In this document: piece by piece, positions 1-64,000 of the stretch
Layout of the letters: every line of letters begins with the position of its first letter
Numbering within the stretch: position 1 is the stretch's first letter
IMG/VR virus record: IMGVR_UViG_3300032053_000050
Location: 7,803 to 71,802 of that record
Strand: one strand, 5' to 3'
Length of the DNA: 64,000 nucleotides
Origin: a virus
The notes under the pieces: model-generated
What the model was told of the DNA's origin: nothing
What the model saw: only the letters and a program-made list of their open reading frames with translations
Database searches by the model: none
Program-made: the position numbers and the translations under genes

Positions 1-2
1 GA

Positions 3-428
3 ATAATTAATAGTAATAATGGTGAATATGGTGAAGGAGCTTGGGATATTTTTCTTATAAAAGACTGGGTAATTCAAAAATATGGATTATTTGATGAAAA
101 TTTATATCCTGCATATAATGAAGATATTGATTATTGGTTTAGATTTTTTCATGATAATCTTAAACGTGACAATATGGGAGATTTTACTCATTATCATGGA
201 TTAGGAACAAATTATTACGAAACGGGCCAACAAACAAAGAAAGGTGATGGACTTGAAGATAAACTTAATCAAGTTAATTTAATTAATTTTGAATATATGG
301 AAAAAAAATGGGGGCCATGTTGGAGAATGACATGGATTCATCCTACACCATTTAATATATCAGGAATGCCTATGTCATTAACTACATATGATTTAGAATA
401 CGTTAGAAAAAAACATTTAGGATTTTAA
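3..428 (+). CDS. Glycosyltransferase family 2-like protein, C-terminal part (5' truncated by window edge)
   Basis: Frame is open from position 3; contains GLFDENLYPAYNEDIDYWFR, a typical GT2 C-terminal motif. Confidence 0.6.
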   Translation: MINSNNGEYGEGAWDIFLIKDWVIQKYGLFDENLYPAYNEDIDYWFRFFHDNLKRDNMGDFTHYHGLGTNYYETGQQTKKGDGLEDKLNQVNLINFEYMEKKWGPCWRMTWIHPTPFNISGMPMSLTTYDLEYVRKKHLGF

Positions 429-471
429 TTATAAAACGTCTTAAAAGAAACATAATAAAAGAAATCCAAAT

Positions 472-526
472 TTAACATACTCTTAACAATTAAATTTTTT
501 TAATTCTTATTTTAGTATTATATTTG
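472..526 (+). promoter_or_regulatory. TTAAC-N6-TTAAC box plus Bacteroidota-type -7 element (TATATTTG); example of a repeated promoter class
   Basis: TTAAC at 472 and 483; TATATTTG at 519-526; same layout recurs at about 8 intergenic sites. Confidence 0.65.
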
Positions 527-597
527 TCCTAAACAAAATATAAAAACAGGATAGTCAAAAACTGATTAGAGTAGACATAATTAAAAATAAAAATAAA

Positions 598-1071
598 ATG
601 AAACGAATTTTTTTGGGATTGCTATTAGGAATAATTTTTTGTGTTAGTGTAAATGCACAATATCTTAATTTTAAAGGATTAACAGTTCAAGCAACTACCG
701 CTTTATATATTGAAAACGGTGAGCCTAAAAGTGTAAATATTTATACTCAAATATTTGCAATGTCATTTTCTGATAAAATTCTTCTTCATATAATTTATGA
801 AAAAGGAGATATTATCGAACAATCTCAAATTTATAAAATCGAAAATGATATAAATTTTATAGATGAAAGTGGAAATGAAAAAATAACTGTTTATAAATTT
901 GAAGCTATATCAGGTATAACCAATAAAAGATTTTATTATGAACTTAAAATTAATAGTAATGGTAATTTATTATCGTTTAAACTAACACAACCAGATATAA
1001 TAGAATTTACAATATTTAAGGGAGGTATAACATTACTCAAACCTTATCAATTAGATGTGATTAAATATTAA
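598..1071 (+). CDS. Hypothetical secreted protein
   Basis: N-terminal signal peptide ending VNA-Q, Bacteroidota style. Confidence 0.6.
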   Translation: MKRIFLGLLLGIIFCVSVNAQYLNFKGLTVQATTALYIENGEPKSVNIYTQIFAMSFSDKILLHIIYEKGDIIEQSQIYKIENDINFIDESGNEKITVYKFEAISGITNKRFYYELKINSNGNLLSFKLTQPDIIEFTIFKGGITLLKPYQLDVIKY

Positions 1072-1141
1072 AATCAAAAAGACATATTTTATTTTAGTAA
1101 GGATTAATATTCAGTTAATATGTTACAAGCAAATACAATTT

Positions 1142-1840
1142 ATGAAAATAGTATTTAATACAGAAAATATGTCATTATTAAATGCCTTTATAAAGACGCA
1201 TAAAGAAAATGATGTGCAAATAATTGTTGGTAAAATAGAATCTGTATTATTTGAAAATATTGAAAATGGTGATGCCGAAGCTTATATAATTTCAAGTAGT
1301 TGTACATTTGCAAAAAAAGCTATATCTTTTATTAAAAAATTCAACCCTCATATTCCTATACTTTTATTAATAGAAAATATATTAGATTATAGTGAAGAAT
1401 GGAAAACAGATATTAACGTAGATATAATAATGTCTGAAACTTGTGAAAGTGATATTATTCTTTCCAAAATGATTTATTTCAATATTAATACATACATAAA
1501 AAATTTTGAAACTCTTCATAAACTTACTGCAAAAACACATGATAAGATAGAATTTGGAAATTGTATATATGATCCTACACGAAGAATTTTATATTATAAA
1601 GATAAAGAAATTAAAGAACTTTCTCCAAAAGAAGGAGGAATTCTTGAAATACTTGCTCTTAATTTTGAAAAAATTGTAAAAAAAGAAGTTATTCTTGAAA
1701 AAGTTTGGCGAAAACCGAATGATTATTTTGCTGGAAGATCTATGGATGTTTATATAACTCATCTTAGAAATACACTTAAAAATAATAAAATAAAACTTAC
1801 AATTAAAAATATATCTAGTATAGGATTAATTCTTGAATAA
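1142..1840 (+). CDS. OmpR/PhoB-family winged-helix transcription regulator with degenerate receiver domain
   Basis: C-terminal LSPKEGGILEIL...KKEVILEKVW...GRSMDVYITHLR matches the OmpR wHTH pattern; receiver acidic residues poorly conserved. Confidence 0.85.
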   Translation: MKIVFNTENMSLLNAFIKTHKENDVQIIVGKIESVLFENIENGDAEAYIISSSCTFAKKAISFIKKFNPHIPILLLIENILDYSEEWKTDINVDIIMSETCESDIILSKMIYFNINTYIKNFETLHKLTAKTHDKIEFGNCIYDPTRRILYYKDKEIKELSPKEGGILEILALNFEKIVKKEVILEKVWRKPNDYFAGRSMDVYITHLRNTLKNNKIKLTIKNISSIGLILE

Positions 1841-1841
1841 T

Positions 1842-2219
1842 ATGGCAATAAAACATTTGGGGTGGTATACATCACCAGAATTAAAAGAAAAAGATACACT
1901 CCCATTTTGGAAAAAAAGAGAGATGTTAATAAGTCCTTTTATAATTCCTATAGGTATAGGGTACGCTATATTTTATGTATTATACGCATTATATTTTATA
2001 ATAAAATGGATATTGTTTGCTTGGATATCTCCTTTCATTTATTCACCTATATTTTGTAAAATAGGGTTCCATAAATATAGAGCCTTAGATGAAGAAAGAT
2101 ATAGATGTTTGCTATGCCAAAATAAAATAGGGGTCCATAAATATAGAGCCTTAGATGAAAAAAGATATAGATGTTTGCTATGCCAAAAAGAATACACAAT
2201 TTGGAAATTGTATATATGA
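1842..2219 (+). CDS. Small membrane protein with C/H-rich (FCKIGxHKY...CxxC) tail, internally duplicated
   Basis: TM segment, duplicated HKYRALDExRYRCLLCQ; paralog of 2763-3104; MAIKHL start. Confidence 0.6.
   Translation: MAIKHLGWYTSPELKEKDTLPFWKKREMLISPFIIPIGIGYAIFYVLYALYFIIKWILFAWISPFIYSPIFCKIGFHKYRALDEERYRCLLCQNKIGVHKYRALDEKRYRCLLCQKEYTIWKLYI
2058..2190 (+). repeat. 66-bp tandem duplication inside the ORF
   Basis: aaaataggg.tccataaatatagagccttagatgaa.aaagatatagatgtttgctatgccaaaa occurs twice. Confidence 0.85.
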
Positions 2220-2253
2220 TCCTACACGAAGAATTTTATATTATAAAGATAAA
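2199..2253 (+). repeat. About 55-bp copy of an internal segment of the response regulator gene (1551-1605)
   Basis: aatttggaaattgtatatatgatcctacacgaagaattttatattataaagataaa is identical at both sites. Confidence 0.9.
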
Positions 2254-2262
2254 TGTTTTACC

Positions 2263-2757
2263 ATGAAAAAAATAATCATCATTTTACTTTTATTAATTTG
2301 TTTTGTAATTGATATTTTTTCTCAGAGAAATATTTTAGTCATAACTTTTACTAATGTTGATTGTATGTTTGGGTTACAATATACTAGAAAAATTCCTTAT
2401 AAATTAAGTGTTTCTTATGAAAAATCATTTTTTAAATCAATGGGATTATATGTAAACAGTTCTTATGGAATATATAAAGGTGATCATAGTGCAAAAGCTA
2501 ATCATATAAAAACTGGAATAGGAATCACAAAATTTATTAGAAATAATAATGGAGTTACAGCTACTACTTTTTCAGGAGGCATAATAGGACATTATTACTT
2601 TAATATTGATCAAGGTGCTTATCATATAACAGAATATGATATTTTTCCAGCTTCTTTAGAATTAGGAATGGGAGAAATAATTAATCAAGTTAATTTTGAT
2701 TTTAAAATGGATCCTATAAAAAATTCACTTATATTTACTTTTGGAATTTTATTTTAA
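2263..2757 (+). CDS. Secreted, probable outer-membrane beta-barrel protein
   Basis: Signal peptide MKKIIIILLLL...; alternating-residue strands; C-terminal F. Confidence 0.5.
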   Translation: MKKIIIILLLLICFVIDIFSQRNILVITFTNVDCMFGLQYTRKIPYKLSVSYEKSFFKSMGLYVNSSYGIYKGDHSAKANHIKTGIGITKFIRNNNGVTATTFSGGIIGHYYFNIDQGAYHITEYDIFPASLELGMGEIINQVNFDFKMDPIKNSLIFTFGILF

Positions 2758-2762
2758 ATAAA

Positions 2763-3104
2763 ATGGCAATAAAACATTTACCCGGATTTACATCTGAAGA
2801 AATAAAAAAACTCAATCCTGATATTCCTTTTTATGAAAGACGGGAAATTTGGATGAGCCCATTAGCTATACCTTTAATAATTGGTTTTATAATATTTATT
2901 ACTTTTTTAGGATTTTCATATGCCTTTAAATGGATTTTTTTATCATGGATAGTGCCATTTGTTAATTGGAAATGGTTCTGTAAAATTGAACTCCATAAGT
3001 ATAGGAAAATAGAACAAAAAATAGAACAAAGAATAGAACAAGATTTTCAACCTAAATATGTGTGTATAGTTTGTAAAAAAGAAAAATTTCAAGCCATTTA
3101 TTAA
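2763..3104 (+). CDS. Small membrane protein, paralog of 1842-2219
   Basis: MAIKHL start, TM helix, WFCKIELHKY...CIVC. Confidence 0.6.
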   Translation: MAIKHLPGFTSEEIKKLNPDIPFYERREIWMSPLAIPLIIGFIIFITFLGFSYAFKWIFLSWIVPFVNWKWFCKIELHKYRKIEQKIEQRIEQDFQPKYVCIVCKKEKFQAIY

Positions 3105-3371
3105 AAATGTTGTATTTTAAATATAATGATTCTTTTAAAAAAGTTTCTTCATTAGTTAGTTTATTAAAAAAACAACATATTGAAGAAATTTATTGTGAAG
3201 AAGAATTTAATAAACATTTTGCAAAAAATGAAAATATTTATAGTTTCATTGATTCTAATGTGTTAAATTGGGCTCTTACAGAAGGAGATGCATGGGATAT
3301 GTTTTTTGATAAGTAAATTAAAATGTAATTAAAAAATAGTAAGTTATCAGGACACAAAACCTTAATGTGAC

Positions 3372-4493
3372 ATGAAACAATATACAATAGAAAAATTAGA
3401 AAAAGAAAATTTAATAATATTTTCTGTTATAACAGGGTCTTATGCTTATGGAACCAATATTCCTACTTCAGATATAGATATACGTGGAATATTTATACAG
3501 CCGCTTAATGATATACTTGGTTTTGGAAAAATAGATCAAGTTTCAGATGAAACGAATGATATAATATATTACGAAATAGGAAGATTTCTAGATTTATTAA
3601 AAAACAATAATCCAAATATTTTAGAAATCATAAATGTTCCAGTTGATTGCATAAAAATAATGCATCCAATAATGAAACAAATATTTGATCTTAAAAATGA
3701 ATTCATAACTAAAAAATGCCGTTGGTCATTTGGTGGTTATGCTATAGAACAAATAAAAAAAGCTCGTGGTCTTAATAAAAAAATGAATTGGGAAGAAACC
3801 CAAATGGTTCGTAAAACAGTTCTTGATTTTTGTTATGTTCTTGTTGGTGGTGGATCAATGCCATTCAAAGAATGGATAAACGCACAAATAGATTACAGAG
3901 ATCTTAACAAATGTCTTAATGGAAATAGAGTATTATTATCTCAAACTGATATAGGACTTGCTGCAGTAGATCATTTTCATGATTTATATGTTATGTATGT
4001 ATCTCCAAATTTTGAAAAATGGGGAGTAGTTTCAGATGAAGATATAGCTAATGATGTTCAACTTACATCAATACCAAAAGATTTAGAAGTTAAAGGTTCT
4101 CTTTATTTTAATAAAGACGGTTATTCTGTTCATTGTAAAAAGTACAAAAAATTTCAAGAATGGAAAGCTAATCGTAATGAAACTCGCATAAACATGGTTA
4201 AAGAACATGGAAAGAAATACGATGGAAAAAATTTAATGCATACTTTTAGACTATTAGAAACAGCGCTTGAAATAGCCGAAGGAAAAGGAATTAATGTTAG
4301 AAGAAATAATATAGAAAAACTTTTAGCTATACGAAAAGGAGAATACGAATATGATGATTTGCTTATTGAAGCTGAAGAATTAATACAAAAAATGGATGTT
4401 GTATTTAAAAAAAGTAATTTACCCGAAAACACTGATATAGATATTGTAAATACGTTGCTTATAAATATGCGTAAAGAGTGGTATAAAATATAA
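3372..4493 (+). CDS. Pol-beta superfamily nucleotidyltransferase (YcgL/RlaP-like)
   Basis: GSYAYGTNIPTSDIDIRG motif, NNPNILE, YDGKNLMHTFRLL, LLAIRKG. Confidence 0.85.
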   Translation: MKQYTIEKLEKENLIIFSVITGSYAYGTNIPTSDIDIRGIFIQPLNDILGFGKIDQVSDETNDIIYYEIGRFLDLLKNNNPNILEIINVPVDCIKIMHPIMKQIFDLKNEFITKKCRWSFGGYAIEQIKKARGLNKKMNWEETQMVRKTVLDFCYVLVGGGSMPFKEWINAQIDYRDLNKCLNGNRVLLSQTDIGLAAVDHFHDLYVMYVSPNFEKWGVVSDEDIANDVQLTSIPKDLEVKGSLYFNKDGYSVHCKKYKKFQEWKANRNETRINMVKEHGKKYDGKNLMHTFRLLETALEIAEGKGINVRRNNIEKLLAIRKGEYEYDDLLIEAEELIQKMDVVFKKSNLPENTDIDIVNTLLINMRKEWYKI

Positions 4494-4793
4494 TGGTAAT
4501 GTATTCAGGATGCATTTTCAAAAAGTAGAAAAGGCATTGTTTTTTCACAAATACATAAAGATAATATAGGTGAAAAAACAAAAGAAGCAATGAAAAAAAT
4601 AGAAATCTATAATTCAAGAAAAATTAATTGTTATGATATAAACAGAACATTTTTACATCAATATAAAAGTATAACTGAAACTGAACGAATATTAAAAATT
4701 AATAAAACGCCTATAATTAATTCATGCAAGCGATTAAAAACTAGATTAAAAGATTACATTTTTAGATATAATGATGATGATGAATTTAAATAA
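4494..4793 (+). pseudogene. Homing endonuclease remnant (NUMOD3/NUMOD1 DNA-binding segments)
   Basis: INCYDIN..FLHQYKSITE.ERIL...IINSCK...DYIFRY resembles NUMOD1; no catalytic domain. Confidence 0.55.
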
Positions 4794-4798
4794 AAATA

Positions 4799-5221
4799 AT
4801 GGCAATAAAACATTTATCACCTAGAACTAAAGAAGAAGTTTGGGATAAGCTAACTACTAGGGAAAAACATAGTTTCGAAGCAAAACAACGAAAACAACCA
4901 TATAAAAAATATCCTATGGGCTATAAAACCATGAGAGTTCTTGAAATGATTTTAAATGGAAAAAATATTACAAAATCAGTATTAACATTTTTATATGAAT
5001 TATCTTATGGGAAAGGATCATACGATGCTTTCAATAGTGGTTATTGGAGTGAAGCTACAGGATTATGGGAATGCATTAACAAAACTCAATCACTTTGGAT
5101 TAAAGAAAATGATGGAATTTCTAGATCAGCTTATTTCTATACTATCAATGAAATAGGGATGGTAAAATTAGAAAAATATAAACAAAAATTTCAAAATCTA
5201 AATATAGAATCTTACATATAA
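4799..5221 (+). CDS. Hypothetical protein with MAIKHLSPR N-terminus
   Basis: ORF; shared N-terminal motif. Confidence 0.6.
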   Translation: MAIKHLSPRTKEEVWDKLTTREKHSFEAKQRKQPYKKYPMGYKTMRVLEMILNGKNITKSVLTFLYELSYGKGSYDAFNSGYWSEATGLWECINKTQSLWIKENDGISRSAYFYTINEIGMVKLEKYKQKFQNLNIESYI

Positions 5222-5224
5222 TAT

Positions 5225-5833
5225 ATGATGTCATTTAATAACAAACCAAATAAATTTCATAAAGATAAAGAAGGAAAACCCTTCTGGGAATCAAGATCTG
5301 TAGCTGTAGAAGTTTCAGTTTTTGCTATACACAATAAACAAGTTTATATTCTTGTTGAAAAAAGATCATCTATTATGATGGATGGTCCTAATTTATGGGC
5401 ACTCCCATCAGGATATATGGATTATGATGAAACAGGATGGGATGCAGCTAGACGTGAACTTTATGAAGAAACAAGTTTAGATATTGACAGGTATGATAAA
5501 ATCTGTATAACAAATAACAATAAACAACCCTTTGAAGTAATTACAGATCCTAAACATAATAGACAAAATATTGTGTTGGAATATTGTATTGTTTTGAATT
5601 TTAATAAATCACAAGAAAAATTTCCGATAGAATTAGAACAATATAAAAATAGAGAAACTGCTCAAATAAAATGGTTAATGCCTAATAGACTTACACAAGT
5701 TAATTGGGCTTTTAATCACGATGAACGAATAAAAAATGCTTTAGTAATATTTAAGAAATACATATATCCAAGTTTTTGGAGAAAATGTTGGAATTTATTA
5801 ACAAAATTTTATCAAATTTTAATTTTTTCTTAA
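5225..5833 (+). CDS. Nudix hydrolase (ADP-ribose pyrophosphatase-like)
   Basis: Nudix box GYMDYDETGWDAARRELYEETSL; C-terminal WAFNH. Confidence 0.9.
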   Translation: MMSFNNKPNKFHKDKEGKPFWESRSVAVEVSVFAIHNKQVYILVEKRSSIMMDGPNLWALPSGYMDYDETGWDAARRELYEETSLDIDRYDKICITNNNKQPFEVITDPKHNRQNIVLEYCIVLNFNKSQEKFPIELEQYKNRETAQIKWLMPNRLTQVNWAFNHDERIKNALVIFKKYIYPSFWRKCWNLLTKFYQILIFS

Positions 5834-5914
5834 CAATAATTCTTTTTAAGTATGATAAATATGTAATATATTTGTCATCACTTATTATTATAAACAAATT
5901 AAAATATTTTTAAC

Positions 5915-6253
5915 ATGGAAGAAAATGAAGTATTAGTAGCCGGTGCTTTTTTAAGTGCCTTAAAAAGAAACAATAAGCAAATTCGCGATGATCGTGCAAC
6001 TGCTATTGTTGAATCAGCTCAGTTAATCTATAAAAGAAAAGTAGAAGATCTTGAAGTGAGTATTAAACAAATGAAAAGAGATCAGGAAAATATGCTTGAT
6101 TTATCTCCTACTAATGCTCAAAGTTTAGTTTTAGCAAGTGATTTTGATTCAACTAAATATGCAGAAAAAGATATTGAAATTGGCGTTAAAATTCGTAATG
6201 CTGAAATTACTCTTGAAATTGCAAAGAAAAGATATGAATATTTATTTGGATAA
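5915..6253 (+). CDS. Coiled-coil hypothetical protein, first gene of the vWA/PurA-like operon
   Basis: ORF directly upstream of the vWA gene. Confidence 0.6.
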   Translation: MEENEVLVAGAFLSALKRNNKQIRDDRATAIVESAQLIYKRKVEDLEVSIKQMKRDQENMLDLSPTNAQSLVLASDFDSTKYAEKDIEIGVKIRNAEITLEIAKKRYEYLFG

Positions 6254-6255
6254 GA

Positions 6256-7131
6256 ATGGGATACGGGACATATTCAACAATTAGTAGAGATCTAAGAGCA
6301 ACCTCTCTTGGATATACTACAAAATCTGCTCATGAAATTTTTAAATCAAAATCTATTAACAATGCTATGAATCCAAATGGCATTGTTCTTCGTGAGTCAA
6401 GAGATTCTACAGAACATCCAAATGCTTTACCTATTATTATTGCGTTAGATGTAACAGGTTCTATGGGAACTGTTCCTCATCAATTAGTTAAAGATGGTTT
6501 ACCAACTCTTGTAACAGAAGTTATTAAAAATGGTCAACCAGATCCACAAATTTTATTTTTAGCTATTGGAGATCATGAGTGTGATAATTCTCCTTTACAG
6601 GTAGGACAGTTTGAATCAAGTGATGAACTTTTAGATAAATGGCTTACTGATGTTTATCTTGAAGGTGGTGGTGGTGGAAACTCTGGTGAAAGCTATCTTT
6701 TAGCTTGGTATTTTGCAGGTTATCATACAGCAACAGATTCTTTTGAAAAAAGGAAAGAAAAAGGATTCTTATTTACAATTGGAGATGAACCTACTCTTAA
6801 ATATATTCCAAAAGGAGACATTAAAGAAATTATGGGTGATGGACAATATGAAGAATTTTCTGCTGCTGCACTGTTAGATAAAGCAAGAGAAACTTATAAT
6901 GTATTTCATTTACATATAAGACAAACTGGAGCTGGACAACGTCAAGAAACTATGGATGGATGGAAACAATTAATGGGTGAGAATTTAATAGTTATTGAAA
7001 GACATACAGATGTTGCAGATGCAATTACAAAAATTATAACTAAACATTGTGAAAAACCAAAAGTTTTAAAATCTAAAAAGGAATCTAAAAAAGAAGAAAT
7101 AGATGAATCTTCTATTGAAATAATTCTTTAA
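6256..7131 (+). CDS. von Willebrand factor A (MIDAS) domain protein
   Basis: IIIALDVTGSM MIDAS motif; GGGGNSGESY; FTIGDE. Confidence 0.8.
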   Translation: MGYGTYSTISRDLRATSLGYTTKSAHEIFKSKSINNAMNPNGIVLRESRDSTEHPNALPIIIALDVTGSMGTVPHQLVKDGLPTLVTEVIKNGQPDPQILFLAIGDHECDNSPLQVGQFESSDELLDKWLTDVYLEGGGGGNSGESYLLAWYFAGYHTATDSFEKRKEKGFLFTIGDEPTLKYIPKGDIKEIMGDGQYEEFSAAALLDKARETYNVFHLHIRQTGAGQRQETMDGWKQLMGENLIVIERHTDVADAITKIITKHCEKPKVLKSKKESKKEEIDESSIEIIL

Positions 7132-8300
7132 TGAAAAATTTAGCTATAGTAGGTCTAGGGTTTGGGGATGAAGGTAAAGGTACAATAACTGATTATCTTT
7201 GTTCCCAATGTTCTAATCCATTAGTTATAAGATATTCCGGTGGACATCAAGCCGGTCATACCGTTTATTATAACAATAAACACCATATTTTTTCAAACTT
7301 TGGTTCAGGAACTTTACGAGGAGTTCCTACATTCTGGTCTAAATATTGTACAGTAGACCCTATAGGAATAATGAATGAACTTAGTGTTCTAATGAGTATA
7401 GGTATTTTTCAACCTAAATTATTTATTGATCCAGATAGCCCAATAACTACTCCTTATGATAAATTTTATAATCATAATACTGAAACTTCAAATCACCATG
7501 GAAGTTGTGGTGTAGGATATGGAGCTACTATTGAAAGAGAAGAAAAACATTATTCATTAACTTTCAGTGATTTATTTTATAGTGATATTTTTAAGATTAA
7601 GCTTAAAATGATTGAAAAATATTATTATAATATATTTGATAAAAATTATACACAATATCCATATCTTGATAATTCAATTCTAGATCAAATGATTAAAGAT
7701 TTTAATATATATTGTGATCAATTAAAACAATTATCTTTTATTGAACAAAAATCATTATGTGAAGTAATTTATTCAGACTATATTTTTGAAGGTGCTCAAG
7801 GAATTTTATTAGATCAAAATATGGGATTTTTTCCCCATGTATCTAGATCTAATTCAGGAACTAAAAATATTATTGAATTAATAGGAAAAACAAATCAAAA
7901 AGATATACATTATTATCTTGTAACACGTGCTTATCAAACTCGTCACGGTAATGGTCCTATGACTAATGATAAAAGAGGTCATAGTATTATTGAAAATCCT
8001 GATGAAACTAATATTAATAGAAAATGGCAAGGGAAATTTAGACGTTCATTGCTTGATTTAGATTTAATTCAATATGCTATTAATAAAGATGAAGGTCTTA
8101 GAAATTCTAAAAATAAAACATTAGTAGTTACGTGTTTAGACCATATGAAAAATGATTATAGATTTACACATAAAGGAGAAATAGTAGCATCAACTTCTGA
8201 AGAAGAATTTATAAAAGTTATTTCAAATATTTTAGGAATTTATATATTATTTATAAATGATTCTCCTGATTCTAAAACTTTTAAAAAAATATTCTTATGA
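7131..8300 (+). CDS. purA: Adenylosuccinate synthetase-like protein
   Basis: GLGFGDEGKG, RYSGGHQAGHT, GSCGVG, FEGAQGILLD, TRHGNGP. Confidence 0.85.
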   Translation: MKNLAIVGLGFGDEGKGTITDYLCSQCSNPLVIRYSGGHQAGHTVYYNNKHHIFSNFGSGTLRGVPTFWSKYCTVDPIGIMNELSVLMSIGIFQPKLFIDPDSPITTPYDKFYNHNTETSNHHGSCGVGYGATIEREEKHYSLTFSDLFYSDIFKIKLKMIEKYYYNIFDKNYTQYPYLDNSILDQMIKDFNIYCDQLKQLSFIEQKSLCEVIYSDYIFEGAQGILLDQNMGFFPHVSRSNSGTKNIIELIGKTNQKDIHYYLVTRAYQTRHGNGPMTNDKRGHSIIENPDETNINRKWQGKFRRSLLDLDLIQYAINKDEGLRNSKNKTLVVTCLDHMKNDYRFTHKGEIVASTSEEEFIKVISNILGIYILFINDSPDSKTFKKIFL

Positions 8301-8710
8301 CAAAAAAATTACAATACATCGATTACGAATGTAAAATAGGAGAAAGAGTAAGATGGGAAGATATTACTGGTAAAAAGAAATTTGAAGGTGTTATATTAAA
8401 ATGGAAAGAAGAAGAAATTGCAATCGTTAAATTAGACGATGAAACTATTGTAGAGGTTAAGTGCTAAAAACTTTACTAATTACTAATCATATAAATACTT
8501 ATATTATTAATTAGTTTATGAAAAAACAAAAAAGGAAATTTTATTTATGAAGAATGCGGGAAATCATATATCAAGAAACAAACTCATATAAATTTAAGAA
8601 AGAAAATGATAAAATAAAAGCTCAAGAGAAATCTACTATTGATAAAGGCTTTAAATATATCATAATTATAGATAAAGATTACGATAAATTTATAAAAATA
8701 TAAATATATA

Positions 8711-9670
8711 ATGACAACGCCCATTGTTAATCAACTGTTCACAGAAAAATTTAGACCTAAGGAATTATCAAGTTTGATAATTCCTATACGTACAAGAAAA
8801 GAATTATCAAGAGGACTTATACAAAATGTATTATTTTTTGGATCAGCAGGAAGTGGCAAAACTTCGGCAGGATTTATATTGTCAAAAAATTATACTTATT
8901 TATATATTAATGCTTCTTCAGAAAGAGGCATCGATGTTATTCGTGAAAAAATAGGAAAGTTTTGTTCTACTATTTCGTTAGAAGGTGGAAGAGAAAAACT
9001 TAAATGTGTGTTTTTAGATGAAATGGATGGAGCCACAGAGGAATTCTTTAAAGCTTTAAGAGCAGTAATGGAAAAATATGCAAATGTTGCAAGATTTATA
9101 GCAACTGCAAATTATATCCAAAAAATTCCTGAACCTATACAATCAAGATTTAATTGTATTTCATTTGATGCAATCAATACTGAAGAAGAAGATTTTCTTA
9201 TAGAAGAATATAAGAAAAGAATGGCATTAATAATGAAAGCAATTAAGTTAACTTATAGTGAAGAAATCTTAGATAAATTTGTTCGTAATGATTTTCCAGA
9301 TATGAGAAGTCTTATGAATAAACTTCAATCATTTTATCTTCAAGGTATTACAGAACTTAATGATAAAAACTTTAATATCAATTTTGATTTTGAAGATTTA
9401 TTTAAGATGTGTTTAGGAAAATCAGATAAACCTTATGAAAACTATAAGATAATAGTTGGAGAATATGCATCAAAAATAGATGATGCTTTAGCTGCATTAG
9501 GTCAAGATTTTATAGAATACATTAAATCAAATAGTCCTAATCATATTTCAAAAATACCTTTGATTATAATATCAGTAGCAGAACATCAAGCTCAAAGAAC
9601 AATGGTAATCGACCCATTAATTACATTATTAAGTTGTGTAATGAAAATTCAATTAATAATAAACTCATGA
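8711..9670 (+). CDS. Clamp loader AAA+ subunit (T4 gp44 / RFC small-like)
   Basis: EKFRPK, Walker A GSAGSGKT, INASSERGIDVIR, LDEMD, IQSRF, PDMR. Confidence 0.9.
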   Translation: MTTPIVNQLFTEKFRPKELSSLIIPIRTRKELSRGLIQNVLFFGSAGSGKTSAGFILSKNYTYLYINASSERGIDVIREKIGKFCSTISLEGGREKLKCVFLDEMDGATEEFFKALRAVMEKYANVARFIATANYIQKIPEPIQSRFNCISFDAINTEEEDFLIEEYKKRMALIMKAIKLTYSEEILDKFVRNDFPDMRSLMNKLQSFYLQGITELNDKNFNINFDFEDLFKMCLGKSDKPYENYKIIVGEYASKIDDALAALGQDFIEYIKSNSPNHISKIPLIIISVAEHQAQRTMVIDPLITLLSCVMKIQLIINS

Positions 9671-9948
9671 CATCAGAAGAAAAACACAAGATGATAAAAG
9701 AACAAGTCGATATGATGTATGGCTTGATTAAAACTGGAGAAAGAGCTCTTGAAATTTTAAGAGAACAATGCGATCATCCAGAATCTAAATTAGTTAATTA
9801 TTCCTGGGCTCCTGGACATATACAACCCAATACAAATGTATGCGCAGTTTGTGGTAAAGTTTTAGTAGAACCTTGGTATAGAGAAGAAGAACCAAGGCCT
9901 GTAGAAGAAGATGATGATATGGATGTTAACAAATTAACAGATATTTAA
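9667..9948 (+). CDS. Hypothetical Zn-ribbon protein
   Basis: CDH...CAVC motif. Confidence 0.5.
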   Translation: MTSEEKHKMIKEQVDMMYGLIKTGERALEILREQCDHPESKLVNYSWAPGHIQPNTNVCAVCGKVLVEPWYREEEPRPVEEDDDMDVNKLTDI

Positions 9949-10042
9949 TCCCTACATTTTTATTTTACATCATTTTTTATTATATTTGTATATGAAAACA
10001 ATAGACATAATACGATCATTTTAATAATTGTAAAAGAAAAAT

Positions 10043-11245
10043 ATGACAAATTTAATATTTGATTTAAGTAACATAGCTTTTAGAAGTATGTATATAGTAT
10101 CAGGATATTCTAATAAAATGACTTTTGATTCTCAATCTGAAGTTGACCAACTTGTTCGCAAAATAGCAATGGATGTTTCTTTTATTACAAGATTAGTTAA
10201 TCCTTCAAGAGTTATTTTAGCATTAGATGCAAAATCTTGGCGTAAAGATATTAAAATTGAAGAAAATGAAGGTTATAAATCTGGAAGAGTAAAATCAAAA
10301 GCTGTTAATTGGGATAATGTATATAAAGCATTAGATGATTTTACAAGCATTATGGAAACTCAAGGCATGATAGTTACAAGAATTGAAAATGCTGAGGGCG
10401 ATGATATTATGGCATTATGGGCAGATGAACTTTTATACAAACAAGAACAACACGTTATTATAGTATCCGGAGATGAAGATGTTAGACAATTAGTCCAAAC
10501 TTATCCATCTACTTCTGGAAAAAATGTATATTCTACAGTATTTAATCCTTTTATGCAAGGAAAGAATGCTACAAGAAAACTTTATATCCCTAAATATTTC
10601 GAAGAATGGATTAATACTACAGATGTTGCAGACATTTTCAATATGAAAGGTTCTATTGATGTTGATAAAGAAGATTTTAAGAAAATTATAACTACTGAAA
10701 AATGTAAAATGGAATATACTGATGGTAGAATGATTGCTCTTAGAAAAATCTTTTGTGGAGATGATGGAGATAATGTTCCAGCTTTCTTTTCTTGGTTAAT
10801 TAGAGATGTTGATGGAACAGTTCTTAAAGATAAAAATGGTGAAAATAGAAAAGATAGAATTACCAATGGAAAATTTGAAAAGATTTATGAAAGTCTTTTA
10901 AAAACACCAAATGAAGAGATAACTTATTATGAAGTTTGTGAACGTCAATCTCAATTAAAAGAACTTATAGAAAAAATTACAAAACAAACGCCACCATTTA
11001 AAATTCAAGATAGATTAAATAGACAACTTAAATTAGTAGTATTAAGTCCGCATTTATTTCCTGAACAAATAAGAAATGATTTTGAAGAATTAAAAGAAAA
11101 ACAATTAGCTCGTCCACGTATAAACTATTCTGCTTCTAATATGTATAATCTTCTTGAAGGAAGTAAATATGTTAATGTACGTAAAGGAAATGAATCTACT
11201 ATATTTAGTGAAATTGACAAAACAATAGGAAAATCTTTATTTTAA
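10043..11245 (+). CDS. 5'-3' exonuclease / flap endonuclease (T4 RNase H-like)
   Basis: IFDLSNIAFR, SWRK...YKSGR, AEGDDIM, VSGDEDVRQL, GDDGDNVP. Confidence 0.9.
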   Translation: MTNLIFDLSNIAFRSMYIVSGYSNKMTFDSQSEVDQLVRKIAMDVSFITRLVNPSRVILALDAKSWRKDIKIEENEGYKSGRVKSKAVNWDNVYKALDDFTSIMETQGMIVTRIENAEGDDIMALWADELLYKQEQHVIIVSGDEDVRQLVQTYPSTSGKNVYSTVFNPFMQGKNATRKLYIPKYFEEWINTTDVADIFNMKGSIDVDKEDFKKIITTEKCKMEYTDGRMIALRKIFCGDDGDNVPAFFSWLIRDVDGTVLKDKNGENRKDRITNGKFEKIYESLLKTPNEEITYYEVCERQSQLKELIEKITKQTPPFKIQDRLNRQLKLVVLSPHLFPEQIRNDFEELKEKQLARPRINYSASNMYNLLEGSKYVNVRKGNESTIFSEIDKTIGKSLF

Positions 11246-11481
11246 TGAAATGCCCTAAATGTGGTTCGGTGCATATACACAAAGATATATATGCACCATA
11301 TGATTTATATTATTGTGATAACTGTTTTTATCAATGGATTATTAGCTCAATATAAATAATATATACTTGTTAAATTTTAACAAATTCTTAAGGTTTGATC
11401 GAAAACCTTTATCTTAGGATTCATATAATAAATACCTGAATCCCGGTGAAAAGAATCCCTGATCTGAAATAGAAATAAATT

Positions 11482-11901
11482 ATGGAGTTATTTGAATTTA
11501 TAAATATATTATTTACAAATTCCCTCGAATTTTCTAAGATTACTTCTGGTGAGAAAAGAAAACATTTTTTTCTTTGTCAAAGACGTTTTGCAATACAATT
11601 TCCACAACAAGCTAATGCTTTACAATCTTTAAAGATAAATCAAAATGCAGTTATTGATTTTTGGCAAGAATATTTAAGAAAAACATATAAAGGATATATG
11701 CCTAAATGGATATACACTAAAGGTGAGAAAAAAACTCAAGAAGTAAAAGAAAAGAAATCAAATGTAAGTGATGAAGTAATTAATGAATATTGTAAATGGA
11801 ATAAAATAGATAGAAAAACAATTAAAGATGCTTTAGAATTTTATAATAGTTTAATGATTGCTGAATTAAAAACATTTGAAAAAATAATTAAACAAAAATA
11901 A
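11482..11901 (+). CDS. Probable clamp loader small subunit (gp62-like)
   Basis: MELFEFIN start, KWIY, C-terminal helical 'DALEF' pattern; replication context. Confidence 0.45.
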   Translation: MELFEFINILFTNSLEFSKITSGEKRKHFFLCQRRFAIQFPQQANALQSLKINQNAVIDFWQEYLRKTYKGYMPKWIYTKGEKKTQEVKEKKSNVSDEVINEYCKWNKIDRKTIKDALEFYNSLMIAELKTFEKIIKQK

Positions 11902-12478
11902 TATAATATGGAAAATAAATGTGATTATCCTTATGAATTTATAGAATGGAAAGAAAAAAATGCCATTTACAATGTAAAAACAAATCTTTATTTATACTGG
12001 GAAGATAAATTTAGTTTAGAAAAATTATTTGAATATTGGAAAAGAAACATAAAAGATGAATTATGACAAGAGAAGAAGCAAAAAAATGGTTTAAAGAAGA
12101 TGTAGATTCTTATGGTAAACCTAAAGCTATAATGTCTAAAATAGATAAAATTTATGATGATTTTGATTTTATCTTGACAGATATTACTAAAAGATTAGAT
12201 GAAATTCATAATGATTTTAAAATAAATATCGAAAATAGAATAGATAAAATTTATAATAAAATAAATAATTCTGATGACGCCAAGAGTAAGGGATATAGTT
12301 AAAATGTATAAAGATACTAATCTTCAGGGAGTAGAAATATATCTTAATCAGCCTGAAATGGTAGTAGATCCATTATCTTGGGAAGGAAAGATTAAAAAAT
12401 TGATTGATAATAAGTTATATAATACAGCGAAGTGTGAAATTGAACTTGTGGGATATAAACTCTTAAATATATAAAAAT

Positions 12479-13015
12479 ATGAAAAAAACAAAAATAGTGC
12501 CGCTAGAAGATTATAATTATACGATTAAGGATTTATCTATCGAAGAAATAGTACCAAATAATATTGATAATTATTTAGTAAGTATTTATGAAAATCATCA
12601 TTTAATAGTATTGCCCAATAGTGTAATGGGAGAACAATTTAAAAACTGGAAAAAAAGTAGAGGTGGACAATTTTCAAAAGATGTTCTTTATTATACTCTT
12701 AAGAAATTTGAACAAGTAGCAAAATATGTTTTAATAAAAGGTAATGGAAAATATTTTATTGCAAGAATAATAGCTGAAGAAGAAAAATTAGATTTTGAAG
12801 CTCTTAAATTAATAGATGGACAAATAAAAGATATTTCATATATGATTTTAAGACATTTAAATGAAGATGATACTTTAACGAACACAAAATTAAGTATGTT
12901 TAATACTGAAGAAGAATTGAAAATTTTAGAATTTTATCCTTCTATAACAAATATACCTATTCATGATGAAGAATTAGATTATCATGGTGGAAGTATATCA
13001 CTTTTCTCTGATTAA
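12479..13015 (+). CDS. Hypothetical protein
   Basis: 178-aa ORF. Confidence 0.55.
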   Translation: MKKTKIVPLEDYNYTIKDLSIEEIVPNNIDNYLVSIYENHHLIVLPNSVMGEQFKNWKKSRGGQFSKDVLYYTLKKFEQVAKYVLIKGNGKYFIARIIAEEEKLDFEALKLIDGQIKDISYMILRHLNEDDTLTNTKLSMFNTEEELKILEFYPSITNIPIHDEELDYHGGSISLFSD

Positions 13016-13203
13016 TTATGAAAATATTAAGAAAAGAAATTGAAAAAAAAAATAAACAGTCGAGGTGAAAAGATAACCGATTGTGAAAAGTATGTTCTAA
13101 TACCTGAGATACTTAGAGGAAATTGTACTGAAATTTCATTTGAAGGAAACATAAAATGTACTTATGTATGCGATTTTTTTGTACAAAAAATAAAAAATAA
13201 ATT

Positions 13204-13887
13204 ATGATTAAAATAAAAAAAGATTTGTTTAAAAAAACATGTATGATTTTATTATTTTTATTATCATATAAATCAGTAATAGCACCAGCATCAATATCAC
13301 AATTTGATATAGAAAAATATAAACAATCAAAAATAATAGAATATTATAATGTTAAGAAAACTGAAGAATTAATTAATCAAAAATTAATTAAAACCATACA
13401 TGACTATATTGAAAAATATAGTGTTGGAAAATCTCAATTAAATGCTCAAATAATTATAAATAAGTGTGATGAATATAAAGTAGATTTAAAAATAGTTCTT
13501 GCTCAAGCACAATTAGAATCTCATTTTGGTACACGAGGAAGAGCAGTTAAAACACATTCAGTATTTAATGTTGGCGCATTAGATAATGGAAAAACACTAA
13601 ATTTCTATGATGATCCTAATCATTCAATAGAGCCATATATTAGATTATTAAAAACTAAATATTTAGTAAATAAAACTGAAAAAGATTTATTATATGGAAA
13701 TTTTATAGATATAACAGGAAAAAGATATGCAACAAGCAAACAATATGAAAGAGAATTATTAAAAATAATTTCTAATATTCAAACTTATACAAATATTGAT
13801 AAATTATTATCAGAAAGAAAAAAAATCACATTAGCAATTTTACAAATAGAAAATAATAATTTTAATAAACAATTTATAAATTTATGA
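13204..13887 (+). CDS. Glucosaminidase-domain (GH73-like) peptidoglycan hydrolase
   Basis: LAQAQLESHFGT, FNVGA, RYATSKQY; N-terminal signal/anchor. Confidence 0.75.
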   Translation: MIKIKKDLFKKTCMILLFLLSYKSVIAPASISQFDIEKYKQSKIIEYYNVKKTEELINQKLIKTIHDYIEKYSVGKSQLNAQIIINKCDEYKVDLKIVLAQAQLESHFGTRGRAVKTHSVFNVGALDNGKTLNFYDDPNHSIEPYIRLLKTKYLVNKTEKDLLYGNFIDITGKRYATSKQYERELLKIISNIQTYTNIDKLLSERKKITLAILQIENNNFNKQFINL

Positions 13888-14492
13888 CACAATCACAAGA
13901 GAATTTTAATAAATCTTTAGTATATATTAAACGAAAAGGTATAGAAAATTTAGTAAATTGGTTAACATCAGAAACAGATTTTTTTACTGCGCCATCTTCA
14001 GCTATTTATCATGGTAATTTTGAAGAAGGCTTATTACAACATTCTTTAAACGTACTTTCTTTTGCTCTTAATAATTTTAATTATATAGTTAAAAGAAAAC
14101 CTGAGTATGAATATTTAAGAGAGTCAGTAGTTATTGCAGCACTATTTCATGATGTTTGTAAAACAAACTATTATGTAAAACAAAATAAATGGACTAAAGA
14201 TGAAAATAATAAATGGAAAGAATATCTTGGTTGGACTGTAGCAGATACATTTCCTATGGGGCATGGTGAAAAAAGTATTTATCTTATATCTAAATATATT
14301 GAATTAACCGAAAGTGAAGTTTTAGCTATACGATGGCACATGGGAATGTATGATATTTCTCCTACAGCATCAAATTTTACGCTAAATGCGTATAATCAAG
14401 CTTCTTCACATCCCCTTGTTAGAATAATTAACTCAGCAGATTCTTTAACTTTAATAGTAGAAGAAACAGTAGATTATAAAAATTTACATTAG
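13884..14492 (+). CDS. HD-domain phosphohydrolase
   Basis: FFTAPSS..YHG...GLLQHS, LFHDVCK, MGHGEKS, AIRWHMG, AD. Confidence 0.9.
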   Translation: MTQSQENFNKSLVYIKRKGIENLVNWLTSETDFFTAPSSAIYHGNFEEGLLQHSLNVLSFALNNFNYIVKRKPEYEYLRESVVIAALFHDVCKTNYYVKQNKWTKDENNKWKEYLGWTVADTFPMGHGEKSIYLISKYIELTESEVLAIRWHMGMYDISPTASNFTLNAYNQASSHPLVRIINSADSLTLIVEETVDYKNLH

Positions 14493-14507
14493 GTACTAAA
14501 ATACATC

Positions 14508-14708
14508 GTGGCTCCTTTGGTATATATTAAAAATGGAAATAATTTTTTTATATCAAAAAATGATCCCAGATATTTATCGGGTGAATTAATCCATCATTTT
14601 AAAAATACAATATTAGTTAAAGATAAAAATGGAAAAGCAATGAGAGTTAAAAAAAATGATCCTCGATATTTATCTAAAGAATTAGTGGGTATTCGTAAAA
14701 AAATGTAA
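14508..14708 (+). pseudogene. Homing-endonuclease DNA-binding repeat remnant
   Basis: Two NDPRYLS.EL repeats; similar segment at the N-terminus of 61357. Confidence 0.5.
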
Positions 14709-14856
14709 AAATGGTATTATTAGTAAAAATTATTAGTACTGCTGATGTACTTGCTGTAGGTTTAGAAGACACAATTGACTATAAGAATAAGTAGACATAT
14801 ATGTTAATAATTTTTAATATTTTATTAATGAATATATAAAATAAAATACTAAAAAA

Positions 14857-15744
14857 ATGAAGAATTTAGTTCGTGAATCTATTATTAATGAAACTACAGA
14901 ATTTAAAGATATAAAAAGAATAAAAGATTTATTTCATAGAAGTAAAGGAAGTGATTCTAAATTACTTCAATTAACACAAAATATGGCTAATTCTATAGAT
15001 GATATAGATAAAGCACAAAGACGAGCTGAAGCTGCTTGGGAAATACTTGGAAAAGAAGATAATCCAATTGCTGATATTTTCTTAAAAAGAATAGAAGAAC
15101 TTAAAGACAGCAGCAAAACATTAAAACCTAAACAAACAATTAATTTTTCAAAACCTATTTCAAAAATACCTGATAAAAATCCAGAACCTGATTACGATAA
15201 TTTAACAAAGAATTATGGTAATTATGTTAGTAAAAAACAAGGAGTCATTTATCTACCATCTTACTCGGCTATTGCTCTATGGGATTGGGAAATAACCGGA
15301 CAATTATCTGATGGAGCTTGGGAAAACTCAAAACCTGATGATCATTATAAATTTTGGTGTAATCTTTTACCACGTTTAGGCATTCCTGAAGTTAAATCCA
15401 GAGGTAGATGTAAAAAAGACGGATACAACTTAACAGGATTAATTGAATACGTTGGTGATAGAATGGTTCAATATGGTAGATTTGGAAAGGCTGCTGGAGA
15501 AGAAATTTTAAAAATGGGTGGAGAAGTTAGATCAACTGTTGAAGATTTTCCAAAAGAAGGCCCTTTTAATCTTGAAGAATGGAAACAAAAGCAAATTATA
15601 GGAAAAGATTGGCGTGCAAAAGATTATTATTGGGTAGGTTTAGAACAAAAACATATAGATGCATTTTATAATACAAAATATGATGAAAAAGATATGAGAA
15701 AAGATCTTTCTTATATTAAAGAAGCTATGAAAAAAAGAAGATAA
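14857..15744 (+). CDS. Hypothetical (possible virion internal) protein
   Basis: Late-type AATATATAA upstream; MKNLVRESIINE N-terminus. Confidence 0.55.
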   Translation: MKNLVRESIINETTEFKDIKRIKDLFHRSKGSDSKLLQLTQNMANSIDDIDKAQRRAEAAWEILGKEDNPIADIFLKRIEELKDSSKTLKPKQTINFSKPISKIPDKNPEPDYDNLTKNYGNYVSKKQGVIYLPSYSAIALWDWEITGQLSDGAWENSKPDDHYKFWCNLLPRLGIPEVKSRGRCKKDGYNLTGLIEYVGDRMVQYGRFGKAAGEEILKMGGEVRSTVEDFPKEGPFNLEEWKQKQIIGKDWRAKDYYWVGLEQKHIDAFYNTKYDEKDMRKDLSYIKEAMKKRR

Positions 15745-15751
15745 AAATACT

Positions 15752-16534
15752 ATGGATTTTACTAAATATAAATTTAATCTTGAAAAATCTCCAACTGATC
15801 CACGAGATTTTATGCTTGAAGCTATTTATCCTAATATAGTAGTTCTTCCAGAAACATATGATATGCGATCTCAATTACAAACAGTTAGAGATCAAGGACA
15901 ACAAGGAACGTGTTCAGCACAAACAGCTGGCGCTATTAAAGAATGGCAGGAAAAAATCGATGTTCAATTTGATGAATATATGTCTCCACAGTTTGTTTAT
16001 AATTTAAGAACAAATCAACAGAGTGAAGGGATGACTCCAAGAGATACGATGGAAATTCTTTATAAAATAGGAATTGTTCCTGAAAAAAGTTATCCTTATG
16101 GAACATTTAAAAAAATCACAGCTCCACTTTTAAAAGAAGCTGAACAATTTAAAATTCAGGGATATGCTCAAATTAATACAATAGATTCTCTTAAAAAGGC
16201 ACTTTTTGCTAATGGCCCTTGTTATATTGCTTTTCCAGTTTATGATCCTGAAAAAATGGATTTTTGGAAACAACAATTTATAAATCAACCAATGCTTGGA
16301 GGACATGCTGTAACAGTAACTGGATTTTTAAAAGATAGTTTTATTATAAGAAATTCTTGGAGTTCTCTGTGGGGTGATAGCGGATATACTTATCTTCCTT
16401 ATACTGATTGGGGATGTCAATGGGAAGTATGGACATCAATTGATGCTAATTCAAATCCAGAAACTCTTAAGAAAAAAGCTGAAAATTATATTAAAAAAAG
16501 AGGTTTTTTCAAAAGAATATTTGGTATAAAATAA
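15752..16534 (+). CDS. Papain-like cysteine peptidase (C1 family)
   Basis: RDQGQQGTCSA (catalytic C), GGHAV (H), IRNSW (N), WGDSGY. Confidence 0.9.
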   Translation: MDFTKYKFNLEKSPTDPRDFMLEAIYPNIVVLPETYDMRSQLQTVRDQGQQGTCSAQTAGAIKEWQEKIDVQFDEYMSPQFVYNLRTNQQSEGMTPRDTMEILYKIGIVPEKSYPYGTFKKITAPLLKEAEQFKIQGYAQINTIDSLKKALFANGPCYIAFPVYDPEKMDFWKQQFINQPMLGGHAVTVTGFLKDSFIIRNSWSSLWGDSGYTYLPYTDWGCQWEVWTSIDANSNPETLKKKAENYIKKRGFFKRIFGIK

Positions 16535-17320
16535 TAAAATTACTATGAAAAAAATGGTAAATGAAAGTTTAAAAGATGAATTAATAGCACGATTAATGTC
16601 AACATTATTTAAAGATGATGATCCTAAACATTATGATTCAAATATTAAATATTTAGAATCATTATCTTTTGAAGATATAGAAGAAATGATAGTTGATTAT
16701 AATATGCATGGAATTACAATGAAATAATATAAGATGCAGCAACATTTTTTTCAAACATTTTTTGGTCCAGGAACGCAAATAGTGCAAAATGAAGATCCTG
16801 TTTTAGAATATATAATACATAATGAAACTATTTTAGAAATAGTAAATAATTGGCCGTTTGTAAGGTGGATGATGGATAGACATAGACACGGAGAATTAAA
16901 ACAAGTAGATCAAATGGAACAACTTTGGATTAATTTTATTTCTCGACACAATATTGATATAGAAAGTTTTAAAAATAATAAAGATTTTCTCAAAGTATTT
17001 TGGAAAAATCCTATAAATTAAAAAATTATGAAAAATAACGATTTTGTTCCAGTTAAAAAAATTCTGAATATTATTAATTCATGTAATTCCGAAGAACAAT
17101 TAGAAAATTGTAATATAGTAATTAAAAATTATGTTAATTCTGTAAAGAAAAAAGGGGTAATTAATTATAATGAATTAGAAAATAGATTAAATGAAGAACT
17201 ATTACAAAGACAAGAAGCTTTATATCTTGTTAAGATTTTTACTTAATTTAAAATTTTTTAACAAAGTATTAACATTCTCTTATAAAACTTTTATAATTTA
17301 TTGTGATATATAATTAAAAA

Positions 17321-17425
17321 ATGATGATATTAAATTATACATATACTCAACAACCCCAACTCATAACCTTTTATGAGCCACAATCATTATGTCTATTTGA
17401 GAACACGGAGGGAAGAATGAAGTAA
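17321..17425 (+). promoter_or_regulatory. Leader uORF (34 aa) of an attenuator-like element
   Basis: Contains ACGGAGGG (17405-17412), identical to the 3' arm of the downstream terminator. Confidence 0.45.
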
Positions 17426-17464
17426 GTATAAAGAATATCATACACTATATTTTAACACTTATTA

Positions 17465-17496
17465 AAAAAACCCTCCAATGAAACGGAGGGTTTTTT
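17465..17496 (+). terminator. Intrinsic terminator
   Basis: aaaaaaccctcc-aatgaaac-ggagggtttttt. Confidence 0.85.
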
Positions 17497-17932
17497 ATTT
17501 TTAATAATATTTTAACAACAACAGTTGTTAATAGTTCTTTGAAATGTTTATATTTGTAAAAACAATTTATTATGGCAAGTAGTATAAAAGGTACATCAGG
17601 TGAAAGTTTAGCAGACGTAGTAAGAAACGTAAACGATACTTTAAAAGCAGCAGGAAAATTTGGATTGGAAGTAGAAACTATTGCAACAGCTTTATTATTT
17701 CTTAAAGAAAATCCAACAATGACAATAGAATATGCATTACATGTAGGACTTCAAGATTGGGATGTATGACATCATTTTATTTTTATATACCAAAAGATAT
17801 ATCAACACCTTATATTATAGATGTTAATAAATCAGATGGAAGAAAAATAATAGAATGGTTAAATGGAAATACAACGTTTTATCATTTTTTACAAAAACAA
17901 AGATTTGGCAAGCTATATAATATAATACGGCA

Positions 17933-18118
17933 ATGATAAAACATTTAACGCCAAGGTCTAAAGAAGAATTAGATAAACTTCCGCCTTACGTAGAAATACT
18001 ATATGTTCCAGGATTACGAGGACCTTTTGGAATGCCAGGAAATAGAGGAACAGAAGGTCCAGTAGGAATTCCAGGAATAGAGAGTTATATTAGAAAAATG
18101 AAAACTTATAAAAAATAA
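17933..18118 (+). CDS. Small protein with IKHLTPR N-terminus and short collagen-like GXY run
   Basis: GLRGPFGMPGNRGTEGPVGIPG. Confidence 0.55.
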   Translation: MIKHLTPRSKEELDKLPPYVEILYVPGLRGPFGMPGNRGTEGPVGIPGIESYIRKMKTYKK

Positions 18119-18183
18119 ATGTAAAAACATTTTTTCGTGTCAAGAATTTATATTACTTTTACATTCCAATCAAAATAAAAATT

Positions 18184-18254
18184 GGCCATTATGCTCAATG
18201 GATGGGTACCGGTCTGCAAAACCGGAGTAGAGAGTTCGATCCTCTCAATGGCCT
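18184..18254 (+). tRNA. tRNA-Cys(GCA)
   Basis: Cloverleaf; ccggt-ctgcaaa-accgg. Confidence 0.9.
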
Positions 18255-18288
18255 CAGTTCTTTGATAAATTGTTTTAATAAAAAATAT

Positions 18289-18419
18289 GGGGGATAGCAA
18301 AGCAAATCACATTCTTCTTAGCTTTCCCAGCAATGTGGTGATTAGTAAGAATTACATCGCAAGGTAAAAATCAAATCTGAAATTTTGAAATCGCCGTTCA
18401 AATCGGTAATCCCCCACCA
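18289..18419 (+). ncRNA. Circularly permuted Y-like RNA with tRNA acceptor/T arm and encoded CCA
   Basis: GGGGGAT/ATCCCCC-A-CCA, T arm gccg-ttcaaat-cggt; interior holds the Y-stem strands in reversed order capped by GCAA. Confidence 0.7.
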
Positions 18420-18424
18420 ATAAT

Positions 18425-18494
18425 ACTTCTATGGTCTAACATTCATAGGACGCATCGGCCGATGTAATTTGGGTATGAAATCCCAATAGAGGTA
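18425..18494 (+). ncRNA. tRNA-like RNA lacking a normal anticodon loop
   Basis: acttcta/tagaggt acceptor, D arm, gcatc-ggcc-gatgt arm with 4-nt loop, ttggg/cccaa T arm. Confidence 0.5.
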
Positions 18495-18502
18495 AATTTT
18501 TA

Positions 18503-18583
18503 AAGTTGTAGTAAGGTAAATGAGTTACTTCGCCGAACCATTAAATTCAGTTAAAATGACACTCAAACCAAATTTCTCAACTT
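18503..18583 (+). ncRNA. Y-like RNA 1 (minimal)
   Basis: aagttg-tagtaa...tgagt-tacttcg...actca...aaatttct-caactt. Confidence 0.75.
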
Positions 18584-18588
18584 AATTT

Positions 18589-18661
18589 TGTTCTATGGTG
18601 TAACAGGAAACATATCTGCCTCTGAAGTAGAAGAGTATAGGTTCGAAGCCTATTAGAACAG
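18589..18661 (+). tRNA. tRNA-Gln(CTG)
   Basis: tctgc-ctctgaa-gtaga. Confidence 0.85.
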
Positions 18662-18682
18662 CGACTTTTTAACCTTTGAACT

Positions 18683-18755
18683 TGCCCTTTTATGTAATGG
18701 TTTAGCATATTAGTTTTTGAAGCTAAGAGTCAGAGTTCGAATCTCTGAAGGGCAG
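18683..18755 (+). tRNA. tRNA-Gln(TTG)
   Basis: ttagt-ttttgaa-gctaa. Confidence 0.85.
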
Positions 18756-18808
18756 CATGGTGCATAAAGGAGATATGCTTAAATGGGATTCAAATCACCA
18801 GCCATAAC

Positions 18809-18884
18809 GGAGTGATAACATAGATGGTCTGTGTGCCGGACTGAAAATTCGGAAGTGGTTTGGGATCGATACCCCCTCACTCCA
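18809..18884 (+). tRNA. tRNA-Phe(GAA)
   Basis: ccgga-ctgaaaa-ttcgg; atypical T loop. Confidence 0.75.
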
Positions 18885-18938
18885 CAAAGAAACATATATA
18901 GATTTTTGATATAATGTTCTTTGATATATTGATTTTTT

Positions 18939-19026
18939 CGGGATGTAGGTCCGTAGTCAGGTAGCGGTCCCGCCTTGGAAGCGGGTGGATATGATTCCCT
19001 CACAGGTTCGATTCCTGTTATCCCGA
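18939..19026 (+). tRNA. tRNA-Pro(TGG), long variable arm
   Basis: cccgc-cttggaa-gcggg. Confidence 0.85.
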
Positions 19027-19038
19027 CCCTCTAATATT

Positions 19039-19112
19039 GTCCGTGTAGGAAAATGGTAAACCGCTTGCCTTAGAAGCAAGATTTTTTATGGGTTCGAATC
19101 CCATCATGGACA
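19039..19112 (+). tRNA. tRNA-Leu(TAG), short variable loop
   Basis: cttgc-cttagaa-gcaag. Confidence 0.85.
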
Positions 19113-19133
19113 CAAAATAAACAGTTAGCTAAT

Positions 19134-19208
19134 GCTCCCATAGCCCAAATGGTAGAGGCAACAAGTTTAAGCCTTGTATAGGTATCGGTTCGAATCCGAT
19201 AGGGAGTA
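19134..19208 (+). tRNA. tRNA-Leu(TAA), short variable loop
   Basis: acaag-tttaagc-cttgt. Confidence 0.85.
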
Positions 19209-19221
19209 CAAAAAATAAATT

Positions 19222-19304
19222 GCCCAGATGATGAAACTGGTAACCATATCGGTCTAAGAAGCCGATGCCAATCTGGCTTAAGGGTTCGAGTCCCTTTTTG
19301 GGCA
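19222..19304 (+). tRNA. tRNA-Leu(AAG)
   Basis: tcggt-ctaagaa-gccga; long variable arm. Confidence 0.85.
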
Positions 19305-19352
19305 CAATTTAAACATATTGTTTAAATTAAATTAAAATAAATTAAGAATAAA

Positions 19353-19562
19353 ATGAGTGAAAAAACAACAAAATTGAACGGAACAGTTAAATTTTTTAAT
19401 TCAACAAAAGGCTTTGGCTTCATTAAGGATTACAATTCTACAAAAGAGTATTTTTGCCATGTAACTGGATGTATCGATACAATTAATGAAAATGATGAAG
19501 TAGAATTTGATTTAAAATCTGGCCTAAAGGGTGAAAATGCAATTAATGTAAAATTAATATAA
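19353..19562 (+). CDS. Cold-shock domain protein
   Basis: GTVKFFNSTKGFGFI...YFCHV...GENAINV. Confidence 0.9.
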   Translation: MSEKTTKLNGTVKFFNSTKGFGFIKDYNSTKEYFCHVTGCIDTINENDEVEFDLKSGLKGENAINVKLI

Positions 19563-19619
19563 TTCACGAATTGATAAAGGAGGTCAGGTGACTACGTCCG
19601 ATTAAACGATGTCACAAAT

Positions 19620-19688
19620 GGGATAGATTCTTTGGAGAAACCGGAACTGTAAATTCTCACCTAGTAGGTTCGATGCCTGCCTATCCCA
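19620..19688 (+). tRNA. tRNA-Tyr(GTA), compact atypical form
   Basis: gggatag/ctatccc; ggaa-ctgtaaa-ttct; reduced D arm. Confidence 0.65.
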
Positions 19689-19791
19689 CAAATATTTGAA
19701 ACAAGACTATACATTATAAAAAATAAAATTTTGGCACAAAGTAGATTGATATGGTAGTAACTACATGAGTGGCCACTCTACTACCAACAAT

Positions 19792-19866
19792 GGCCCGTTC
19801 GTCTAGATGGTTTAGGACATCGCCCCTTCAAAGCGAAGATCATGGATTCGAATTCCATACGGGCTA
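19792..19866 (+). tRNA. tRNA-Glu(TTC)
   Basis: Glu-type body GGCCCGTTCGTCTAG..GGTTTAGGAC; loop ccttcaa (C33). Confidence 0.8.
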
Positions 19867-20003
19867 CAAATTTTAGTAATTATGTTAAAACACACATGGA
19901 GAGGAATTATGTTATTTTTTTTGTTAATTCCTGCATTATTATTTTATCTATTATCTATATTTTTTATATGGCTATCAAAAAAAATATTTTAATAAATATA
20001 AAA

Positions 20004-20306
20004 ATGCAAGCATATAAATTATTCAGAATTCTTAAATCTGGTCATATTACATCTTTATTTATTAATAAATCAGAACATTTAAAAAGAAATGTTTGGATAG
20101 ATGCAAAAAGTTATCCAACAAAAGGTTTTAAAATAAGACCATATTGGCATTGTACAGAAAAACCTAATGCACCTCATTTAAGCATGAAAAATAGAGTATG
20201 GTTAAAAGTTGAAATGGAAAATTATGAAGAATTTATAAGACCAGAATATCAAGGTGGAAAATGGTTTTTAGCTAAAAAACTTAAAATATATAATAATATT
20301 ATTTAA
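20004..20306 (+). CDS. Hypothetical phage protein
   Basis: MQAYKLFR...RPYWHC...PHL. Confidence 0.55.
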   Translation: MQAYKLFRILKSGHITSLFINKSEHLKRNVWIDAKSYPTKGFKIRPYWHCTEKPNAPHLSMKNRVWLKVEMENYEEFIRPEYQGGKWFLAKKLKIYNNII

Positions 20307-20377
20307 AAAATATTTTTTTATATCAAAACTTTATATTATATTTGTACTATAAATAAAATATAGTTCTTTAACATATT

Positions 20378-21002
20378 AAGAGTGAGACAAAGAGTCAATA
20401 ACAATTATTTGCGTAAGTGAAGAAAGTGAGATTCGGCTTTCGAGGTAGCACTCGTAAAATCTACTAACGGCAGAAGTATAATAAAAGAGTTAAAGCTAGC
20501 AGAACACTCTATAAAACTTGACTTCGGATTTGGGTGACTATCCGCAAGGTGTCAATATGCAGATGAAACTGTATAACTGCAAGCACCCAGGCATTTAAGA
20601 AAAAACTTCGCATAAAATGAACATCTGCCAGTTGTTCAAAGTAATGTAAGAAGTCTCTGGAAAAAAGTAACTTGGCAGAGTGAAAGTGGAAGGAGTTTTA
20701 GTAGTAGTTTAATTGGCTAAAACACCGCGTGAAGTGGTAATATGGATTCGAATTCCATCTACTAACCAAAAAATCTGTTGAAGACAAACACTGGGTAACC
20801 AGGTCCACCAAGATTTGGACAGTTTATCGGATGATAGAGAGTGTTGAAACAAACAGCCAGAATCCTGGTTACAGGAGCGGTAATCTATTTAACTTGGTAA
20901 CAGATTTTTTACATAGCTCCTGTCAACGACAGAAAAAGTGTGAATCTATCTAAAATAGTACTTATAAAAGATAGAAAACCGATGAAAGATCGGCGGGAGC
21001 TA
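20378..21002 (+). ncRNA. Large multi-domain structured RNA (about 620 nt) with embedded tRNA-like element
   Basis: No + strand ORF, higher GC, follows promoter and boxA; helices gggtg/caccc, tgcag/ctgca, tctgcca/tggcaga, aaatctgtt/aacagattt, gtaaccagg/cctggttac, tagctcc/ggagcta. Confidence 0.65.
20698..20768 (+). ncRNA. tRNA-like module with non-canonical anticodon loop
   Basis: ttagtag/ctactaa-cca, D arm, accgc-gtgaa-gtggt, T arm atgga-ttcgaat-tccat. Confidence 0.65.
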
Positions 21003-21005
21003 CCT

Positions 21006-21087
21006 GTTAAGATGTTGTAAATGGAAGCCAAGCTGGTTTCAAAAACCAGTGTTGAAAGACGTGAGGGTTCGAATCCCTCTCTTAACA
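21006..21087 (+). tRNA. tRNA-Leu(CAA)
   Basis: ctggt-ttcaaaa-accag; long variable arm. Confidence 0.85.
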
Positions 21088-21119
21088 CTAATTTGTAGTA
21101 TTTATTTAATAATAAAAAA

Positions 21120-21374
21120 ATGTTATTAATTCTTGAAATTCTTTTAACTATTTTTGCATGGCGAAAAGGTTGGAAATGGTTTGCTTTACTTCCATTAGGT
21201 ATTGGTGTAGTAATTAGTTTCTTAATAGGCATTATTGTTGGAGCATCTGGCGGATCAGTTGATACTGCTAAAGGTATAGGACTTGTATTTGATATTTTAG
21301 TTATTATTATTCTTGTTGTTATGAATATTAAAAAACCCGATGAAACTAAATCTGATGTCACAAAAGAATTCTAA
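21120..21374 (+). CDS. Small membrane protein
   Basis: Three hydrophobic segments. Confidence 0.6.
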   Translation: MLLILEILLTIFAWRKGWKWFALLPLGIGVVISFLIGIIVGASGGSVDTAKGIGLVFDILVIIILVVMNIKKPDETKSDVTKEF

Positions 21375-21613
21375 AAAAATAAAAAATATTTGTGAAAAAT
21401 GCGCTGCTAAACAAAATAAAACATTAGCAGGGGTTGCATCATTTTGGGAAGATATCTGTGATGTTTGTCTTAAAGAAACAATGGTGGCGGATATTTATGA
21501 TTTTATATATTATTTAGAAGATGATTTTTAATGAAAAAATATAAACCAAAGGAAAATCATTGGAATTTTAGAATAATAACTGAAAAATAAATTTCCACAG
21601 AAATATAAAATAT

Positions 21614-21871
21614 ATGAATGAACTTTCAAAAGAACCACAAGGCAATGAAGCTAATACCTTGTTAGGCACAATACTTTCTAAATCAGTAACATTTAAAATA
21701 GAAATACGTGAATTAGATAAAACTGTACCATTGAACGAAGTGGAAAATTTCAAAGAATGGCTAGAACATAAAGCATTGGAGGTTGGAACAGGTAGACAAC
21801 ACGAACATTACGGATATACTGATGATTATAAAGATGACATTGGTGTATCTTTTTACGTGTATTGTGCCTAA
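21614..21871 (+). CDS. Hypothetical protein containing a segment bounded by an attC-core-like inverted repeat
   Basis: GTTAGGCACAATAC (21661) and GTATTGTGCCTAAC (21859). Confidence 0.55.
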   Translation: MNELSKEPQGNEANTLLGTILSKSVTFKIEIRELDKTVPLNEVENFKEWLEHKALEVGTGRQHEHYGYTDDYKDDIGVSFYVYCA

Positions 21872-22141
21872 CTAGCGTGTACCCCTGAGTTTTTCAGGCT
21901 CACACATAAATTGAATTAAATATGATCGAAAAAAGGTACAATAAATTCAAAGCTGAGCAGAAACATTAAAAAATCAAAAAAATGAGTTATAAAAAAGATT
22001 TTAAAAGACGAGAATTAGAACATGAACTTTATTGGGAAGAACAAGAACTCAGAAAAGAGGCTAAGCAAAAACAAGAAAAGATTTGGCAAGATAAACTTCG
22101 CAAAGGGAGAGAACGTTTACAACACTTAAAAGATCTACAAA

Positions 22142-22514
22142 ATGAGAATAATTAAAATTAATGCAAAATGTAGCGATCTTTGTTATTCAGAATATATTGT
22201 TAATGGAAAACCGTTGCTGAAAATGACGGTTATCCTGTTGACATTACCGGATTAAGTTATGGAGATTATATTGTTTTTAAATTAGATTTAGATATAGGGA
22301 AAATCGTTAATTGGAAAGTTCCTACTCATGAAAAAATAATGGATGCCTTTAAAGAAGATGACGAAAATGAAGAAGAAGATGATAATAGTTTTATTTTAAA
22401 AGGAGATATTTTAGTTGAAAGAGAATCAGATTTAGTTGATTTTACTAAAGACCCATCTTTTAATGATTTTCCTGAAGGATGGATTAGAACTTCTAAAGAT
22501 CGTTGGAAAAAATA
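22142..22514 (+). pseudogene. Hypothetical phage protein with one frameshift
   Basis: MRIIKINAKCSDL...NGK continues in another frame as AENDGYPVDITGLSYGDYI. Confidence 0.5.
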
Positions 22515-22539
22515 ATTTTATTAACAAATTTATAAAAAC

Positions 22540-23043
22540 ATGAAAAACTTATTATTAATTTTATGTTTGATGGTTATATTAATATTAATACCATCTACAA
22601 TTATTGCTCAAACTGATAATACTTCTCATAAAAGTCCATTTGCATTTAGTGTACATGGAGGATATTCATGGCTTGATGGTGTTATTGGAGCTGATTTTCA
22701 ATCAGGTTTATTAGGTATATCTGGTGGTTGGATGCCAACCACCATGCCTATATCTGGAACACGTATAAATTCTACTGGAATAGCTTTATCTTTATATAGT
22801 AATCCTCCTACAGAATCTAGTGCTTTTTATTTATCTATTGGAGTTAATTCACATGGATATAGATATGAAGATAGTTTTGGAAATGCACAATCAAAATCTA
22901 TGGCTATAGTAATGGGAGGTTGGAAATATAATGTTAATATGTTATATTTAAAAATGGGATCAGGATACGGATGGTGTGATGAAGCCGGAGTATGGACAGC
23001 TGAAATAACATTGGGCATAAATTTATTTAAAAATTATAAATAA
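22540..23043 (+). CDS. Secreted probable beta-barrel protein
   Basis: Signal peptide ending IIA-Q; Gly/aromatic-rich strands. Confidence 0.55.
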   Translation: MKNLLLILCLMVILILIPSTIIAQTDNTSHKSPFAFSVHGGYSWLDGVIGADFQSGLLGISGGWMPTTMPISGTRINSTGIALSLYSNPPTESSAFYLSIGVNSHGYRYEDSFGNAQSKSMAIVMGGWKYNVNMLYLKMGSGYGWCDEAGVWTAEITLGINLFKNYK

Positions 23044-23057
23044 AAAATTAATTAAAG

Positions 23058-23468
23058 ATGAAAAAATCAAATTTCTTAAAAGTATTGTTTGCGTCATTAA
23101 TAATGATATTAATAATTGGTATATTTTCATGTGAAGAAGATCTTCTTAATTGTGAAGTTTACCATACTGGAACATTAAATATTTATAATGATTTTCCCGG
23201 AGTCATAATAGTAGATGTATTTACTGAAAATAGTTTTAGAGGAGAACGTACTCTTGGTATAGGACAATCGACTATTTATAGTAATATTCCAGCAGGAAAT
23301 GTTGAAATATGGGAAACTGATGCATATAGTGATTGGGGATATTGGGATACTTATGTTGAAGAATGTGAAATCACAGATTTTTCTATATATTATGAAATAA
23401 AAGGAATACAACAAATATTAAAAATACCTCTTAATATAGAACAAAAAATAAAAAGTGATAAAAAATAA
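23058..23468 (+). CDS. Lipoprotein
   Basis: Lipobox IFS-C followed by acidic EED. Confidence 0.65.
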   Translation: MKKSNFLKVLFASLIMILIIGIFSCEEDLLNCEVYHTGTLNIYNDFPGVIIVDVFTENSFRGERTLGIGQSTIYSNIPAGNVEIWETDAYSDWGYWDTYVEECEITDFSIYYEIKGIQQILKIPLNIEQKIKSDKK

Positions 23469-23504
23469 AAGTTTTATTTTTTATTAATATATAAACATTA
23501 TAAT

Positions 23505-23575
23505 TGTTCATTGGTGTAATGGTAACACATCGCCCTTTGAAGGCGGTATTTAAGGTTCGAATCCTTAATGAACAA
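23505..23575 (+). tRNA. tRNA-Gln(TTG)
   Basis: tcgcc-ctttgaa-ggcgg. Confidence 0.9.
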
Positions 23576-24211
23576 CTGTAGTAATTAGTTAATAATAATT
23601 TAGAATTATGAAAAGTAGTGTTATTTATAAAGGCTACGTAATTGAGATTAATGAAACAACATCAAATTATCATTTTATTGTTAAAAAAGATAATAAGATA
23701 ATTTTAGAATCAGTTGGAGGATTTCCACTTCCAGAAGAAGCTGAAATACAAGGAAAATTGTATGTAAATCGTTTAATTGCTAGTAATAGTGGTTGGAGAG
23801 TATTATAATGATTATAGAAAATTATAATTACAATGATTATATAATTGAAATTCATGAAAATCCAATTTATCATGATTTTGAATTTGTAGTAAAATCTTTT
23901 GATGGTTCTATTATTGAAGGAACAAGTTTACACCCATATTTACAAAAATGTGATGCTGAAATGGCTGCAAAAATTCTAATAAGTGAAATATAATAGTTTA
24001 AATATAGTCATTGGAAAATTAATTATTATTGATAATAATCTTTTTTTTAAAAATGAAGATTGGCTATTAAAAGTTAATAATGTAACATCTAACGATAAAG
24101 GTTTTTTTCAAATTGCGGGATGGTATGTTTATAAAGAACCTTTAGATTTAGATGATTTTAATTATGAAGTTAAAATTTTAAATGATAAATATTGTCATTT
24201 AATTAAAAAAT

Positions 24212-24748
24212 ATGAATAAACAACAACTTAATATTAAAGAATTAATAAAAGATATTCCCGATTTTCCTCAAAAAGGGATTATATTTAGAGATATAACGAC
24301 TCTCTTAAACAACGATAGAGGAATTATATTAATTCAAAATGAAATTAATGATTCAATTAATTATCATTTAACTTTTAATAAAGTTGTAGCTATAGAAGCT
24401 AGAGGATTTATAATAGGTTCTTTATTAGTTACAAAAAAAATTAGACCTCTTGTATTAGCAAGAAAACCTGGTAAACTTCCTAATGAAATTCTTCAAAAAA
24501 AATATTCTTCAGAATATGCTGATGATACTATATGTATACAATTATCGGATATCTCTAGAAGTGATAATATTATTGTTGTTGATGATGTTTTAGCTACAGG
24601 AAGAACTGCAAAAACAACTTGTGAAATTATAGAAACTTTAGGAGGTAGAATAGAAGCATGTTATTTCTTAATTGAGTTAGACCAATTGAGGGGGAGAGAA
24701 AAATTAGAAAGATTAGGCATAAATGTAATATCAAGCATACATTATTAA
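24212..24748 (+). CDS. apt: Adenine phosphoribosyltransferase
   Basis: IPDFPQKGIIFRDITTLL, EARGF, RKPGKLP, VVDDVLATG. Confidence 0.92.
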   Translation: MNKQQLNIKELIKDIPDFPQKGIIFRDITTLLNNDRGIILIQNEINDSINYHLTFNKVVAIEARGFIIGSLLVTKKIRPLVLARKPGKLPNEILQKKYSSEYADDTICIQLSDISRSDNIIVVDDVLATGRTAKTTCEIIETLGGRIEACYFLIELDQLRGREKLERLGINVISSIHY

Positions 24749-24763
24749 AATAATTATACTGAA

Positions 24764-25159
24764 ATGGAAGTAGATTCAACAGATTCAACAAATTCAATAA
24801 ACTATTATGGTGATCAATCTTGGCAACAATGGATTCCAAATCCATGGGAACCTTGGATGCCTGAACCAATACCAATAACTCCTTATCCGAATACTCCTAA
24901 TGTGCCTACAAAAACAATTAAAAGAATTACTCGTACTATTGAAAAATATGGTCCAATAGGAGAATATCTTGGAAGAGAAGTTATTACTGAAGATCTTGAA
25001 GATGTTGAAGTTCCTGATTATTCTTGGAAACCAGATTATAATAACTATCCAATTATAACATGTAACTATCCAATTATAACATATGATTTAATATATAATA
25101 TAAGTACTGATATAAATTCTCCTTATAATCAAAATGTTTCTTTCACTTCTCAAAACTAA
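24764..25159 (+). CDS. Pro-rich hypothetical protein
   Basis: ORF. Confidence 0.5.
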   Translation: MEVDSTDSTNSINYYGDQSWQQWIPNPWEPWMPEPIPITPYPNTPNVPTKTIKRITRTIEKYGPIGEYLGREVITEDLEDVEVPDYSWKPDYNNYPIITCNYPIITYDLIYNISTDINSPYNQNVSFTSQN

Positions 25160-25162
25160 TTT

Positions 25163-26137
25163 ATGAGAACACTTTTAACAACACATAACGTTGAAGTCTT
25201 TAAATTGTTTTTTAATCATAAATTACATGATATTTTTAGAGAAGATTTACATATTTATGTAGATAAAGAAAACTCATATGAATGGGAATATTTTATTACA
25301 AATTCTCCTCTTATAAATAATACACATATTTATAATGAACTTGATTTAAAAGAATATTACGGTGATGTATATAACAGTCATTTAAAAACTTTCAAAAAAG
25401 TATATTTTATTAATATGCTTTTAGAAAAGGGCTTACTTGATGATGGTTTTTATTTCACAGATGATGATGTTTTGTTATTTAGTAGAATAGACGAAATAAA
25501 AGATTATGAACATATAATGTTTGATCATGAAGTATCTAAAATGGATACTGTGTTTAAAGGTGGATGGAATATAATTGACAAATTTAGATTAGATCATACT
25601 GGAAAAATAAATCATAATTTTTCCGCATCTAATTTCTTCATTCCTAAAAATAAAATAACAATACTTAAAGAAAAAAGTCTAATTTTATTTTGGGCATTTT
25701 TAAATATATTATATAATGATAGAGAATATATTGATAGAGTGTGCACAAAAACTAGATCTGTTAGAAAATGTAGTGTGTTAGTGTTCTATTTAGATGCATT
25801 ATTTCTTAATGTTTTATTTTCAAATATTTTTGATGGAACAGAAAAAGGAGTAGATTATAAAAAACCAACATATCGTCATATCAGAGGAATAAAAGAAAAA
25901 TTGCTTACAAGAAATGCTAAGGAAATTTGGATGTATTTTGTATCTAAAAATAAATCTAATTGGCCAAAAGGACAACCATTATTTCATTTTGTTGTAACTA
26001 ATAAAGTTCCATTAATGACAGAATTTTATAAAGCTCTTAATGGAGAAGAACCAATTTATAAAAACATTGATGATTTATTAATATTAAATGCTAAAGAACG
26101 AAGTAAATTAAAAAAGAATAATAATATTCAAATTTAA
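25163..26137 (+). CDS. Hypothetical protein, possibly GT-A glycosyltransferase
   Basis: FYFTDDDVLL DxD-like motif. Confidence 0.4.
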   Translation: MRTLLTTHNVEVFKLFFNHKLHDIFREDLHIYVDKENSYEWEYFITNSPLINNTHIYNELDLKEYYGDVYNSHLKTFKKVYFINMLLEKGLLDDGFYFTDDDVLLFSRIDEIKDYEHIMFDHEVSKMDTVFKGGWNIIDKFRLDHTGKINHNFSASNFFIPKNKITILKEKSLILFWAFLNILYNDREYIDRVCTKTRSVRKCSVLVFYLDALFLNVLFSNIFDGTEKGVDYKKPTYRHIRGIKEKLLTRNAKEIWMYFVSKNKSNWPKGQPLFHFVVTNKVPLMTEFYKALNGEEPIYKNIDDLLILNAKERSKLKKNNNIQI

Positions 26138-26396
26138 AAAACTTATAACATGTCAAAAACAAAACTAGATAATCATTATCAAATAAATGAAGGAGGAGGA
26201 TTAACAAAAAGAGAATATTTTGCAATAATGGCAATGAATGGATTATTATCATTAAATAATAATGCATTTTATGGAGATGTTGTTCATGATGCTATATCTT
26301 GCGCTGATAGATTAATTGAAGAACTTAATAAATCTGATGAAATTTTATAATGTTTATACTATGGATAAGTTAACTAATGATATTTGGAAAACAAAT

Positions 26397-26456
26397 GATA
26401 TTTGGAAACAAGGAGAACCAATGAAACAAGGAGAACCAATGAAACAAGGAGAACCG
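26397..26456 (+). repeat. In-frame 18-bp tandem repeats in ORF 26337-26609
   Basis: aaacaaggagaacc(aatg) x3, preceded by aatgatatttggaaa x2. Confidence 0.8.
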
Positions 26457-26904
26457 TGGTCAGTTGAAGAACTTGATGAATTTATTCGTCTCAATAAAAA
26501 TAAATTTAATAATATTTATCTTCCTTTAAAAAATTATGAATCAAAATTCTTTACTAAATTATTTATAAGATTAAGACGAGTAATCAAAAGATTTTTAACA
26601 AAATTTTAACAAATATTTAATATATTTTTCATAAAATAATATTATATTTAACGTACAATAAAAAATATGAATAGATTAGAATTTAAAAATGGTGATTTAG
26701 TTTATCATAAAACTAATATTGATGTTACAATGATAATACAGGATTTTTGTCAAAACGATAAAGTATTGTGTTCTTGGATTACAAAAAAAGGAATACCAGA
26801 ATCTTGTGATTTTCACAGTTTTGAATTAGATCATATTGAAAATTTAACAAAAGCTTAACACTATGTTATAAAACTAACCGTTTTTAACATTATATATAAT
26901 ATAA

Positions 26905-26976
26905 TTGATTGTGGTAAAATTTGCGTTACTTCGAATTATGCAATTAGATTAATACGCAAATTAAATTTCCCAACAT
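26905..26976 (+). ncRNA. Y-like RNA 2 (minimal), upstream of the Ro60 locus
   Basis: ttg-tggtaa-aatttgcgt-tacttcg...acgcaaatt-aaatttcc-caa; covarying with other copies. Confidence 0.75.
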
Positions 26977-27010
26977 TTTTAATAATCGTAGCTGAATAAG
27001 CTGTCGAAAT

Positions 27011-27048
27011 AAAAATCCCGGGAAATTGAAAAAGTTCCGGGATTTTTT
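27011..27048 (+). terminator. Intrinsic terminator
   Basis: aaaaatcccggg...ttccgggatttttt. Confidence 0.8.
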
Positions 27049-27065
27049 GTTTTAGTAATTTATTA

Positions 27066-27677
27066 ATGGCAAATTTTAAACAAACATCTTACAAGTATAT
27101 CTATATTTATAGAATTATTAATTTAACAAATAAAAAATGTTATGTAGGTTTTCACGCAACTAATAATGAATATGAAAAAGACAATTATTTTGGAAGTGGA
27201 ATTTTAATTGATAAAGCAATTAAAAAATATGGAATTAATAATTTTGTTAAAGGAATAATTGAATATATTGATGTTAAAGAATGGAAAGAAAAAGAGTTAT
27301 TTTGGATAAAACAAATGAATTCGCATCTGAGTAAACATGGATATAATCAAACATGGGGAGGAGAAGGTTCTTTTGGATTAATTATGAGTGAAGAATCAAA
27401 AGAAAAATGTCGTATCGCAGCAAAAAATAAACCGGCGATTAAAGAAGAAACTAGACAAAAATTAGCAGATAAAGCGAAAGAACGAAAAATGTCTGATAAA
27501 TGTAAAGCAGCATTAATAAAATCTATAACTGGAAGAAAAAAATCTAAAGAAGAATTAAATAAAATATCTAGAAAAGATTGGAAACATTCTTTAGAAACAA
27601 AATCAAATATGAGTAAAAAAAGATTAGGGGTTAAGCGTGGCCCATATAAAAAACGCAAAATAATTTCTTTAATTTAA
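27066..27677 (+). CDS. GIY-YIG homing endonuclease with NUMOD3 repeats
   Basis: YIYRIINLTNKKCYVG, YFGSG, GYNQTWGG, KHSLETK. Confidence 0.9.
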   Translation: MANFKQTSYKYIYIYRIINLTNKKCYVGFHATNNEYEKDNYFGSGILIDKAIKKYGINNFVKGIIEYIDVKEWKEKELFWIKQMNSHLSKHGYNQTWGGEGSFGLIMSEESKEKCRIAAKNKPAIKEETRQKLADKAKERKMSDKCKAALIKSITGRKKSKEELNKISRKDWKHSLETKSNMSKKRLGVKRGPYKKRKIISLI

Positions 27678-27701
27678 ATTAATAGTAAAAAGGAGGTCAT
27701 T

Positions 27702-29417
27702 ATGGCAAAATTTAATGAAAAAAGAATTTCTAAATCAGAAGTAAAACCTGCATTAACTCATCAAGGCGGCGCAGGTCTTACACAAAAAAGTGAGCATGAA
27801 TTAATTGGAATTTTAGCTACGGGAATACAAAATACGTACTATGAAAAAGAAACAGAACGTGAAATACGTTTTAAAGAAGTTTTTGCAAAAGTTGCGCAAA
27901 AAAATGCATTATTCGCAGCAAAAGCTTTAATATATGCTCGTACTGTATTTGGTCAAAGAAGTGTAACTCATTATGGTGCTGTAGAAATTATACCATTTTT
28001 AAGTGGTAATGAAATAGCAAAAAAATTCTTTTCAAAAAGAGATAGAAAAGAAAATAAAGGAGGTATAGTTTATAGATTAGATGATATGGCTGAAATATTA
28101 GCATGTTATCAAGCTAAAAATGGAATTGATGCGCCTTTACCTAATGCTTTAAAAAAGGGATTTAAAGATGCTATAGAAAAAAGTGATGCATATCAGTTAG
28201 CAAAATACCAGATGAAGTCTCGTGGTGTAAGCCTTGTTGACATCGTTAACTTGGTTCGTCCTATACCTACTAAGATGAATGGAACCATTACTGTGACTGA
28301 AGAAGAATACCAGAAGGCTATCAAGGGAACTAAATTCGTTCCAGGACATAAGAAGTACAGAGCAGAATATGCAGAAATCCCTGTTCGTAATGAAAAAGGA
28401 ACTACTATTCCAGCACTTCATGCACTTGTTATCGGATTGCTTAAGCAGTTCAACACTGTTGAAGACAAGAACACCGAAGCAGGTAAGGTTGTAGCCGAAA
28501 AAGTTAAGAAGGGTGAAATCACTGCTGAACAGGCAACTGTTGAACTTAATGAAGCTAAGACTGACAACTATGTAGACCTTATTAAGACTAAGAAGATTGG
28601 GTACCTTGCATTACTTCGTAACGTACGTAACATTCTTAAGACCAATGATACTGCATTACTTGACATGGCTTGTGAACTTTTAGTTCAGAAGGACTTCATT
28701 GTTAAGTCACTTGTATGGCCTACTCAAATTGATGTAGCTTTAGAAATTATGACTCTTGAATTCTCTGGCGCGCAAATGGCAAAAGTTACTAAGGCTCTTG
28801 GACTCGCTTATGAATTAGCAATTCCTAATCTTGAACAACTTCTTCCAGAAGGTAAAACTGCAGTCGTATTCGATACTTCAGGTTCTATGGGAGGTGAGAA
28901 CCATATTTATCTTGATGCAAAAAAATCTATTAATAAAAAACCTGCTGATAAAGCTGCGCTTATAGCTGCAACTTTTGCCAAAGGAGTTAATGGAGATGTA
29001 TACCATTTTGGGTCTACTTCTGAACAAATTATAGGATGGAATCCAAATGATTCTGTTAATACTTTAAAACAGAAGTTTATGTCATATAACGGACGTTGTG
29101 GTCATGGAACAGACTTTGGAGCTTGCTTCAAATTATTTGAACACATGAATAAACAATATGATAGAATTATTCTTATTTCTGACGAACAAGATGGTTATGG
29201 AAATGTAGAAAGCAATTACAAAGGATATTGCCAAAAGTTTGGAACTCCATACGTGTATATCATAAACATATGTGGATATGCTGTAACTTCTCCTATAAAA
29301 AGTGGTGATAGAGTATTTCGTTTATACGGATACAATCAAGATTTATATGACAAAATAACTCAAATGGAAATAAATCCTCAGATTGTTATAGAAGAAATTA
29401 ACAAAATAGAAATTTAA
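27702..29417 (+). CDS. Ro60-like TROVE domain RNA-binding protein with C-terminal vWA
   Basis: YQLAKY, SLVDIVNL.RP, GYLALLRNVRNIL, VVFDTSGSM MIDAS, GTD, ILISDEQ. Confidence 0.9.
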   Translation: MAKFNEKRISKSEVKPALTHQGGAGLTQKSEHELIGILATGIQNTYYEKETEREIRFKEVFAKVAQKNALFAAKALIYARTVFGQRSVTHYGAVEIIPFLSGNEIAKKFFSKRDRKENKGGIVYRLDDMAEILACYQAKNGIDAPLPNALKKGFKDAIEKSDAYQLAKYQMKSRGVSLVDIVNLVRPIPTKMNGTITVTEEEYQKAIKGTKFVPGHKKYRAEYAEIPVRNEKGTTIPALHALVIGLLKQFNTVEDKNTEAGKVVAEKVKKGEITAEQATVELNEAKTDNYVDLIKTKKIGYLALLRNVRNILKTNDTALLDMACELLVQKDFIVKSLVWPTQIDVALEIMTLEFSGAQMAKVTKALGLAYELAIPNLEQLLPEGKTAVVFDTSGSMGGENHIYLDAKKSINKKPADKAALIAATFAKGVNGDVYHFGSTSEQIIGWNPNDSVNTLKQKFMSYNGRCGHGTDFGACFKLFEHMNKQYDRIILISDEQDGYGNVESNYKGYCQKFGTPYVYIINICGYAVTSPIKSGDRVFRLYGYNQDLYDKITQMEINPQIVIEEINKIEI

Positions 29418-29419
29418 TT

Positions 29420-30019
29420 TTAAAGGGAACCCAAAGTTCCCTTTATTTTTTTACCTTTGTTCCAAGGAACTCTTCCTTTCATGTTTTCACTCATTTTTTT
29501 GCGTGATTCTTTTGTATGATGTTTTCCATACATACCATTTTTTTCTCCTAAATTATTTATTTTATTTTTATTTCCTATTTTTCTTTTACATTCTTCAGAT
29601 CTAAGATGACCCTTACATCCTTTAACATTTATTAACTTTAATTTTTTTGTCATTTTTTCAATAGTTTCTTTACTGTAAATATTATGTTTTCCTTTATTCC
29701 ACGGTTCAACTCCGCGTGTTCCATTTCCGTATCCACTTTCAGAAATATTATAACCATTAGGATTAATTGTATTTTTTTCCTTTATCCAATATTCTTCTCG
29801 TTCATTTAATTGTTTTTCAGATACACAATATTCAATTATTTCTTTAATAAAAGTTTTTTTACTATATTTTTTTATAGCTTTATTTAATAATATCCCACTA
29901 CCAATATATTCATCTATTTCATCGTTTGACACATGTTGTCCCACATAACTTTTCCCTGTTATTAAATTTGTAGTAATATACACATACATATATTTAAAAA
30001 CTTTCTTTCGTTCTTTCAT
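29420..30019 (-). CDS. GIY-YIG homing endonuclease with NUMOD3 repeats
   Basis: YVYITTNLITGKSYVGQ, YIGSG, PNGYN, GMYGKHHTKES, PWNKG. Confidence 0.9.
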   Translation of the reverse strand: MKERKKVFKYMYVYITTNLITGKSYVGQHVSNDEIDEYIGSGILLNKAIKKYSKKTFIKEIIEYCVSEKQLNEREEYWIKEKNTINPNGYNISESGYGNGTRGVEPWNKGKHNIYSKETIEKMTKKLKLINVKGCKGHLRSEECKRKIGNKNKINNLGEKNGMYGKHHTKESRKKMSENMKGRVPWNKGKKIKGTLGSL

Positions 30020-30123
30020 TTTTTAATTTATATATTCTTTAAAAATTGCACATTAAGTTGACTTAGCGTTTACTTTTATTTTTTCTTGTCAAGAATAATG
30101 ATTATATTTGTAAAAAATATACT

Positions 30124-30459
30124 ATGAAACTTAAAGATTTAACAAAGGAACAAACTATTGAAATCGCTCAGTTGATTTACCCATTTTCAGATGATGTTAA
30201 ATCAGATTATGTTTTTCATTATCAACCATACAATAAAGAATGGTTTGAAGATGCTAGAGAATATGTTAGATTAACATTTCGAGGCGTAACATTTGGAGAT
30301 ACTGTTGATGATCTTGTATTAGATATAAACAAAAACTTAGATTGTTGGTTTTATTATAGTAGAAAAGATGGTCTTCATACTTTACCAAGTCGTAATCAAC
30401 ATGCAGTTCAAAAGAAATTTATTGAATGGAACATAGAACCTAATTATACACAAGAATGA
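30124..30459 (+). CDS. Hypothetical protein
   Basis: ORF after TATATTTG promoter. Confidence 0.55.
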   Translation: MKLKDLTKEQTIEIAQLIYPFSDDVKSDYVFHYQPYNKEWFEDAREYVRLTFRGVTFGDTVDDLVLDINKNLDCWFYYSRKDGLHTLPSRNQHAVQKKFIEWNIEPNYTQE

Positions 30460-30934
30460 AACCCCACTTTTTTCTTAAAACAGCTTATTTACTTGGTAAA
30501 GAATCTAAATGTGTTTCTAAACAAGTAGGTGCTCTTATCGTTAGAGATAATAGAGTCATATCAATGGGATATAATGGAACTCCAGCAGGCTATGAAAATT
30601 GCTGTGATCATTTTCCAGATTATACTAAAAAAGATCGTGATGTTCATCATAAATGGTCAAGAATTTACGAAATACACGCTGAACAAAATGGTATCGATTT
30701 TGCTGCTAAACACGGTGTTAGTACTACGGATGTGATTTATATTGCATACTAGAACCATGTGATGAATGTCTTAAAAGCATAATTGCAGCAGGTATTAAAA
30801 AAGTATATTTTGTGAATGAATATGATAAATCTACAAAAGATAATGGTTTGTGGGATAGAATTGAACATGAACAAGTTACAGATGTAGATTTACTTGATTG
30901 GATCTGGGTTCAAGAACATCCAGAAATGTATTAA
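30456..30934 (+). pseudogene. dCMP deaminase, frameshifted near 30730
   Basis: SKC..KQVGA, GYNG, HAEQN in one frame; LYCILEPCDECLKSII.AGIKKV in another. Confidence 0.85.
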
Positions 30935-31671
30935 ACAAATTTTAACGCCAGAACTTTTTTATATCAAATCTTATTATTATATTTGTATTATAAAAAACAA
31001 AAACATGAAAATTCCAGTAGTAGGTGATAAAATTTATGTTCCTAGCTCAATTTACGTTTATCGTGGAGCCGATGATTTTTGCGGTGGAATTGCTACTGTA
31101 TCAAAAGTTGAAGTAGACAAATATAAGAATGGCTCTGATAATCCAAATTATTGTTTTGTCAGTGTTAAAGAAAGACCAGGCTCAGCATATAATTGGCCCA
31201 TTTAGAACAAGAGCAGGAAAAACTTAAAGAAATGTATGGTGAAGAAATTGCTCATCCTGACCCAGACTTAAGATTCAATGACTCAGAAGCTGATTGGCAC
31301 CAATAAAATAAAAATGTATTTATTTGCTCGTTGGATAACAACCTGTTATTCACAAAGAGAGATAAATGAGCAACCAGGTATATAGTGGAAAGAACAATTA
31401 AATTGGTTTGAAAAACGTATATATCCACAATATAAAAAAAATGGATCTATAGATCATTGTAAGCTTTTTTATCAATAGAATATCATTAAAGGAATTAGAA
31501 AATTTACCAAATTTAAAATTAAAATGAAATTAAAAGAAATTAGTTTTTTATATAGTGTTTACGAAAAAAGAAAATATTTAGAAAATACTAAAGAAGAAAT
31601 TCGTAAAATTTATTCATGTCCTTGGTTGCTTATAAAACCAAATAAACCTATGTATTTTAAATAATACGAAA

Positions 31672-32565
31672 ATGAATTACGAAAAAGCAGTATCGAATAT
31701 ACGTAAAGAACTTAAAGCGTATATAGAGAAATGGAAAATCCAATCTCTTGTTATTGGAATATCTGGAGGAATTGATAGTTGTTTATGCGCAGTATTAGCA
31801 AAGGTGGTTTGTGAAGAATTAAATATACCACTAATTGGAAGAAGTTTACCAATAACTACTAATACTCAAGATGAAATAAATAGAGCAGATTTAATAGGTA
31901 GAGTTTTTTGTTCAAATTTTAGACGAGAAAATTTAGATGAAATTTTTAATAAATTGTCAATTATAAATCCAGATCCTATATATAGTTATATTGAGTCTAT
32001 AGATATACGTGGATTATCTGATAAACAAATAACCAAAGAATGGAAAATTCGTAATGGAAACATAAAAGCAAGACTTCGTATGATTTATCTTTATAATACT
32101 GCTTCCCAAAATAGATTAGTTCTTTCCACAGATAATTATACAGAATATCTATTAGGGTTCAGTACTATTATGGGGGATTGGGGAGATTTTGGAATGATTC
32201 AATATTTATGGAAAACAGAAGTTTATGAAATGAGTGAATGGATTGCAAACAATGAATGTAAATTTTTAGACCAACAAGAAGCTTTAATGTCTACTATAGA
32301 AGCAATGGCAACTGATGGTCTTGGAGTTTCTAATCTTGGAGACCTTGGGCAAATATTACCAGAATGGAAAGGAAATTCAAGAGATGGATATGTAGAAGTT
32401 GACAAAATACTTCAACAAATGGAAAGTATATCTATTAGAAATCCTCATCATGAATTAGATAATCATCCAGTTATATTACGTCATTTAAATTCTCAATTTA
32501 AACGTGATTGGCCTATAACAATTAAAAGAAATAAGATTTTGGCCATACAAGAAGATGTGTTATGA
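31672..32565 (+). CDS. nadE: NH3-dependent NAD+ synthetase
   Basis: GISGGIDS, GNIKARLRM, STDNYTE..LGFST..GD, LWKTEVY. Confidence 0.92.
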   Translation: MNYEKAVSNIRKELKAYIEKWKIQSLVIGISGGIDSCLCAVLAKVVCEELNIPLIGRSLPITTNTQDEINRADLIGRVFCSNFRRENLDEIFNKLSIINPDPIYSYIESIDIRGLSDKQITKEWKIRNGNIKARLRMIYLYNTASQNRLVLSTDNYTEYLLGFSTIMGDWGDFGMIQYLWKTEVYEMSEWIANNECKFLDQQEALMSTIEAMATDGLGVSNLGDLGQILPEWKGNSRDGYVEVDKILQQMESISIRNPHHELDNHPVILRHLNSQFKRDWPITIKRNKILAIQEDVL

Positions 32566-32601
32566 ATATAAATTGTAATCAAAGAAAATAATTGAATTAA
32601 T

Positions 32602-33204
32602 ATGAAAGCTTTAATAGTTGTAGATTGTCAACAAGACTTTATGCCCGGTGGAGCACTCGCAGTACCAGGAGGCGATGAGGTGGTACCAATTATAAATGAA
32701 TTAATCACAAATTTTGATTTGGTTATTTTTACAAAAGACTGGCATCCAGATAATCATAGTGGATTTGCTTCACAAGCAGGAGTACAACCTTTTGATACAA
32801 TAGATGGAAATGTATTTTGGCCAGATCATTGTGTTCAATATACTCCAGGAGCAGATTTACACCCAGATATTAATTTTGCTAAATGTAAAAAAGATTTCTA
32901 TATCTTTAAAAAGGGAGAAGATGTTCATTTACAAGGTTATAGTGCATTTGATTTTAATGATGATAAAGAAAAAATACCCGAATTGGTTAAATTTTTAAAT
33001 GAAAAAAATATTACACAAATATATATTGTAGGTTTAGCTGGTGATTATTGTTGTAGAGAAACTGCAATAGATGCATCAGTATATGGTTTTGATACATTTT
33101 TTATAATAGATGCAATAAGATTTATTTCTGATGATACATCAAAAACTTTAAATTTGTTATATAAATCAAATGTTAAAATTATAAAAAGTAAAGAATTATT
33201 TTAA
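32602..33204 (+). CDS. pncA: Nicotinamidase
   Basis: VVDCQQDFMPGGAL, TKDWHP..H, WPDHCVQ, KG, YSAF, GLAGDYC. Confidence 0.92.
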   Translation: MKALIVVDCQQDFMPGGALAVPGGDEVVPIINELITNFDLVIFTKDWHPDNHSGFASQAGVQPFDTIDGNVFWPDHCVQYTPGADLHPDINFAKCKKDFYIFKKGEDVHLQGYSAFDFNDDKEKIPELVKFLNEKNITQIYIVGLAGDYCCRETAIDASVYGFDTFFIIDAIRFISDDTSKTLNLLYKSNVKIIKSKELF

Positions 33205-33216
33205 ATTATTTGTACC

Positions 33217-33738
33217 ATGAAAACATTAGTGATACATCCAAAAGATCATAGTACAGATTTTTTATCTACTATTTATGAAGATAAACCATCTTGGCATATT
33301 ATTAATTTAGATGTATCGAATAAAATTTTAAAAAATGAAATATCTCGTCATGATAGAATAATTATAATGGGGCATGGTACTCCTATGGGTTTATTAGGTT
33401 ATGGTAGATATGTTATAACTCCCAAATTTGTTTATTTACTTCGTGACTTAAATAAAAAGTATGTTTTTATTTGGTGTAATGCTAATAAGTTTATAGAAAA
33501 ATATTATCTTCATGGATTTTATACAGGAATGATTATTTCTGAAATGAGAGAAGCATATTATTGTGGTATTAGAACTACTAATGCAGAAATAAATTTTTCT
33601 AATTTTCTTTTTGCAGATTCTATTAAAAAGTCTATTGATTTAGATGATTTTTATAAAAATGTAATTCTTTACTATGATAATTATATTCAATTTAATCCTA
33701 TAATTTTATTTAACAAAAAAAATATATACGAAAGATGA
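33217..33738 (+). CDS. Hypothetical protein (MGHG...FIWC motif, possibly caspase-fold)
   Basis: HG and WC motifs. Confidence 0.4.
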   Translation: MKTLVIHPKDHSTDFLSTIYEDKPSWHIINLDVSNKILKNEISRHDRIIIMGHGTPMGLLGYGRYVITPKFVYLLRDLNKKYVFIWCNANKFIEKYYLHGFYTGMIISEMREAYYCGIRTTNAEINFSNFLFADSIKKSIDLDDFYKNVILYYDNYIQFNPIILFNKKNIYER

Positions 33739-33946
33739 CACAAAAAATAATTTATTGTGCGCCTATTAATTCAGGAGAACCAGGTGTATCATTTAGAGAA
33801 ATTAATAAAGAACTTATTGATGGATGGTCGATTGTATCTGTAACTTCTCAGGTTTGTGCAATTACATCTGGAGGGCAAACTTATTCTGTAGCAAAAACAT
33901 ACGGAGGATTTGCTATTGTACTAGAAAAAAATATAAAAGAATAAAA

Positions 33947-35128
33947 ATGCAAACCGAGCCTATAATAAAATCTATATTAGATTGCGACCTATATAAATTT
34001 AGTATGATGAATGCTATACTGAAGCTTTTTCCTACAGCAAAAGTTCGTTATAGATTAATAGTTCGTTCAGAAGTTATATTTCCAGAAGGATTTGGCCAAG
34101 AACTTAGAAAGCAAGTTAACAATATGTTTTATCTTAAGCTTAGTCGTGGAGAAAAGAATTGGTTTGCTGGAAGATGTAAATATATTGATCCTTCTTATTT
34201 TGATTTTCTTGAAGGATATAGATATAATCCATCAGAAGTTGGAATTATTCAAGATGGTGGAAAACTTGAAATTCTTATAGAAGGTTATTGGTATCGTACA
34301 GTTCTTTGGGAAGTTCCTCTTATGGCTCTTATATCAGAATTATACTTTGATATGACTAATCAAAAGCCAGTTAATCGTGTTGAAAGAGAACAAAACAATT
34401 AACGTAAAGCTGGATTGTTTAATATGCATAATGTTAAGTTTTCAGATTTTGGAACACGTAGAAGATTTTCATATGAAAATCAAGCTGAAGTAGTTTCAGA
34501 TCTTATTTTTCAATGTAGAAATACATTTAATGGAACGTCAAACGTACATCTTGCATATTTGAATAATGTTTGTCCTATAGGAACTCATGCTCATGAATGG
34601 TTCATGTTCCATGCAGCAAAATATGGTTTTAAGCAAGCAAACTTTTTATCACTTGAACATTGGTCTAATGTTTATCAGGGTGATCTTGGAATTGCTCTTA
34701 CAGATACATTTACAACCGATGCATTTTTCAAATCCTTTGGTAAAAAGTTTTCTAAACTATTTGATGGTGTAAGGCAAGATAGTGCAGATCCATTTGTTTT
34801 TGCTAAAAAAGCTATTAAACATTACGAAAGCATGGGAATAGATCCTGAGTCTAAAACTATTATTTTTTCAGATAATCTTACTCCAGAAATGGCAGTTTCA
34901 CTTAATAGTTTTTGCACGCAAGAAATAAAATGTGCTATGGGAATAGGTACAAATCTATCTAATGATGTAGGTGTAAAACCATTGAATATGGTCATTAAGA
35001 TGGTCGCCGTTAAACCCGAAGAAGAGGATGAATGGATTTCTACCATTAAACTTTCAGACTCAGCAGAGAAGCACACAGGTGACGAAAAAATGATTGAATT
35101 TTGTAAATATCAACTTAATATAAAATAA
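33947..35128 (+). pseudogene. pncB: Nicotinate phosphoribosyltransferase with one in-frame TAA at 34400-34402
   Basis: LDCDLYKFSM, LWEVPL, DFGTRRR, GTSNV, GTHAHEW, LTDT, GVRQDS, FSD, GIGT, KLSD; both halves in the same frame. Confidence 0.9.
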
Positions 35129-35351
35129 AATGGAAAATGACGATTACGATTATTTTACAAGCACAGTTGATGGTGCAGCAGGATTCGAAAGAATGAGAGT
35201 TGGAAGACCAAGCAAGTATCCTGAAGAATATTATCCTGAAGATGCTTATGAAGAAAGAGATGACAAAGATGATAGTGAGTGTGAGTGTGGTTGTTCCGAT
35301 CCGGGATGTCCTTGCGGTGGAATAAAAAGAGGTGGATTATAAAATATAGGT

Positions 35352-35768
35352 ATGTGTTTCTTTGTTCAACTTAAAAATCGTAAACCGTTAATTGCCCAAA
35401 CTGATATTATTTGTTATAAGGGTGGATTTATAACAAATAAAACGGCAAAAGTATTAATATCGGAATTACAACATCATATCTATAGAATAGGACATAAACA
35501 ACCAAAAGTAACACTTAAGAAAAAACTAGCATTTAATGAACAAGGAGTTTTTGACATAACAATAGTAATAAACGAAGGCTATCATTCATATAGTACTTTA
35601 AGTTCTTGGCCAAATCCTTCTGGAAATATAACTTCTGAACGAACTATTAAAGAAGGATTACCCATGTTTTTAAAAGCTACATGTATTATTCCAAAAGGAA
35701 CTTTGTATTATTATAACGATAAGTATAAACAATACGTTTCTGAAACAATAATGTTAAAAAAACTATGA
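35352..35768 (+). CDS. Hypothetical phage protein
   Basis: DIICYK...GYHSY...CIIPKGT.YY motif. Confidence 0.55.
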   Translation: MCFFVQLKNRKPLIAQTDIICYKGGFITNKTAKVLISELQHHIYRIGHKQPKVTLKKKLAFNEQGVFDITIVINEGYHSYSTLSSWPNPSGNITSERTIKEGLPMFLKATCIIPKGTLYYYNDKYKQYVSETIMLKKL

Positions 35769-36232
35769 GCTTAGATGATATTACTTTAGTTAAAAAAACA
35801 CTAACAAAAGAAAATCAATTAGATTTTTTCAAATATATAACGCAATTAAACCTCGTATCACAGAAAAAAGAAGCCCTAGTTCTTTCATCTTTCTTTTATT
35901 ATGACGAAAATGAAATAGAAGATATCAAAATAATTATAAATCTGAAGGAACTTAATAGAATTCCTAAAATGGATGAATTTTTTGATATGATAAAAGCGAT
36001 ACCAAATAATGATATTTTTTGTGGATGTTTTATTGATAATAAACCTAATGCAAAATATTCTAATAAGTATACTAAATTTTTTGATTTACTTGTATCGTTA
36101 AAAGATTATCCATCAGATAAAAGAATTTTAGGAAAAAAAGATGTTCATGGAATTTTTGAAGCACATGGATTTAAAGTTCTTAACATGGAAGAAATTAAAG
36201 GAGTTACTTATTTTTATGCTAAAAAGCAATGA
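35765..36232 (+). CDS. Hypothetical protein
   Basis: ORF. Confidence 0.5.
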   Translation: MSLDDITLVKKTLTKENQLDFFKYITQLNLVSQKKEALVLSSFFYYDENEIEDIKIIINLKELNRIPKMDEFFDMIKAIPNNDIFCGCFIDNKPNAKYSNKYTKFFDLLVSLKDYPSDKRILGKKDVHGIFEAHGFKVLNMEEIKGVTYFYAKKQ

Positions 36233-36760
36233 TTATCTTTTGTATGGACCTCGTTTTTTTCCTAATCGAGATTTAGTCATTTTTAATCTTGTTTCTTCCG
36301 TTTTAGGTTTTTTCATTTTTTGTTTAGTTTCTTCTGAAAGATTATAATGTTCTTTGACAGTATTATCATAATTTAATTTACGAGAAATAGTACGTTTTTT
36401 TATCCATTCAGAAGTTTGTTTTTTTCCTTTTCTTGTTTTACTCATTTTTTCACGACTAAAAATACTATGAGAAGCTTTTTCTTTAATACCTCCTTTAGGA
36501 CTTATATTATATCCATTAGGAACTAAAGTATTATATTGTTGAATATATTTTTCTTGCGCATTAAAAGCATCTTCTTTAGTATCAAAAAATTCAAGAATTT
36601 CTCTTTTAAATTTGTTTATTCCATATTCATTCAAAGCATATTTAATGTATATACCACTTCCTACGTAAATATCTTCTAAATTATTAGTAGAATGATCACC
36701 TATATATTGTTTCCCATTGATAATATTTGTAGTTAAATAAACAAAATGAAATTTTTGCAT
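36233..36760 (-). CDS. GIY-YIG homing endonuclease
   Basis: FVYLTTNIINGKQYIG, YVGSG, PNGYNISPKGG. Confidence 0.9.
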   Translation of the reverse strand: MQKFHFVYLTTNIINGKQYIGDHSTNNLEDIYVGSGIYIKYALNEYGINKFKREILEFFDTKEDAFNAQEKYIQQYNTLVPNGYNISPKGGIKEKASHSIFSREKMSKTRKGKKQTSEWIKKRTISRKLNYDNTVKEHYNLSEETKQKMKKPKTEETRLKMTKSRLGKKRGPYKR

Positions 36761-36856
36761 AAAACATTGTTTTATTATTTATTTATACACCAAGTTAAAA
36801 CTTTCGATGTTTTATAAAATATAAATATAGAAAATAAAGTTCTTTGAATTTATAAT

Positions 36857-37121
36857 TAACTGTAGTAAATTTTGTGATACTTCGTATCCTTGCCGAAAGG
36901 CGAAAACCCGTCGATGGATGTCGATATTTATACTATGTATTTATACTATGTAAACTAAGCAACGCCAAGGGTTTGAGGTCTTCGGACTAATAAAACTGAG
37001 TGTAAGAAGGCTCGTAGGACGAAAAAATAACTCCTATACTTACAAGGAAGGCTGGCAGAAATCCTTAAAATCTCCGGAGAGTTAACTCCTAAAAAACGCA
37101 CAAAATAATAATTCTCAGTTA
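36857..37121 (+). ncRNA. Y-like RNA 3 carrying a roughly 210-nt multi-helix insert
   Basis: taactg-tagtaa-attttgtg-atacttcg ... cacaaaat-aataattct-cagtta; internal gcc-GAAA-ggc and gtc-TTCG-gac hairpins; preceded by promoter and boxA. Confidence 0.75.
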
Positions 37122-37171
37122 TATTTTAGTATTCTTCTTGCATACCGTAAGAACTGCTTAAGAATCATTTT

Positions 37172-37218
37172 AAACCGTAGTTAGGCACATTTAGTAGCCT
37201 TAACTACGGTTTTATTTT
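37172..37218 (+). terminator. Intrinsic terminator
   Basis: aaaccgtagtta...taactacggttttatttt. Confidence 0.8.
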
Positions 37219-37237
37219 GAATATATATAATAAACTT

Positions 37238-37354
37238 ATGAAATATTATGTTTATTTAACAACCAATCTTCTTAATGGAAAACAATATGTTGGAGAACGT
37301 TCTTGTAATTGCGAAATAGAAAATGATAAATATTTAGGAAGTGGTAGGATGTAA
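37238..37354 (+). pseudogene. Truncated GIY-YIG endonuclease N-terminus
   Basis: MKYYVYLTTNLLNGKQYVG...KYLGSGRM*. Confidence 0.8.
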
Positions 37355-37454
37355 TCCCGAAGGTACGGTGTCTTAGGCGTCTTACAATCACGTACAAGAC
37401 CAATAGTAATGAGGCGAGGACAATAAGAGACAACTTATAAAAACTCACTTCCTA
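37335..37454 (+). ncRNA. Candidate rod-like structured RNA
   Basis: taggaagtg/cacttccta closing stem, inner tgtct/agaca and gtctt/aagac; terminator at 37472-37507. Confidence 0.4.
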
Positions 37455-37796
37455 TTTTCTCGGCAAACAACAAAGGGTTAAGTCGCAAAGCGTCTTGACC
37501 CTTTTTTATTTAATATATACTAAAAAGTATATGACAAACAAATTCATAAAAGGATATGACAAACCATTTTTTGATGGTTTTGTTCCCTTAAAACCTTTAA
37601 CTTATACTATCGTTATAGTTTATATGGATGGGTATTCTACAGAAATACCGGGTATAGAATACCCGTGGGCTTATATGAATAAATTGAAACACAATGTTAA
37701 TATTAAAATATCATATATAAAAACTTAACAAAATTTTAATACTTAAATATTTTTAGTTTCTTTATTTTATATTATATTTGTATAAATGAATGTAGT

Positions 37797-38192
37797 ATGG
37801 AATTTTTGCAAAATTCAGTTAGAAATGACTTAATGATAGATGCTATTGAGGGTGGTAGTAATTATTGGTATTTACTTGGAGAAGATGCTACTAATACTAT
37901 AAGTAAATATCAAGGGCTTAAACTTCCTTTACATGGAGAATATTTTTATTCTACTTTTGCAGAAGCTATTATGCCGGCTATTGAAAAAGAAGAAAAAATA
38001 CCTATTCATGATATAGAATCTCCACATGAATTACTTGGAATACTTTCATTAGAAAGTATTAAGAGAGGTGAAGAAATAATGTTTGAACAATACCCTAAGC
38101 ATTTTGCAAATATCTTGAATGAAAATTCAGATGCAGAAACTGCTGATGTTTGGCTACAACTTTGTGTAATGGGTGAAATAGTATTCGGATAA
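37797..38192 (+). CDS. Hypothetical phage protein
   Basis: EGGSNYW...DAETADVWLQ....GEIVFG. Confidence 0.6.
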   Translation: MEFLQNSVRNDLMIDAIEGGSNYWYLLGEDATNTISKYQGLKLPLHGEYFYSTFAEAIMPAIEKEEKIPIHDIESPHELLGILSLESIKRGEEIMFEQYPKHFANILNENSDAETADVWLQLCVMGEIVFG

Positions 38193-38655
38193 TGCAAGAT
38201 TATATAACACACTATGAAATTCGTGGAGATTTGCGTGTATTAATAATTCGTGAATTTATAACATCAAATTTTTCTGTTTATAAAACACTTTATTTTATTA
38301 ATACAGAAATGGAAAACAGAAAAATAAATTTTCGACGTTATTTAGTTAGATAAATGAAATTTAATAAGTTATCATATGGTGAAATAAAAAGTAATTTTAC
38401 AAATATAAATATGAAAAAATATTTTTAATTTTTTTATTTACTGTATTCAGATGAAAAGAGATGCAATAGTAAAAGCTATTAAAGTGAGAGAATATCACGA
38501 AACATATAGCTTATCAAGATTAGCTGCTTGGCAAGCCTCAGAAATAACAATAATGTATGCTCTTAAAGAAGGCTTATATCCAGGATATCAATCTGTAAAT
38601 AAACGAGTATTGAATTATATTCAATCAGAAATTGAATATGCAATATCTGGAATAG

Positions 38656-39000
38656 ATGCAATTTAACGAAAAATTATCATATAGCACTTTCTTTGGAGTT
38701 ATAGAATACTTTTATTTCGAAAAAGAAGAAAATTATACTAATGGACTTTTTATTTTTATGGGAAGTTACGTATATAAACAATATAGAGGAAACGGTCATT
38801 TTAAAAAAATGCTTAAACATTTATTAAACGATTTTCCTAATGGAACTACTATTCAGGTTCCTGTTGAAAATAAAAACTTGGTTTCAATGTTTAGAAGATT
38901 AGGATTAAAAAAAGTAGAAAGAATTGAATATTGGGAAACATTATCTAATGCAATTACTATGGAAGGTATTTTAGATAAAATAAAATTAAATATATTATAA
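38656..39000 (+). CDS. GNAT-like acetyltransferase
   Basis: VYKQYRGNGHFK acetyl-CoA motif; MFRRLGL. Confidence 0.6.
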   Translation: MQFNEKLSYSTFFGVIEYFYFEKEENYTNGLFIFMGSYVYKQYRGNGHFKKMLKHLLNDFPNGTTIQVPVENKNLVSMFRRLGLKKVERIEYWETLSNAITMEGILDKIKLNIL

Positions 39001-39105
39001 AAAAATAAATGAATGAAAAAGATTGGATTGGATTTTATTTATTTTTTTATAATAATTTTGCATTAAAATTAATAGAAAATAAAAAGTAATTTTACAAATA
39101 TAAAT

Positions 39106-39729
39106 ATGAAAAAAATATTTTTAATTTTTTTATTTACTGTATTTGGAATAACTTATGCTCAAAATATTCAATTTTTAGGAGGAGTGAATTCTAATAATGA
39201 TTTTGTAAATTTTGCTACTGTCGAGTTTTATAAAACTCAAGAATGTGGTAGTATTTATTATGTTACTGATCTTAAAATAAGTAAAGATGGTTTTTCAGAA
39301 GCTTATACAGAGATATCAAAATATTGGAATATTAATAAATTAGGTTCTTTAACAGTTCAATACAATGTAGGTATTAATAAATATTTTCAGATAAAACCAG
39401 TATATTTAGCAGGAATTTCAAAATCATTTTCTTATGATAAGTTTAATATACAATTTGATGCAATGTATCATTATCAAGTAGAATGTACTTCTGAAGAAAA
39501 AACTCATGGATATCAAATTACTACAATATTTTCTCAAGATTTTAAAAAGATGCAATATTCTGGATATTTAGATTTTTGGAATTCAAAGTATTTTACATTT
39601 GAACCTCAAGGATGGTGGAAGTTTTCAAAAAGAGTTTGGGCAGGATTGGAATGGAGAGCATCTAATTATGATTTATATGGTGATTATGAGAATTATTTTA
39701 TGTTTGGATTTAAATACAATTTAGAATGA
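39106..39729 (+). CDS. Outer-membrane beta-barrel protein (DUF5020-like)
   Basis: Signal peptide TYA-QNIQ; ATVEFYK, AYTEISKYW, EPQ.W; family call from memory only. Confidence 0.55.
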   Translation: MKKIFLIFLFTVFGITYAQNIQFLGGVNSNNDFVNFATVEFYKTQECGSIYYVTDLKISKDGFSEAYTEISKYWNINKLGSLTVQYNVGINKYFQIKPVYLAGISKSFSYDKFNIQFDAMYHYQVECTSEEKTHGYQITTIFSQDFKKMQYSGYLDFWNSKYFTFEPQGWWKFSKRVWAGLEWRASNYDLYGDYENYFMFGFKYNLE

Positions 39730-39883
39730 TAAAAAGATTATTAAGAGTAATAGTTGGAATACTATTAGTAATAACTTTACCTGTGAATATTATAATTTTC
39801 CTTCTATACTGGGTTATAACAGGCAAACCTTTATTTATAGCAGTTCTTAATTGGACAATATTAGGAGAATTTAATTACGACTA

Positions 39884-40318
39884 ATGTTAGAAAAAAGAAA
39901 GGGTATTCCCGCCAAAAAGGGATATTATGTAACTAAAAACGGAATACGTTATCGTTACGACTCTATGACTGAATTAGCAATGATGATGTATCTGGATAAT
40001 GGTGGACTTGGTTGGGTAAAAAATACAAAGTTACGAATTCCTTACATATTTGAGGGAAAACAAAGAAAATATATTTCAGATTTTATACTTGACCCTTTTG
40101 GAAGATTAATACCTGGAGCTATATTGGAAATAAAAGGCAGTAATGACAAACCTGAACTTCCATTTAAAATTGAAGCAGCAGAACAATATTGTAAGAACAA
40201 TGGATTATCTTATTTATTAATGCCATATGATGAAGTTAGAAAATTAGTAAATTGGAAAGATGTACAAGAATATCACAATAAACATAATAATATAAAAAAT
40301 GAAAACATTAAAAATTAA
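39884..40318 (+). CDS. PD-(D/E)xK endonuclease (TnsA N-terminal-like)
   Basis: YDSMTE, IPY...RKYISDF, LEIKG, K..AA..YC. Confidence 0.7.
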   Translation: MLEKRKGIPAKKGYYVTKNGIRYRYDSMTELAMMMYLDNGGLGWVKNTKLRIPYIFEGKQRKYISDFILDPFGRLIPGAILEIKGSNDKPELPFKIEAAEQYCKNNGLSYLLMPYDEVRKLVNWKDVQEYHNKHNNIKNENIKN

Positions 40319-40601
40319 ATTTCACTCATTTATTGATTTAATCACAAACTCATCAACAGAAATGTTTGCTGATTATTCAAAATCCGTAGAACCTTTGAAA
40401 GAAATGATTAATGAAATGTTCAAAGTTTGTGGAATAGAAGAAACTTGTGATGAAGTTTTTGTTATCGAACTTGATAATGAAGGTGATGAAGAAATGCCAG
40501 CTACATTAAATATTCATGCAAAATATGAAAAATATGATTATTTAGTTAAATTAATTGAAAAATTTATCAATTCAGTTGAAGTAATAGAATTTATGAATTA
40601 A
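40299..40601 (+). CDS. Hypothetical phage protein
   Basis: FIDLITNSSTE motif. Confidence 0.55.
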   Translation: MKTLKIKFHSFIDLITNSSTEMFADYSKSVEPLKEMINEMFKVCGIEETCDEVFVIELDNEGDEEMPATLNIHAKYEKYDYLVKLIEKFINSVEVIEFMN

Positions 40602-40683
40602 CAAAATTTTAACAAAAATCCTTTTTTCTTTTAATATTTTGTATTATATTTATATTCATAAAAAATGTTATCATGAAAAGTTC

Positions 40684-40836
40684 TTTGGATTAGTATTGAG
40701 ATGATGTTTCTTTATGATAAGAAACTGACAGTTCGGCGGATGTGCAGAGAATGAAGAAAAATTGAAATCCGGAAATTCGTACTTTGATACGATTGACAAT
40801 AATGGTCAAATCAAGATAATGCAATACTAATCCAAA
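40684..40836 (+). ncRNA. Candidate structured RNA closed by a perfect 15-bp stem
   Basis: tttggattagtattg/caatactaatccaaa; inner hairpins gtttctt/aagaaac, tcgta/tacga, ttgac/gtcaa. Confidence 0.6.
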
Positions 40837-40940
40837 AACTTTTTTATAAAAGATTTTAACAATAACTAATAAAAACGAAAACTTTTTACTTGATATATAA
40901 TAAAAGATATAAATAAACTTAATATTTTAAAATACAAAAA

Positions 40941-41085
40941 ATGATACGCATAGCGAAACATATGGTGAACAATTGGAATGCTGATAATGACATTAGAGGA
41001 AACCTTACGCTCGCGGATAATAGATATTAGTAAATAAATAAAATCTATATAAAAAGCGGGCACCTTCAAAAAGTTCTCGCTTTTT
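40941..41085 (+). promoter_or_regulatory. Leader uORF (29 aa) plus terminator upstream of tRNA array 2
   Basis: uORF 40941-41030; hairpin aaaaagcggg...ctcgcttttt at 41051-41085; boxA-like motifs at 41088 and 41108. Confidence 0.5.
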
Positions 41086-41130
41086 AATGTTCTTTAAGTA
41101 GAACGATGATCTTTGACATGTTGGTATTTT

Positions 41131-41203
41131 GCCTTCTTAACTCAATTGGTAGAGTAACGGACCTTTAATCCGTGAGTTCAGGATTCGAGTTCCTGAGGAG
41201 GCA
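41131..41203 (+). tRNA. tRNA-Lys(TTT)
   Basis: acgga-cctttaa-tccgt (C33). Confidence 0.85.
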
Positions 41204-41286
41204 CTAATTAGCTTAATAGTTAAACATTGGTGTGTATACCATTGATATCGTGGCAGAAGGTTCGATTCCTGACAACTATTATTTGC

Positions 41287-41359
41287 GCGCCTATGGTGTT
41301 TAACGGTAGCATATAACCCTTCCAAGGTCGAGGTCTCGATTCGAATTCGGGTAGGCGCT
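41287..41359 (+). tRNA. tRNA-Gly(TCC)
   Basis: acc-cttccaa-ggt; gcgccta/taggcgc-T. Confidence 0.85.
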
Positions 41360-41366
41360 CTAAATT

Positions 41367-41450
41367 ATCGTTGTGGCAGAGTGGCTTATCGCACCTCTTT
41401 CATAAGGAGGACTCTATATGAGCACGCTGGTTCGAATCCAGCCAACGATA
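41367..41450 (+). tRNA. tRNA-Met/Ile2(CAT), long variable arm
   Basis: cctct..tcataa-ggagg; atcgttg/caacgat. Confidence 0.75.
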
Positions 41451-41451
41451 C

Positions 41452-41589
41452 TAAACTGTAGTAAACTAGCGAGTTACTTCGTACTCAAACGATCAGAGAA
41501 AGTTCAATTCTTTCATCCAGCTCCAAATATTTGCTGGATTAGTGTAACGGTAGCACAATAAAAATACTCAAGGTAAATTTCTCAGTTTA
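41452..41589 (+). ncRNA. Y-like RNA 4, YrlA-type (Y stem plus permuted tRNA module)
   Basis: Y stem encloses T arm gaaag-ttcaatt-ctttc, loop-closed acceptor atccagc/gctggat, then D arm gtgt-aacggta-gcac. Confidence 0.85.
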
Positions 41590-41593
41590 AAAT

Positions 41594-41669
41594 GGGGAAT
41601 GGGATTGCTAGGGTGATCATCTCACTTGCAATGAGAAATAACAGACGGTTTCGAATACCGTATTCTCCA
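41594..41669 (+). tRNA. tRNA-Ala(TGC)
   Basis: tctca-cttgcaa-tgaga; G3:U70 present. Confidence 0.85.
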
Positions 41670-41689
41670 CTAAAAACTTAATTATAAGT

Positions 41690-41975
41690 TTAAATGATAG
41701 TTATTTAGGTTCAGGAAAAATTTTAGAATTAGCCATTAAAAAATATGGTAAACATAATTTTAAAAAAGAAATTTTGTTTATTTTTGATGATGAATCGAAA
41801 ATGAATGAAAAAGAAAAAGAGTTAGTATCTGAATTATATATTTCTAGTTCTGAAAATTATAATGAAACTAGGAAAAAATATCCGATAAAGCAAAACAAAG
41901 AATAAGTTTAAGGGGAACATCATTAGAAACAAAACATAAAATTTCTGAAAGTCTTAAAAAATACAATAAAAATAA
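41690..41975 (+). pseudogene. Degraded GIY-YIG endonuclease
   Basis: DSYLGSGKILELAIKKYGKHNFKKEIL...NYN, then frame disrupted. Confidence 0.75.
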
Positions 41976-41981
41976 AAATAT

Positions 41982-42053
41982 TGCGGGTTAGTTTAGTGGT
42001 GAGAGGCGAGTCTCATAAGCTTCGCAGCGGCAGTTCGAATCTGTCACCCGCTA
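41982..42053 (+). tRNA. tRNA-Met(CAT), initiator-like
   Basis: ctcataa loop; mismatched 1:72 pair. Confidence 0.75.
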
Positions 42054-42058
42054 CTTTT

Positions 42059-42132
42059 AGTGCGTTAGTTCAGTTGGTTAGAATGCTAGATTGTCACTCT
42101 AGCGGTCACGGATTCGAGTTCCGTACGCACTG
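42059..42132 (+). tRNA. tRNA-Asp(GTC)
   Basis: ctaga-ttgtcac-tctag. Confidence 0.92.
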
Positions 42133-42271
42133 CAACCGTGAGAAGACTAGGAGGATTTTGGCCCTTGATTGTAGAGCTTACACAGTCTTATGCCAATAAG
42201 GCATTTTTTAAAAACTTAACAAAAAGTTAATAGTTCAAAACTTTTTTATTTTAGCGTATATAAAATATAAA

Positions 42272-42997
42272 ATGAAATGCGAAAACTGTAGTAAAGAACA
42301 TGATGGAACTTATGGTTCTGGAAGATTTTGTTCAAACAAATGCGCAAGAGGATTTAGTACAAAGGCAAAAAGAAAAGATATTAATTTATTAGTAAGTAAA
42401 TCACTTAAAGGTTGTGGAAATAATAAAATTGAAAAAAACTGCCCAGAATGTGGAAAAAAGTTTATTGTAAATTGGAATAAAAGACATATTAAAACATGTT
42501 CTAGGAAATGCGGAATTTCTTTAAAATTTAAAACAAATCCTAATTTGAAAAGCATTCTTTCAGCAGCTAGAATAAAATATATTGAAAAGGGCATAACTAA
42601 TGGTTCTGGAATAAAATGTTTATATAATTTTAATAATAAAAATATTAAATGTGATTCGAAATTAGAACATAATTGTTTAACATATTTTGAAAAAAACTAT
42701 AAAGTTTTAGATATATCAAGAGCTAATATTGAAATTCCATATCACTATAATAATGAAAGCCATATTTTTTTACCTGATTTTAAAATAACTACTATAGATG
42801 GAATTTACATAGTGGAATGTAAATCTGAAAAAATTGGAACATATCTTCAAAAAAAATGGATAGGATATATTGAAACGGCAAAAATTAAAAAAGAGAAATT
42901 AAAAGAATTTTGTGAAAATAATAATTTTATATTTTTCTGGTTTACGCAAAATACTAAAGACCTTGTATCCGTAATTGGTTCCGGACCTGACTCTTAA
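42272..42997 (+). CDS. Zn-finger plus TnsA-like PD-(D/E)xK endonuclease (probable homing endonuclease)
   Basis: CENC..HDGTYGSGRFCS..C, DSKLE, IPY, FLPDF, VECK; stop codon lies inside tRNA-Lys. Confidence 0.75.
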   Translation: MKCENCSKEHDGTYGSGRFCSNKCARGFSTKAKRKDINLLVSKSLKGCGNNKIEKNCPECGKKFIVNWNKRHIKTCSRKCGISLKFKTNPNLKSILSAARIKYIEKGITNGSGIKCLYNFNNKNIKCDSKLEHNCLTYFEKNYKVLDISRANIEIPYHYNNESHIFLPDFKITTIDGIYIVECKSEKIGTYLQKKWIGYIETAKIKKEKLKEFCENNNFIFFWFTQNTKDLVSVIGSGPDS

Positions 42998-43032
42998 TCA
43001 GGGACATGAGGGTTCGAATCCCTTCGAGGTCA
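42959..43032 (+). tRNA. tRNA-Lys(CTT)
   Basis: cctga-ctcttaa-tcagg. Confidence 0.85.
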
Positions 43033-43037
43033 CAAAT

Positions 43038-43118
43038 GTTTATATCGTACTTAAAAATGGAAAGACACCGGCAATTGTATTATGGCCGGAGATGAGGGTT
43101 CAAATCCCTTTATAAACT
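43038..43118 (+). ncRNA. tRNA-like RNA with 12-nt anticodon loop
   Basis: gtttata/tataaac; ccggc-aattgtattatg-gccgg; T arm gaggg-ttcaaat-ccctt. Confidence 0.6.
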
Positions 43119-43123
43119 CTATT

Positions 43124-43213
43124 GGTCGTAGGAGCTGCTTGGTGTGGCTGCCGGACTGTCACTCCGGAACAGATAAACAATCTGACAGGTGGGTTCGAAT
43201 CCCATTACGACCG
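43124..43213 (+). tRNA. tRNA-Asp(GTC), long variable arm
   Basis: ccgga-ctgtcac-tccgg; cagat-aaaca-atctg arm. Confidence 0.85.
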
Positions 43214-43214
43214 C

Positions 43215-43296
43215 GCGGAATAGTATCAAAAGTAGAATACCTATTGTAATAGTGCACTAAAGAATAGGAGGTGTCGGTTCAAATCCGACTGAAGCA
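43215..43296 (+). ncRNA. tRNA-like RNA with enlarged anticodon loop and weak acceptor
   Basis: cctatt-17nt-aatagg; T arm gtcgg-ttcaaat-ccgac. Confidence 0.45.
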
Positions 43297-43299
43297 CAT

Positions 43300-43370
43300 A
43301 GGGGTATGGTGCAATGGTAGCATATCGGTCTCCAAAACCGCAGATCTGGATTCGACTTCTAGTACCCCTG
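43300..43370 (+). tRNA. tRNA-Trp(CCA)
   Basis: cggt-ctccaaa-accg. Confidence 0.9.
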
Positions 43371-43372
43371 CA

Positions 43373-43475
43373 AATCTGTAGTAAAATAAGAGTTACATCG
43401 TTGGTTAATCACTGGTTCGAATCCAGTATCAAGCGCAAAGCTTAGTATTCACACTCTTTTTGAATTTCTCAGATT
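43373..43475 (+). ncRNA. Y-like RNA 5 with T arm and mini acceptor hairpin
   Basis: aatctg-tagtaa...gagt-tacatcg; actgg-ttcgaat-ccagt; aagc-gcaaa-gctt; actc...aatttct-cagatt. Confidence 0.8.
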
Positions 43476-43479
43476 ATAT

Positions 43480-43563
43480 GGGGAGGTAGCCGGAGTGGCG
43501 AACGGTCCTGGCTGTTAACCAGACGTAGAAATACCATCGCAGGTTCGAGTCCTGCCCAAAACG
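43480..43563 (+). pseudogene. tRNA-Asn(GTT) with broken acceptor stem
   Basis: ctgg-ctgttaa-ccag and T arm intact; 3' acceptor strand unpaired. Confidence 0.6.
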
Positions 43564-43597
43564 CAAAACTTAATTACTTTAGTGTCATATAAAATAT

Positions 43598-44134
43598 ATG
43601 ACACATATATGTAAATATTGTAATGCAGAATTTGATACAGGCCCGCATTTAGGCAATCATGTTAGAAGTTGTAAATTACATCCCAATCATGATGAAAGAA
43701 TTAGAAAAATTTCTGAAACATGGTTAGGAAAACATCATTCTGAAAAAACAAAAAAACAATTATCTAATTCTGGAAAATTGGCACATAAAGAAGGAAGAGC
43801 ATGGAATATAGGAATGAGCAGATGGAATAATGAAGCATCGTATCCTGAAAAATTCTTTATGAAAGTAATTGAAAATGAATTTGATGATAAAGAATATAAA
43901 AAAGAATACAATGTTGGAATTTACTCTCTTGATTTTGCATGGATTAATAAGAAAAAAGTTATAGAAATTGATGGCGATCAACACCAACATTTTGAAGAAT
44001 ATAAAGAAAGAGATAAAAGAAAAGACGCATATTTGATAAATGAAGGTTGGACAATTTTAAGAATACCTTGGAAAGATATGTGTGATAACACAAAAGAGCA
44101 AATTCAAATATGTAAGAATTTTATAATGGGGTAA
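43598..44134 (+). CDS. DUF559/Vsr-like endonuclease with Zn finger and NUMOD3
   Basis: YSLDFA, IEIDGDQH, RDKRKD..L...GWTILRI.W. Confidence 0.85.
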   Translation: MTHICKYCNAEFDTGPHLGNHVRSCKLHPNHDERIRKISETWLGKHHSEKTKKQLSNSGKLAHKEGRAWNIGMSRWNNEASYPEKFFMKVIENEFDDKEYKKEYNVGIYSLDFAWINKKKVIEIDGDQHQHFEEYKERDKRKDAYLINEGWTILRIPWKDMCDNTKEQIQICKNFIMG

Positions 44135-44277
44135 TAGCTCAATGGTAGAGCAATTGGCTGTACACAGATAGAAGTATCTGAAAAAATACTTTAGATGAAG
44201 TCTTATGAAGTTAAAGAATTCATAATTCTCTTCATCTACTAACCAATAGGTTCGGGGTTCGATACCCTGTTACCCCG
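44128..44277 (+). tRNA. tRNA-Asn(GTT) interrupted by a 78-nt insert in the anticodon loop
   Basis: ggggtaa/ttacccc-G; attggctgt [44162-44239] taaccaat. Confidence 0.7.
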
Positions 44278-44363
44278 CAAAAAGAAAAAATATTGATATG
44301 GGTAGGTCGGATGGGAAGCAGGAAATGTTACGCTAGCTCTTATAAAGTAGTATCAATATTAAC

Positions 44364-44436
44364 GGGCGTATCGTCTAACCGGTTAGGACGCATCTCTGAT
44401 AAGGATGTAATGAAGATTCGAACTCTTCTATGCCCA
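44364..44436 (+). tRNA. tRNA-Ile(GAT)
   Basis: catct-ctgataa-ggatg. Confidence 0.85.
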
Positions 44437-44508
44437 CTCCTAGATAAGTTCCCTTTTGCGCTTAAAAAAGATATATGGCTCTGGGTTTCTCTATTTTATA
44501 AATATAAT

Positions 44509-44745
44509 ATGGAAGATATAGAAAAATTAAAAGAAGAAAATGAAGATTTGAAAACTAAGTTAACAGATCTAATATTTGAAATGAATTACAATAAACAAAC
44601 TGAACTTATTGAATTTCTAAGAGAAATATACGAAAGTGTAAAAGAGGAACTTAATAATGATAGTAATTTTAGTAAAATAGAAGTACTTTTTAGTTTGAAG
44701 AAAAGCATTGAAGAATTTGCAAAAAATAGCAGAATACAAATTTAA
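44509..44745 (+). CDS. Hypothetical coiled-coil protein
   Basis: MEDIEKLKEE... (the longer ORF in the track overlaps tRNA-Ile). Confidence 0.55.
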   Translation: MEDIEKLKEENEDLKTKLTDLIFEMNYNKQTELIEFLREIYESVKEELNNDSNFSKIEVLFSLKKSIEEFAKNSRIQI

Positions 44746-44747
44746 TC

Positions 44748-44820
44748 GGCCCTATAGTGTAGTGGTTAAGCACGCGACCCTTACAAGATCGTAGCCATGA
44801 TTCGAATTCATGTGGGGCTA
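44748..44820 (+). tRNA. tRNA-Val(TAC)
   Basis: cgacc-cttacaa-gatcg. Confidence 0.85.
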
Positions 44821-45212
44821 CTAACCATGTAAAAGATAAATAGTTCAAATTTTTCATGAATATATGAAGAACAGCGTTTAAGTTATAAAATTTGTTATAA
44901 TTTTAGAAGATTTAAAAAAATAGTGTTATGTGAAACATGTAGGTGGGGTTCGATTCCCTCACCTTACAATAAATATATAAAATAAAACCATGATAACTCT
45001 ATTAAGTATATTAGAATGGTTTCTTGGAAAATAGGATTATATATAATGATAGATAATGGTAGTTACTGATTATAATGGAGGAACAACTTTTAAAGTGGTA
45101 AAAGATGAAAATAAGACTAACTAAAAAAGATACAAAAATTTTATTTGATGAATTAGAAAATCCATCAAAACCAAATAAAGCTTTGAAAAAAGCTGCTTTA
45201 AAATATTTAAAT

Positions 45213-45285
45213 GGTGTTATTAGTGTTAGCGGTAGCACGTCTGTTTGTGAAGCAGATAGGCTCGATTCGAATTCGAGATAACACC
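45213..45285 (+). tRNA. tRNA-His(GTG)
   Basis: tctgt-ttgtgaa-gcaga; G-1 and C73. Confidence 0.88.
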
Positions 45286-45327
45286 CAATTTTAAGATATT
45301 AAAACGTGTCTTAGAAATAAGACTATT

Positions 45328-45535
45328 TATGAGAGACTGTTGACTGGACCCGGGGGCAGAATCCGGCATCTCCACTAATATAAAAATCTTTGGGGATGAT
45401 TTAGGTTTGACAGCAACATAGAAGTAGTAAAGATAGTTTTAATAACGCAAGTAAACGGCGAAAATAGTTACAAATTACAAATGGCGGCTTAGAGTCTTTA
45501 TTTGTAGGTGTAGGACCCTACCAAAGTGGGTCCAA
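45328..45535 (+). ncRNA. ssrA: Circularly permuted (two-piece) tmRNA
   Basis: Acceptor 3' piece ccggg-ggcagaa-tccgg-catctcc-a (ends 45374) lies upstream of GGGGATG..GGTTTGAC (45392); G3:U70; tag GENSYKLQMAA* at 45457-45492; outer ends approximate. Confidence 0.85.
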
Positions 45536-45537
45536 CC

Positions 45538-45611
45538 AAGCCCGTAGCATAACTGAATAATGCATTTCGCTACGAACGAAAAAATTGAGAGTTTGAGTCT
45601 CTCCGGGCTTA
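45538..45611 (+). tRNA. tRNA-Arg(ACG)
   Basis: tttcg-ctacgaa-cgaaa. Confidence 0.85.
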
Positions 45612-45629
45612 CAATTTTTCTTAATGTTT

Positions 45630-45703
45630 CCTCTGGTGGCATAATTGGTTGGCGCAGAAGTCTTATATACTTAAGGTTGTGGGTTCGAGTCCCACTCAGA
45701 GGA
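45630..45703 (+). tRNA. tRNA-Ile(TAT)
   Basis: aagt-cttatat-actt. Confidence 0.8.
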
Positions 45704-45712
45704 CAATTAATT

Positions 45713-45787
45713 GACCTGATAACTCAATTTGAATAGAGTAATAGCCTTCTAAGCTATAAGTTGTGAGTTTGAGTCTCACTCAGGTCA
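45713..45787 (+). tRNA. tRNA-Arg(TCT)
   Basis: atagc-cttctaa-gctat. Confidence 0.88.
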
Positions 45788-45841
45788 CAAATAAATGCCA
45801 ATATGTTTTTTTCTATCAAAAATTAGTATTATATTTGTACT

Positions 45842-46816
45842 ATGAAACGATGTATTATTATATTCATAGTATTTTTAGTGTTTGTTAATATCTTTGGGCA
45901 AGATCCTACTTTTTCTCAGTTTTACGCTAATAAACTATATCTAGCTCCTTCATTTGTGGGGGCTGTAGAAGATTATCGATTTACTGTAAATTATAGAAAT
46001 CAGTGGCCAGGAATATCACATATTTATAATACATATAGTGTTTCTTTTGATAAATCATTACCAAATTTTAATTCAGGTATTGGATTTTTAGCTACATATG
46101 ATATAGCTGGGTCTGGAAATTTAAGTACAACAAATATTGGAGTTCTTTATTCTTATGATGTTAAACTTAATAATAAATGGCGCATAAGACCCGGAATTAA
46201 TTTTAAATTCTATTATTTAGGATTAGATATAAATAAATTGATATTTAATAGTGGAGTAAATAATAATATTCCACCAGTTAATCCACCAATCTTTAATAAT
46301 ATAGCAGATATAGATTTAACTGCATCAGTTATAACTTATAATGATAGAATATGGGGAGGTGTTACTTTTGATCATATATTAACTCCAAAAACATCATTTT
46401 ATGAAGGAAGAACTACATTGCCTATAAAATTTAATGCTTTTGGTGGAATACAATTAATAAAACAAGAAAGATTAATAAATAAAAAACCTGATATTGTTTC
46501 GATAGCAACGAATTTTCAAACACAAGGAAAATTTTATCAAACAGATATTGGAGTTTATTATTTAAGAAGTCCTTTATTATTTGGATTATGGTACAGAGGA
46601 ATTCCGTTAATTAGTAATCAAGTAGGAGATGCGGTTATTGGCTTAATAGGAATAAAAACAAAAAATATTTTTATAGGATATAGTTACGATATAACAATAT
46701 CTTCTTTAAATAAATCAACAAATGGAGCTCATGAAGTATCATTTATTTATGAATTTAATAGTTTTAATATACAAGGAAAACAACGAATGAGAGCTCTTCC
46801 TTGTCCAGAATTTTAA
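45842..46816 (+). CDS. PorP/SprF-family type IX secretion outer-membrane protein
   Basis: QDPTFSQFY...LAPSFVG, YRNQW, IGYSYD, GAHEVS, C-terminal PCPEF. Confidence 0.88.
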   Translation: MKRCIIIFIVFLVFVNIFGQDPTFSQFYANKLYLAPSFVGAVEDYRFTVNYRNQWPGISHIYNTYSVSFDKSLPNFNSGIGFLATYDIAGSGNLSTTNIGVLYSYDVKLNNKWRIRPGINFKFYYLGLDINKLIFNSGVNNNIPPVNPPIFNNIADIDLTASVITYNDRIWGGVTFDHILTPKTSFYEGRTTLPIKFNAFGGIQLIKQERLINKKPDIVSIATNFQTQGKFYQTDIGVYYLRSPLLFGLWYRGIPLISNQVGDAVIGLIGIKTKNIFIGYSYDITISSLNKSTNGAHEVSFIYEFNSFNIQGKQRMRALPCPEF

Positions 46817-46876
46817 TTAATAATTTTTTTATATTGGGAATATATATCACAAAGTAACTAAAATAAGTGCTTATGT

Positions 46877-49800
46877 GTGAAAAAATTATTAATTTTATTA
46901 TGTTCAATATTTTTTTATATTACAACTAATGCTACAACTTATTATGTTGCAACAACGGGAAGTAATAGTAATACAGGAACTTCAACATCTCCATGGCTAA
47001 ATCTTTCTTATGCTTGTTCACGAATAACTACGTCTGGTGATATAATTCATATTAATGCTGGAACTTATAATGAATCCACTATCAGTAATTTAGCAGTAGG
47101 AGTAAGTATAGAAGGAGATAATAAATCTACTACTATCATACGTTCAAATTTAACATCAGTGGGTTCATATACAATACTACTTTCTAGTAGTTTGTCAAAT
47201 ACTAATGGTAATCAACATATTAGTAACTTAACTTTGAGAAGTACTACTTCATATGCAGCATATGCTGCTATAGGAGTGCTTAAAAGAGGTAATGTTGAAA
47301 TTTATAATTGTGATATTATTGATTTTAATTATTATGCTGTAGCTTTTCATAATGGAGAACAAACAGGTGTATATGCTGTGGGTAATAAAATACACGACTG
47401 TATTATAAAGGATTGTGGTGGATATATTGGAATATATGGTTCGGGTGGTGATGCTGCAGGTGCTTTAAGTATTCTTTCTCAAGATGGACTTCAGATTTAT
47501 AATAACACAATAACAATAGCTAGGCCTAATGGTATGAATGGCAATTGCATAGATGGTGTTGAAGGGTTTATTAAAAATATGAAAGTATATAATAATATTT
47601 TATCCAAGACTCTTGTTGTTGGTACTACTCCATGGGATTTTGCAATTGAAATATGGAATTGGGAAGGTGGAAATGAAATATATAATAATGTTATTACGGG
47701 TTCTGTTGATGTTCAATATGCAATTAAAGGTACATCAACCTATAGTGCATGGATTCATGATAATATTATAGGACAATCTATTCTAAAACAACAACAATCA
47801 GTTCGTGGAGTATTACTTGAAATATGGAATTCAGATGTTATAATAGAACGAAATTATATACATCATGTGGCTCAAGGTGTTTTTATGAGAACTCATGGAA
47901 CTACAGTTTGCACTCAAAATAATATCACAGTTCGTTATAATGTATTTGATAATATAGGTGCTGCGTCTGGTACTATTTCTCCGAGTGGGTGGGGATTTTA
48001 TTGCTCACAAGAAGATTTAAGTAATGATAATCTAAATAATTTTAAATTTTATAATAATACTGTAATTGCTAGTACATCTGGAGTAACAACATCTTGGGGA
48101 GTTAGTATTCCTGATCTTGGTAAAGCAATTAATGTTACTATAAACAACAATATAATAAAGGGTTTTGCTGGTGCACCAATTAGAGGTAATGGATGGAATC
48201 AAGGAACATCTGTAAATGGACTTGCAATATTTAATAATATATTTTATAATAATGGTAATAATAATGATCCTAATTTAACAGCTACTGGATTTACTGCTAC
48301 AAATGTAACAGGATTATCTCCTCAAACTAATCTTAAAACAGATCCACAATTTATTAATAATTTAACAGATTATCATTTAACTACAGCACGTGTGGGATTA
48401 TATATAACGTCAGGTCTAACTGATAAAGATGGTGTTACAGTAGCTAATCCTCCAACCATAGGTGCATATGAATTTATGGGAAGTACATCTATTCCTACAG
48501 TTACTACAACATTAATATCTACTATAACAATAAATAGTGCATCAGGCGGTGGAAATGTAACTGCTGATGGAGGATTAAGTGTTACAGCCAGGGGTGTTTG
48601 TTGGAATACTTCAACTAATCCTACTATTGTTAATTCACATACAACAAATGGAACAGGTACGGGTGTATTTACAAGTTCATTAACGGGATTAAATCCTGGT
48701 ATACATTATTATGTTAGAGCTTATGCTATAAATGCTGCTGGTACTGCTTATGGTTCAGAAGTTACATTCGATACTAGTCCAGATATAACATTAGCTACTA
48801 TTACTACATCTTCTATTACTAATATATTTTCTGCTAGTGCAACCGGTGGAGGTACTGTAGTTCATGATGGAAATTCAAATGTTACAGCAAGAGGTATATG
48901 CTGGAGTACAAGTTCAACACCTACACTTTCAAATTCATATACAATAGATGGAACAGGAGAAGGAACATTTATTAGCACTTTAATTAATTTAGTTGCTAAT
49001 ACAACATATTATGTTAGAGCATATGCTACAAATTCTCTCGGTGTAGCTTATGGTAATCAAGTTTCATTTGTTACTACAGGAAATATTTTTTATGTATCAG
49101 TTTCTGGAAATGATAGTTCTATTGGTACTTCATTAACTACAGCATTTAAAACTATTCAAAGAGGAATAACTGCAATTACAGCTCCTGGTGATTCATTATA
49201 TATTCGTGGAGGAACATATTCACCTACAGCTACTTCTGGAAATGGAGCTTATAATGCTGTATATATAAGTTCTAAAAATGGTACAATAGCAAATGAAATT
49301 TTAATTTCAGCATATAATAATGAAGTAGTAACTATTGATGGTGTAAATATCACACAAGCTGGAGAAAAAAGAGGTATACAAATTGTAAATTGTTCTTATA
49401 TAAAAATTAAAGGAATAACTGTACAGAATATTCATGAACATGAGTATGCTGGTCCAGCAGATAGTATATATGGAACATCATCTAATCATATAACAATTGA
49501 ACAATGTACTGTAACTAAATGTGGTAATGGATTTAGATTTAACGGCGCGTGTGATTACATATATTATATAAATTGCGATGCATATGATAATTGGGATTAT
49601 TATAATAATGGATTGTTTGCTAATGGATTTAATGCAAATATAAATGCGGGTATGCATCAATATATGACCGGATGTCGAGCATGGTATAACTCTAATAACG
49701 GTTATGATTATACTTTAGGTGGCGGATTTATTACAATGACTAATTGTTGGGCTTTCAGAAATGGACGTACATCATATTATTCTAATATAGATAGTTCAGC

Positions 49801-52612
49801 TTATCATATAACGGGTAATGGAAATGGTTTTAAATTAGGTCATAGTGATAAAGGAGATGAAACAGGATATCAAAGAATATTATATAATTGTTTATCTGTA
49901 TTTAATGATCTAATAGGATTTAATGAATCTATTGATGTAACTCAAACAATAGATATGGCTCTTTATAATTCTTTAGCATATAATAATTCAAATGATTATG
50001 GTTTTAAATTTTCTTCATCTTTTAATACTGGCGCAAATACATTATTAAGAAATAATATATCTTATTTAAATAAATCTGGAAATGATTATGGTGGAAGAGC
50101 AGGAAATACAACAGATCATAATTCTTGGGATGCTGGTACTAATGTAATTGTTTCTAATGCAGATTTTATAAGTATTGATCCAACAAATCTATCTGGAACA
50201 AGACAATCAATTGGTAATTTACCAATTGTGTCATTTTTACATTTAGCAGGAGATACAGATTTAAGAGCAAAAGGAATTGCGATAAGTGGATTAACTCTTG
50301 ATGGAGATGGTGAAACATGGTTAAATCCACCATCTTTAGGACCATTTGAATATGTAATTACTACTACTATTCCTGTGGTTACTACTTCAGTAATATCTAA
50401 TATATCTTTAACAACTGCCTCTGGTGGGGGAAATATTATACATGATGGAAATTTAAATGTTACTGCAAGAGGTATATGCTGGAATACAAGTTCAACACCT
50501 ACGCTTACTAATTCTTATACAACTAATGGAATAGGAGAAGGATTATTTACTAGTCTTTTATCTAGTTTAAATGCTAGTACACATTATTATGTTCGTGCTT
50601 ATGGTACAAATTCATTAGGAATAGGATATGGAAATGAAGTTACATTTGATACTAGTCAAAATATAATAGTAACATCATTACCTACAGTTACTACTTCTGC
50701 TATTACTGGAATAACTACATCTAGTGCATTTGGTGGAGGTAATGTTATTCATGATGGCAGTATAGGCGTTTCTGCTAGAGGTGTTTGTTGGGATATTAGT
50801 ACAGCGCCAACAATTTCTAATTCACATACATCAAATGGTATAGGTGAAGGAGTATTCACAAGTATAATAGCAAATTTAAACTCCAGTACACACTATTATA
50901 TTAGAGCTTATGCTACAAATGCAGTGGGAACAGCATATGGTGCAGAAGTTACATTAGATACAAGTTTAAATGTAAATATACCTACAGTTACTACATCACC
51001 TATAACCAATATATCTATAACTAGTGCAACGGGTGGTGGGAATGTAACTACTGATGGAAGTTTAAGTGTTACTGCTAGAGGTGTATGTTGGAACACAAGT
51101 ATTAATCCTACAACCGCAAATTCTTCAACAAATAATGGTAATGGATTGGGGTTATTTGTAAGTACATTATCGGGATTAAATTCTAGTACACATTATTATG
51201 TTAGAGCTTATGCTATTAATTCATTAGGTATAGCATATGGAACAAATATACAGTTTGATACTAGTCGAAATGTAGCTATACCTACAGTTACTACATCATC
51301 TATAACTAATATATCTACAACTAATGCATCAGGAGGAGGTAATGTTATTCATGATGGTAGTACGGGTATTTTTGCTAAAGGTGTTTGTTGGAATACTTTA
51401 ACCAATCCTACTATTAGTAATTCATACACAAATGATGGTACAGGTGAAGGAGTATTTATCAGTTCTTTAATTTTATTAGATGCTAGTACTCATTATTATG
51501 TTCGCTCTTATGCTTCTAATTCAGTTGGAACAGGATATGGAAATGAAGTTACATTTGATACAAGTATGTTAGATTCTTCTATTATTTCTGTTCCTACACT
51601 TACTACTAATGTTATTACAAATATAACTGCGACAACAGCATCAGGAGGAGGTAATGTAATAGATCCTGGAAGTGATAATATTACAGAAAAAGGTATATGT
51701 TGGAACACTTCTACCAATCCATTAATTATTAATTCTCATACATCTAATGGAATAGGAGCAGGGCCATTTACTAGTTCTTTAATTTCATTAAATCCAAGTA
51801 CTCATTATTATGTTCGCTCTTATGCTACTAATTCAGCTGGAACAGGATATGGAAATGAAGTTACATTTGATACAAGTATTATGTTGATAAGTAATATACT
51901 CGTATCTGGAGTAGTAGATGTAAGTACTATAACTACATTTCATGGAACATTACAATTAATTACAACTATTACACCAATAAATGCTACAATTCAAAATGTA
52001 AACTGGATCCCTATTGGAATAACTGGAACTTGTTCTATAGATGGTAATACAGGTCTTGTAACAGCTTTAACAGATGGTATTGTTGATATTTATGCAGAAG
52101 CTTTAGACGGAGGAGGCGCAATGGGTGTATTACGAATAACTATTACTGGGCAAACTTCACCAGAAGATCCTCTATACACACTATATTATTTAACTGCAAC
52201 AGGAAAATATTTAGAAGCAAATACGAAATTTTTAATAGCAAAATTTCCTACTCCTATTCTTCCTTATTATGAATTATATTTTGGATTATATAATGATCCC
52301 TTATATAGAAATGCAGGTAATGGATTTTATGGTAATGCATATATTAGAAAAATAAGTGATGATTCAGTAGCAATAGATATTAGTACAGGAAATCCAGTAA
52401 TAATAAGTCCACCAAATGAAACATTTGTAGTTAATCCTACTTTATGGTATTTATCTAGTGCTGAAAGTTATTATACTGATTTTAATGATATTATTTCAAA
52501 TGCAAATCTTACTCTTACTATTTCAATTACTGGAGAACCTGATACAATTGGAAGATATTCAAATGATTTTTCATTATTATTAAATAAAACAGTTAATGGA
52601 TATTTTCAATAA
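46877..52612 (+). CDS. 1911-aa secreted adhesin/depolymerase-like protein: two parallel beta-helix domains, seven FN3-like repeats, Ig-like domain
   Basis: Signal peptide; YYVATTGSNSNTG..PW start; GNGNGFKLG (PL9-like); repeats PTVTT...ARGVCW...YYVRAYA.N..G..YG. Confidence 0.8.
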   Translation: MKKLLILLCSIFFYITTNATTYYVATTGSNSNTGTSTSPWLNLSYACSRITTSGDIIHINAGTYNESTISNLAVGVSIEGDNKSTTIIRSNLTSVGSYTILLSSSLSNTNGNQHISNLTLRSTTSYAAYAAIGVLKRGNVEIYNCDIIDFNYYAVAFHNGEQTGVYAVGNKIHDCIIKDCGGYIGIYGSGGDAAGALSILSQDGLQIYNNTITIARPNGMNGNCIDGVEGFIKNMKVYNNILSKTLVVGTTPWDFAIEIWNWEGGNEIYNNVITGSVDVQYAIKGTSTYSAWIHDNIIGQSILKQQQSVRGVLLEIWNSDVIIERNYIHHVAQGVFMRTHGTTVCTQNNITVRYNVFDNIGAASGTISPSGWGFYCSQEDLSNDNLNNFKFYNNTVIASTSGVTTSWGVSIPDLGKAINVTINNNIIKGFAGAPIRGNGWNQGTSVNGLAIFNNIFYNNGNNNDPNLTATGFTATNVTGLSPQTNLKTDPQFINNLTDYHLTTARVGLYITSGLTDKDGVTVANPPTIGAYEFMGSTSIPTVTTTLISTITINSASGGGNVTADGGLSVTARGVCWNTSTNPTIVNSHTTNGTGTGVFTSSLTGLNPGIHYYVRAYAINAAGTAYGSEVTFDTSPDITLATITTSSITNIFSASATGGGTVVHDGNSNVTARGICWSTSSTPTLSNSYTIDGTGEGTFISTLINLVANTTYYVRAYATNSLGVAYGNQVSFVTTGNIFYVSVSGNDSSIGTSLTTAFKTIQRGITAITAPGDSLYIRGGTYSPTATSGNGAYNAVYISSKNGTIANEILISAYNNEVVTIDGVNITQAGEKRGIQIVNCSYIKIKGITVQNIHEHEYAGPADSIYGTSSNHITIEQCTVTKCGNGFRFNGACDYIYYINCDAYDNWDYYNNGLFANGFNANINAGMHQYMTGCRAWYNSNNGYDYTLGGGFITMTNCWAFRNGRTSYYSNIDSSAYHITGNGNGFKLGHSDKGDETGYQRILYNCLSVFNDLIGFNESIDVTQTIDMALYNSLAYNNSNDYGFKFSSSFNTGANTLLRNNISYLNKSGNDYGGRAGNTTDHNSWDAGTNVIVSNADFISIDPTNLSGTRQSIGNLPIVSFLHLAGDTDLRAKGIAISGLTLDGDGETWLNPPSLGPFEYVITTTIPVVTTSVISNISLTTASGGGNIIHDGNLNVTARGICWNTSSTPTLTNSYTTNGIGEGLFTSLLSSLNASTHYYVRAYGTNSLGIGYGNEVTFDTSQNIIVTSLPTVTTSAITGITTSSAFGGGNVIHDGSIGVSARGVCWDISTAPTISNSHTSNGIGEGVFTSIIANLNSSTHYYIRAYATNAVGTAYGAEVTLDTSLNVNIPTVTTSPITNISITSATGGGNVTTDGSLSVTARGVCWNTSINPTTANSSTNNGNGLGLFVSTLSGLNSSTHYYVRAYAINSLGIAYGTNIQFDTSRNVAIPTVTTSSITNISTTNASGGGNVIHDGSTGIFAKGVCWNTLTNPTISNSYTNDGTGEGVFISSLILLDASTHYYVRSYASNSVGTGYGNEVTFDTSMLDSSIISVPTLTTNVITNITATTASGGGNVIDPGSDNITEKGICWNTSTNPLIINSHTSNGIGAGPFTSSLISLNPSTHYYVRSYATNSAGTGYGNEVTFDTSIMLISNILVSGVVDVSTITTFHGTLQLITTITPINATIQNVNWIPIGITGTCSIDGNTGLVTALTDGIVDIYAEALDGGGAMGVLRITITGQTSPEDPLYTLYYLTATGKYLEANTKFLIAKFPTPILPYYELYFGLYNDPLYRNAGNGFYGNAYIRKISDDSVAIDISTGNPVIISPPNETFVVNPTLWYLSSAESYYTDFNDIISNANLTLTISITGEPDTIGRYSNDFSLLLNKTVNGYFQ

Positions 52613-52636
52613 AATATATAAATAAAAATAATATAT

Positions 52637-54298
52637 ATGGCAGACTGTCCTAAGGAATCTTTAAATAGTGCATTTCCTCAACAAACTACTACATCTACAA
52701 TAGGATTACAAGTTTCAACAGATGGAGGAGGATTAAGTTCGGTTCTTAATGTAAACAAACTTGCGTCTGCTGTTCAAAATTATAATTTATTAAATTCTGC
52801 TGTCAATCAACTTATAGGATATGAAGCTAGATGGTTCAGAGCTCTACCTCAACAACGTTCAAAAGATGTTATTTTTTTAGAATATACACTTTCAAATGTT
52901 GAAGATTGTCCTATAGATATTAAAGTTATAGTTCCAAGTGGTATGCCACCAGATAGTAAATATAATTTTGATTTAATGGGTCTTGAATATGAAGTTCCAT
53001 TTGAAGTTCAAATTGATAAAAAATATTGGGAATCATTAGCTGGAATGGGTACTGCTCCTCAAAAAAAAGATATAGTTTATTTTCCAATATCTAATAAGAT
53101 TTTTGAAGTAGAGTCTTGTTATTTATTTAGAGGTTTTATGGAACAAGAAACAACTTGGAAATTAAATCTCAAAAAATATTCACCAGAAGCTTCAAGAAAA
53201 GAATCTGTTGGGTTACATGAAACTATTGATAAATATACAGTTAGTGTTGAAGAAGTATTTGGTGGAGCAATAGCTGATGATATTAAAAAACTTGTAGATG
53301 ATCAACAAATGAGTCAATTTAGTGGTACATCAAAAGATAAATACAAATATTTTGATGCTTCTCTTAGAACAATTCCATCTGCTATAAATATGTATGGAAC
53401 TGTAGTAGCACATTCTTTTTATGATATGCAAACTTCTGAAGTATTTAATGCTATTAATTATAATGTAACAGATATAATTCATACTAATGATGATAGATCT
53501 ATTATAGCATGGATATCGCCTCGTACAATTCCAGATATTCATAAAGAATATAATGTTACAAGTATAACAGAAAATCTTTATATAGATCCAAGTACAATAT
53601 TTACAAGTAATTATGATATTGTAATTAATTCTTTAAAAAGATTTAATATTGAAGATACTTTAGTAATATTTCGTCCCGGAGCACTTAATTTGTATGCAAA
53701 AATAGTTTCAATAAGTGAAAATCCACTAGTATATCATTGTGAAATAGATGCATTTGTTCTCGAAGATCTTCAAACCATTAGAGCTAATTGGGCAAGTTTA
53801 CCAAATTATAAAGCAATGGTAAAATTTCCTATTAATCTTATTGATGGTATAAATCAACTAGAAGAACATAATTTTTCTGCTAACATTTACGCAAATCAGT
53901 ATATTAAAGTTAATTATGGTGCACAAACATATATTTCTAAATTAACAAATAAACTTTTAGATAATAAATGGTATGGAATTGTAATTAATATTGGAAATAC
54001 TTGGGAACAATATAGTATCAATGTTTGGGAAAAACACACTAATGATGCAAATGCAAAATTACAAAGAATATTTAATGAAACCATGACCTTTTATCCTGAA
54101 GAAGTTACAGTTTATAATTTTGTAGTTAATAAATCACCAGCTTATTTAACTAATTTAAAAATATATACGTCTACTATTGAGGATGAAAAACAAAGTAATG
54201 ATTTGCTTTCATATTTCACACCAAACGCAGATCAAATTGTTTTAGCAGATAATGCAGATAGTATTTTACGCTTGCCTTATATTTCTCGTCAAAGATAG
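52637..54298 (+). CDS. Probable virion structural (neck/head-completion-like) protein
   Basis: PQKKDIVYFP...IFEV segment resembles myophage neck proteins; late promoter upstream; structural context. Confidence 0.5.
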   Translation: MADCPKESLNSAFPQQTTTSTIGLQVSTDGGGLSSVLNVNKLASAVQNYNLLNSAVNQLIGYEARWFRALPQQRSKDVIFLEYTLSNVEDCPIDIKVIVPSGMPPDSKYNFDLMGLEYEVPFEVQIDKKYWESLAGMGTAPQKKDIVYFPISNKIFEVESCYLFRGFMEQETTWKLNLKKYSPEASRKESVGLHETIDKYTVSVEEVFGGAIADDIKKLVDDQQMSQFSGTSKDKYKYFDASLRTIPSAINMYGTVVAHSFYDMQTSEVFNAINYNVTDIIHTNDDRSIIAWISPRTIPDIHKEYNVTSITENLYIDPSTIFTSNYDIVINSLKRFNIEDTLVIFRPGALNLYAKIVSISENPLVYHCEIDAFVLEDLQTIRANWASLPNYKAMVKFPINLIDGINQLEEHNFSANIYANQYIKVNYGAQTYISKLTNKLLDNKWYGIVINIGNTWEQYSINVWEKHTNDANAKLQRIFNETMTFYPEEVTVYNFVVNKSPAYLTNLKIYTSTIEDEKQSNDLLSYFTPNADQIVLADNADSILRLPYISRQR

Positions 54299-54336
54299 TT
54301 AGTTATACCATATATTATATTACTAAACAACAAATA

Positions 54337-54684
54337 TATGGAAATAAAAAAGGAATAAAACGATATAATATATTTGTAAAAAAACAAAAAGAAACAAATA
54401 AAGGAAAAAATTTAGGAATTAAACGAACGCCAGATCAAGTTGAAAAAAATAGACAAGTAAGATTGGGAACATTTCATTCAAAAGAAACAAAAGAAAAAAT
54501 GAAATTATCACAGCAACGTAGAAGGCAGAAACCTGTATCAAAGAAAACAAAAAATAAAATGATAGGGAAAAATAATCCAATGTACGGTAAATCGGTATAT
54601 GATATATGGCTAAAAAAGTATGGAAAGGATATCGCAGATGAAAAATGGAAAAATAAATATAAAAAAATTATTAAAATAAAATAA
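54337..54684 (+). pseudogene. NUMOD3 homing endonuclease remnant
   Basis: GTFHSKETKEKM, GKNNPMYGKS. Confidence 0.65.
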
Positions 54685-54686
54685 CT

Positions 54687-55349
54687 ATGAAAACATCAGA
54701 TGAGCGTAAAGCTCTTGAAAATCTAATTAAAAATTCACCAACAGAAATAAAAACAAATGTTCCTATTCCAGGAGAAGATATTCCTGAATTACAACCAGTA
54801 CCTATAGTAACAACAAATTTTAAAAAACTTAAAAAGAAGTGTGAAAAAGAAGCTACTACAATGATAAAAAATGCAATATCATTTATGATTCCATTAGATA
54901 TGATAAAAGAAAATAAATATATTCATGACAAATTTAAAGTAGATGTTATGTCTTTAGCAGGAATGATTTATCAACTTAGAAGCAACGAAGTTATGCAAAA
55001 TGCTCTTATGGAACAAATTGTTCTTGGTCTTACTCATCCCAGATATTGGGAAGTATATACTGGAATGTCAAAAAGTATTGGAGACCTTAATAAACAATTA
55101 CTTCAAACTGTGGAAGCTATAAAGGAAACATATCGCTCATTTAAAAATGATGTTAAAGAACAACGAACTGAAATTTTTGGTCCTCAACAAAGTGTAACTG
55201 GCATGTTAACTACAGGTGATGGTGGAGTTGTTACAAGAGGTACAAAAGAACTTATAAATCAAGTTAAATTATTAAAAAGTCAAAATATTAATGAATATCT
55301 AGATGAGCAACATCTTATACCAAATATTCCTATTGAACCTCAACAATAA
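54687..55349 (+). CDS. Probable terminase small subunit
   Basis: HPRYWEV helix and GTKEL tail; directly upstream of TerL. Confidence 0.55.
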   Translation: MKTSDERKALENLIKNSPTEIKTNVPIPGEDIPELQPVPIVTTNFKKLKKKCEKEATTMIKNAISFMIPLDMIKENKYIHDKFKVDVMSLAGMIYQLRSNEVMQNALMEQIVLGLTHPRYWEVYTGMSKSIGDLNKQLLQTVEAIKETYRSFKNDVKEQRTEIFGPQQSVTGMLTTGDGGVVTRGTKELINQVKLLKSQNINEYLDEQHLIPNIPIEPQQ

Positions 55350-55402
55350 AAACGTTGTTATTTATATTCATCAAATTCTAGAAAAAAATAAATAAAATAA
55401 AA

Positions 55403-55933
55403 ATGCCTAGTACTACTATTTGGAATAGTGAATTAATTAAACAAACATTAGAAAAGCTTAAAATGGGCATTCAAACTAATTTGAGTGCTTTCCACTATGG
55501 AGATATCGAATTAAAGGCTGGAAATATTTTATATCAATTAACACCTGATGAAGTAAATGAATTTCATAAATGTTCAACAGATATAGTTTATTTTGTTGAA
55601 AAATATTGTAGATTTTTAACAGATAAAGGTAGAATAATTGTTAAACTAAGAGATTTTCAAATAACAATATTAAGAGCTTTAGCAAAAGAAAAATATAGTG
55701 AAAAATTTGAAGAAATGATTCCTGAAATAAGAAATTTAATTATGATGCAAAGTAGACAAAGTGGGAAATGTTTTTTTATGGGTAATGTAATACTTAGATA
55801 TCCTAATGAAAATTTATATGAAATTCCAATATCTTTATTTTATTATCTCATATTATCTACAAAAAGAAAATTAACTTTTTTAGAAAAAATTAAAACTAAA
55901 CTTTTAAAATTGTATATATTGTATTACATGTAA
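55403..55933 (+). CDS. Terminase large subunit N-extein plus short N-intein
   Basis: DIVYFVEKY, LRDFQ, SRQSGK followed by intein-start CFF at 55769. Confidence 0.88.
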   Translation: MPSTTIWNSELIKQTLEKLKMGIQTNLSAFHYGDIELKAGNILYQLTPDEVNEFHKCSTDIVYFVEKYCRFLTDKGRIIVKLRDFQITILRALAKEKYSEKFEEMIPEIRNLIMMQSRQSGKCFFMGNVILRYPNENLYEIPISLFYYLILSTKRKLTFLEKIKTKLLKLYILYYM

Positions 55934-55993
55934 GAGAAGATGAATTCTGTAATAATCCTGAAACAACTATTTAAAAATGTATAGATTTTATAT

Positions 55994-58030
55994 ATGAAAA
56001 TAATTCTTAAATATATTATTTTATTTTTAATACAACTTATTGAAAAATGGGAGTATAGAAATTTATCTTTAGATGAAAATGATATTTCTAAAAAAATTAT
56101 AGATTCAATTGATTTAGATAATTTTTATATTGATACGCCTAATGGATTTAAGTCTATTAAATCTATTCATAAAACTCAACCATACACTTTATATAGTCTT
56201 AAATTAGAAAATGGGTTAGTACTAGAGTGTGCAGATAATCATATTTTAATTGATGTATTTGGGTCTCAGATATTTGTAAAAAACTTAAAAATTGGTCACT
56301 ATGTTCAAACAAAAGAAGGTTTAAAAAAAGTAATTACACTAAAAAAACTACCATTTAAAGTTTCTATGCATGATGTTACACTTGATAGTTTAGAACATAC
56401 ATTTTATAGTAATGATATAGTTTCTCACAACACAACTACAGTTGCTGCATTTTTTTCTTGGTATTTGTGTTTTCATAATGATAGAAACTTGGCAATTTTA
56501 GCAAATAAAGAAAAGACGGCTTTTGAAATCGTCGATAAAGTAATCAATGTATTCAAAGGATTACCATTTTTTTTAAAACCTGGAATGATACAGGGTGGAG
56601 CGGGTGGTATGAGACTTGATAATGGCTGTTTTCTTACATCACAAGCAACTACTAAAACTGCTCAAATTGGTTATACCATTCATGTATTATATGCAGATGA
56701 ATTTGCACATATTATGCATAATATTGCAGATGATTTTTGGCGTTCTGTTTATCCTACTCTTTCTGCAGGTGAAGTTTCACAATGTATAATATCTTCAACG
56801 CCAAACGGGGAAGAAAATGTATTTTTTGAAATTTGGGATAAATCACAAAAAGGTAAAAATTCATTTATGCCTATACGAGTAGACTGGTGGGAAGTACCTG
56901 GACATGATGATGCATGGGCTGAAAAAATGAAAGCTGACTTTGGAGAAGAACGATTTGCTCAAGAATTTGGTCTTGATTTTAATAAAGGAGGTTCAAATCT
57001 TTTATTAGCTGGTTCAGATTTAGCGTTTATTAAACGAATTGAAAAAGAATACATATTTCATGAACTTGAAAATTCAAAACTCGATGAAACTCTTTATAGA
57101 AATTTAAAATGGCATCCTGAATTTAATCCTAATGCAAAATATGATCCTCAATTGATAAGATTTGTAGTAAGTATTGATACTGGAGAAGGAAAAGATGAAA
57201 ATGAAATAAAAGATAATGACTATAATGTTGCGAACTTTTTTAAAGTTGAACCTAAATCACTTTCTCAATTAAAAAAACTCAGAAATGACGAATACAGTAT
57301 CAAGAATATGTTCAGATTAACTCAAATAGGATTGTATAGGGATAATATAAAAGATGAAGAAAATTGCGCCAATGTTACTAAAACAATCATTTTTGATCAA
57401 TTAGGCCCTGAGTTATGTAAAATACTTATTGAGATGAATTTTAATGGAAAATTCTTTTTAGATAAAGTTTCAAGCCATAATGAATTTTATGACGAAATGA
57501 TATTACGTACTTATCATACAAAACCTATATTAGGAGAGAAAAAACCAAGAAAAAAAGCCGGATTTAAAGTAACTGGTGGTGATAAAGATTTCTTTTGTAA
57601 ATTAGGAAAACAAATGGTTTCTAAAAAAATATTAATTATTAATGAATGTGAAACAATAAAAGAATTCAAAGCATTTGGAAAAGATAAAAGAGGAAAGTGG
57701 AGAGGATTGGGGGTTCATGATGACATTGCAATGAGTACTATAAATACAAGTAGATTATATAATGAAAATGAATATGAAGATTGGTTATATGATTTTTTTG
57801 ATGCTATGCCTGAAAGTTTTGTTAAAACTAAAATAAGTGAACTAATAGGAAAATATGTAGAAACTTCTGATATAAATGATCAAGAATTTGATACTATGTA
57901 TAAAGAAGAAGATCCTATTAAAACTGAAGAAGCTAGAATATTAAAAATATTTAATGAGTCAAACAAACACCATTATCAAGGAATACCTATAAATCAAAAT
58001 ATAAGTAATTTCGGATGGAAAAAAAATTAA
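55994..58030 (+). CDS. C-intein plus terminase large subunit C-extein
   Basis: Intein blocks ECADNH, HDVTL, SHN|TTT (56431/56432); YADEFAH, SSTPNG, FAQEF, HDDIAM. Confidence 0.92.
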   Translation: MKIILKYIILFLIQLIEKWEYRNLSLDENDISKKIIDSIDLDNFYIDTPNGFKSIKSIHKTQPYTLYSLKLENGLVLECADNHILIDVFGSQIFVKNLKIGHYVQTKEGLKKVITLKKLPFKVSMHDVTLDSLEHTFYSNDIVSHNTTTVAAFFSWYLCFHNDRNLAILANKEKTAFEIVDKVINVFKGLPFFLKPGMIQGGAGGMRLDNGCFLTSQATTKTAQIGYTIHVLYADEFAHIMHNIADDFWRSVYPTLSAGEVSQCIISSTPNGEENVFFEIWDKSQKGKNSFMPIRVDWWEVPGHDDAWAEKMKADFGEERFAQEFGLDFNKGGSNLLLAGSDLAFIKRIEKEYIFHELENSKLDETLYRNLKWHPEFNPNAKYDPQLIRFVVSIDTGEGKDENEIKDNDYNVANFFKVEPKSLSQLKKLRNDEYSIKNMFRLTQIGLYRDNIKDEENCANVTKTIIFDQLGPELCKILIEMNFNGKFFLDKVSSHNEFYDEMILRTYHTKPILGEKKPRKKAGFKVTGGDKDFFCKLGKQMVSKKILIINECETIKEFKAFGKDKRGKWRGLGVHDDIAMSTINTSRLYNENEYEDWLYDFFDAMPESFVKTKISELIGKYVETSDINDQEFDTMYKEEDPIKTEEARILKIFNESNKHHYQGIPINQNISNFGWKKN

Positions 58031-58130
58031 AAATAAAGAAAATTAATCAGGGAATTAAAAAAACAAATTTGTAAATAGTATTTTTTGCAATTTTTAATTA
58101 AATATATATAATAAAAATAAAGATATAACT

Positions 58131-60590
58131 ATGTCTAAAATAGCATTAGATTTAAGCCAGTTCCGCTCAGCAGGAGTATATACAGTTGAAATTGATAATT
58201 CTGAACGTATAACAGTAACGACTCAATCATTAAGATTAGTTCCGGGATTTTCTGCTCAAGGACCTTTTAATACTCCAGTATTTGTAAGATCTACAAGAGA
58301 TCGTGATAAATTCTTTGGAACTATTGATAAAAAACTTGAAAAAAGAGGTTCTTTTTTCCATAGAGCTATTGAAACATGTTTATTAACGGCACCAATTTTT
58401 GCTATTAATTTATTAAAAGTAAATGCTATTAATGTTTCAACAAATACTGATTTAGTAGATTGTATAGGTTTAGGATTAGATAGTAGTGTATATTCTGCTA
58501 CACAATATACAACTATAAATAATGATTTATACATTAATTTTTTTAATCGTGAAAGATTTTGGAAACCAGATCCTGATTATTTACAAGGAGTTATAACTAA
58601 TAAATATACTGCAAGTTCAACTCAAAGTGCACCATTATTTTCAATAGCAAACACAGGTACAAAAGATTTATCATTTATTGTTAGAAAAGCTATAGGTTTA
58701 TCACAATATAGTGTATATGCTGCAACTTGGTATGGTTCTGCAACTAATATTCCTTACGAATGGATTCGTCCATATGATTTAATGAAAGATTTTTTTATTC
58801 AAGTAATTGCTGTAGAAGGTGATTGGACAGGTTATTCTTCATTATCATCAGATCCATATTTTTCACAATATTTTAGTACAAATGGTATTAAGATTGAACA
58901 AGTTACCAACTTTATAAATCTACCTCAAGTTAATTTAATTGGTTCTTGGACAGGATGTATTATTCCTGATTTTAAAGATCAAACAGGTTCAGAACAATAT
59001 ATTGAAACTATTGTTAATGGTGCAACTGCATTAACTGGTATTTTAGTTAATATTAATAATGAAGCTCTTGATCAATTACAATGGAATGAAACTACAAATA
59101 ACTGGGCACTCGGTGATGGTACTGCTACTGCGCCATATTTAGTAGATTTAGTTGGACATAATTTAATTAATTCTACTGGTGCTAAAATATCCTTTTTAAG
59201 TTATGATGTTAGTATAATTGATGCAGTATTGCACATGGATATATCTGTTGCAGCATATCCAACAGGAGATACTACAAAAAAATCATTTTATGTTATTAAT
59301 TCATCATCAGGAACTTATACAAATATTAAAGTAGGAAGTTTAGTTAAAGCTGATTCTACAGTTGTTATTCCTGGTGTAACTTATGTAACTGGAAAAACAT
59401 ACGATGGTTCTGCATATATCATTACAACTGCTGAAGCAGCTGATACTACTAATAGTGCATTAAAAATACAAAAACCAATCGATGACCCTTCAGTATGTTC
59501 AGCTTATAAGTTTATTAAACTTGAAGGTTTAACAATTAATAATAAACATCTTCCTGGTTTTGATGAAAATGGTGCTCCAAATGCTGAAGAAGGTGTTAGC
59601 AAAATTTATGGAATGCTAGAGGATGAAGGTATTTTACGTGGTTTAACCAATCCTGACATGATACAATATCGTTATATTGTTGATACAATGGCTTATGGAC
59701 TTCAAGCTGAAATGGGAGGAAAGGCTTATTTATCAAGATTAGCTAAAGCTCGTGGAAAAACTACAGCCATTTTAAATGCTCCTGCTTTTTCACAATTTGG
59801 AACATCAATAAATCCATATTTCTGCGAAACATTTGTAAGTGGAGTAGATCCCATTCCTATTTTTAGTACGGAATTTATTGCGCAAGGTGGAAATCCAGAT
59901 ATGCCAAGATCTTTTAGATTTAGTCTTCCAAATGAAGAATCTGGATCTAAATATTGTGGAGTATTTGGTCCGTTTTTAAAATACAGCGAAAGTGGTAAAT
60001 TAATTTCAGTTCCACCCGCTGCAGATATAGCTAATGCATATGTTAAAAAATTCTTAGGTGGAAATCCATATGCTATTATAGCAAATAGAAATGGTATTCT
60101 TGCTAATCCAAATCTTGCTGGAGTAGAATATATGATTGATAAAACAGACAGAGATTATCTTGAGCCATTTGGTTTTAACTCTATTATTGAAAAACCAGCA
60201 ACTGGACAAATAATGATTTATGCTAATGCTACAGCATATCAAGATATTAAAAGTGATTTTAATAACTTACATGTTAGAGAATTACTTAATACAATAGAAT
60301 TGCAAGTTGATGAAGTATTACAAAGATATATTTTTGATTTTAATAATCCTATAACAAGATTAAATATTATTAATTCAATATCTCCAATTCTTGAAACAAT
60401 TAAAGATGCTGGAGCCCTTTCTAAATATGATATAGTAATGGATGAAAGTAATAATACACCAGATATTATAGCAGATGGATTTGGAATTATAGATATTAAT
60501 GTTTGGATAACAAGCGCTCTTAAAAAAATTGTTAATAGAATAACTGTTAATAAAACAACCGGAGTTGCTACAGGAGGATTTGCATATTAA
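58131..60590 (+). CDS. Contractile tail sheath protein
   Basis: SAGVYTVEID, GPFNTP, LHVRELL, VMDESNNTPDII. Confidence 0.9.
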   Translation: MSKIALDLSQFRSAGVYTVEIDNSERITVTTQSLRLVPGFSAQGPFNTPVFVRSTRDRDKFFGTIDKKLEKRGSFFHRAIETCLLTAPIFAINLLKVNAINVSTNTDLVDCIGLGLDSSVYSATQYTTINNDLYINFFNRERFWKPDPDYLQGVITNKYTASSTQSAPLFSIANTGTKDLSFIVRKAIGLSQYSVYAATWYGSATNIPYEWIRPYDLMKDFFIQVIAVEGDWTGYSSLSSDPYFSQYFSTNGIKIEQVTNFINLPQVNLIGSWTGCIIPDFKDQTGSEQYIETIVNGATALTGILVNINNEALDQLQWNETTNNWALGDGTATAPYLVDLVGHNLINSTGAKISFLSYDVSIIDAVLHMDISVAAYPTGDTTKKSFYVINSSSGTYTNIKVGSLVKADSTVVIPGVTYVTGKTYDGSAYIITTAEAADTTNSALKIQKPIDDPSVCSAYKFIKLEGLTINNKHLPGFDENGAPNAEEGVSKIYGMLEDEGILRGLTNPDMIQYRYIVDTMAYGLQAEMGGKAYLSRLAKARGKTTAILNAPAFSQFGTSINPYFCETFVSGVDPIPIFSTEFIAQGGNPDMPRSFRFSLPNEESGSKYCGVFGPFLKYSESGKLISVPPAADIANAYVKKFLGGNPYAIIANRNGILANPNLAGVEYMIDKTDRDYLEPFGFNSIIEKPATGQIMIYANATAYQDIKSDFNNLHVRELLNTIELQVDEVLQRYIFDFNNPITRLNIINSISPILETIKDAGALSKYDIVMDESNNTPDIIADGFGIIDINVWITSALKKIVNRITVNKTTGVATGGFAY

Positions 60591-60615
60591 AAATAAAAAA
60601 TAAAAAATAAACGAT

Positions 60616-61215
60616 ATGGCTGATAATTTTACATCACAAGGCTCATTTGGACTATCACACTTTAGAAATTCTAGAGCAGCTCAAGAATTATACGAACCAG
60701 TGTATTTAAATTTGTTTACAATACAAATTCAATTACCTGAAGCAATTGGTTTAGATACTGAAAATACTATGTTAGTATTAGAAAATGTTCAAACTATTGG
60801 TGGTTTAAAATCACACAAATTTCCAGCATCACCTGTAGCTCAAAATTATAAGTGGGCACAAAGAAGATTTGCAGGTGCTAAACCTTCTGAAACTACAATG
60901 GACTTAACTATAGATTTTGAAGTAAACGTAGATAGAACTCCAAGTGCTTATGTGCTTAAAACACTTCGTAAATGGTGTGATTTAGTATACGATCCACTTA
61001 CAGGTAGAACAGGAATTAAGGCTGATTATGCAGCAGATTGGATGTTGATTACAATGTATGATAGAGCTGCAAGACCATTTTGGCAATGGAAATGCTACAA
61101 TGTATTTCCTGGGTCAGCGTTACCTGAACCTGCATTATCTTATCAAAATGAGGAACTTTATAAAATAGCAGGATTTATGATATTAGTTGACATGTGGGAT
61201 GAAACTATAGTATAA
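60616..61215 (+). CDS. Tail tube protein
   Basis: Follows sheath; LRKWCDLVYDPLTG, W.CYNVFP. Confidence 0.8.
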   Translation: MADNFTSQGSFGLSHFRNSRAAQELYEPVYLNLFTIQIQLPEAIGLDTENTMLVLENVQTIGGLKSHKFPASPVAQNYKWAQRRFAGAKPSETTMDLTIDFEVNVDRTPSAYVLKTLRKWCDLVYDPLTGRTGIKADYAADWMLITMYDRAARPFWQWKCYNVFPGSALPEPALSYQNEELYKIAGFMILVDMWDETIV

Positions 61216-61234
61216 TTTTTAATTTATATCTTTA

Positions 61235-61267
61235 AAAGGGCTATCTAAAATAGCCCTTATTTTTTTA
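61235..61267 (+). terminator. Intrinsic terminator
   Basis: aagggctat-ctaaa-atagccctt followed by T-run. Confidence 0.85.
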
Positions 61268-61356
61268 TTTAAAACTTCACAGCCGTTATAAGATTTTATC
61301 TGTTCAGCAAGTATTACCACAAAGGGAGACCTGTGTTTTTCTCATTCCTAAAAACT

Positions 61357-62854
61357 ATGAGAGGCTATTTAAAATGCGTAGACAAAAACTATAACATTAT
61401 ATATCTTAAAAAAGACGATCCTTTAATTAAAGAAAGAAAGGTTACTTGGATATTAAAAAAATATATAACAGCAAAAGATATTAATGGAAAAACCATTATG
61501 GTATTTGATAATGATTTAAGATTAAAAACTGGAGAATTATTTCCAGCTACAACAAAACATATAATTAACTGCGATAAGCATGGAAGGCAACATATTGAGC
61601 AAGCAAAAATGATGAATGCTGTTAAAATTCCTGAAGAATATAAAATAAAATGCCCTGAATGTGCAAAATATTATTTAAGTGATAATTATAATCCATCTGA
61701 ATTAGATAAAACTAATTGTATCAAAGCATTAAAAAATATACATTTTTCATGTTCTAATCAACAAGTTCCTATGTATTTTAAAAGATATATGCCACAATTT
61801 TATAAAATAATAAATGATTTTACATTAGAAAACATTTTATTATCTTTTTCTAAAAAAATATATTTTGTAAAAAATGAAATATATGAAGTTCCAATATGTA
61901 ATTTAAATGGTTGTTTTGATAAAACAGAATTATCAACAGGGAATGGTTTTAATATGTATTGTGAAAAACATAAAAATTGTAATTATTCAAGTAAAAAAGA
62001 AAATGAAGTATATAATTTATATTTCTCAAAATTATTCAAAAGAAATACAAAAAAATTATAGAAAACTGGGACAAGAAATAGATATTTATCTTCCTGATTT
62101 AAAATTAGGAATAGAATTTAATGGATTATATTGGCATAGCGAAAAACAAAAAAATAAATCTTATCATTATGATAAATTAATATTTTTAAAAAACAAAAAC
62201 ATTAATTTAATTACTATATGGGAAGATGATTGGGTCTTTAAACAAGAAATAATTATTTCTATATTAAATAATGCTATGCATAACATTACTACAAAAATAG
62301 ATGCGAGAAAATGTAAAATATTGTTTGTTAATAATGTTGAAAAAATACAATTTTTAAATAATAATCATATTCAAGGAAATTGTTCTTCATCAATTAATAT
62401 AGGTTTATATTACAATAGTGAACTTTGCGCATTAATAACATTCGGAAAAATGCGATTTATAATGGGACAAAAAAATAATAAAGATAATGAATATGAATTA
62501 CTTCGTTTTTGTTCTAAGAAAAATTGTGTTGTTAGAGGAGGTGCGTCTAAATTATTTAAGATTTTTATTGATAAATATAATCCAAATAAAATTATATCTT
62601 ATTCTAATTTAGATATAGGCAATGGTGATTTGTATAAAACATTAGGATTTAAAAATTTAGGTTATACAAAAATAAATTACTGGTGGACAGATTATTCTAA
62701 AAGATTTCATAGAAGTGGATTTATGAAACATAAATTAGTAAAAGAAGGTTTTGATAAAAATAAAACAGAAGATGAAATAATGCATGAACGAGGTTTTGCT
62801 AAAATATATGGAAATGGAAATATTAAATGGGAATGGAATAAAATAGATATATAA
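61357..62854 (+). pseudogene. Hef-like homing endonuclease, frameshifted near 62015
   Basis: SSKKENEV | EIDIYLPDLKLGIEFNGLYWH, IWEDDW, NHIQG, YELLRFC, GGASKL. Confidence 0.75.
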
Positions 62855-62865
62855 AATAAAGATTT

Positions 62866-63291
62866 ATGAGAGCTAGATTTATATATGAAGCCATAAAACA
62901 CCTTAGCCCAAGATCTGTAGAAAGTATTTTAAAAACTAAACAAAAAATTATATCTAAGATATTGCCAAAAATGCAAGATGCTTATAATTTTATATCGAAA
63001 TCACCTATATGGGAGCCAATTGATAAATTACAAATAGAAGAAACTAAAATATTTTTTGATTTTAAATCAAAATTTAAAATGATTGATTTTAGAATAAATA
63101 GATTTATTTCCAAATATTCTTATAGATATTATAAATTTATTTATTATTTAGAAGAAAATAGATATGCATTAGCAGAAGAAAATTTATTAAAAAATGACGT
63201 TTTATTTGAACAACGTTTTTCATCTGTAACTGAATTTAAGAATATGTTTCATGAAGATAAATGGGGTAAAAAATTATTTAAAAGAAAATGA
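62866..63291 (+). CDS. Hypothetical (possible virion internal) protein with IYE-AIKHLSPR
   Basis: Late-type promoter upstream; shared motif. Confidence 0.55.
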   Translation: MRARFIYEAIKHLSPRSVESILKTKQKIISKILPKMQDAYNFISKSPIWEPIDKLQIEETKIFFDFKSKFKMIDFRINRFISKYSYRYYKFIYYLEENRYALAEENLLKNDVLFEQRFSSVTEFKNMFHEDKWGKKLFKRK

Positions 63292-63869
63292 GAGTTAGAT
63301 TTATAAATGAAGCACTTACCGAACCTACTGAAGGGTTAGATACTTTTATAGAATCTATGATAGATATTTATCCTAAATTAGAATCTTATAGAGATAGAAT
63401 AGAAGATTTTATCAATAAATCAGATTGTAAAAAAATTAGATTTGAACATTTTTATTCTGCTGCAGGATTTTCTTTATTTGATGGTGTAATTATAAACTCT
63501 GCGGTTTTACATCAATTTTCAGAAACTAAATTTTTATATGCTTTATTTCATGAAATTGCTCATCAGTATCAATATAAAAAATATGGTGAAAAAAAGATGT
63601 ATGAATTTTATATAGGTGAAGTTCCTATAGAAGAATTAGCTAAATTTATGCAATTAATTGAAAAAACTGCTGATAAATTTGCAATAGGAAAATTAAAACA
63701 ATTAGGATTTGGTTGGTCAGGAAAAGGAGTTTATGAAGATGTACCTTTATCTCATTTTATAAAATTTATTGCACAAATTAGAGAAAAAATTAAAACAGAA
63801 GGTATTACTGATTATAGAAATGTAAGCAAATTTATGTATAATTATATTAAAAATCATACAGGATTTTAA
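63288..63869 (+). CDS. Zincin-like metallopeptidase-domain protein
   Basis: FHEIAHQYQ (HExxH) and downstream E..AD. Confidence 0.65.
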   Translation: MRVRFINEALTEPTEGLDTFIESMIDIYPKLESYRDRIEDFINKSDCKKIRFEHFYSAAGFSLFDGVIINSAVLHQFSETKFLYALFHEIAHQYQYKKYGEKKMYEFYIGEVPIEELAKFMQLIEKTADKFAIGKLKQLGFGWSGKGVYEDVPLSHFIKFIAQIREKIKTEGITDYRNVSKFMYNYIKNHTGF

Positions 63870-64000
63870 TGAACTTAGTACCTAAAAATATTAATGAAGC
63901 GATAAAACATCTTTCTCCAAAATCTGAAGAGGAAATTCGATCTTCTTTTAAAAATCTTTCTCCTCAAGAAAAACTAGAAACTGGATCAGAAGAAGGACTT
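63869..64000 (+). CDS. Hypothetical protein, 3' truncated by window edge
   Basis: MNLVPKNINEAIKHLSPKSEEEI... Confidence 0.6.
   Translation, partial: MNLVPKNINEAIKHLSPKSEEEIRSSFKNLSPQEKLETGSEEGL

What the first reader, a model, noticed from the sequence alone, without database searches (positions are those of the whole stretch)
18289..18419. Reverse-permuted Y RNA: tRNA-ended molecule with the Y stem in place of the anticodon arm
Seen: 7-bp acceptor GGGGGAU/AUCCCCC plus encoded ACCA and a T arm. Inside, the Y-stem 3' strand (AUUC...UUUCCCA, 18311-18329) comes before the 5' strand (UGUGGUGA...GAAUUACAUCG, 18334-18359), joined by a GCAA tetraloop. This is the topological inverse of YrlA, where the acceptor is closed by a loop and the Y stem has the free ends. 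Inference: an RNase P-processable, possibly aminoacylatable Ro60 ligand, or an evolutionary link between tRNA and YrlA. I am not aware of a described example.
Basis: partly seen in the sequence, partly recalled or inferred. Interest (0 to 1): 0.88.

Follow-up and report, generated by a model that had tools for sequence, protein, structure and literature searches.

The report
tRNA-shaped Y-like RNA in phage
A large uncultured phage encodes a CCA-ended, tRNA-shaped small RNA that carries, as an internal hairpin, the same conserved "handle" found on the small RNAs that travel with the phage's Ro60-like protein, so it is probably a re-wired partner RNA of that protein and not a normal tRNA.

Summary
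Window 18289-18419 (+) has a perfect 7-bp acceptor stem, a T arm, an encoded ACCA, and an internal hairpin capped by GCAA.

The two strands of that hairpin are the conserved "handle" (UGURGURA..GARUUACWUCG with UUUCYCA). In the same window (18503, 26910, 41453, 43373) and in many other phage contigs, this handle forms the free-ended stem of YrlA-like RNAs.

I found 27 distinct sequences of the same tRNA-order design in 47 loci. Covariation supports every helix: 23 of 30 pairs change on both sides, and 0 of 500 shuffles reach that.

In most homologs the handle lies inside a 4-bp D stem, as a D-loop insertion. A separate 5-bp/7-nt anticodon-like arm is kept at the canonical spacing.

The window copy is a deviant member. 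It has no D stem, an 8-nt loop, and one C.A in the T stem.

The handle is tied to Ro60-like (TROVE) genes. They occur in 21 of 47 handle-bearing records against 1 of 49 controls, and a handle RNA lies just upstream of the TROVE gene in 5 of 6 loci. Binding, processing and charging remain untested.

It matches neither Rfam YrlA nor tRNA. I found no paper describing it. This scan has noted similar unpermuted handle-tRNAs on other DNA.

The parts
18289..18295 (+). acceptor stem, 5' strand (GGGGGAU)
   Evidence: 7 of 7 standard pairs with 18409-18415. The acceptor helix covaries in homologs: 6 of 7 pairs change on both sides.
18296..18310 (+). linker (A8 G9 ...), no D stem in this copy
   Evidence: 0 of 4 pairs at the D-stem positions. 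A near relative in DNA run X2 has AAGUUU here and AAAC-G on the other side, which forms a D stem.
18311..18352 (+). handle hairpin: P2 (18311-18316 with 18347-18352), internal loop, P1b (18326-18329 with 18334-18338, U18336 bulged), GCAA tetraloop 18330-18333
   Evidence: Same motif pair as the linear handles at 18507, 26910, 41457 and 43377. UGUGG/CCCA against UGUAG/CUCA is a compensatory change.
18353..18359 (+). conserved junction UACAUCG
   Evidence: Part of the family motif GARWUACWUCG. A 15-nt stretch is identical to relatives G001 and G005.
18360..18370 (+). linker CAAGGUAAAAA (homologous to AAGGUAAAAC-G of L147, where AAAC is the D-stem 3' strand)
18371..18388 (+). anticodon-arm-like hairpin: 5 bp, 8-nt loop UCUGAAAU
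   Evidence: In homologs this helix has 5 of 5 pairs covarying. 23 homologs have a 7-nt loop; 22 of them have U at loop position 2 and 23 have a purine at position 6.
18389..18391 (+). variable region, 3 nt (4-5 nt in most homologs)
18392..18408 (+). T arm with canonical loop UUCAAAU (4 pairs plus C.A)
   Evidence: In homologs 4 of 5 pairs covary.
18409..18419 (+). acceptor 3' strand AUCCCCC, discriminator A, encoded CCA
   Evidence: CCA is encoded in 18 of 27 distinct homologs against 14 of 70 ordinary tRNA-length hits from the same loci.
18503..18583 (+). neighbouring linear handle RNA without a tRNA body; it ends 5 nt before tRNA-Gln
26906..26975 (+). stand-alone handle RNA (UGUGG/CCCA type) about 730 nt upstream of the TROVE ORF, same strand, followed by a terminator-like hairpin
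   Evidence: The same arrangement is seen in L004/L008, L005 and L007.
27702..29417 (+). Ro60-like protein gene (TROVE + vWA, 571 aa)
   Evidence: Pfam TROVE 29.9 bits (cut-off 23); VWA_2 21 bits (below its cut-off of 27). Best solved relatives are 9KOP and 9L5Y, E 7.8e-10, which are the Thermus phage phiLo Ro60.
41453..41588 (+). YrlA-order (permuted) handle RNA: handle 5' strand, small hairpin, T arm, acceptor closed by a loop starting UCCA, D arm, handle 3' strand
43373..43475 (+). linear handle RNA carrying only a T arm and a short hairpin

Best explanation
The element is a gene for a roughly 131-nt tRNA-shaped RNA. It belongs to a large, undescribed family of 'handle-tagged' small RNAs in phage tRNA arrays.

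The handle is a conserved two-helix hairpin with a bulged U. I infer that it is the docking site for the phage's own Ro60-like (TROVE + vWA) protein. That would make the RNA a Y-RNA-like partner built on an unpermuted tRNA body.

It is most likely transcribed with the tRNA array. RNase P would cut it out at G18289, and 3' trimming would end it at the encoded CCA. This gives a molecule with free acceptor ends, whereas YrlA has a closed acceptor.

In the family the handle is grafted into the D loop or D arm. An anticodon-like arm is kept, so the body can still be recognised by tRNA-binding proteins. The handle would then tether Ro60 to them, or tether them to Ro60.

Shown: the structure, the family, the covariation, the CCA enrichment and the TROVE association. 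Inferred: processing, Ro60 binding and function.
For: Structure in the window.

Homology of the hairpin to linear handles:
- 15 nt identical to the YrlA-order RNAs of relatives G001 and G005.
- The same motif occurs at 18507, 41457 and 43377 and at 26910.
- 74 linear members, 43 unique, in fetched loci.

The tRNA-order design recurs. There are 48 hits of 110 nt or more in 47 loci, giving 27 distinct sequences. These include the window's relatives G002 and G004.

Covariation on 24 distinct sequences, window not among them:
- 97.7% of cells paired against 83.0% in shuffles (0 of 500 reach it).
- 23 of 30 pairs change on both sides, against 11.7 expected (0 of 500).
- Slid controls give 8 or fewer.

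CCA is encoded in 18 of 27 against 14 of 70 ordinary tRNA-length hits (Fisher 2.5e-5).

TROVE link:
- 21 of 47 handle-bearing records have a TROVE match, though most are 15% complete or less. Of the 7 records at least 33% complete, 6 have one.
- 1 of 49 control records has one (Fisher 2.5e-7).
- A handle RNA lies 450-1000 nt upstream of the TROVE ORF on the same strand in 5 of 6 loci examined.

Precedents, read as passages:
- M. smegmatis YrlA is cut by RNase P, receives CCA and stays bound to Rsr (PMC4201824).
- Phage phiLo Ro60 binds two Y-like RNAs encoded upstream of its gene (PMC12135203).

Two metatranscriptome contigs cover the element with 2 differences in 96 nt, against 13 differences plus 3 gaps in the next 141 nt. 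This is a weak hint only.
Against: - No binding, processing or expression end-points were measured. Contigs from RNA libraries may derive from DNA.
- The handle lacks the YrlA motif GNCGAAN0-1G. RF02553 matches neither this element nor the window's YrlA-order copy.
- The element is 9.3 kb from the TROVE gene, not within 4 kb.
- The window copy is the least canonical member: no D stem, A8 G9, an 8-nt loop, a 3-nt variable region and C.A in the T stem. It scores only 48.3 bits, in the range of ordinary tRNAs under the same model.
- The closest complete relative, G005, has only a truncated remnant of this design.
- 26 of 47 handle-bearing records show no TROVE gene; most are small fragments, but G029 at 78% complete also lacks one.
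Confidence: 0.55

Rival explanations
1. It is a working, decoding tRNA (Phe-like here; Met, Ile, Asp or Tyr in homologs) that merely tolerates a large D-loop expansion.
For: - Cloverleaf connectors of 2, 1, 4-5 and 0 nt, and a 5-bp/7-nt arm in most homologs.
- 23 homologs have a 7-nt loop; 22 have U at loop position 2 and 23 have a purine at position 6.
- The discriminator tracks the anticodon: GUC with G in 2 of 2; CAU with A in 12 of 13; GAU and GUA with A. The identity rules themselves are recalled, not tested.
- CCA is enriched.
- ARAGORN finds no tRNA-Phe in the window.
Against: - Position 8 is A, not U, in 23 of 27 rows, and no G18-G19 is present.
- 13 of 27 T loops read UGAAA, not UUCAA.
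- The loop is 8 nt in the window and in L147 and L271, and also in L276 by my own parse.
- The 51-71-nt insertion sits at the elbow.
- G002 and G004 carry an ordinary tRNA-Tyr(GUA) in the same array as their GUA-type copy.
- The same handle exists as stand-alone RNAs next to the TROVE gene.
Confidence: 0.12
2. The window copy is a decaying, non-functional relic of a handle-tRNA.
For: - It has lost both strands of the D stem that a near relative keeps.
- It has a T-stem mismatch, a short variable region and an 8-nt loop.
- G001 and G005 hold only a truncated version.
Against: - The 7 of 7 acceptor pairs, the P1b compensatory change (UGUGG/CCCA), the GNRA cap and the canonical T loop are all intact.
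- The G002 and G004 copies also lack a D stem but keep everything else.
- The sequence is identical on a second contig.
- It is 98% identical in two RNA-library contigs whose flanks are about 89% identical.
Confidence: 0.15
3. The family is real, but the handle serves another partner or purpose, such as a processing signal, another phage protein or RNA stability, and not Ro60.
For: - No GNCGAA or CGAA motif is conserved.
- Most copies lie in tRNA arrays far from the TROVE gene.
- 26 of 47 records show no TROVE gene.
Against: - TROVE genes occur in 21 of 47 handle records against 1 of 49 controls.
- A handle RNA lies directly upstream of the TROVE gene in 5 of 6 loci.
- 6 of the 7 records that are at least 33% complete have a TROVE gene.
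Confidence: 0.13
4. The handle is an intron-like insert that is removed to give a normal tRNA.
For: Another tRNA in the window carries a short insert of about 77 nt in its anticodon loop. Other phage tRNAs in the fetched loci have D-loop inserts of a different kind.
Against: - Removing the hairpin does not restore a D loop, because no GG is left.
- The handle is a conserved unit that also exists on its own and as the terminal stem of permuted forms.
- No RtcB gene was found in G000, G005 or G008.
Confidence: 0.03

Closest known systems
YrlA (Y RNA-like A; Rfam RF02553; Chen et al. 2014, PMC4201824, passages read; Wang et al. 2018, bioRxiv 10.1101/312249, passages read), especially M. smegmatis YrlA
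   Same: A tRNA-like body is joined to a stem thought to bind Ro60/Rsr, and a Ro60 gene is encoded by the same genome. M. smegmatis YrlA has a 7-bp acceptor, is cut by RNase P and gains CCA, so a free acceptor end on a Y RNA has a precedent.
   Different: - The topology is unpermuted: free acceptor ends are encoded, and the handle is closed by a tetraloop.
- The handle sequence differs (no GNCGAAN0-1G).
- In YrlA the Y stem takes the place of the anticodon stem. Here the handle sits in the D loop or D arm, and an anticodon-like arm is kept.
- The D arm and the D/T elbow are not conserved.
- The element is 9.3 kb from the Ro60 gene.
- There is no match to RF02553.
Thermus phage phiLo Ro60 with Yrl1/Yrl2 (PMC12135203, passages read; PDB 9KOP, 9L5Y)
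   Same: The closest solved relative of the window's TROVE protein (E 7.8e-10). It is a phage Ro60 that binds stem-bulge-stem RNAs encoded upstream of its gene, like the handle RNA at 26906-26975.
   Different: Yrl1 and Yrl2 were picked by a CGAA motif and are not described as tRNA-shaped. Nothing there is tRNA-ordered or CCA-ended.
tRNA (Rfam RF00005)
   Same: Acceptor stem, T arm with UUCAAAU, discriminator plus CCA, location in a tRNA array. In homologs there is a full cloverleaf with canonical connectors.
   Different: Not called by ARAGORN or Rfam. No U8, no G18-G19, no D stem in this copy, an 8-nt loop, and a hairpin of about 42 nt plus linkers at the D position.
Circularly permuted RNA genes: two-piece tmRNA (RF04321; one at 45321-45492 of this window) and permuted tRNA genes of Cyanidioschyzon merolae (recalled, not read)
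   Same: One RNA design is encoded in two circular orders. The window holds both orders of the handle-tRNA design (41453-41588 and 18289-18419).
   Different: Those are true tmRNAs or tRNAs that act in translation. Here the two orders also differ in where the handle is grafted.

Membership tests
YrlA (RF02553) | match to the Rfam covariance model | tested here: not met
   No RF02553 match at E up to 10 on 18100-18620. The only own-genome hit is 26.8 bits (gathering score 69), across two tandem tRNAs at window 45651-45770. The YrlA-order copies are not matched either.
YrlA (RF02553) | GNCGAAN0-1G motif near the 5' end (PMC4201824) | tested here: not met
   Absent from 18289-18419. Only UCG is conserved in the family junction GARWUACWUCG.
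YrlA (RF02553) | termini in the Ro-binding stem, acceptor-like stem closed by a loop, no free CCA | tested here: not met
   The reverse holds here: the acceptor is open with an encoded ACCA, and the handle is closed by GCAA.
YrlA (RF02553) | conserved T and D stem-loops forming the tRNA elbow | tested here: not met
   A T arm is present. There is no D stem-loop in this copy. In homologs the D stem encloses the handle and no GG loop is present.
YrlA (RF02553) | within 4 kb of the Ro60 gene on the same strand | tested here: not met
   Same strand, but 9.3 kb upstream of 27702-29417. Another handle RNA (26906-26975) does meet this criterion.
YrlA / Y RNA (functional class) | bound by Ro60/Rsr | not testable with these tools
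   Only association is available: TROVE genes in 21 of 47 handle records against 1 of 49 controls, and synteny in 5 of 6 loci.
tRNA (RF00005) | recognised by tRNA models and finders | tested here: not met
   ARAGORN and Rfam call nothing at 18289-18419.
tRNA (RF00005) | 7-bp acceptor, T arm, discriminator | tested here: met
tRNA (RF00005) | D arm with U8 and G18-G19, and a 7-nt anticodon loop | tested here: not met
   A8 G9, 0 of 4 D-stem pairs, 8-nt loop.
handle-tagged tRNA-order RNAs (family defined here, model R1) | end-to-end match to model R1, which was built without the window | tested here: met
   48.3 bits, rough E 1.3e-7, model positions 1-123. However, the model misaligns the window's small hairpin, and ordinary tRNAs score 27-52 bits under the same model.
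handle-tagged tRNA-order RNAs (family defined here, model R1) | handle motif in reversed strand order (UUUCYCA, short cap, UGURGURA .. GARWUACWUCG) between the acceptor 5' strand and the small hairpin | tested here: met
tmRNA | G3.U70 and a tag reading frame | tested here: not met
   The third acceptor pair is G-C. ARAGORN finds the window's tmRNA elsewhere.

The most novel reading that the evidence does not exclude
Handle-tRNAs may be chargeable Y RNAs. They would be isotype-specific tRNA bodies (Met-, Ile-, Asp-, Tyr- and Phe-like, with matching discriminators and encoded CCA) that carry a Ro60 docking hairpin at the elbow. They could bring the phage Ro60 ring to synthetases, EF-Tu or ribosomes. 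Alternatively they could act as decoys or sensors for host anticodon nucleases, coupled to Ro60-based RNA surveillance.
Probability: 0.15. Interest if true: 0.85.

Novelty: new variant of a known kind. Interest (0 to 1): 0.62.

Why it matters
All described Y RNAs with a tRNA-like domain are closed, permuted mimics without a free CCA end. Only M. smegmatis YrlA is opened, and that happens after transcription.

Here a phage lineage encodes the opened form directly, next to permuted forms and body-less forms that carry the same handle. The bodies also keep anticodon-like loops and matching discriminators.

If the handle binds the phage Ro60, this gives a natural series of constructs. They could be used to ask what the tRNA half of a Y RNA is for: stability, recruitment of tRNA enzymes, or decoy. 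They could also show how phages use Ro60 during infection.

The finding also adds an RNA family of dozens of members that is missing from Rfam and that tRNA finders miss or mis-call. One example is an 86-nt 'tRNA-Phe' call inside a linear handle RNA.

Tried and rejected
- Direct similarity searches with the 131-nt element found nothing useful. nhmmer on the five TROVE loci gave no hit. blastn of 17000-21000 against 50,697 phage records gave only tRNA-sized matches in 18 records. An exact 24-base search in IMG/VR gave 0.
- The 15-base exact search gave 99 stretches. Only those from G001 and G005 were real; the rest were chance matches, mostly in coding DNA.
- MAFFT alone misaligned the arms, so I used a covariance-model alignment. 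That alignment leans toward the model's structure.
- Thermodynamic folds of the parts are weak in this AU-rich RNA. The handle hairpin has z = -2.0 and the small hairpin z = -1.0. The G002 copy has z = -1.3 and the MFE does not recover its cloverleaf. The case therefore rests on comparative evidence.
- I considered a K-turn, a loop-E (AGUA/GAA) motif, BHB splice sites and small ribozyme cores for the handle. This was by eye only, and none is claimed.
- RtcB and a CCA-adding enzyme were not found in G000 (18% complete). RtcB was not found in complete G005 or G008.
- The promoter/terminator scan of 17400-19400 was no better than shuffles.
- R1 on whole G005 and G008 listed only ordinary tRNAs.
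- Runs: X9 and X11 are Logan contigs, so no RNA ends, strand or level can be read. The parts they do not cover mean nothing.
- Literature searches that found no description. Supplements were not opened, and the supplementary YrlA lists of Chen 2014 (22 phages) might bear on this.

Full report
CONTEXT

The window is positions 7803-71802 of a 71.8-kb IMG/VR virus record, estimated 18% complete. Relatives include a 405-kb genome with terminal repeats, so this is a fragment of a very large phage.

The window holds two tRNA arrays. ARAGORN finds 26 genes, including a permuted tmRNA. At 27702-29417 lies a 571-aa ORF with a TROVE domain (29.9 bits, cut-off 23) and a weak vWA match (21 bits, cut-off 27). 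Its best solved relatives are 9KOP and 9L5Y (E 7.8e-10). These are the Ro60 of Thermus phage phiLo, which binds two Y-like RNAs encoded upstream of its gene (PMC12135203, passages read).

THE OBSERVATION

- a 7 of 7 acceptor stem (18289-18295 with 18409-18415);
- A plus CCA (18416-18419);
- a T arm with the canonical loop UUCAAAU (4 pairs plus C.A);
- a long internal hairpin whose strands are AUUCUU..UUUCCCA and UGUGGUGA..AAGAAUUACAUCG, joined by GCAA.

There is also a 5-bp hairpin with an 8-nt loop (18371-18388), 3 nt before the T arm.

The whole element folds better than all 200 shuffles (z = -2.85), and the centroid keeps the acceptor, the T arm and the small hairpin. No tRNA finder or Rfam family matches it.

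WHAT THE HAIRPIN IS

A 15-nt stretch of the hairpin is identical in relatives G001 and G005. There it belongs to an RNA lying between tRNA-Lys and tRNA-Gly. The order in that RNA is: stem 5' strand, T arm, acceptor 3' strand plus GCCA, an 11-nt spacer, acceptor 5' strand, D arm, stem 3' strand. This is the YrlA topology.

The motif pair UGURGURA..GARUUACWUCG with UUUCYCA recurs in the window at 18507, 41457 and 43377, at 26910 and at about 36860.

Among the fetched loci I counted 74 linear copies, 43 of them unique. Their interiors range from a bare loop, through a T arm alone, to a full tRNA-like body. I call this shared unit the handle. It consists of:
- a terminal helix;
- a conserved helix P1b, UG(U)AG with CUCA, carrying a bulged U;
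- an internal loop;
- a second helix P2, ending GAGU with ACUC.

Compensatory variants are seen: UGUGG/CCCA (window 18334 and 26910), CA(U)AG/CUUG (G002, L214), and GAAU/AUUC or GAAA/UUUC in place of GAGU/ACUC.

In the finding the two handle strands come in the reverse order, and a GNRA tetraloop replaces the terminal helix.

THE tRNA-ORDER DESIGN IS A FAMILY

Pattern scans of IMG/VR (18 stretches) and of metagenome contigs (34 stretches) recovered many elements built like the finding. So did a covariance model built from seven homologs without the window (R1).

R1 gave 48 hits of at least 110 nt in 47 loci, which are 27 distinct sequences. The two collections overlap, so loci are not all independent. 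One contig (L264) carries a copy identical to the window element. The window's relatives G002 and G004 have copies at the head of the same array. G001 and G005 have only a truncated 5' part.

On the 24 distinct sequences scoring above 56 bits, with the window not among them:
- 97.7% of cells are paired, against 83.0% in shuffles (0 of 500 shuffles reach it);
- 23 of 30 pairs change on both sides, against 11.7 +/- 1.6 (0 of 500);
- sliding the partners by 1-3 columns gives at most 8 such pairs.

Every helix covaries: acceptor 6 of 7 pairs, D stem 3 of 4, P2 3 of 5, P1b 2 of 4, small hairpin 5 of 5, T arm 4 of 5. The caveat is that this alignment was fitted to the model's structure.

CORRECTED ANATOMY

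In 22 of 26 distinct homologs a 4-bp stem (AUUC/GAAU or GUUU/AAAC) occupies tRNA positions 10-13 and 22-25 and encloses the handle. One nucleotide follows (usually G), then a 5-bp stem, 4-5 nt, the T arm and the acceptor.

The connectors of 2, 1, 4-5 and 0 nt are those of a cloverleaf. The handle is therefore a D-loop insertion of 51-71 nt, and the small hairpin stands where the anticodon arm stands.

23 homologs have a 7-nt loop. In 22 of them position 2 is U, and in all 23 position 6 is a purine. The loops read CAU (13 rows), GAU (2), GUC (2), GUA (2), AAC (1) or contain UGAAA (7 rows, window included). The discriminator follows them: G with GUC in 2 of 2, and A with CAU in 12 of 13. That these match bacterial identity rules is my recollection, not a test.

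The model R1 also matches ordinary tRNAs end to end at 27-52 bits, which confirms that the skeleton is a cloverleaf.

The title claim 'Y stem in place of the anticodon arm' is therefore not supported. It also differs from YrlA, where the Y stem is the anticodon stem (bioRxiv 10.1101/312249, passages read).

The window's YrlA-order copy (41453-41588) has an intact D arm with the handle after it. The two orders are therefore not exact circular permutations of one another.

THE WINDOW COPY IS DEVIANT

It has A8 G9, no D stem (0 of 4 pairs), an 8-nt loop, a 3-nt variable region and one T-stem mismatch.

A contig of a near relative in DNA run X2 reads AAGUUU after the acceptor. On the other side it reads AAAC-G, a 5-bp stem, a 7-nt loop and 5 variable nt. 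The D stem was therefore lost recently.

The G002 and G004 copies also lack a D stem but keep the rest. L147 and L271 also have 8-nt loops containing UGAAA, and so does L276 by my own parse; L268, a near copy of L147, has 7 nt.

LINK TO Ro60

A TROVE match (E at most 0.001) occurs in 21 of 47 handle-bearing IMG/VR records (13 over the Pfam cut-off), although most are at most 15% complete. Of the 7 records at least 33% complete, 6 have one.

In 49 control records, taken from the chance hits, 1 has a TROVE match (Fisher 2.5e-7).

A stand-alone handle RNA lies 450-1000 nt upstream of the TROVE ORF on the same strand in the window, L004, L008 (same sequence as L004), L005 and L007. My pattern did not find one in L006.

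This mirrors the Y RNA/Ro60 gene arrangement described for bacteria (PMC4201824) and for phiLo.

The handle is nevertheless not YrlA by sequence. It has no GNCGAAN0-1G motif. There is no RF02553 match for either topology, even at E up to 10 in a 161-base search.

ENDS

CCA is encoded in 18 of 27 distinct tRNA-order copies, against 14 of 70 distinct ordinary tRNA-length hits from the same loci (Fisher 2.5e-5). Many permuted copies start their acceptor loop with NCCA.

M. smegmatis YrlA is cut by RNase P and receives CCA in vivo (PMC4201824). I therefore infer that both gene orders give CCA-ended molecules.

The element sits between tRNA-Cys and further array members. No promoter or terminator signal rises above chance.

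Two metatranscriptome assemblies hold contigs over 18310-18502 and 18325-18420. The second is joined directly to 18501, skipping an 80-nt tRNA-like spacer. They show 2 differences inside the element. Contigs cannot show RNA ends, and DNA carry-over is possible.

VERDICT

This is a real, conserved, structured RNA of a family that I did not find in Rfam 15 or in the papers searched. The best reading is an unpermuted, CCA-ended, tRNA-shaped partner RNA of the phage Ro60-like protein (confidence 0.55).

Rival readings are a working tRNA, a decaying copy, a handle with another partner, and an intron. Their odds are given separately.

Earlier notes of this scan describe the handle family in this window. 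They also describe unpermuted handle-tRNAs on other DNA with other handle types. I used them as leads only.

Noticed in passing
window 18426-18491 (+): Another tRNA-like element between the finding and the next handle RNA. It has a 7-bp acceptor (CUUCUAU/AUAGAGG), a possible D stem, a stem closed by a 4-nt loop where the anticodon loop should be, and a T-arm-like hairpin. No tool calls it. An RNA-library contig of a relative skips 18421-18500 entirely.
   Followed up: partly
window 44128-44277 (+): Rfam matches a tRNA over 150 nt. An insert of about 77 nt sits in the anticodon loop of an otherwise normal tRNA, far too short for a group I intron.
   Followed up: no
window 41215-41280 (+): Between tRNA-Lys and tRNA-Gly, where G005 has its YrlA-order handle RNA, the window has a 66-nt element. 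It has a 7-bp AU-rich acceptor (AAUAGUU/AACUAUU), no D arm and a T-loop-like GGUUCGAUUCC.
   Followed up: no
L004 4519-4592, L005 8952-9027, L006 4372-4445, L008 4519-4592: Relatives carry a tRNA with anticodon CUA (ARAGORN 'tRNA-Pyl') a few kb upstream of the TROVE gene. This could be a suppressor tRNA and might indicate TAG recoding.
   Followed up: no
L272 10617-10717 (-), L258 2585-2689 (-): Initiator-like tRNAs (CGCGGGG acceptor, CUCAUAA loop) carry a different hairpin of about 30 nt inserted in the D loop. D-loop insertions therefore occur beyond the handle family.
   Followed up: no
L007 2640-2760 (+): ARAGORN's 86-nt 'tRNA-Phe(gaa)' lies inside a linear handle RNA. The order is handle 5' strand, a CGCAA-GGUAAA linker like that of the window element, a GAA-containing hairpin, a second hairpin, a T arm and the handle 3' strand.
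   Followed up: partly
window 36857-37121 (+): A handle (CUGUAGUAA .. UUCUCAGUU) encloses about 210 nt of structured RNA that contains a 13-nt tandem duplication.
   Followed up: no
window 29420-30019 (-): A GIY-YIG plus NUMOD3 homing-endonuclease-like ORF lies directly after the TROVE gene on the opposite strand.
   Followed up: no
window 45651-45770 (+): The only own-genome RF02553 hit (26.8 bits) runs from the T arm of one tRNA across the spacer into the D arm of the next. This shows how tandem tRNAs mimic the YrlA order.
   Followed up: yes

Follow-up and report, generated by a model that had tools for sequence, protein, structure and literature searches.

GOLLD and ROOL are giant, cage-forming RNAs that reside in the tRNA islands of phages. 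Their role is, to our knowledge, known to nobody, and a function as scaffolds or decoys is suspected. Another example of RNAs associated with phage tRNAs comes from the tRNA cluster of phage T4. Its species 1 and 2 RNAs are structured molecules of unknown function, which are co-transcribed with the tRNAs and freed by the tRNA-processing enzymes.

According to the accessible parts of two sources, the 3′ region of GOLLD is conserved and the 5′ region less so, and a tRNA is sometimes located between them (bioRxiv 10.1101/2024.12.08.627333; PMC12990946), and the tRNAs embedded in GOLLD are thought to remain uncut (PMC12990946, accessible part). ROOL is presented in the available text as an RNA of ~600 nt from phages and prophages, located close to tRNA islands (bioRxiv 10.1101/2024.12.08.627333). 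The bacterial and phage Y RNAs have tRNA-like domains as well. In YrlA, such a domain is permuted, with the order of T arm, closed acceptor-like stem-loop and D arm, the Ro60-binding stem is formed at the ends of the RNA, and YrlA with a 7-bp acceptor stem can be cleaved by RNase P (PMC4201824, as far as its accessible text goes).

A boxA-led unit in a phage tRNA island

The locus considered here lies in an AT-rich phage genome, in which the intergenic DNA has less than 20% GC. The window, i.e., the whole 64,000-nt stretch of DNA that was analysed, covers positions 7803-71802 of an IMG/VR virus record of 71.8 kb (IMGVR_UViG_3300032053_000050). CheckV estimates the record to be 18% complete, and therefore it represents a fragment of a jumbo phage. 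The runs in which DNA of the window also occurs are all sediment metagenomes, none of them an RNA run, and are represented by DNA contigs. ARAGORN identifies 26 tRNA/tmRNA genes in the window, including a permuted tmRNA, and two tRNA islands are present. The region of interest, 20378-21002, is part of a unit with the order of promoter, boxA, modules (a), (b), (c) and (d), and tRNA-Leu(CAA), all on the + strand:

20294-20358, + strand: repeated phage promoter-like element, containing TATATTTGTACTA at 20337-20349
20362-20371, + strand: boxA-like antitermination motif AGTTCTTTAA, based on motif enrichment and likeness to rrnH
20378-20697, + strand: segment (a), ORF-free and GC-rich 5′ part, an orphan
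~20532-20596, + strand: sub-module a2 of (a), a junction closed by GGGUG/CACCC, followed by a conserved 25-nt word
20698-20766, + strand: module (b), tRNA-like element, 44 bits to RF00005, cloverleaf fold
20767-20913, + strand: domain (c), multi-hairpin, with comparative and thermodynamic support
20908-21005, + strand: domain (d), four-helix junction, based on model R2 and covariation
21006-21088, + strand: tRNA-Leu(CAA), downstream boundary of the unit, called by ARAGORN; 48.5 bits to RF00005

The spacing between the neighbours among (b), (c), (d) and tRNA-Leu(CAA) is 0-3 nt. As an earlier sequence-only reading of this DNA had stated, the tRNA-Leu(caa) begins 3 nt after position 21002, and the stretch contains no credible ORF. 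The longest frame of the + strand encodes 40 aa (20831-20953, table 11). A hidden gene under an alternative code was also considered, and neither TAG=Q nor table 4 gives a credible + strand frame. The frames of the - strand encode 34-47 aa, besides one 150-aa GTG frame (20909-21361), which lacks a Pfam match and is antisense to tRNA-Leu and to the conserved downstream gene. The elevated GC content was likewise found as proposed, with values of 0.36-0.395 across 20400-21000, compared to 0.185-0.26 just upstream and 0.265-0.32 downstream.

The unit is preceded by two short signals, which had been recognized by the sequence-only reading and turned out to be enriched. First, the word TATATTTGTACTA has a second exact copy at 45830, and with at most one mismatch it is matched 6 times compared to the expected 1.36, a number attained by 0 of 100 shuffles. 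Contigs of four metagenome runs carry multiple copies of the surrounding element 20294-20358, with a depth of 295 versus 10.9, i.e., 27-fold over the baseline. The element shows 76% identity to positions 9418-9485 of the relatives L002/L006, 5′ of their Ro60 gene, and a word resembling TATATTTGTACTA stands ahead of GOLLD in the related contig L015. Second, the AGTTCTTTRA motif occurs 7 times compared to the expected 0.93, and the core of AGTTCTTTAA shares 10 of 11 letters with the boxA of the E. coli rrnH leader (L010, 128-140). As in the rrn-type boxA, the core is located shortly downstream of a promoter and upstream of structured non-coding RNA, and its binding by NusB/NusE is putative. The motif is also present at the 5′ side of GOLLD in L015 (1811) and 5′ of the R1-type RNAs described below (L003 4132, L015 3104 and L005 7550). 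In this jumbo-phage group, boxA sites stand ahead of non-coding RNAs.

The stretch belongs to no known family, and its kind is that of the structured phage RNAs of tRNA islands. In the comparison with Rfam 15, tRNA was the only family matched in the stretch, both for 20200-21150 at E ≤ 10 and for the whole window. The novelty proposed earlier therefore holds for the parts, none of which matches an Rfam 15 family, the tRNA match of (b) aside. Searched by itself over the whole record (G000), the GOLLD model (RF02032), which represents the conserved 3′ region and has a threshold of 150 bits, scored 7 candidates and gave no match at E ≤ 10; the positive control in L015 reached 154.6 bits. ROOL (RF03087, threshold of 99.1 bits) was not matched either at E ≤ 10, in a whole-record search in which the named-genome control also matched nowhere and which is therefore weak when taken by itself. 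YrlA (RF02553, threshold of 69 bits) had no match on 20200-21150 at E ≤ 10, and its lone match in the window (26.8 bits, 45651-45770) lies over ordinary tRNAs. Of the proposal of a new class like GOLLD or ROOL, the membership has to be given up, with both models unmatched, and the analogy is retained, with a true GOLLD located nearby in L015.

This analogy has several components. Similarly to GOLLD, the stretch is phage-borne and large, is located in a tRNA island, is less conserved at its 5′ side than at its 3′ side, has a tRNA-like element inside and is followed by tRNA-Leu 3 nt later. The same neighbourhood of L015 contains a true GOLLD, which embeds a tRNA and is led by a boxA of its own. 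Unlike in GOLLD, the embedded element of the stretch cannot decode, and (c) and (d) are separate in a relative. ROOL is resembled in the size of ~600 nt and in the location near tRNA islands. The likeness to YrlA is limited to the non-decoding tRNA-like module and to a genome encoding Ro60, whereas (b) has the canonical arm order, lacks the Ro60-binding terminal stem and lies 6.7 kb from the Ro60 gene. The latter is an ORF at 27702-29417 (+ strand), an orthologue of Ro60 with TROVE and vWA domains, which matches TROVE with E = 4.4e-7 and phrog_850 'RNA-binding protein' with E = 7.5e-27. In the literature on jumbo-phage non-coding RNAs and GOLLD, or on phage tRNA-like decoys, leaving aside the supplementary YrlA and GOLLD alignments, no description of modules (a)-(d) was found. 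Those supplementary alignments might contain sequences like (b), (c) or (d).

Domains (c) and (d) and their relatives

The search with the Ro60 protein led to five IMG/VR loci of 71-77% identity, one of them from a complete 405-kb genome, and in the DNA search of those five records nothing was shared except the tRNA-Leu and the final 27 nt of the stretch. The metagenome contig L015, with L014 as its overlapping copy, was found via the conserved downstream 63-aa protein, which in IMG/VR matched G001/G005 alone; the search with the flanking 154-aa protein gave no further relatives. In the public phage records, BLASTN matched the tRNA-Leu part alone, and the E. coli genomes contain no match to the stretch.

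The 3′ half of the stretch is well supported. Its 3′ 240 nt, consisting of two closed domains, fold with z = -4.85 (0/200 shuffles). Domain (d), which ends 3 nt before tRNA-Leu, is formed by an outer helix (20915-20922 with 20994-21001) and three inner hairpins, one of which has a conserved GAAAG loop, and folds with z = -4.11. It is described by the model R2, built from the window and L015, and the match of the window is therefore by construction. Independent matches score 38.7 bits in L005, 51.6 bits in L023 and 51.4 bits in L025/L026, a pair that is identical there, and L002 has a partial match of 20.3 bits; for L015, L005, L023 and L025/L026, the E values range from 2e-6 to 3e-9. In the five distinct sequences, 94.3% of the cells of the 25 pairs are paired, and 17 pairs are changed on both sides, compared to 1-3 in the slid controls and to 500 shuffles, none of which reaches this value; such counts come from 2-5 sequences, and as the alignments were fitted to the model, they are biased towards the structure, although the margin of (d) is large. 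The covariation of (d) is strong enough to define a new RNA family. In L002, the last part of an ORF covers the 3′ hairpin of (d). The hairpin differences that separate L015 from the window preserve the pairs but not the amino acids of the would-be frame, which in the window is closed.

Domain (c) is closed by a terminal helix of 10-12 bp (~20768-20779 with 20900-20911), which begins one base past the tRNA-like element, and folds with z = -3.45. Its counterpart in L015 is composed of 848-954, 79% identical to the window 20804-20911, and of 770-792, matching 20768-20790. With these two sequences in a model-fitted alignment, none of the 28 consensus pairs is broken, and 6 are changed on both sides, two of them in the closing helix, where A-U is replaced by U-A; 5 of 500 shuffles equal this result, and the slid controls give 0-1. 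The covariation asked of the helices by the sequence-only reading is present in (d) and (c), and (a) remains without it. Searches with the 16-nt core of (c) gave 5 matches, all by chance and in coding DNA, and the 25-nt core had 0 matches in the genome contigs. A divergent, 408-nt contig of run X4 spans 20795-21002 with 33 differences and, like the window, keeps (c) next to (d). Its listed substitutions touch 12 pairs: compensation is seen in 3, a wobble pair remains in 4, pairing is lost in 1, and the other 4 are not judgeable, as substitutions near the ends of the aligned piece are unlisted. One of the changes is the exchange of G20867-C20872 to C-G in (c).

In L015, (c) and (d) are located 2.4 kb apart, each beside a tRNA. 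The counterpart of (c) sits between tRNA-Glu and tRNA-Leu(taa), which is the same layout as that of the T4 species 1 and 2 RNAs, whose sizes and folds are not known to agree with it. Domain (d) is found at tRNA-Leu(caa), where the window 20905-21081 matches L015 3409-3585. The DNA between them contains GOLLD with an embedded tRNA (2279-2757, 154.6 bits at a gathering score of 150) and an R1-type RNA related to that of L003.

The R1-type RNAs are boxA-led large RNAs defined in this analysis and not present in Rfam 15. Their 5′ domain follows boxA and consists of a hairpin, a 23S-like word and a covarying GCGA hairpin; the word is identical to E. coli 23S rRNA 1912-1933 over up to 22 nt, and the members score 64-166 bits. 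In L015, L005, L023 and L025/L026, (d) is located 140-465 nt (end to start) 3′ of the R1 domain, on the same strand, and the boxA-led RNAs containing (d) in the relatives have 405-708 nt. L026 carries (d) at the site where the otherwise similar L003 is without it. Because of this difference and the positions 3′ of R1, (d) is regarded as a cassette in larger boxA-led RNAs. The unit of the window from boxA to (d) has 644 nt (20362-21005), which falls in the same range, and it resembles the R1-type RNAs also in the boxA start, the presence of (d) and the location in a tRNA island; in addition, the R1-type RNA of L015 abuts tRNA-Leu(CAA) as well. The difference is that the defining 5′ domain is absent from the stretch.

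The tRNA-Leu(CAA) is syntenic in L002/L006 and L015, and the content of the site upstream of it varies. The site is occupied by a 219-aa endonuclease-like ORF in L005, by a truncated 111-aa zinc-finger ORF in L002/L006 and by a 640-nt GC-rich boxA-led R1-type RNA in L003. Rfam 15 identifies no family in the L003 counterpart and only GOLLD in that of L015. These comparisons establish the modules, their folds and their shuffling among the relatives.

The tRNA-like element and segment (a)

The tRNA-like element with a 5-nt loop, noticed in the middle of the stretch by the sequence-only reading, is a match to RF00005 with 44 bits (E = 6.5e-8, model positions 1-71, gathering score of 29). Module (b) has the canonical arm order, with a 7-bp acceptor stem and the D and T arms, and all four stems are intact. 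Instead of the 7-nt anticodon loop, it carries a 5-nt GUGAA loop on a 5-bp stem, and these 5 nt occupy the site of 9 in the RF00005 alignment. ARAGORN makes no tRNA call at this position. Because of the 5-nt loop and the missing call, (b) is considered tRNA-like rather than a decoding tRNA. Folded alone, it forms a cloverleaf with MFE of -17.2 kcal/mol and z = -2.37.

Over its 17 nt, the T arm of (b) does not differ from that of the tRNA-Glu of the window at 19842, and in L015 a real tRNA-Glu occupies the position of (b), with 87% identity in the 23-nt spacer that follows. No tRNA is its clear parent, the best candidate having 52/70 identities. No homologue of (b) was found, and the pattern searches with the anticodon arm gave 0 matches and 1 chance match. 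The preservation of the acceptor, D and T stems of (b) argues against fresh decay.

Segment (a) has 38% GC. Apart from a 25-nt word in L027, it has no homologue in G000-G005, L014-L016 and L023-L026. The word, 20572-20596, is identical in 25 of 25 positions in L027, downstream of tRNA-Leu(taa), where it closes an element of ~125 nt between this tRNA and an ORF; the neighbouring genes of L027 are 66-78% identical compared to 100% for the word. The GGGUG/CACCC helix of a2 is kept in L027, without covariation. Two metagenome runs touch the same region. The contig of run X3 matches 20575-20611 with 3 differences, and a 756-nt contig of run X2 contains a weak joint of 20617 to 20770, a possible form without the tRNA-like element, seen in a single contig with a 26-nt side, 80% likeness and a position within A-runs.

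The fold signal is absent from (a), with z from +0.08 to +0.28 and of 200 shuffles, 118 fold as well as the 5′ 300 nt or better. In the same test, however, the 3′ half of the true GOLLD of L015 has z = -0.75 and the R1-type RNA has z = +2.39. Because these RNAs are also without a signal, the z-score is uninformative on (a). The centroid fold contains no pairs joining (a) to the 3′ domains, and the local alignment of (a) with 11 boxA-led RNAs gives z ≤ 3.7, the sole outlier including boxA.

Two identities proposed for (a) were rejected. As an R1 domain, it reaches at best 7.5 bits in 20340-20720 with the filters off, over the promoter hairpin, and a three-member nhmmer profile matches (d) alone, weakly. 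As a miniature 23S rRNA, it is not recognized by the LSU model, which had no match in G000 and G002-G005, and the BLAST comparison of the window with the E. coli rrn operon gave no match.

Proposed processing of the unit and alternative readings

The sequence-only reading regarded the 625 nt as one RNA and mentioned several adjacent RNAs as another possibility. The first claim is not sustained for the full length, as the comparative and thermodynamic support is confined to the 3′ 240 nt. The second is now the better supported one, with (c) and (d) split in L015 and with (d) and the word of a2 recurring elsewhere. Judged from the sequence, the stretch is probably better described as a mosaic of independently folding modules than as a single conserved giant RNA.

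The reading preferred here, to which we give about an even chance, is that 20362-21088 is a boxA-antiterminated transcript of non-coding RNA and tRNA, composed of shuffled modules, in which the tRNA-like element and tRNA-Leu are the cut points of RNase P/Z. We infer its transcription, antitermination and processing and the role of the released RNAs in the following way. The transcript would begin at the phage promoter, and host antitermination of the NusB/NusE type at boxA would take the RNA polymerase through the structured RNA. Punctuation by tRNAs is the simplest mechanism for what follows: RNase P would cleave at the 5′ ends of both the tRNA-like element and tRNA-Leu, and the 3′ end of the former would be produced by RNase Z or a trimming nuclease. 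For this step, (b) retains the perfect 7-bp acceptor stem and the T arm, which are the parts read by RNase P, the determinant given for YrlA in the accessible text of PMC4201824. The expected products would be a ~330-nt RNA of (a), a 69-nt non-decoding tRNA-like RNA and a ~240-nt RNA of (c+d), with both ends of the latter locked in helices. As a guess, the released RNAs may act as stable scaffolds or decoys against the tRNA, ribosome or RNA-processing machinery of the host, the type of role that is likewise suspected for GOLLD and ROOL.

Since (d) of the relatives sits inside a boxA-led RNA, the unit of the window could equally be one large RNA. Such an RNA of ~640 nt would be GOLLD-like, with a variable 5′ part, a tRNA-like linker kept uncut and a conserved 3′ part formed by (c+d), and would function as one entity, perhaps in multimeric form. 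In its start and size class, the window unit agrees with the boxA-led RNAs of 405-708 nt that contain (d), the adjacency of (c) and (d) is repeated in the X4 contig, and the helical domains are packed with linkers of 0-3 nt. The joint of 20617-20770 in X2 also recalls the optional tRNA of GOLLD, as described in the accessible parts of bioRxiv 10.1101/2024.12.08.627333 and PMC12990946, but it is known from one contig, with a side of 26 nt and 80% likeness, in A-runs. The distance of 2.4 kb between (c) and (d) in L015 speaks against a single molecule, as do the lack of a fold signal and of a homologue for (a), the centroid fold, which pairs none of (a) with the 3′ domains, and the unmatched models of GOLLD and ROOL. 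This explanation is unlikely, although it keeps a certain weight because elsewhere (d) always occurs in a larger RNA and the tRNAs of GOLLD can stay in place.

Both (a) and (b) are without homologues that would point to selection. Alternatively, much of the locus may be viewed as debris at a hot spot of recombination and homing endonucleases upstream of tRNA-Leu(CAA). According to this explanation, (a) is a leftover, (b) is a pseudogene that lost two loop bases, and selection keeps (c) and (d) alone. The varying content of the site, with the endonuclease-like ORF of L005, the zinc-finger ORF of L002/L006 and the RNAs of L003 and L015, agrees with such turnover, and so do the missing homologues and the z of (a) close to 0. 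On the other hand, (a) has 38% GC in a genome with intergenic DNA of less than 20%, its 25-nt word is 100% kept in L027 next to genes of 66-78% identity, and the four stems of (b) are intact. The missing z-score is also weak proof of decay, given the values of -0.75 for the GOLLD 3′ half of L015 and +2.39 for the R1-type RNA. Taken together, we regard the debris explanation as rather improbable.

A more general interpretation would place the locus in a class of modular giant RNAs that jumbo phages share and that has not been described so far. Its members would be led by boxA, have 400-700 nt, contain tRNA or tRNA-like inserts and domains swapped among the phages, such as (c), (d) and the R1 domain with the 23S-like word, and fold and act as single particles, possibly as multimers in the manner of GOLLD and ROOL. 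This proposal is tentative and, in our view, doubtful. That (b) is the effector module of a Y RNA partnering the phage Ro60 is highly improbable: the gene with TROVE and vWA domains does lie 6.7 kb downstream, tRNA-like domains are known in bacterial and phage Y RNAs (PMC4201824, accessible part) and there is no YrlA elsewhere in the window, but RF02553 is unmatched, the arm order is permuted in YrlA according to the same text and canonical in (b), no flanking helix able to form the Ro60-binding stem was found, and (b) is not adjacent to the Ro60 gene.

The locus indicates that in one group of sediment jumbo phages, the niche of GOLLD and ROOL holds unannotated, folded RNA domains led by an rrn-type boxA. 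Their exchange is cassette-like and involves GOLLD, an RNA bearing a 23S rRNA word and endonuclease genes. Module (b), with its well-formed tRNA body and 5-nt loop, is a clean candidate for a handle in processing or for a decoy. If the modules act together, they would add to the large phage RNAs known so far, and if they act apart, they would provide a phage example of tRNA-punctuated operons of non-coding RNA.

boxA-led RNAs of the related phages

The related jumbo-phage loci carry a family of boxA-led RNAs, designated R1-type after R1, the model of their conserved 5′ domain which was built in this analysis. The members of the family are located as follows:

L003, 4132-4783: R1-type RNA
L015, 3104-3508: R1-type RNA
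L005, 7550-8257: R1-type RNA
L023, about 8430-9039: R1-type RNA
L025/L026 (in L026, 985-1365 and further): R1-type RNA

The conserved 5′ domain contains a word identical to positions 1912-1933 of the E. coli 23S rRNA, which in the L003 copy is matched at 22 of 22 positions (E = 1.9e-7 in the search against the E. coli rrn operon), and this word is followed by a covarying hairpin with a GCGA loop. No Rfam family matched the R1-type RNAs of the relatives, and the LSU model gave no match to them. The 5′ domain could be a mimic of the 1912-1933 region of 23S rRNA.

The L015 locus additionally encodes a GOLLD RNA at 2279-2757 (154.6 bits, gathering score 150), the 5′ part of which begins at about 1811 and in which a tRNA is embedded (2352-2421). 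Upstream of it lie a boxA and a promoter resembling those of the window. GOLLD was not found in the source record of the window (G000) or in the IMG/VR relatives G002-G005, including the complete 405-kb relative.

Endonuclease-like frames and neighboring genes

Within the tRNA islands of the relatives, endonuclease-like ORFs of the zinc-finger type lie at or near the position occupied in the window by the RNA (20362-21005):

L005, 6185-6817
L002/L006, 2238-2554
L004, 4610-5263 (GIY-YIG-like, as judged by eye)

A tRNA with the anticodon CTA, present in L002, L003, L004, and L026, is a possible amber suppressor. Two further genes of the window are the following:

27702-29417: Ro60 orthologue of 571 aa (TROVE and vWA; phrog_850)
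45284-45583: permuted, two-piece type tmRNA (RF04321, 65.1 bits; tag peptide called by ARAGORN)

The Ro60 gene has syntenic counterparts in all five IMG/VR relatives. Nowhere in the window did a Y RNA of the YrlA type reach the Rfam threshold.

tRNA-like elements and a candidate R1 relative

A second boxA of the window (18256), immediately 3′ of tRNA-Cys, leads a GC-rich, ORF-poor stretch (18256-18588). Inside it, a tRNA- or tmRNA-like element, uncalled by any tool used, encloses a long insert. The ends of the element pair in the manner of an acceptor stem, and it also has a hairpin resembling a T arm and an ACCA-like end. This element and others are listed below:

~18288-18420: tRNA- or tmRNA-like element
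19620-19690: tRNA-like element in which the T arm (at 19664) is perfect and the acceptor is paired; no ARAGORN call, score below the Rfam threshold
44128-44277: tRNA gene with an insert (~80-150 nt in this and the next); 54.9 bits to the tRNA model across 150 nt
L015, 1054-1265: tRNA gene with an insert
43094, 43273, 43411, 43539: other unannotated T-arm hairpins

At its start, the spacer between tRNA-Met and tRNA-Ala (41451-41590) carries a copy of the first R1 hairpin (13.4 bits, E = 0.51 to the R1 model; E = 0.1 by nhmmer), and it contains a T-arm-like hairpin at 41498. The R1-type RNAs may have a short relative in this spacer.

What the first reader, a model, noticed from the sequence alone, without database searches (positions are those of the whole stretch)
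36857..37121. Y stem carrying a large ornate RNA domain with its own promoter, boxA and terminator
Seen: the Y stem encloses about 210 nt with CCUUG/CAAGG, GCC-GAAA-GGC, GUC-UUCG-GAC, GUAAG/CUUAC, UAGGA/UCCUA and GGAG/CUCC helices, plus a 13-nt tandem duplication (atttatactatgt x2). It is flanked by an AAAACT..TATAAA promoter, boxA (36838) and a terminator (37172). Much longer than typical Y RNAs. Inference: a new effector domain (scaffold or catalytic RNA) tethered to Ro60.
Basis: partly seen in the sequence, partly recalled or inferred. Interest (0 to 1): 0.8.

Follow-up and report, generated by a model that had tools for sequence, protein, structure and literature searches.

The report
Large Y-like RNA of a jumbo phage
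This is a real, conserved 263-base structured RNA gene of a giant uncultured phage: its closing stem is the same "handle" carried by the small RNAs that sit beside the phage's Ro60-like protein gene, and it encloses a large folded domain with a pseudoknot that matches no described RNA family.

Summary
Window 36858-37120 (+) is a non-coding RNA gene. It has a conserved upstream box, a boxA (36839-36847) and a downstream hairpin plus T-run (37172-37219).

Pattern scans of viral and metagenome contigs gave 31 distinct full-length homologs (212-322 nt). Covariation supports:
- the two handle stems;
- a tetraloop hairpin (GCC-GAAA-GGC);
- GUC-UUCG-GAC;
- GUAAG/CUUAC;
- UAGGA/UCCUA;
- GGAG/CUCC.

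The 13-nt tandem duplication is real, but I saw it in no homolog.

Rfam has no family for this RNA.

The RNA is single-copy. It lies 7-12 kb downstream of a TROVE/vWA (Ro60-like) gene, on the same strand, in 4 of 4 records where both positions are known. Smaller RNAs with the same handle sit directly upstream of that gene.

Best reading: a Y-RNA-like molecule with a new, large non-tRNA module. Ro60 binding and any effector or catalytic role are untested.

Earlier notes of this scan on the same window had flagged the handle family. I found no note on other DNA.

The "terminator" is partly the stump of a second such RNA, which a GIY-YIG homing-endonuclease insertion has split.

The parts
36792..36830 (+). 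Conserved upstream promoter-like region: AAGTTAAAAC (36792-36801) and the AT-rich ATATAAATATAG (36819-36830)
   Evidence: A TAAGTTAnAAAAC-like box followed by an ATATATAAT-like stretch precedes boxA in the type A/B homologs (read by eye). It is not a sigma-70 consensus.
36839..36847 (+). boxA-like GTTCTTTGA, 19 nt upstream of the RNA
   Evidence: Enriched in the window: 8 found against 1.25 expected. GTTCTTT lies 14-29 nt upstream in 28 of 30 homolog loci.
36858..37120 (+). The RNA gene (263 nt) from handle 5' end to handle 3' end
   Evidence: 31 distinct full-length homologs. One copy per genome in 4 of 5 records searched, including a complete 405-kb genome.
36858..36876 (+). Handle 5' strand: stem 1 AACUG-U-AG, conserved UAGUAA, stem 2 UUUUGUG
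   Evidence: Pairs with 37099-37105 and 37114-37120. Covariation at stem 1 position 3 (C-G 18, G-C 11) and stem 2 position 4 (C-G 18, U-A 11, A-U 1), n=30.
36878..36884 (+). UACUUCG motif, in the position of the CGAA/GNCGAA motif of known Y RNAs
   Evidence: Required by my search patterns, so its constancy in the large homologs is by construction. It is also present, or one base off, in the window's other handle RNAs at 18503, 26905, 41452 and 43373.
36886..36972 (+). Helix P3 (36886-36891 with 36967-36972). It encloses hairpins Pa and Pb and a variable stretch.
   Evidence: Duplex energy of native pairs -4.76 against shuffled -3.12 (sd 0.44) in 13 type A/B sequences. Little covariation; the window copy is weaker at -3.2.
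36892..36901 (+). Hairpin Pa, GCC-GAAA-GGC
   Evidence: A tetraloop hairpin follows UACUUCG in 30 of 31 homologs, with 19 distinct stem/loop variants. Shuffles give 8.8 (sd 2.3) of 31.
36910..36925 (+). Hairpin Pb, GUCGAU-GGAU-GUCGAU
   Evidence: A second hairpin with different stems sits at this place in type A/B homologs (by eye). Not counted formally.
36926..36951 (+). 13-nt tandem duplication ATTTATACTATGT x2, in the variable stretch. It doubles a UACUAUG-like motif.
   Evidence: No duplication was seen in the other 13 type A/B sequences (by eye).
36977..36988 (+). Hairpin Pc, GGUC-UUCG-GACU
   Evidence: Variants are GGAC/GUCC, GGUC-CUCG-GACU and GGC-UUCG-GCC, plus long expanded stems in L139 and L150. 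A relative in RNA-library contigs has GGC-CCAC-GCC.
37001..37044 (+). Arm Pd (37001-37006/37039-37044) and Pe (37014-37019/37032-37037), with an asymmetric internal loop and the loop CGAAAAAAUAAC
   Evidence: Helices 1 and 2: 98.8% and 96.0% of cells paired. 11 of 12 pairs show changes on both sides.
37044..37075 (+). H-type pseudoknot: S1 AAGGA (37044-37048) with UCCUU (37062-37066); S2 GG-C-AGA (37054-37059) with UCUCC (37071-37075); A-rich loop 3
   Evidence: S2 is helix 3: 96.1% paired, 5 of 5 pairs changed on both sides. For S1, native duplex is -4.80 against shuffled -2.45 (sd 0.29) and cross-combinations -3.70, n=27. S1 variants are AAGGA/UCCUU, CGGU/ACCG, AAGGU/ACCUU, AAGAU/AUCUU, AAGU/ACUU and ACAG/CUGU.
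37076..37098 (+). Hairpin Pg, GGAG-AGUUAA-CUCC, and the tail UAAAAAACG
   Evidence: Helix 4: 100% paired, 4 of 4 pairs changed on both sides. There is a weak sub-threshold Rfam GP20-b match here (20.3 bits).
37099..37120 (+). Handle 3' strand: CACAAAA, AAUUCU, CAGUU
37172..37219 (+). Terminator-like hairpin with 12-bp perfect arms plus TTTTATTTTG. Its 5' arm, CCGTAGTTAGG, is the stump of the 5' handle of a second RNA gene (RNA2).
   Evidence: I13. Alignment with intact RNA2 genes of G009 and L100. L094 has a similar hairpin followed by an intact GIY-YIG gene.
37238..37354 (+). Truncated GIY-YIG homing-endonuclease ORF (38 codons), inserted in RNA2
   Evidence: 68% identical over 34 aa to the N-terminus of the L094 GIY-YIG ORF. 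Weak SegE_GIY-YIG match.
36233..36760 (-). Divergent GIY-YIG/NUMOD3 homing-endonuclease-like gene upstream. Its N-terminal DNA forms a 44-nt inverted repeat with 37245-37288.
   Evidence: I1; matches below Pfam cut-offs.
37355..37507 (+). 3' part of RNA2 (3' handle UUUUCUCGG at 37455-37463) and its terminator (37472-37507)
   Evidence: Alignment A8 with G009 and L100 RNA2.
27702..29417 (+). TROVE + vWA (Ro60-like) gene, 7.4 kb upstream on the same strand
   Evidence: Pfam TROVE 29.9 bits against a cut-off of 23. Matches the Thermus phage phiLo Ro60 chains 9KOP/9L5Y at E 7.8e-10. Orthologs at 61-77% identity in related records.

Best explanation
Window 36858-37120 encodes a stable, highly structured non-coding RNA of an uncultured jumbo phage. 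The host is probably in Bacteroidota, judging by promoter style; that is recalled knowledge.

**Proposed pathway (steps 1-4 inferred from sequence)**
1. Transcription starts at a phage-specific promoter.
2. It reads through a boxA leader, which suggests antitermination of the kind used for rRNA and tRNA operons.
3. It stops at the hairpin at 37172-37219.
4. The transcript is presumably trimmed to the base of the terminal stem.

**Architecture (shown here by covariation)**
- The terminal stem is a two-helix handle with a conserved internal loop: UAGUAA, then UACUUCG, opposite AAUUCU. The same handle closes the small tRNA-like and hairpin RNAs that lie beside the phage's Ro60-like TROVE/vWA gene.
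- The handle carries a 222-nt module in place of a tRNA mimic. The module holds a helix-closed subdomain with tetraloop hairpins, a UUCG hairpin, a long arm with an asymmetric internal loop, and an H-type pseudoknot followed by a hairpin and an A-rich tail.

**Function (inferred)**
- The RNA most likely works as a Y-RNA-like adaptor. The handle docks on the phage Ro60 ring.
- The module gives that particle a second binding surface, for another protein or RNA, different from the one the tRNA-like Y RNAs provide.
For: **Real family**
- 31 distinct full-length homologs (212-322 nt) came from viral and metagenome contigs.
- There is one copy per genome in 4 of 5 records searched, including the complete 405-kb G009.

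**Structure**
- 3' domain: 21 pairs, 97.6% of cells paired against 78.7% in shuffles. 20 of 21 pairs change on both sides. The covariation score is 0.458 against 0.178, and 0.06-0.14 when partners are slid.
- Pseudoknot S1, hairpin Pa and helix P3.
- Handle stems covary.

**Transcription unit**
- boxA lies 14-29 nt upstream in 28 of 30 loci. A terminator or a second handle RNA lies downstream.

**Link to Ro60**
- A TROVE ortholog is present in 6 of 8 records that hold the RNA: the window and G009/G005, and G010, G011 and G013. The two records without one are fragments, 9% and 15% complete.
- The RNA lies 7.0-12.3 kb downstream of the TROVE gene, on the same strand, in 4 of 4 records with both positions known.
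- A small RNA with the same handle lies under 200 nt upstream of the TROVE ortholog in L080. Another lies about 800 nt upstream of it in the window.
- A phage Ro60 is known to bind phage Y-like RNAs that have a 5'-3' stem and a bulge motif (PMC12135203, passages read). Bacteria have several Y RNAs with different modules, made polycistronically with tRNA (PMC4201824, sections 5 and 6 and passages read).

**Expression hint**
- Contigs from 4 metatranscriptomic runs of one study carry 90-99% relatives of 36989-37128.
Against: - No binding data exist.
- The literal CGAA/GNCGAAN0-1G motif is absent. The window has CUUCGUA, and only 2 of the 30 homologs listed read CGAA.
- No Rfam Y_RNA or YrlA match appears even at E up to 10, for this RNA or for the window's tRNA-like handle RNAs.
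- The gene is 7.4 kb from the TROVE gene. The distance typical of YrlA is within 4 kb.
- Five further records with small handle RNAs gave a TROVE match in only 1 of 5, although all are 8-26% fragments.
- The homologs were found with a pattern that demands the handle and the UACUUCG motif. Versions of the module without a handle would therefore have been missed.
- The alignment used was fitted to the model structure.
- The RNA-library contigs are not proof of transcription, and they come from one study.
- The MFE z-score is -0.70.
Confidence: 0.55

Rival explanations
1. It is a structured RNA with a function of its own, such as a protein sponge, a ligand-binding pseudoknot or a ribozyme, and has no link to Ro60. 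The shared handle would then be a generic processing, stability or packaging signal for this phage's small RNAs, recognised by some other factor.
For: - The handle lacks the canonical CGAA motif.
- No Y RNA model matches.
- Handle RNAs are scattered through the tRNA arrays rather than clustered at the TROVE gene.
- The gene lies 7-12 kb from the TROVE gene.
- The module's conserved core, a pseudoknot with an A-rich loop followed by a hairpin, looks like an autonomous aptamer-type fold.
Against: - The order TROVE gene then RNA, on the same strand, is conserved in 4 of 4 records.
- Handle RNAs sit directly upstream of the TROVE gene in L080 and in the window.
- The design of terminal stem, internal loop and variable module is the defining Y RNA design (PMC4201824 and PMC12135203, passages read).
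Confidence: 0.33
2. It is a cis-acting leader, either a riboswitch or an attenuator, for the downstream genes.
For: It has a promoter-proximal position, a pseudoknot and a terminator-like hairpin downstream.
Against: - What follows differs among homologs: a second handle RNA in most, a terminator in others, and a homing-endonuclease insertion here and in L094.
- The 5' and 3' ends pair with each other, as in a discrete stable RNA.
- boxA is a mark of stable-RNA operons (recalled).
Confidence: 0.04
3. It is a remnant or part of a mobile element, an intron or a homing-endonuclease cassette, because GIY-YIG sequences flank it on both sides in inverted orientation.
For: A 44-nt inverted repeat of GIY-YIG N-terminal DNA lies at 36704-36747 and 37245-37288. 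GIY-YIG ORFs lie on both sides.
Against: - Homologs in L040 and G009 have no adjacent endonuclease gene.
- No group I or II intron model matches.
- The endonuclease fragment interrupts the neighbouring RNA2 gene, not this one.
Confidence: 0.03

Closest known systems
Bacterial and phage Y RNAs: YrlA, YrlB, Yrn1 and Yrn2 (Chen et al. 2014, PMC4201824); Rfam YrlA
   Same: - The terminal 5'-3' stem has an internal loop and a short conserved motif near the 5' end, and it encloses a variable module.
- Several different such RNAs occur per genome.
- They are made together with tRNAs.
- They are encoded on the same strand as a Ro60 ortholog.
   Different: - The module is 222 nt with at least eight helices and a pseudoknot, not a tRNA mimic or a simple hairpin.
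- The motif is UACUUCG, not GNCGAA.
- The gene is 7 kb from the TROVE gene, not within 4 kb.
- No covariance-model match.
- A boxA leader is present.
Yrl1 and Yrl2 of Thermus phage phiLo, bound by phiRo60 (PMC12135203; abstract and passages read)
   Same: - These are phage-encoded Y-like RNAs paired with a phage TROVE/vWA protein.
- The window's protein matches that protein's solved chains at E 7.8e-10.
- More than one RNA occurs per phage.
   Different: As described in the passages, the phiLo RNAs are small stem-bulge-stem molecules with a CGAA motif, directly upstream of the gene. This one carries a large extra domain, lacks CGAA and lies further away.
GP20-b RNA motif (Rfam RF03003)
   Same: The only Rfam model that touches the RNA covers 37053-37100, which is the pseudoknot 3' half, hairpin Pg and the A-rich tail.
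   Different: The score is 20.3 bits against a gathering score of 36.2 (E 0.37), and the model's first hairpin is missing. None of the 14 homolog loci scanned gives this match.
GOLLD and ROOL: large ornate RNAs of phages and prophages, often near tRNA genes (recalled, not looked up here)
   Same: A large, many-helix non-coding RNA of a phage, lying among tRNA genes, with function unknown.
   Different: It has no match to those Rfam models, is much smaller, and is closed by the Y-type handle.

Membership tests
Y RNA / Y RNA-like (Ro60 partner RNAs) | The 5' and 3' ends pair into a stem, interrupted by an internal loop or bulge, that encloses a variable module | tested here: met
   Two handle helices with covariation, n=30.
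Y RNA / Y RNA-like (Ro60 partner RNAs) | GNCGAAN0-1G / CGAA motif (GGUCCGA in animals) near the 5' end (PMC4201824 section 6; PMC12135203 passage) | tested here: not met
   The window reads CUUCGUA. Only 2 of the 30 homologs listed read CGAA. UACUUCG sits in that place. A GACGAA occurs in the Pe loop instead, in 21 of 34 rows counted by eye.
Y RNA / Y RNA-like (Ro60 partner RNAs) | Encoded close to the Ro60 ortholog (within 4 kb in Chen et al. 2014) and on the same strand | tested here: inconclusive
   Same strand and conserved order, but 7.0-12.3 kb away in 4 of 4 records. Other RNAs with the same handle are under 1 kb upstream of the gene.
Y RNA / Y RNA-like (Ro60 partner RNAs) | Bound and stabilised by Ro60 | not testable with these tools
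   The complex-prediction tool takes no RNA chain; no job was sent.
YrlA subfamily | tRNA-like module (T and D arms) and a match to the Rfam model | tested here: not met
   No tRNA-like element was found in 36858-37120 by ARAGORN. There is no YrlA, Y_RNA or tRNA match at E up to 10.
GP20-b motif (RF03003) | Score at or above Rfam's gathering score, with both hairpins | tested here: not met
   20.3 bits against 36.2, with the first hairpin absent. 0 of 14 homolog loci match.
Group I/II intron or homing-endonuclease cassette | Intron core model match, an interrupted host gene, and an endonuclease gene inside the element | tested here: not met
   No intron model matches. Homologs occur without endonuclease genes.

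The most novel reading that the evidence does not exclude
The 222-nt module is an autonomous functional RNA: a pseudoknot-based aptamer or scaffold, conceivably a ribozyme. The phage mounts it on its own Ro60 ring. Together with the tRNA-like handle RNAs, the phage would then field a set of interchangeable guide modules that retarget one Ro60 particle (and a host exoribonuclease recruited by it) to different RNA substrates during infection. That would be the first Y RNA whose effector half is a large, independently folded domain.
Probability: 0.25. Interest if true: 0.85.

Novelty: new variant of a known kind. Interest (0 to 1): 0.66.

Why it matters
**What is new.** Known Y RNAs carry small modules: a tRNA mimic, a pyrimidine-rich loop or a hairpin. 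What those modules recruit is known in only a few cases. Here a Y-type handle closes a large module that covariation supports, and the RNA is conserved across a clade of 300-400-kb phages that encode their own Ro60.

**What it would show if the handle does bind Ro60.**
- The modular design of Y RNAs can carry whole folded RNA domains.
- It would give a tractable test of what a Ro60 particle does for a virus.

**Value if Ro60 is not involved.** This is still a new family of structured phage RNA with a defined consensus, 31 members and no Rfam entry.

**Side finding.** A GIY-YIG homing endonuclease is inserted just after the conserved handle sequence of the neighbouring RNA gene. This suggests that these RNA genes are homing targets.

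Tried and rejected
**Folding energy.** Single-sequence folding gave no signal (z -0.70).

**Similarity searches**
- blastn and megablast against deposited phage genomes found nothing.
- The relatives' records reached through the neighbouring ORF 37797-38189 gave only chance-level matches to the RNA.
- The exact 18-mer of hairpin Pa found nothing in viral contigs.

**Pattern scans**
- The first handle pattern returned 44 stretches, mostly chance. By eye about 8 were handle RNAs.
- I first took L051:2572-2768 for a short homolog. I dropped it when model R1 failed to match it and instead matched L051:2788-2913 just upstream. The dropped element sits in the position of the second RNA of the tandem.
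- L081 (334 nt) and L107 (440 nt) passed my 3'-handle filter. I left them out as chance matches: they look like coding sequence, L081 gave no handle RNA and neither was given to R1.
- The same pattern over one genome per bacterial and archaeal species gave 4 stretches. 0 of 4 hold the 3' domain.

**Alignments**
- MAFFT alignments of the whole RNA or of the 5' domain put the hairpins out of register. I did not use them for pair counts. The 5'-domain counts come from my own anchored scripts. In those scripts, hairpin Pa is paired by construction, so only its frequency against shuffles and the variety of its stems count as evidence.

**Leads that did not hold**
- GP20-b: one sub-threshold match, not repeated in 14 homolog loci.
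- A pairing of the conserved UACUAUG-like motif with GUAGUA of the handle is possible on paper. It has no covariation, and L051b argues against it.
- AACUGAG (36994-37000) could pair with the 3' handle, but it does not covary with it in type C or in L093.

**RNA-repair context**
- RtcB is found in 0 of 4 related phage records.
- An RNA-ligase family match is over its cut-off in 1 of 4 records and absent from the complete genome. So there is no consistent repair set.

**RNA-library contigs**
- No RNA-library contig covers 36600-36837 or 37144-37347. Those parts are endonuclease-related and are absent from the relatives, so this says nothing.

**Literature**
- Two full-text searches listed no paper on large-module Y-like RNAs in phages. 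I read only listings for most hits.
- Supplements of Chen et al. 2014, which list the phage YrlA hits, could not be seen and may bear on novelty.
Full report
**Setting**

The window is part of a 71.8-kb virus record that CheckV rates 18% complete. That suggests a phage of several hundred kb. The window carries 26 tRNA genes and a permuted tmRNA. It is AT-rich, about 25% GC. The finding lies in a 480-nt gap between two divergent GIY-YIG homing-endonuclease-like ORFs: 36233-36760 on the minus strand, and a 38-codon fragment at 37238-37354. GC rises to about 0.40 across 36900-37100.

**The observation**

That covers the closing stem, the six helices, the 13-nt tandem duplication, the boxA-like GTTCTTTGA and the hairpin plus T-run at 37172-37219. 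Folding energy alone does not set the region apart: z is -0.70 and 44 of 200 shuffles fold as well. Rfam has nothing above threshold. With permissive filters, the only match inside the RNA is a 20.3-bit match to GP20-b, against a gathering score of 36.2.

**The handle**

Earlier notes of this scan on the same window pointed to a repeated stem. I checked it. The window's elements at 18503, 26905, 41452 and 43373 share three features with this RNA:
- a 5' strand of the form NNYUG-UAG/UGG-UAA;
- a second short helix followed by UACUUCG (one base off in two of them);
- a 3' strand AAUUUCU/C-C-CARNN.

Both helices change in step between copies. Two of these elements enclose tRNA-like T arms. Rfam's models do not recognise them either.

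**Homologs**

An exact-pattern scan of viral contigs with the handle returned 44 stretches, mostly chance. Among them was one clear homolog of this RNA, L040.

A Ro60-like gene lies in the window at 27702-29417. It scores 29.9 bits on Pfam TROVE against a cut-off of 23 and has a vWA match below cut-off. It matches the Thermus phage phiLo Ro60 chains at E 7.8e-10. Its relatives led to five records. Two of them hold an identical 228-nt homolog: G005 and the complete 405-kb G009.

Two further patterns gave 25 viral stretches and 57 metagenome stretches. A script paired each 5' match with a complementary 3' handle. It found 55 elements, 40 of them distinct. Another 32 matches had no 3' handle in reach: six are cut by contig ends and the rest look like chance.

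Of the 40 distinct elements:
- 7 are small handle RNAs of 59-151 nt;
- 2 long ones (L081, L107) look like chance and were left out;
- 31 are 197-322 nt.

I dropped L051:2572-2768 from the 31 and added L051:2788-3014 (see Tried and rejected). That leaves 31 sequences of 212-322 nt.

They fall into three architectural types:
- type A: this RNA and 6 others;
- type B: 7 sequences, with a shorter 3' domain;
- type C: 15 sequences, with an expanded hairpin Pc.

Two sequences, L093 and L051b, fit no type.

**Structure of the 3' domain**

A covariance model of the last 130 nt, built from 8 sequences (the 7 of type A plus L093) with a structure I specified, matched 34 places in 36 loci. These included all types.

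On the resulting alignment of 31 distinct rows, the four nested helices hold 97.6% standard pairs against 78.7% in shuffles. 20 of 21 pairs change on both sides. The covariation score is 0.458, against 0.178 in shuffles (0 of 500 reach it) and 0.06-0.14 with partners slid. The alignment is fitted to the model, which favours the structure, but the margin is large.

The stretch just after CUUAC (AAGGA) pairs with UCCUU inside the loop of that new helix. Together they form an H-type pseudoknot with an A-rich third loop. The partners change together across types: AAGGA/UCCUU, AAGGAU/AUCCUU, GAGG/CCUU, CGGU/ACCG, AAGGU/ACCUU, AAGAU/AUCUU, AAGU/ACUU and ACAG/CUGU. Native duplexes average -4.80 kcal/mol, against -2.45 (sd 0.29) for shuffled loops and -3.70 for cross-combinations (n=27). 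In the largest type C group this stem is short and less clear.

This assigns the second CAAGG of the window to the pseudoknot. It does not pair with CCUUG.

**Structure of the 5' domain**

A tetraloop hairpin follows UACUUCG in 30 of 31 sequences. There are 19 different stem/loop combinations, and most loops are GNRA or UNCG. The same test on shuffled sequence finds such a hairpin in 8.8 (sd 2.3) of 31.

The hairpin before AAAACUGAG also varies while staying paired: GGUC/GACU, GGAC/GUCC, GGC/GCC and long expansions.

A helix joins the bases right after UACUUCG to the UUUGCG-like segment. It is better than shuffled (-4.76 against -3.12, sd 0.44, n=13) but shows little covariation and is weak in the window copy.

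The tandem duplication lies in the least conserved stretch, and I saw it in no other type A/B sequence (by eye). It doubles a UACUAUG-like motif that recurs there in many homologs.

**Transcription unit**

- GTTCTTT lies 14-29 nt upstream in 28 of 30 loci. One exception is the second gene of a tandem pair.
- Further upstream, type A/B loci share a TAAGTTAnAAAAC box and an AT-rich box (by eye).
- Downstream, most homologs run after 8-15 nt into a second handle RNA of a different kind (RNA2). Others have a plain terminator.

In the window, only the first 11 bases of RNA2's handle remain (CCGTAGTTAGG, from 37175). About 170 nt of foreign sequence follow. That sequence forms the 12-bp hairpin with the stump and carries the 38-codon GIY-YIG fragment. 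Homology to RNA2 resumes at 37355 and runs to RNA2's 3' handle and its own terminator. L094 has an intact GIY-YIG gene at the same place. So the "terminator" is real as a hairpin, but it is a by-product of a homing-endonuclease insertion.

**Link to Ro60**

- TROVE orthologs occur in 6 of 8 records that hold the RNA. The other two are fragments, 9% and 15% complete.
- The RNA is single-copy in 4 of the 5 records searched with the model. The fifth, G011, holds only the weak match found.
- It lies 7.0-12.3 kb downstream of the TROVE gene, on the same strand, in 4 of 4 records where both are placed.
- In L080 a 100-nt handle RNA ends under 200 nt upstream of a 64%-identical TROVE gene. In the window the 26905 element is about 800 nt upstream, with an endonuclease gene in between.
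- Against this, 4 of 5 other fragments with small handle RNAs show no TROVE gene. The canonical CGAA motif is not kept.

**Expression**

Short contigs assembled from four metatranscriptomic runs of one freshwater-sediment study carry 90-99% relatives of 36989-37128 and of the RNA2 3' part. Their loose ends run from RNA1 straight into an RNA2 handle. This is presence in RNA libraries. It is not proof of a discrete transcript.

**Comparison with known systems and verdict**

The design is that of Y RNAs: a terminal stem with an internal loop and a short 5' motif, a variable module, several kinds per genome, synthesis alongside tRNAs, and a Ro60 gene nearby (PMC4201824 sections 5 and 6 and passages; PMC12135203 abstract and passages). 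It fails two literal membership tests, the motif and the covariance model, and one is borderline (distance). I therefore file it as working like a Y RNA, not as a proven member.

The module has no described relative. The pattern scan of one genome per prokaryote species found none, and two literature searches listed none.

My odds:
- real, conserved structured RNA: about 0.95;
- Ro60 partner through the handle: about 0.55;
- catalytic: no evidence.

Noticed in passing
window 37172-37507; L065 1190-1500 (minus); L100 4060-4371 (minus): A second large handle RNA gene (RNA2) follows RNA1 in most relatives. In the window it is split. Its first 11 handle bases remain, about 170 nt of inserted sequence with a truncated GIY-YIG ORF replace its 5' half, and its 3' half and terminator are intact.
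   Followed up: partly
L094 2-460 (minus); window 37186-37354, 27066-27677, 29420-30019, 36233-36760: GIY-YIG homing-endonuclease genes cluster around the handle RNAs and the TROVE gene. L094 has an intact one inserted at the same point of RNA2 as the window's fragment. The conserved handle sequence may therefore be a homing target, and the inserted cassette supplies a strand that pairs with the handle stump to make a terminator.
   Followed up: partly
window 36704-36747 and 37245-37288: A 44-nt inverted repeat (84% complementary) made of the N-terminal coding DNA of two GIY-YIG genes brackets the whole RNA1 gene. This could permit inversion or recombination.
   Followed up: no
window 37019-37024 (Pe loop): GACGAA, which fits the GNCGAA motif proposed for Ro60 contact in bacterial Y RNAs, sits at the start of the Pe loop. 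It is kept in 21 of 34 aligned rows (by eye). It may be a second Ro60 contact.
   Followed up: no
window 36940-36948 and homologs: A UACUAUG-like motif recurs in the otherwise variable stretch of the 5' domain in many type A, B and C sequences. It is complementary to GUAGUA of the handle, but I saw no covariation.
   Followed up: partly
L139 3836-4129; type C homologs such as L075 7235-7544: Hairpin Pc is an expansion site. L139 and all type C RNAs carry a related 50-90-nt insert there (UGUCUAUGUUAAGUCAGG ... GGGCUUUUUUUCGG).
   Followed up: no
L103 359-846 (minus): One metagenome contig carries a type B copy and a type A copy of the RNA in direct tandem, 8 nt apart. The two types are therefore paralogs that can coexist.
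   Followed up: no
window 17534, 18257, 18916, 36349, 36839, 40680: The boxA-like GTTCTTTGR is enriched (8 found against 1.25 expected). On the plus strand it mostly precedes RNA genes or lies within RNA-gene blocks.
   Followed up: partly
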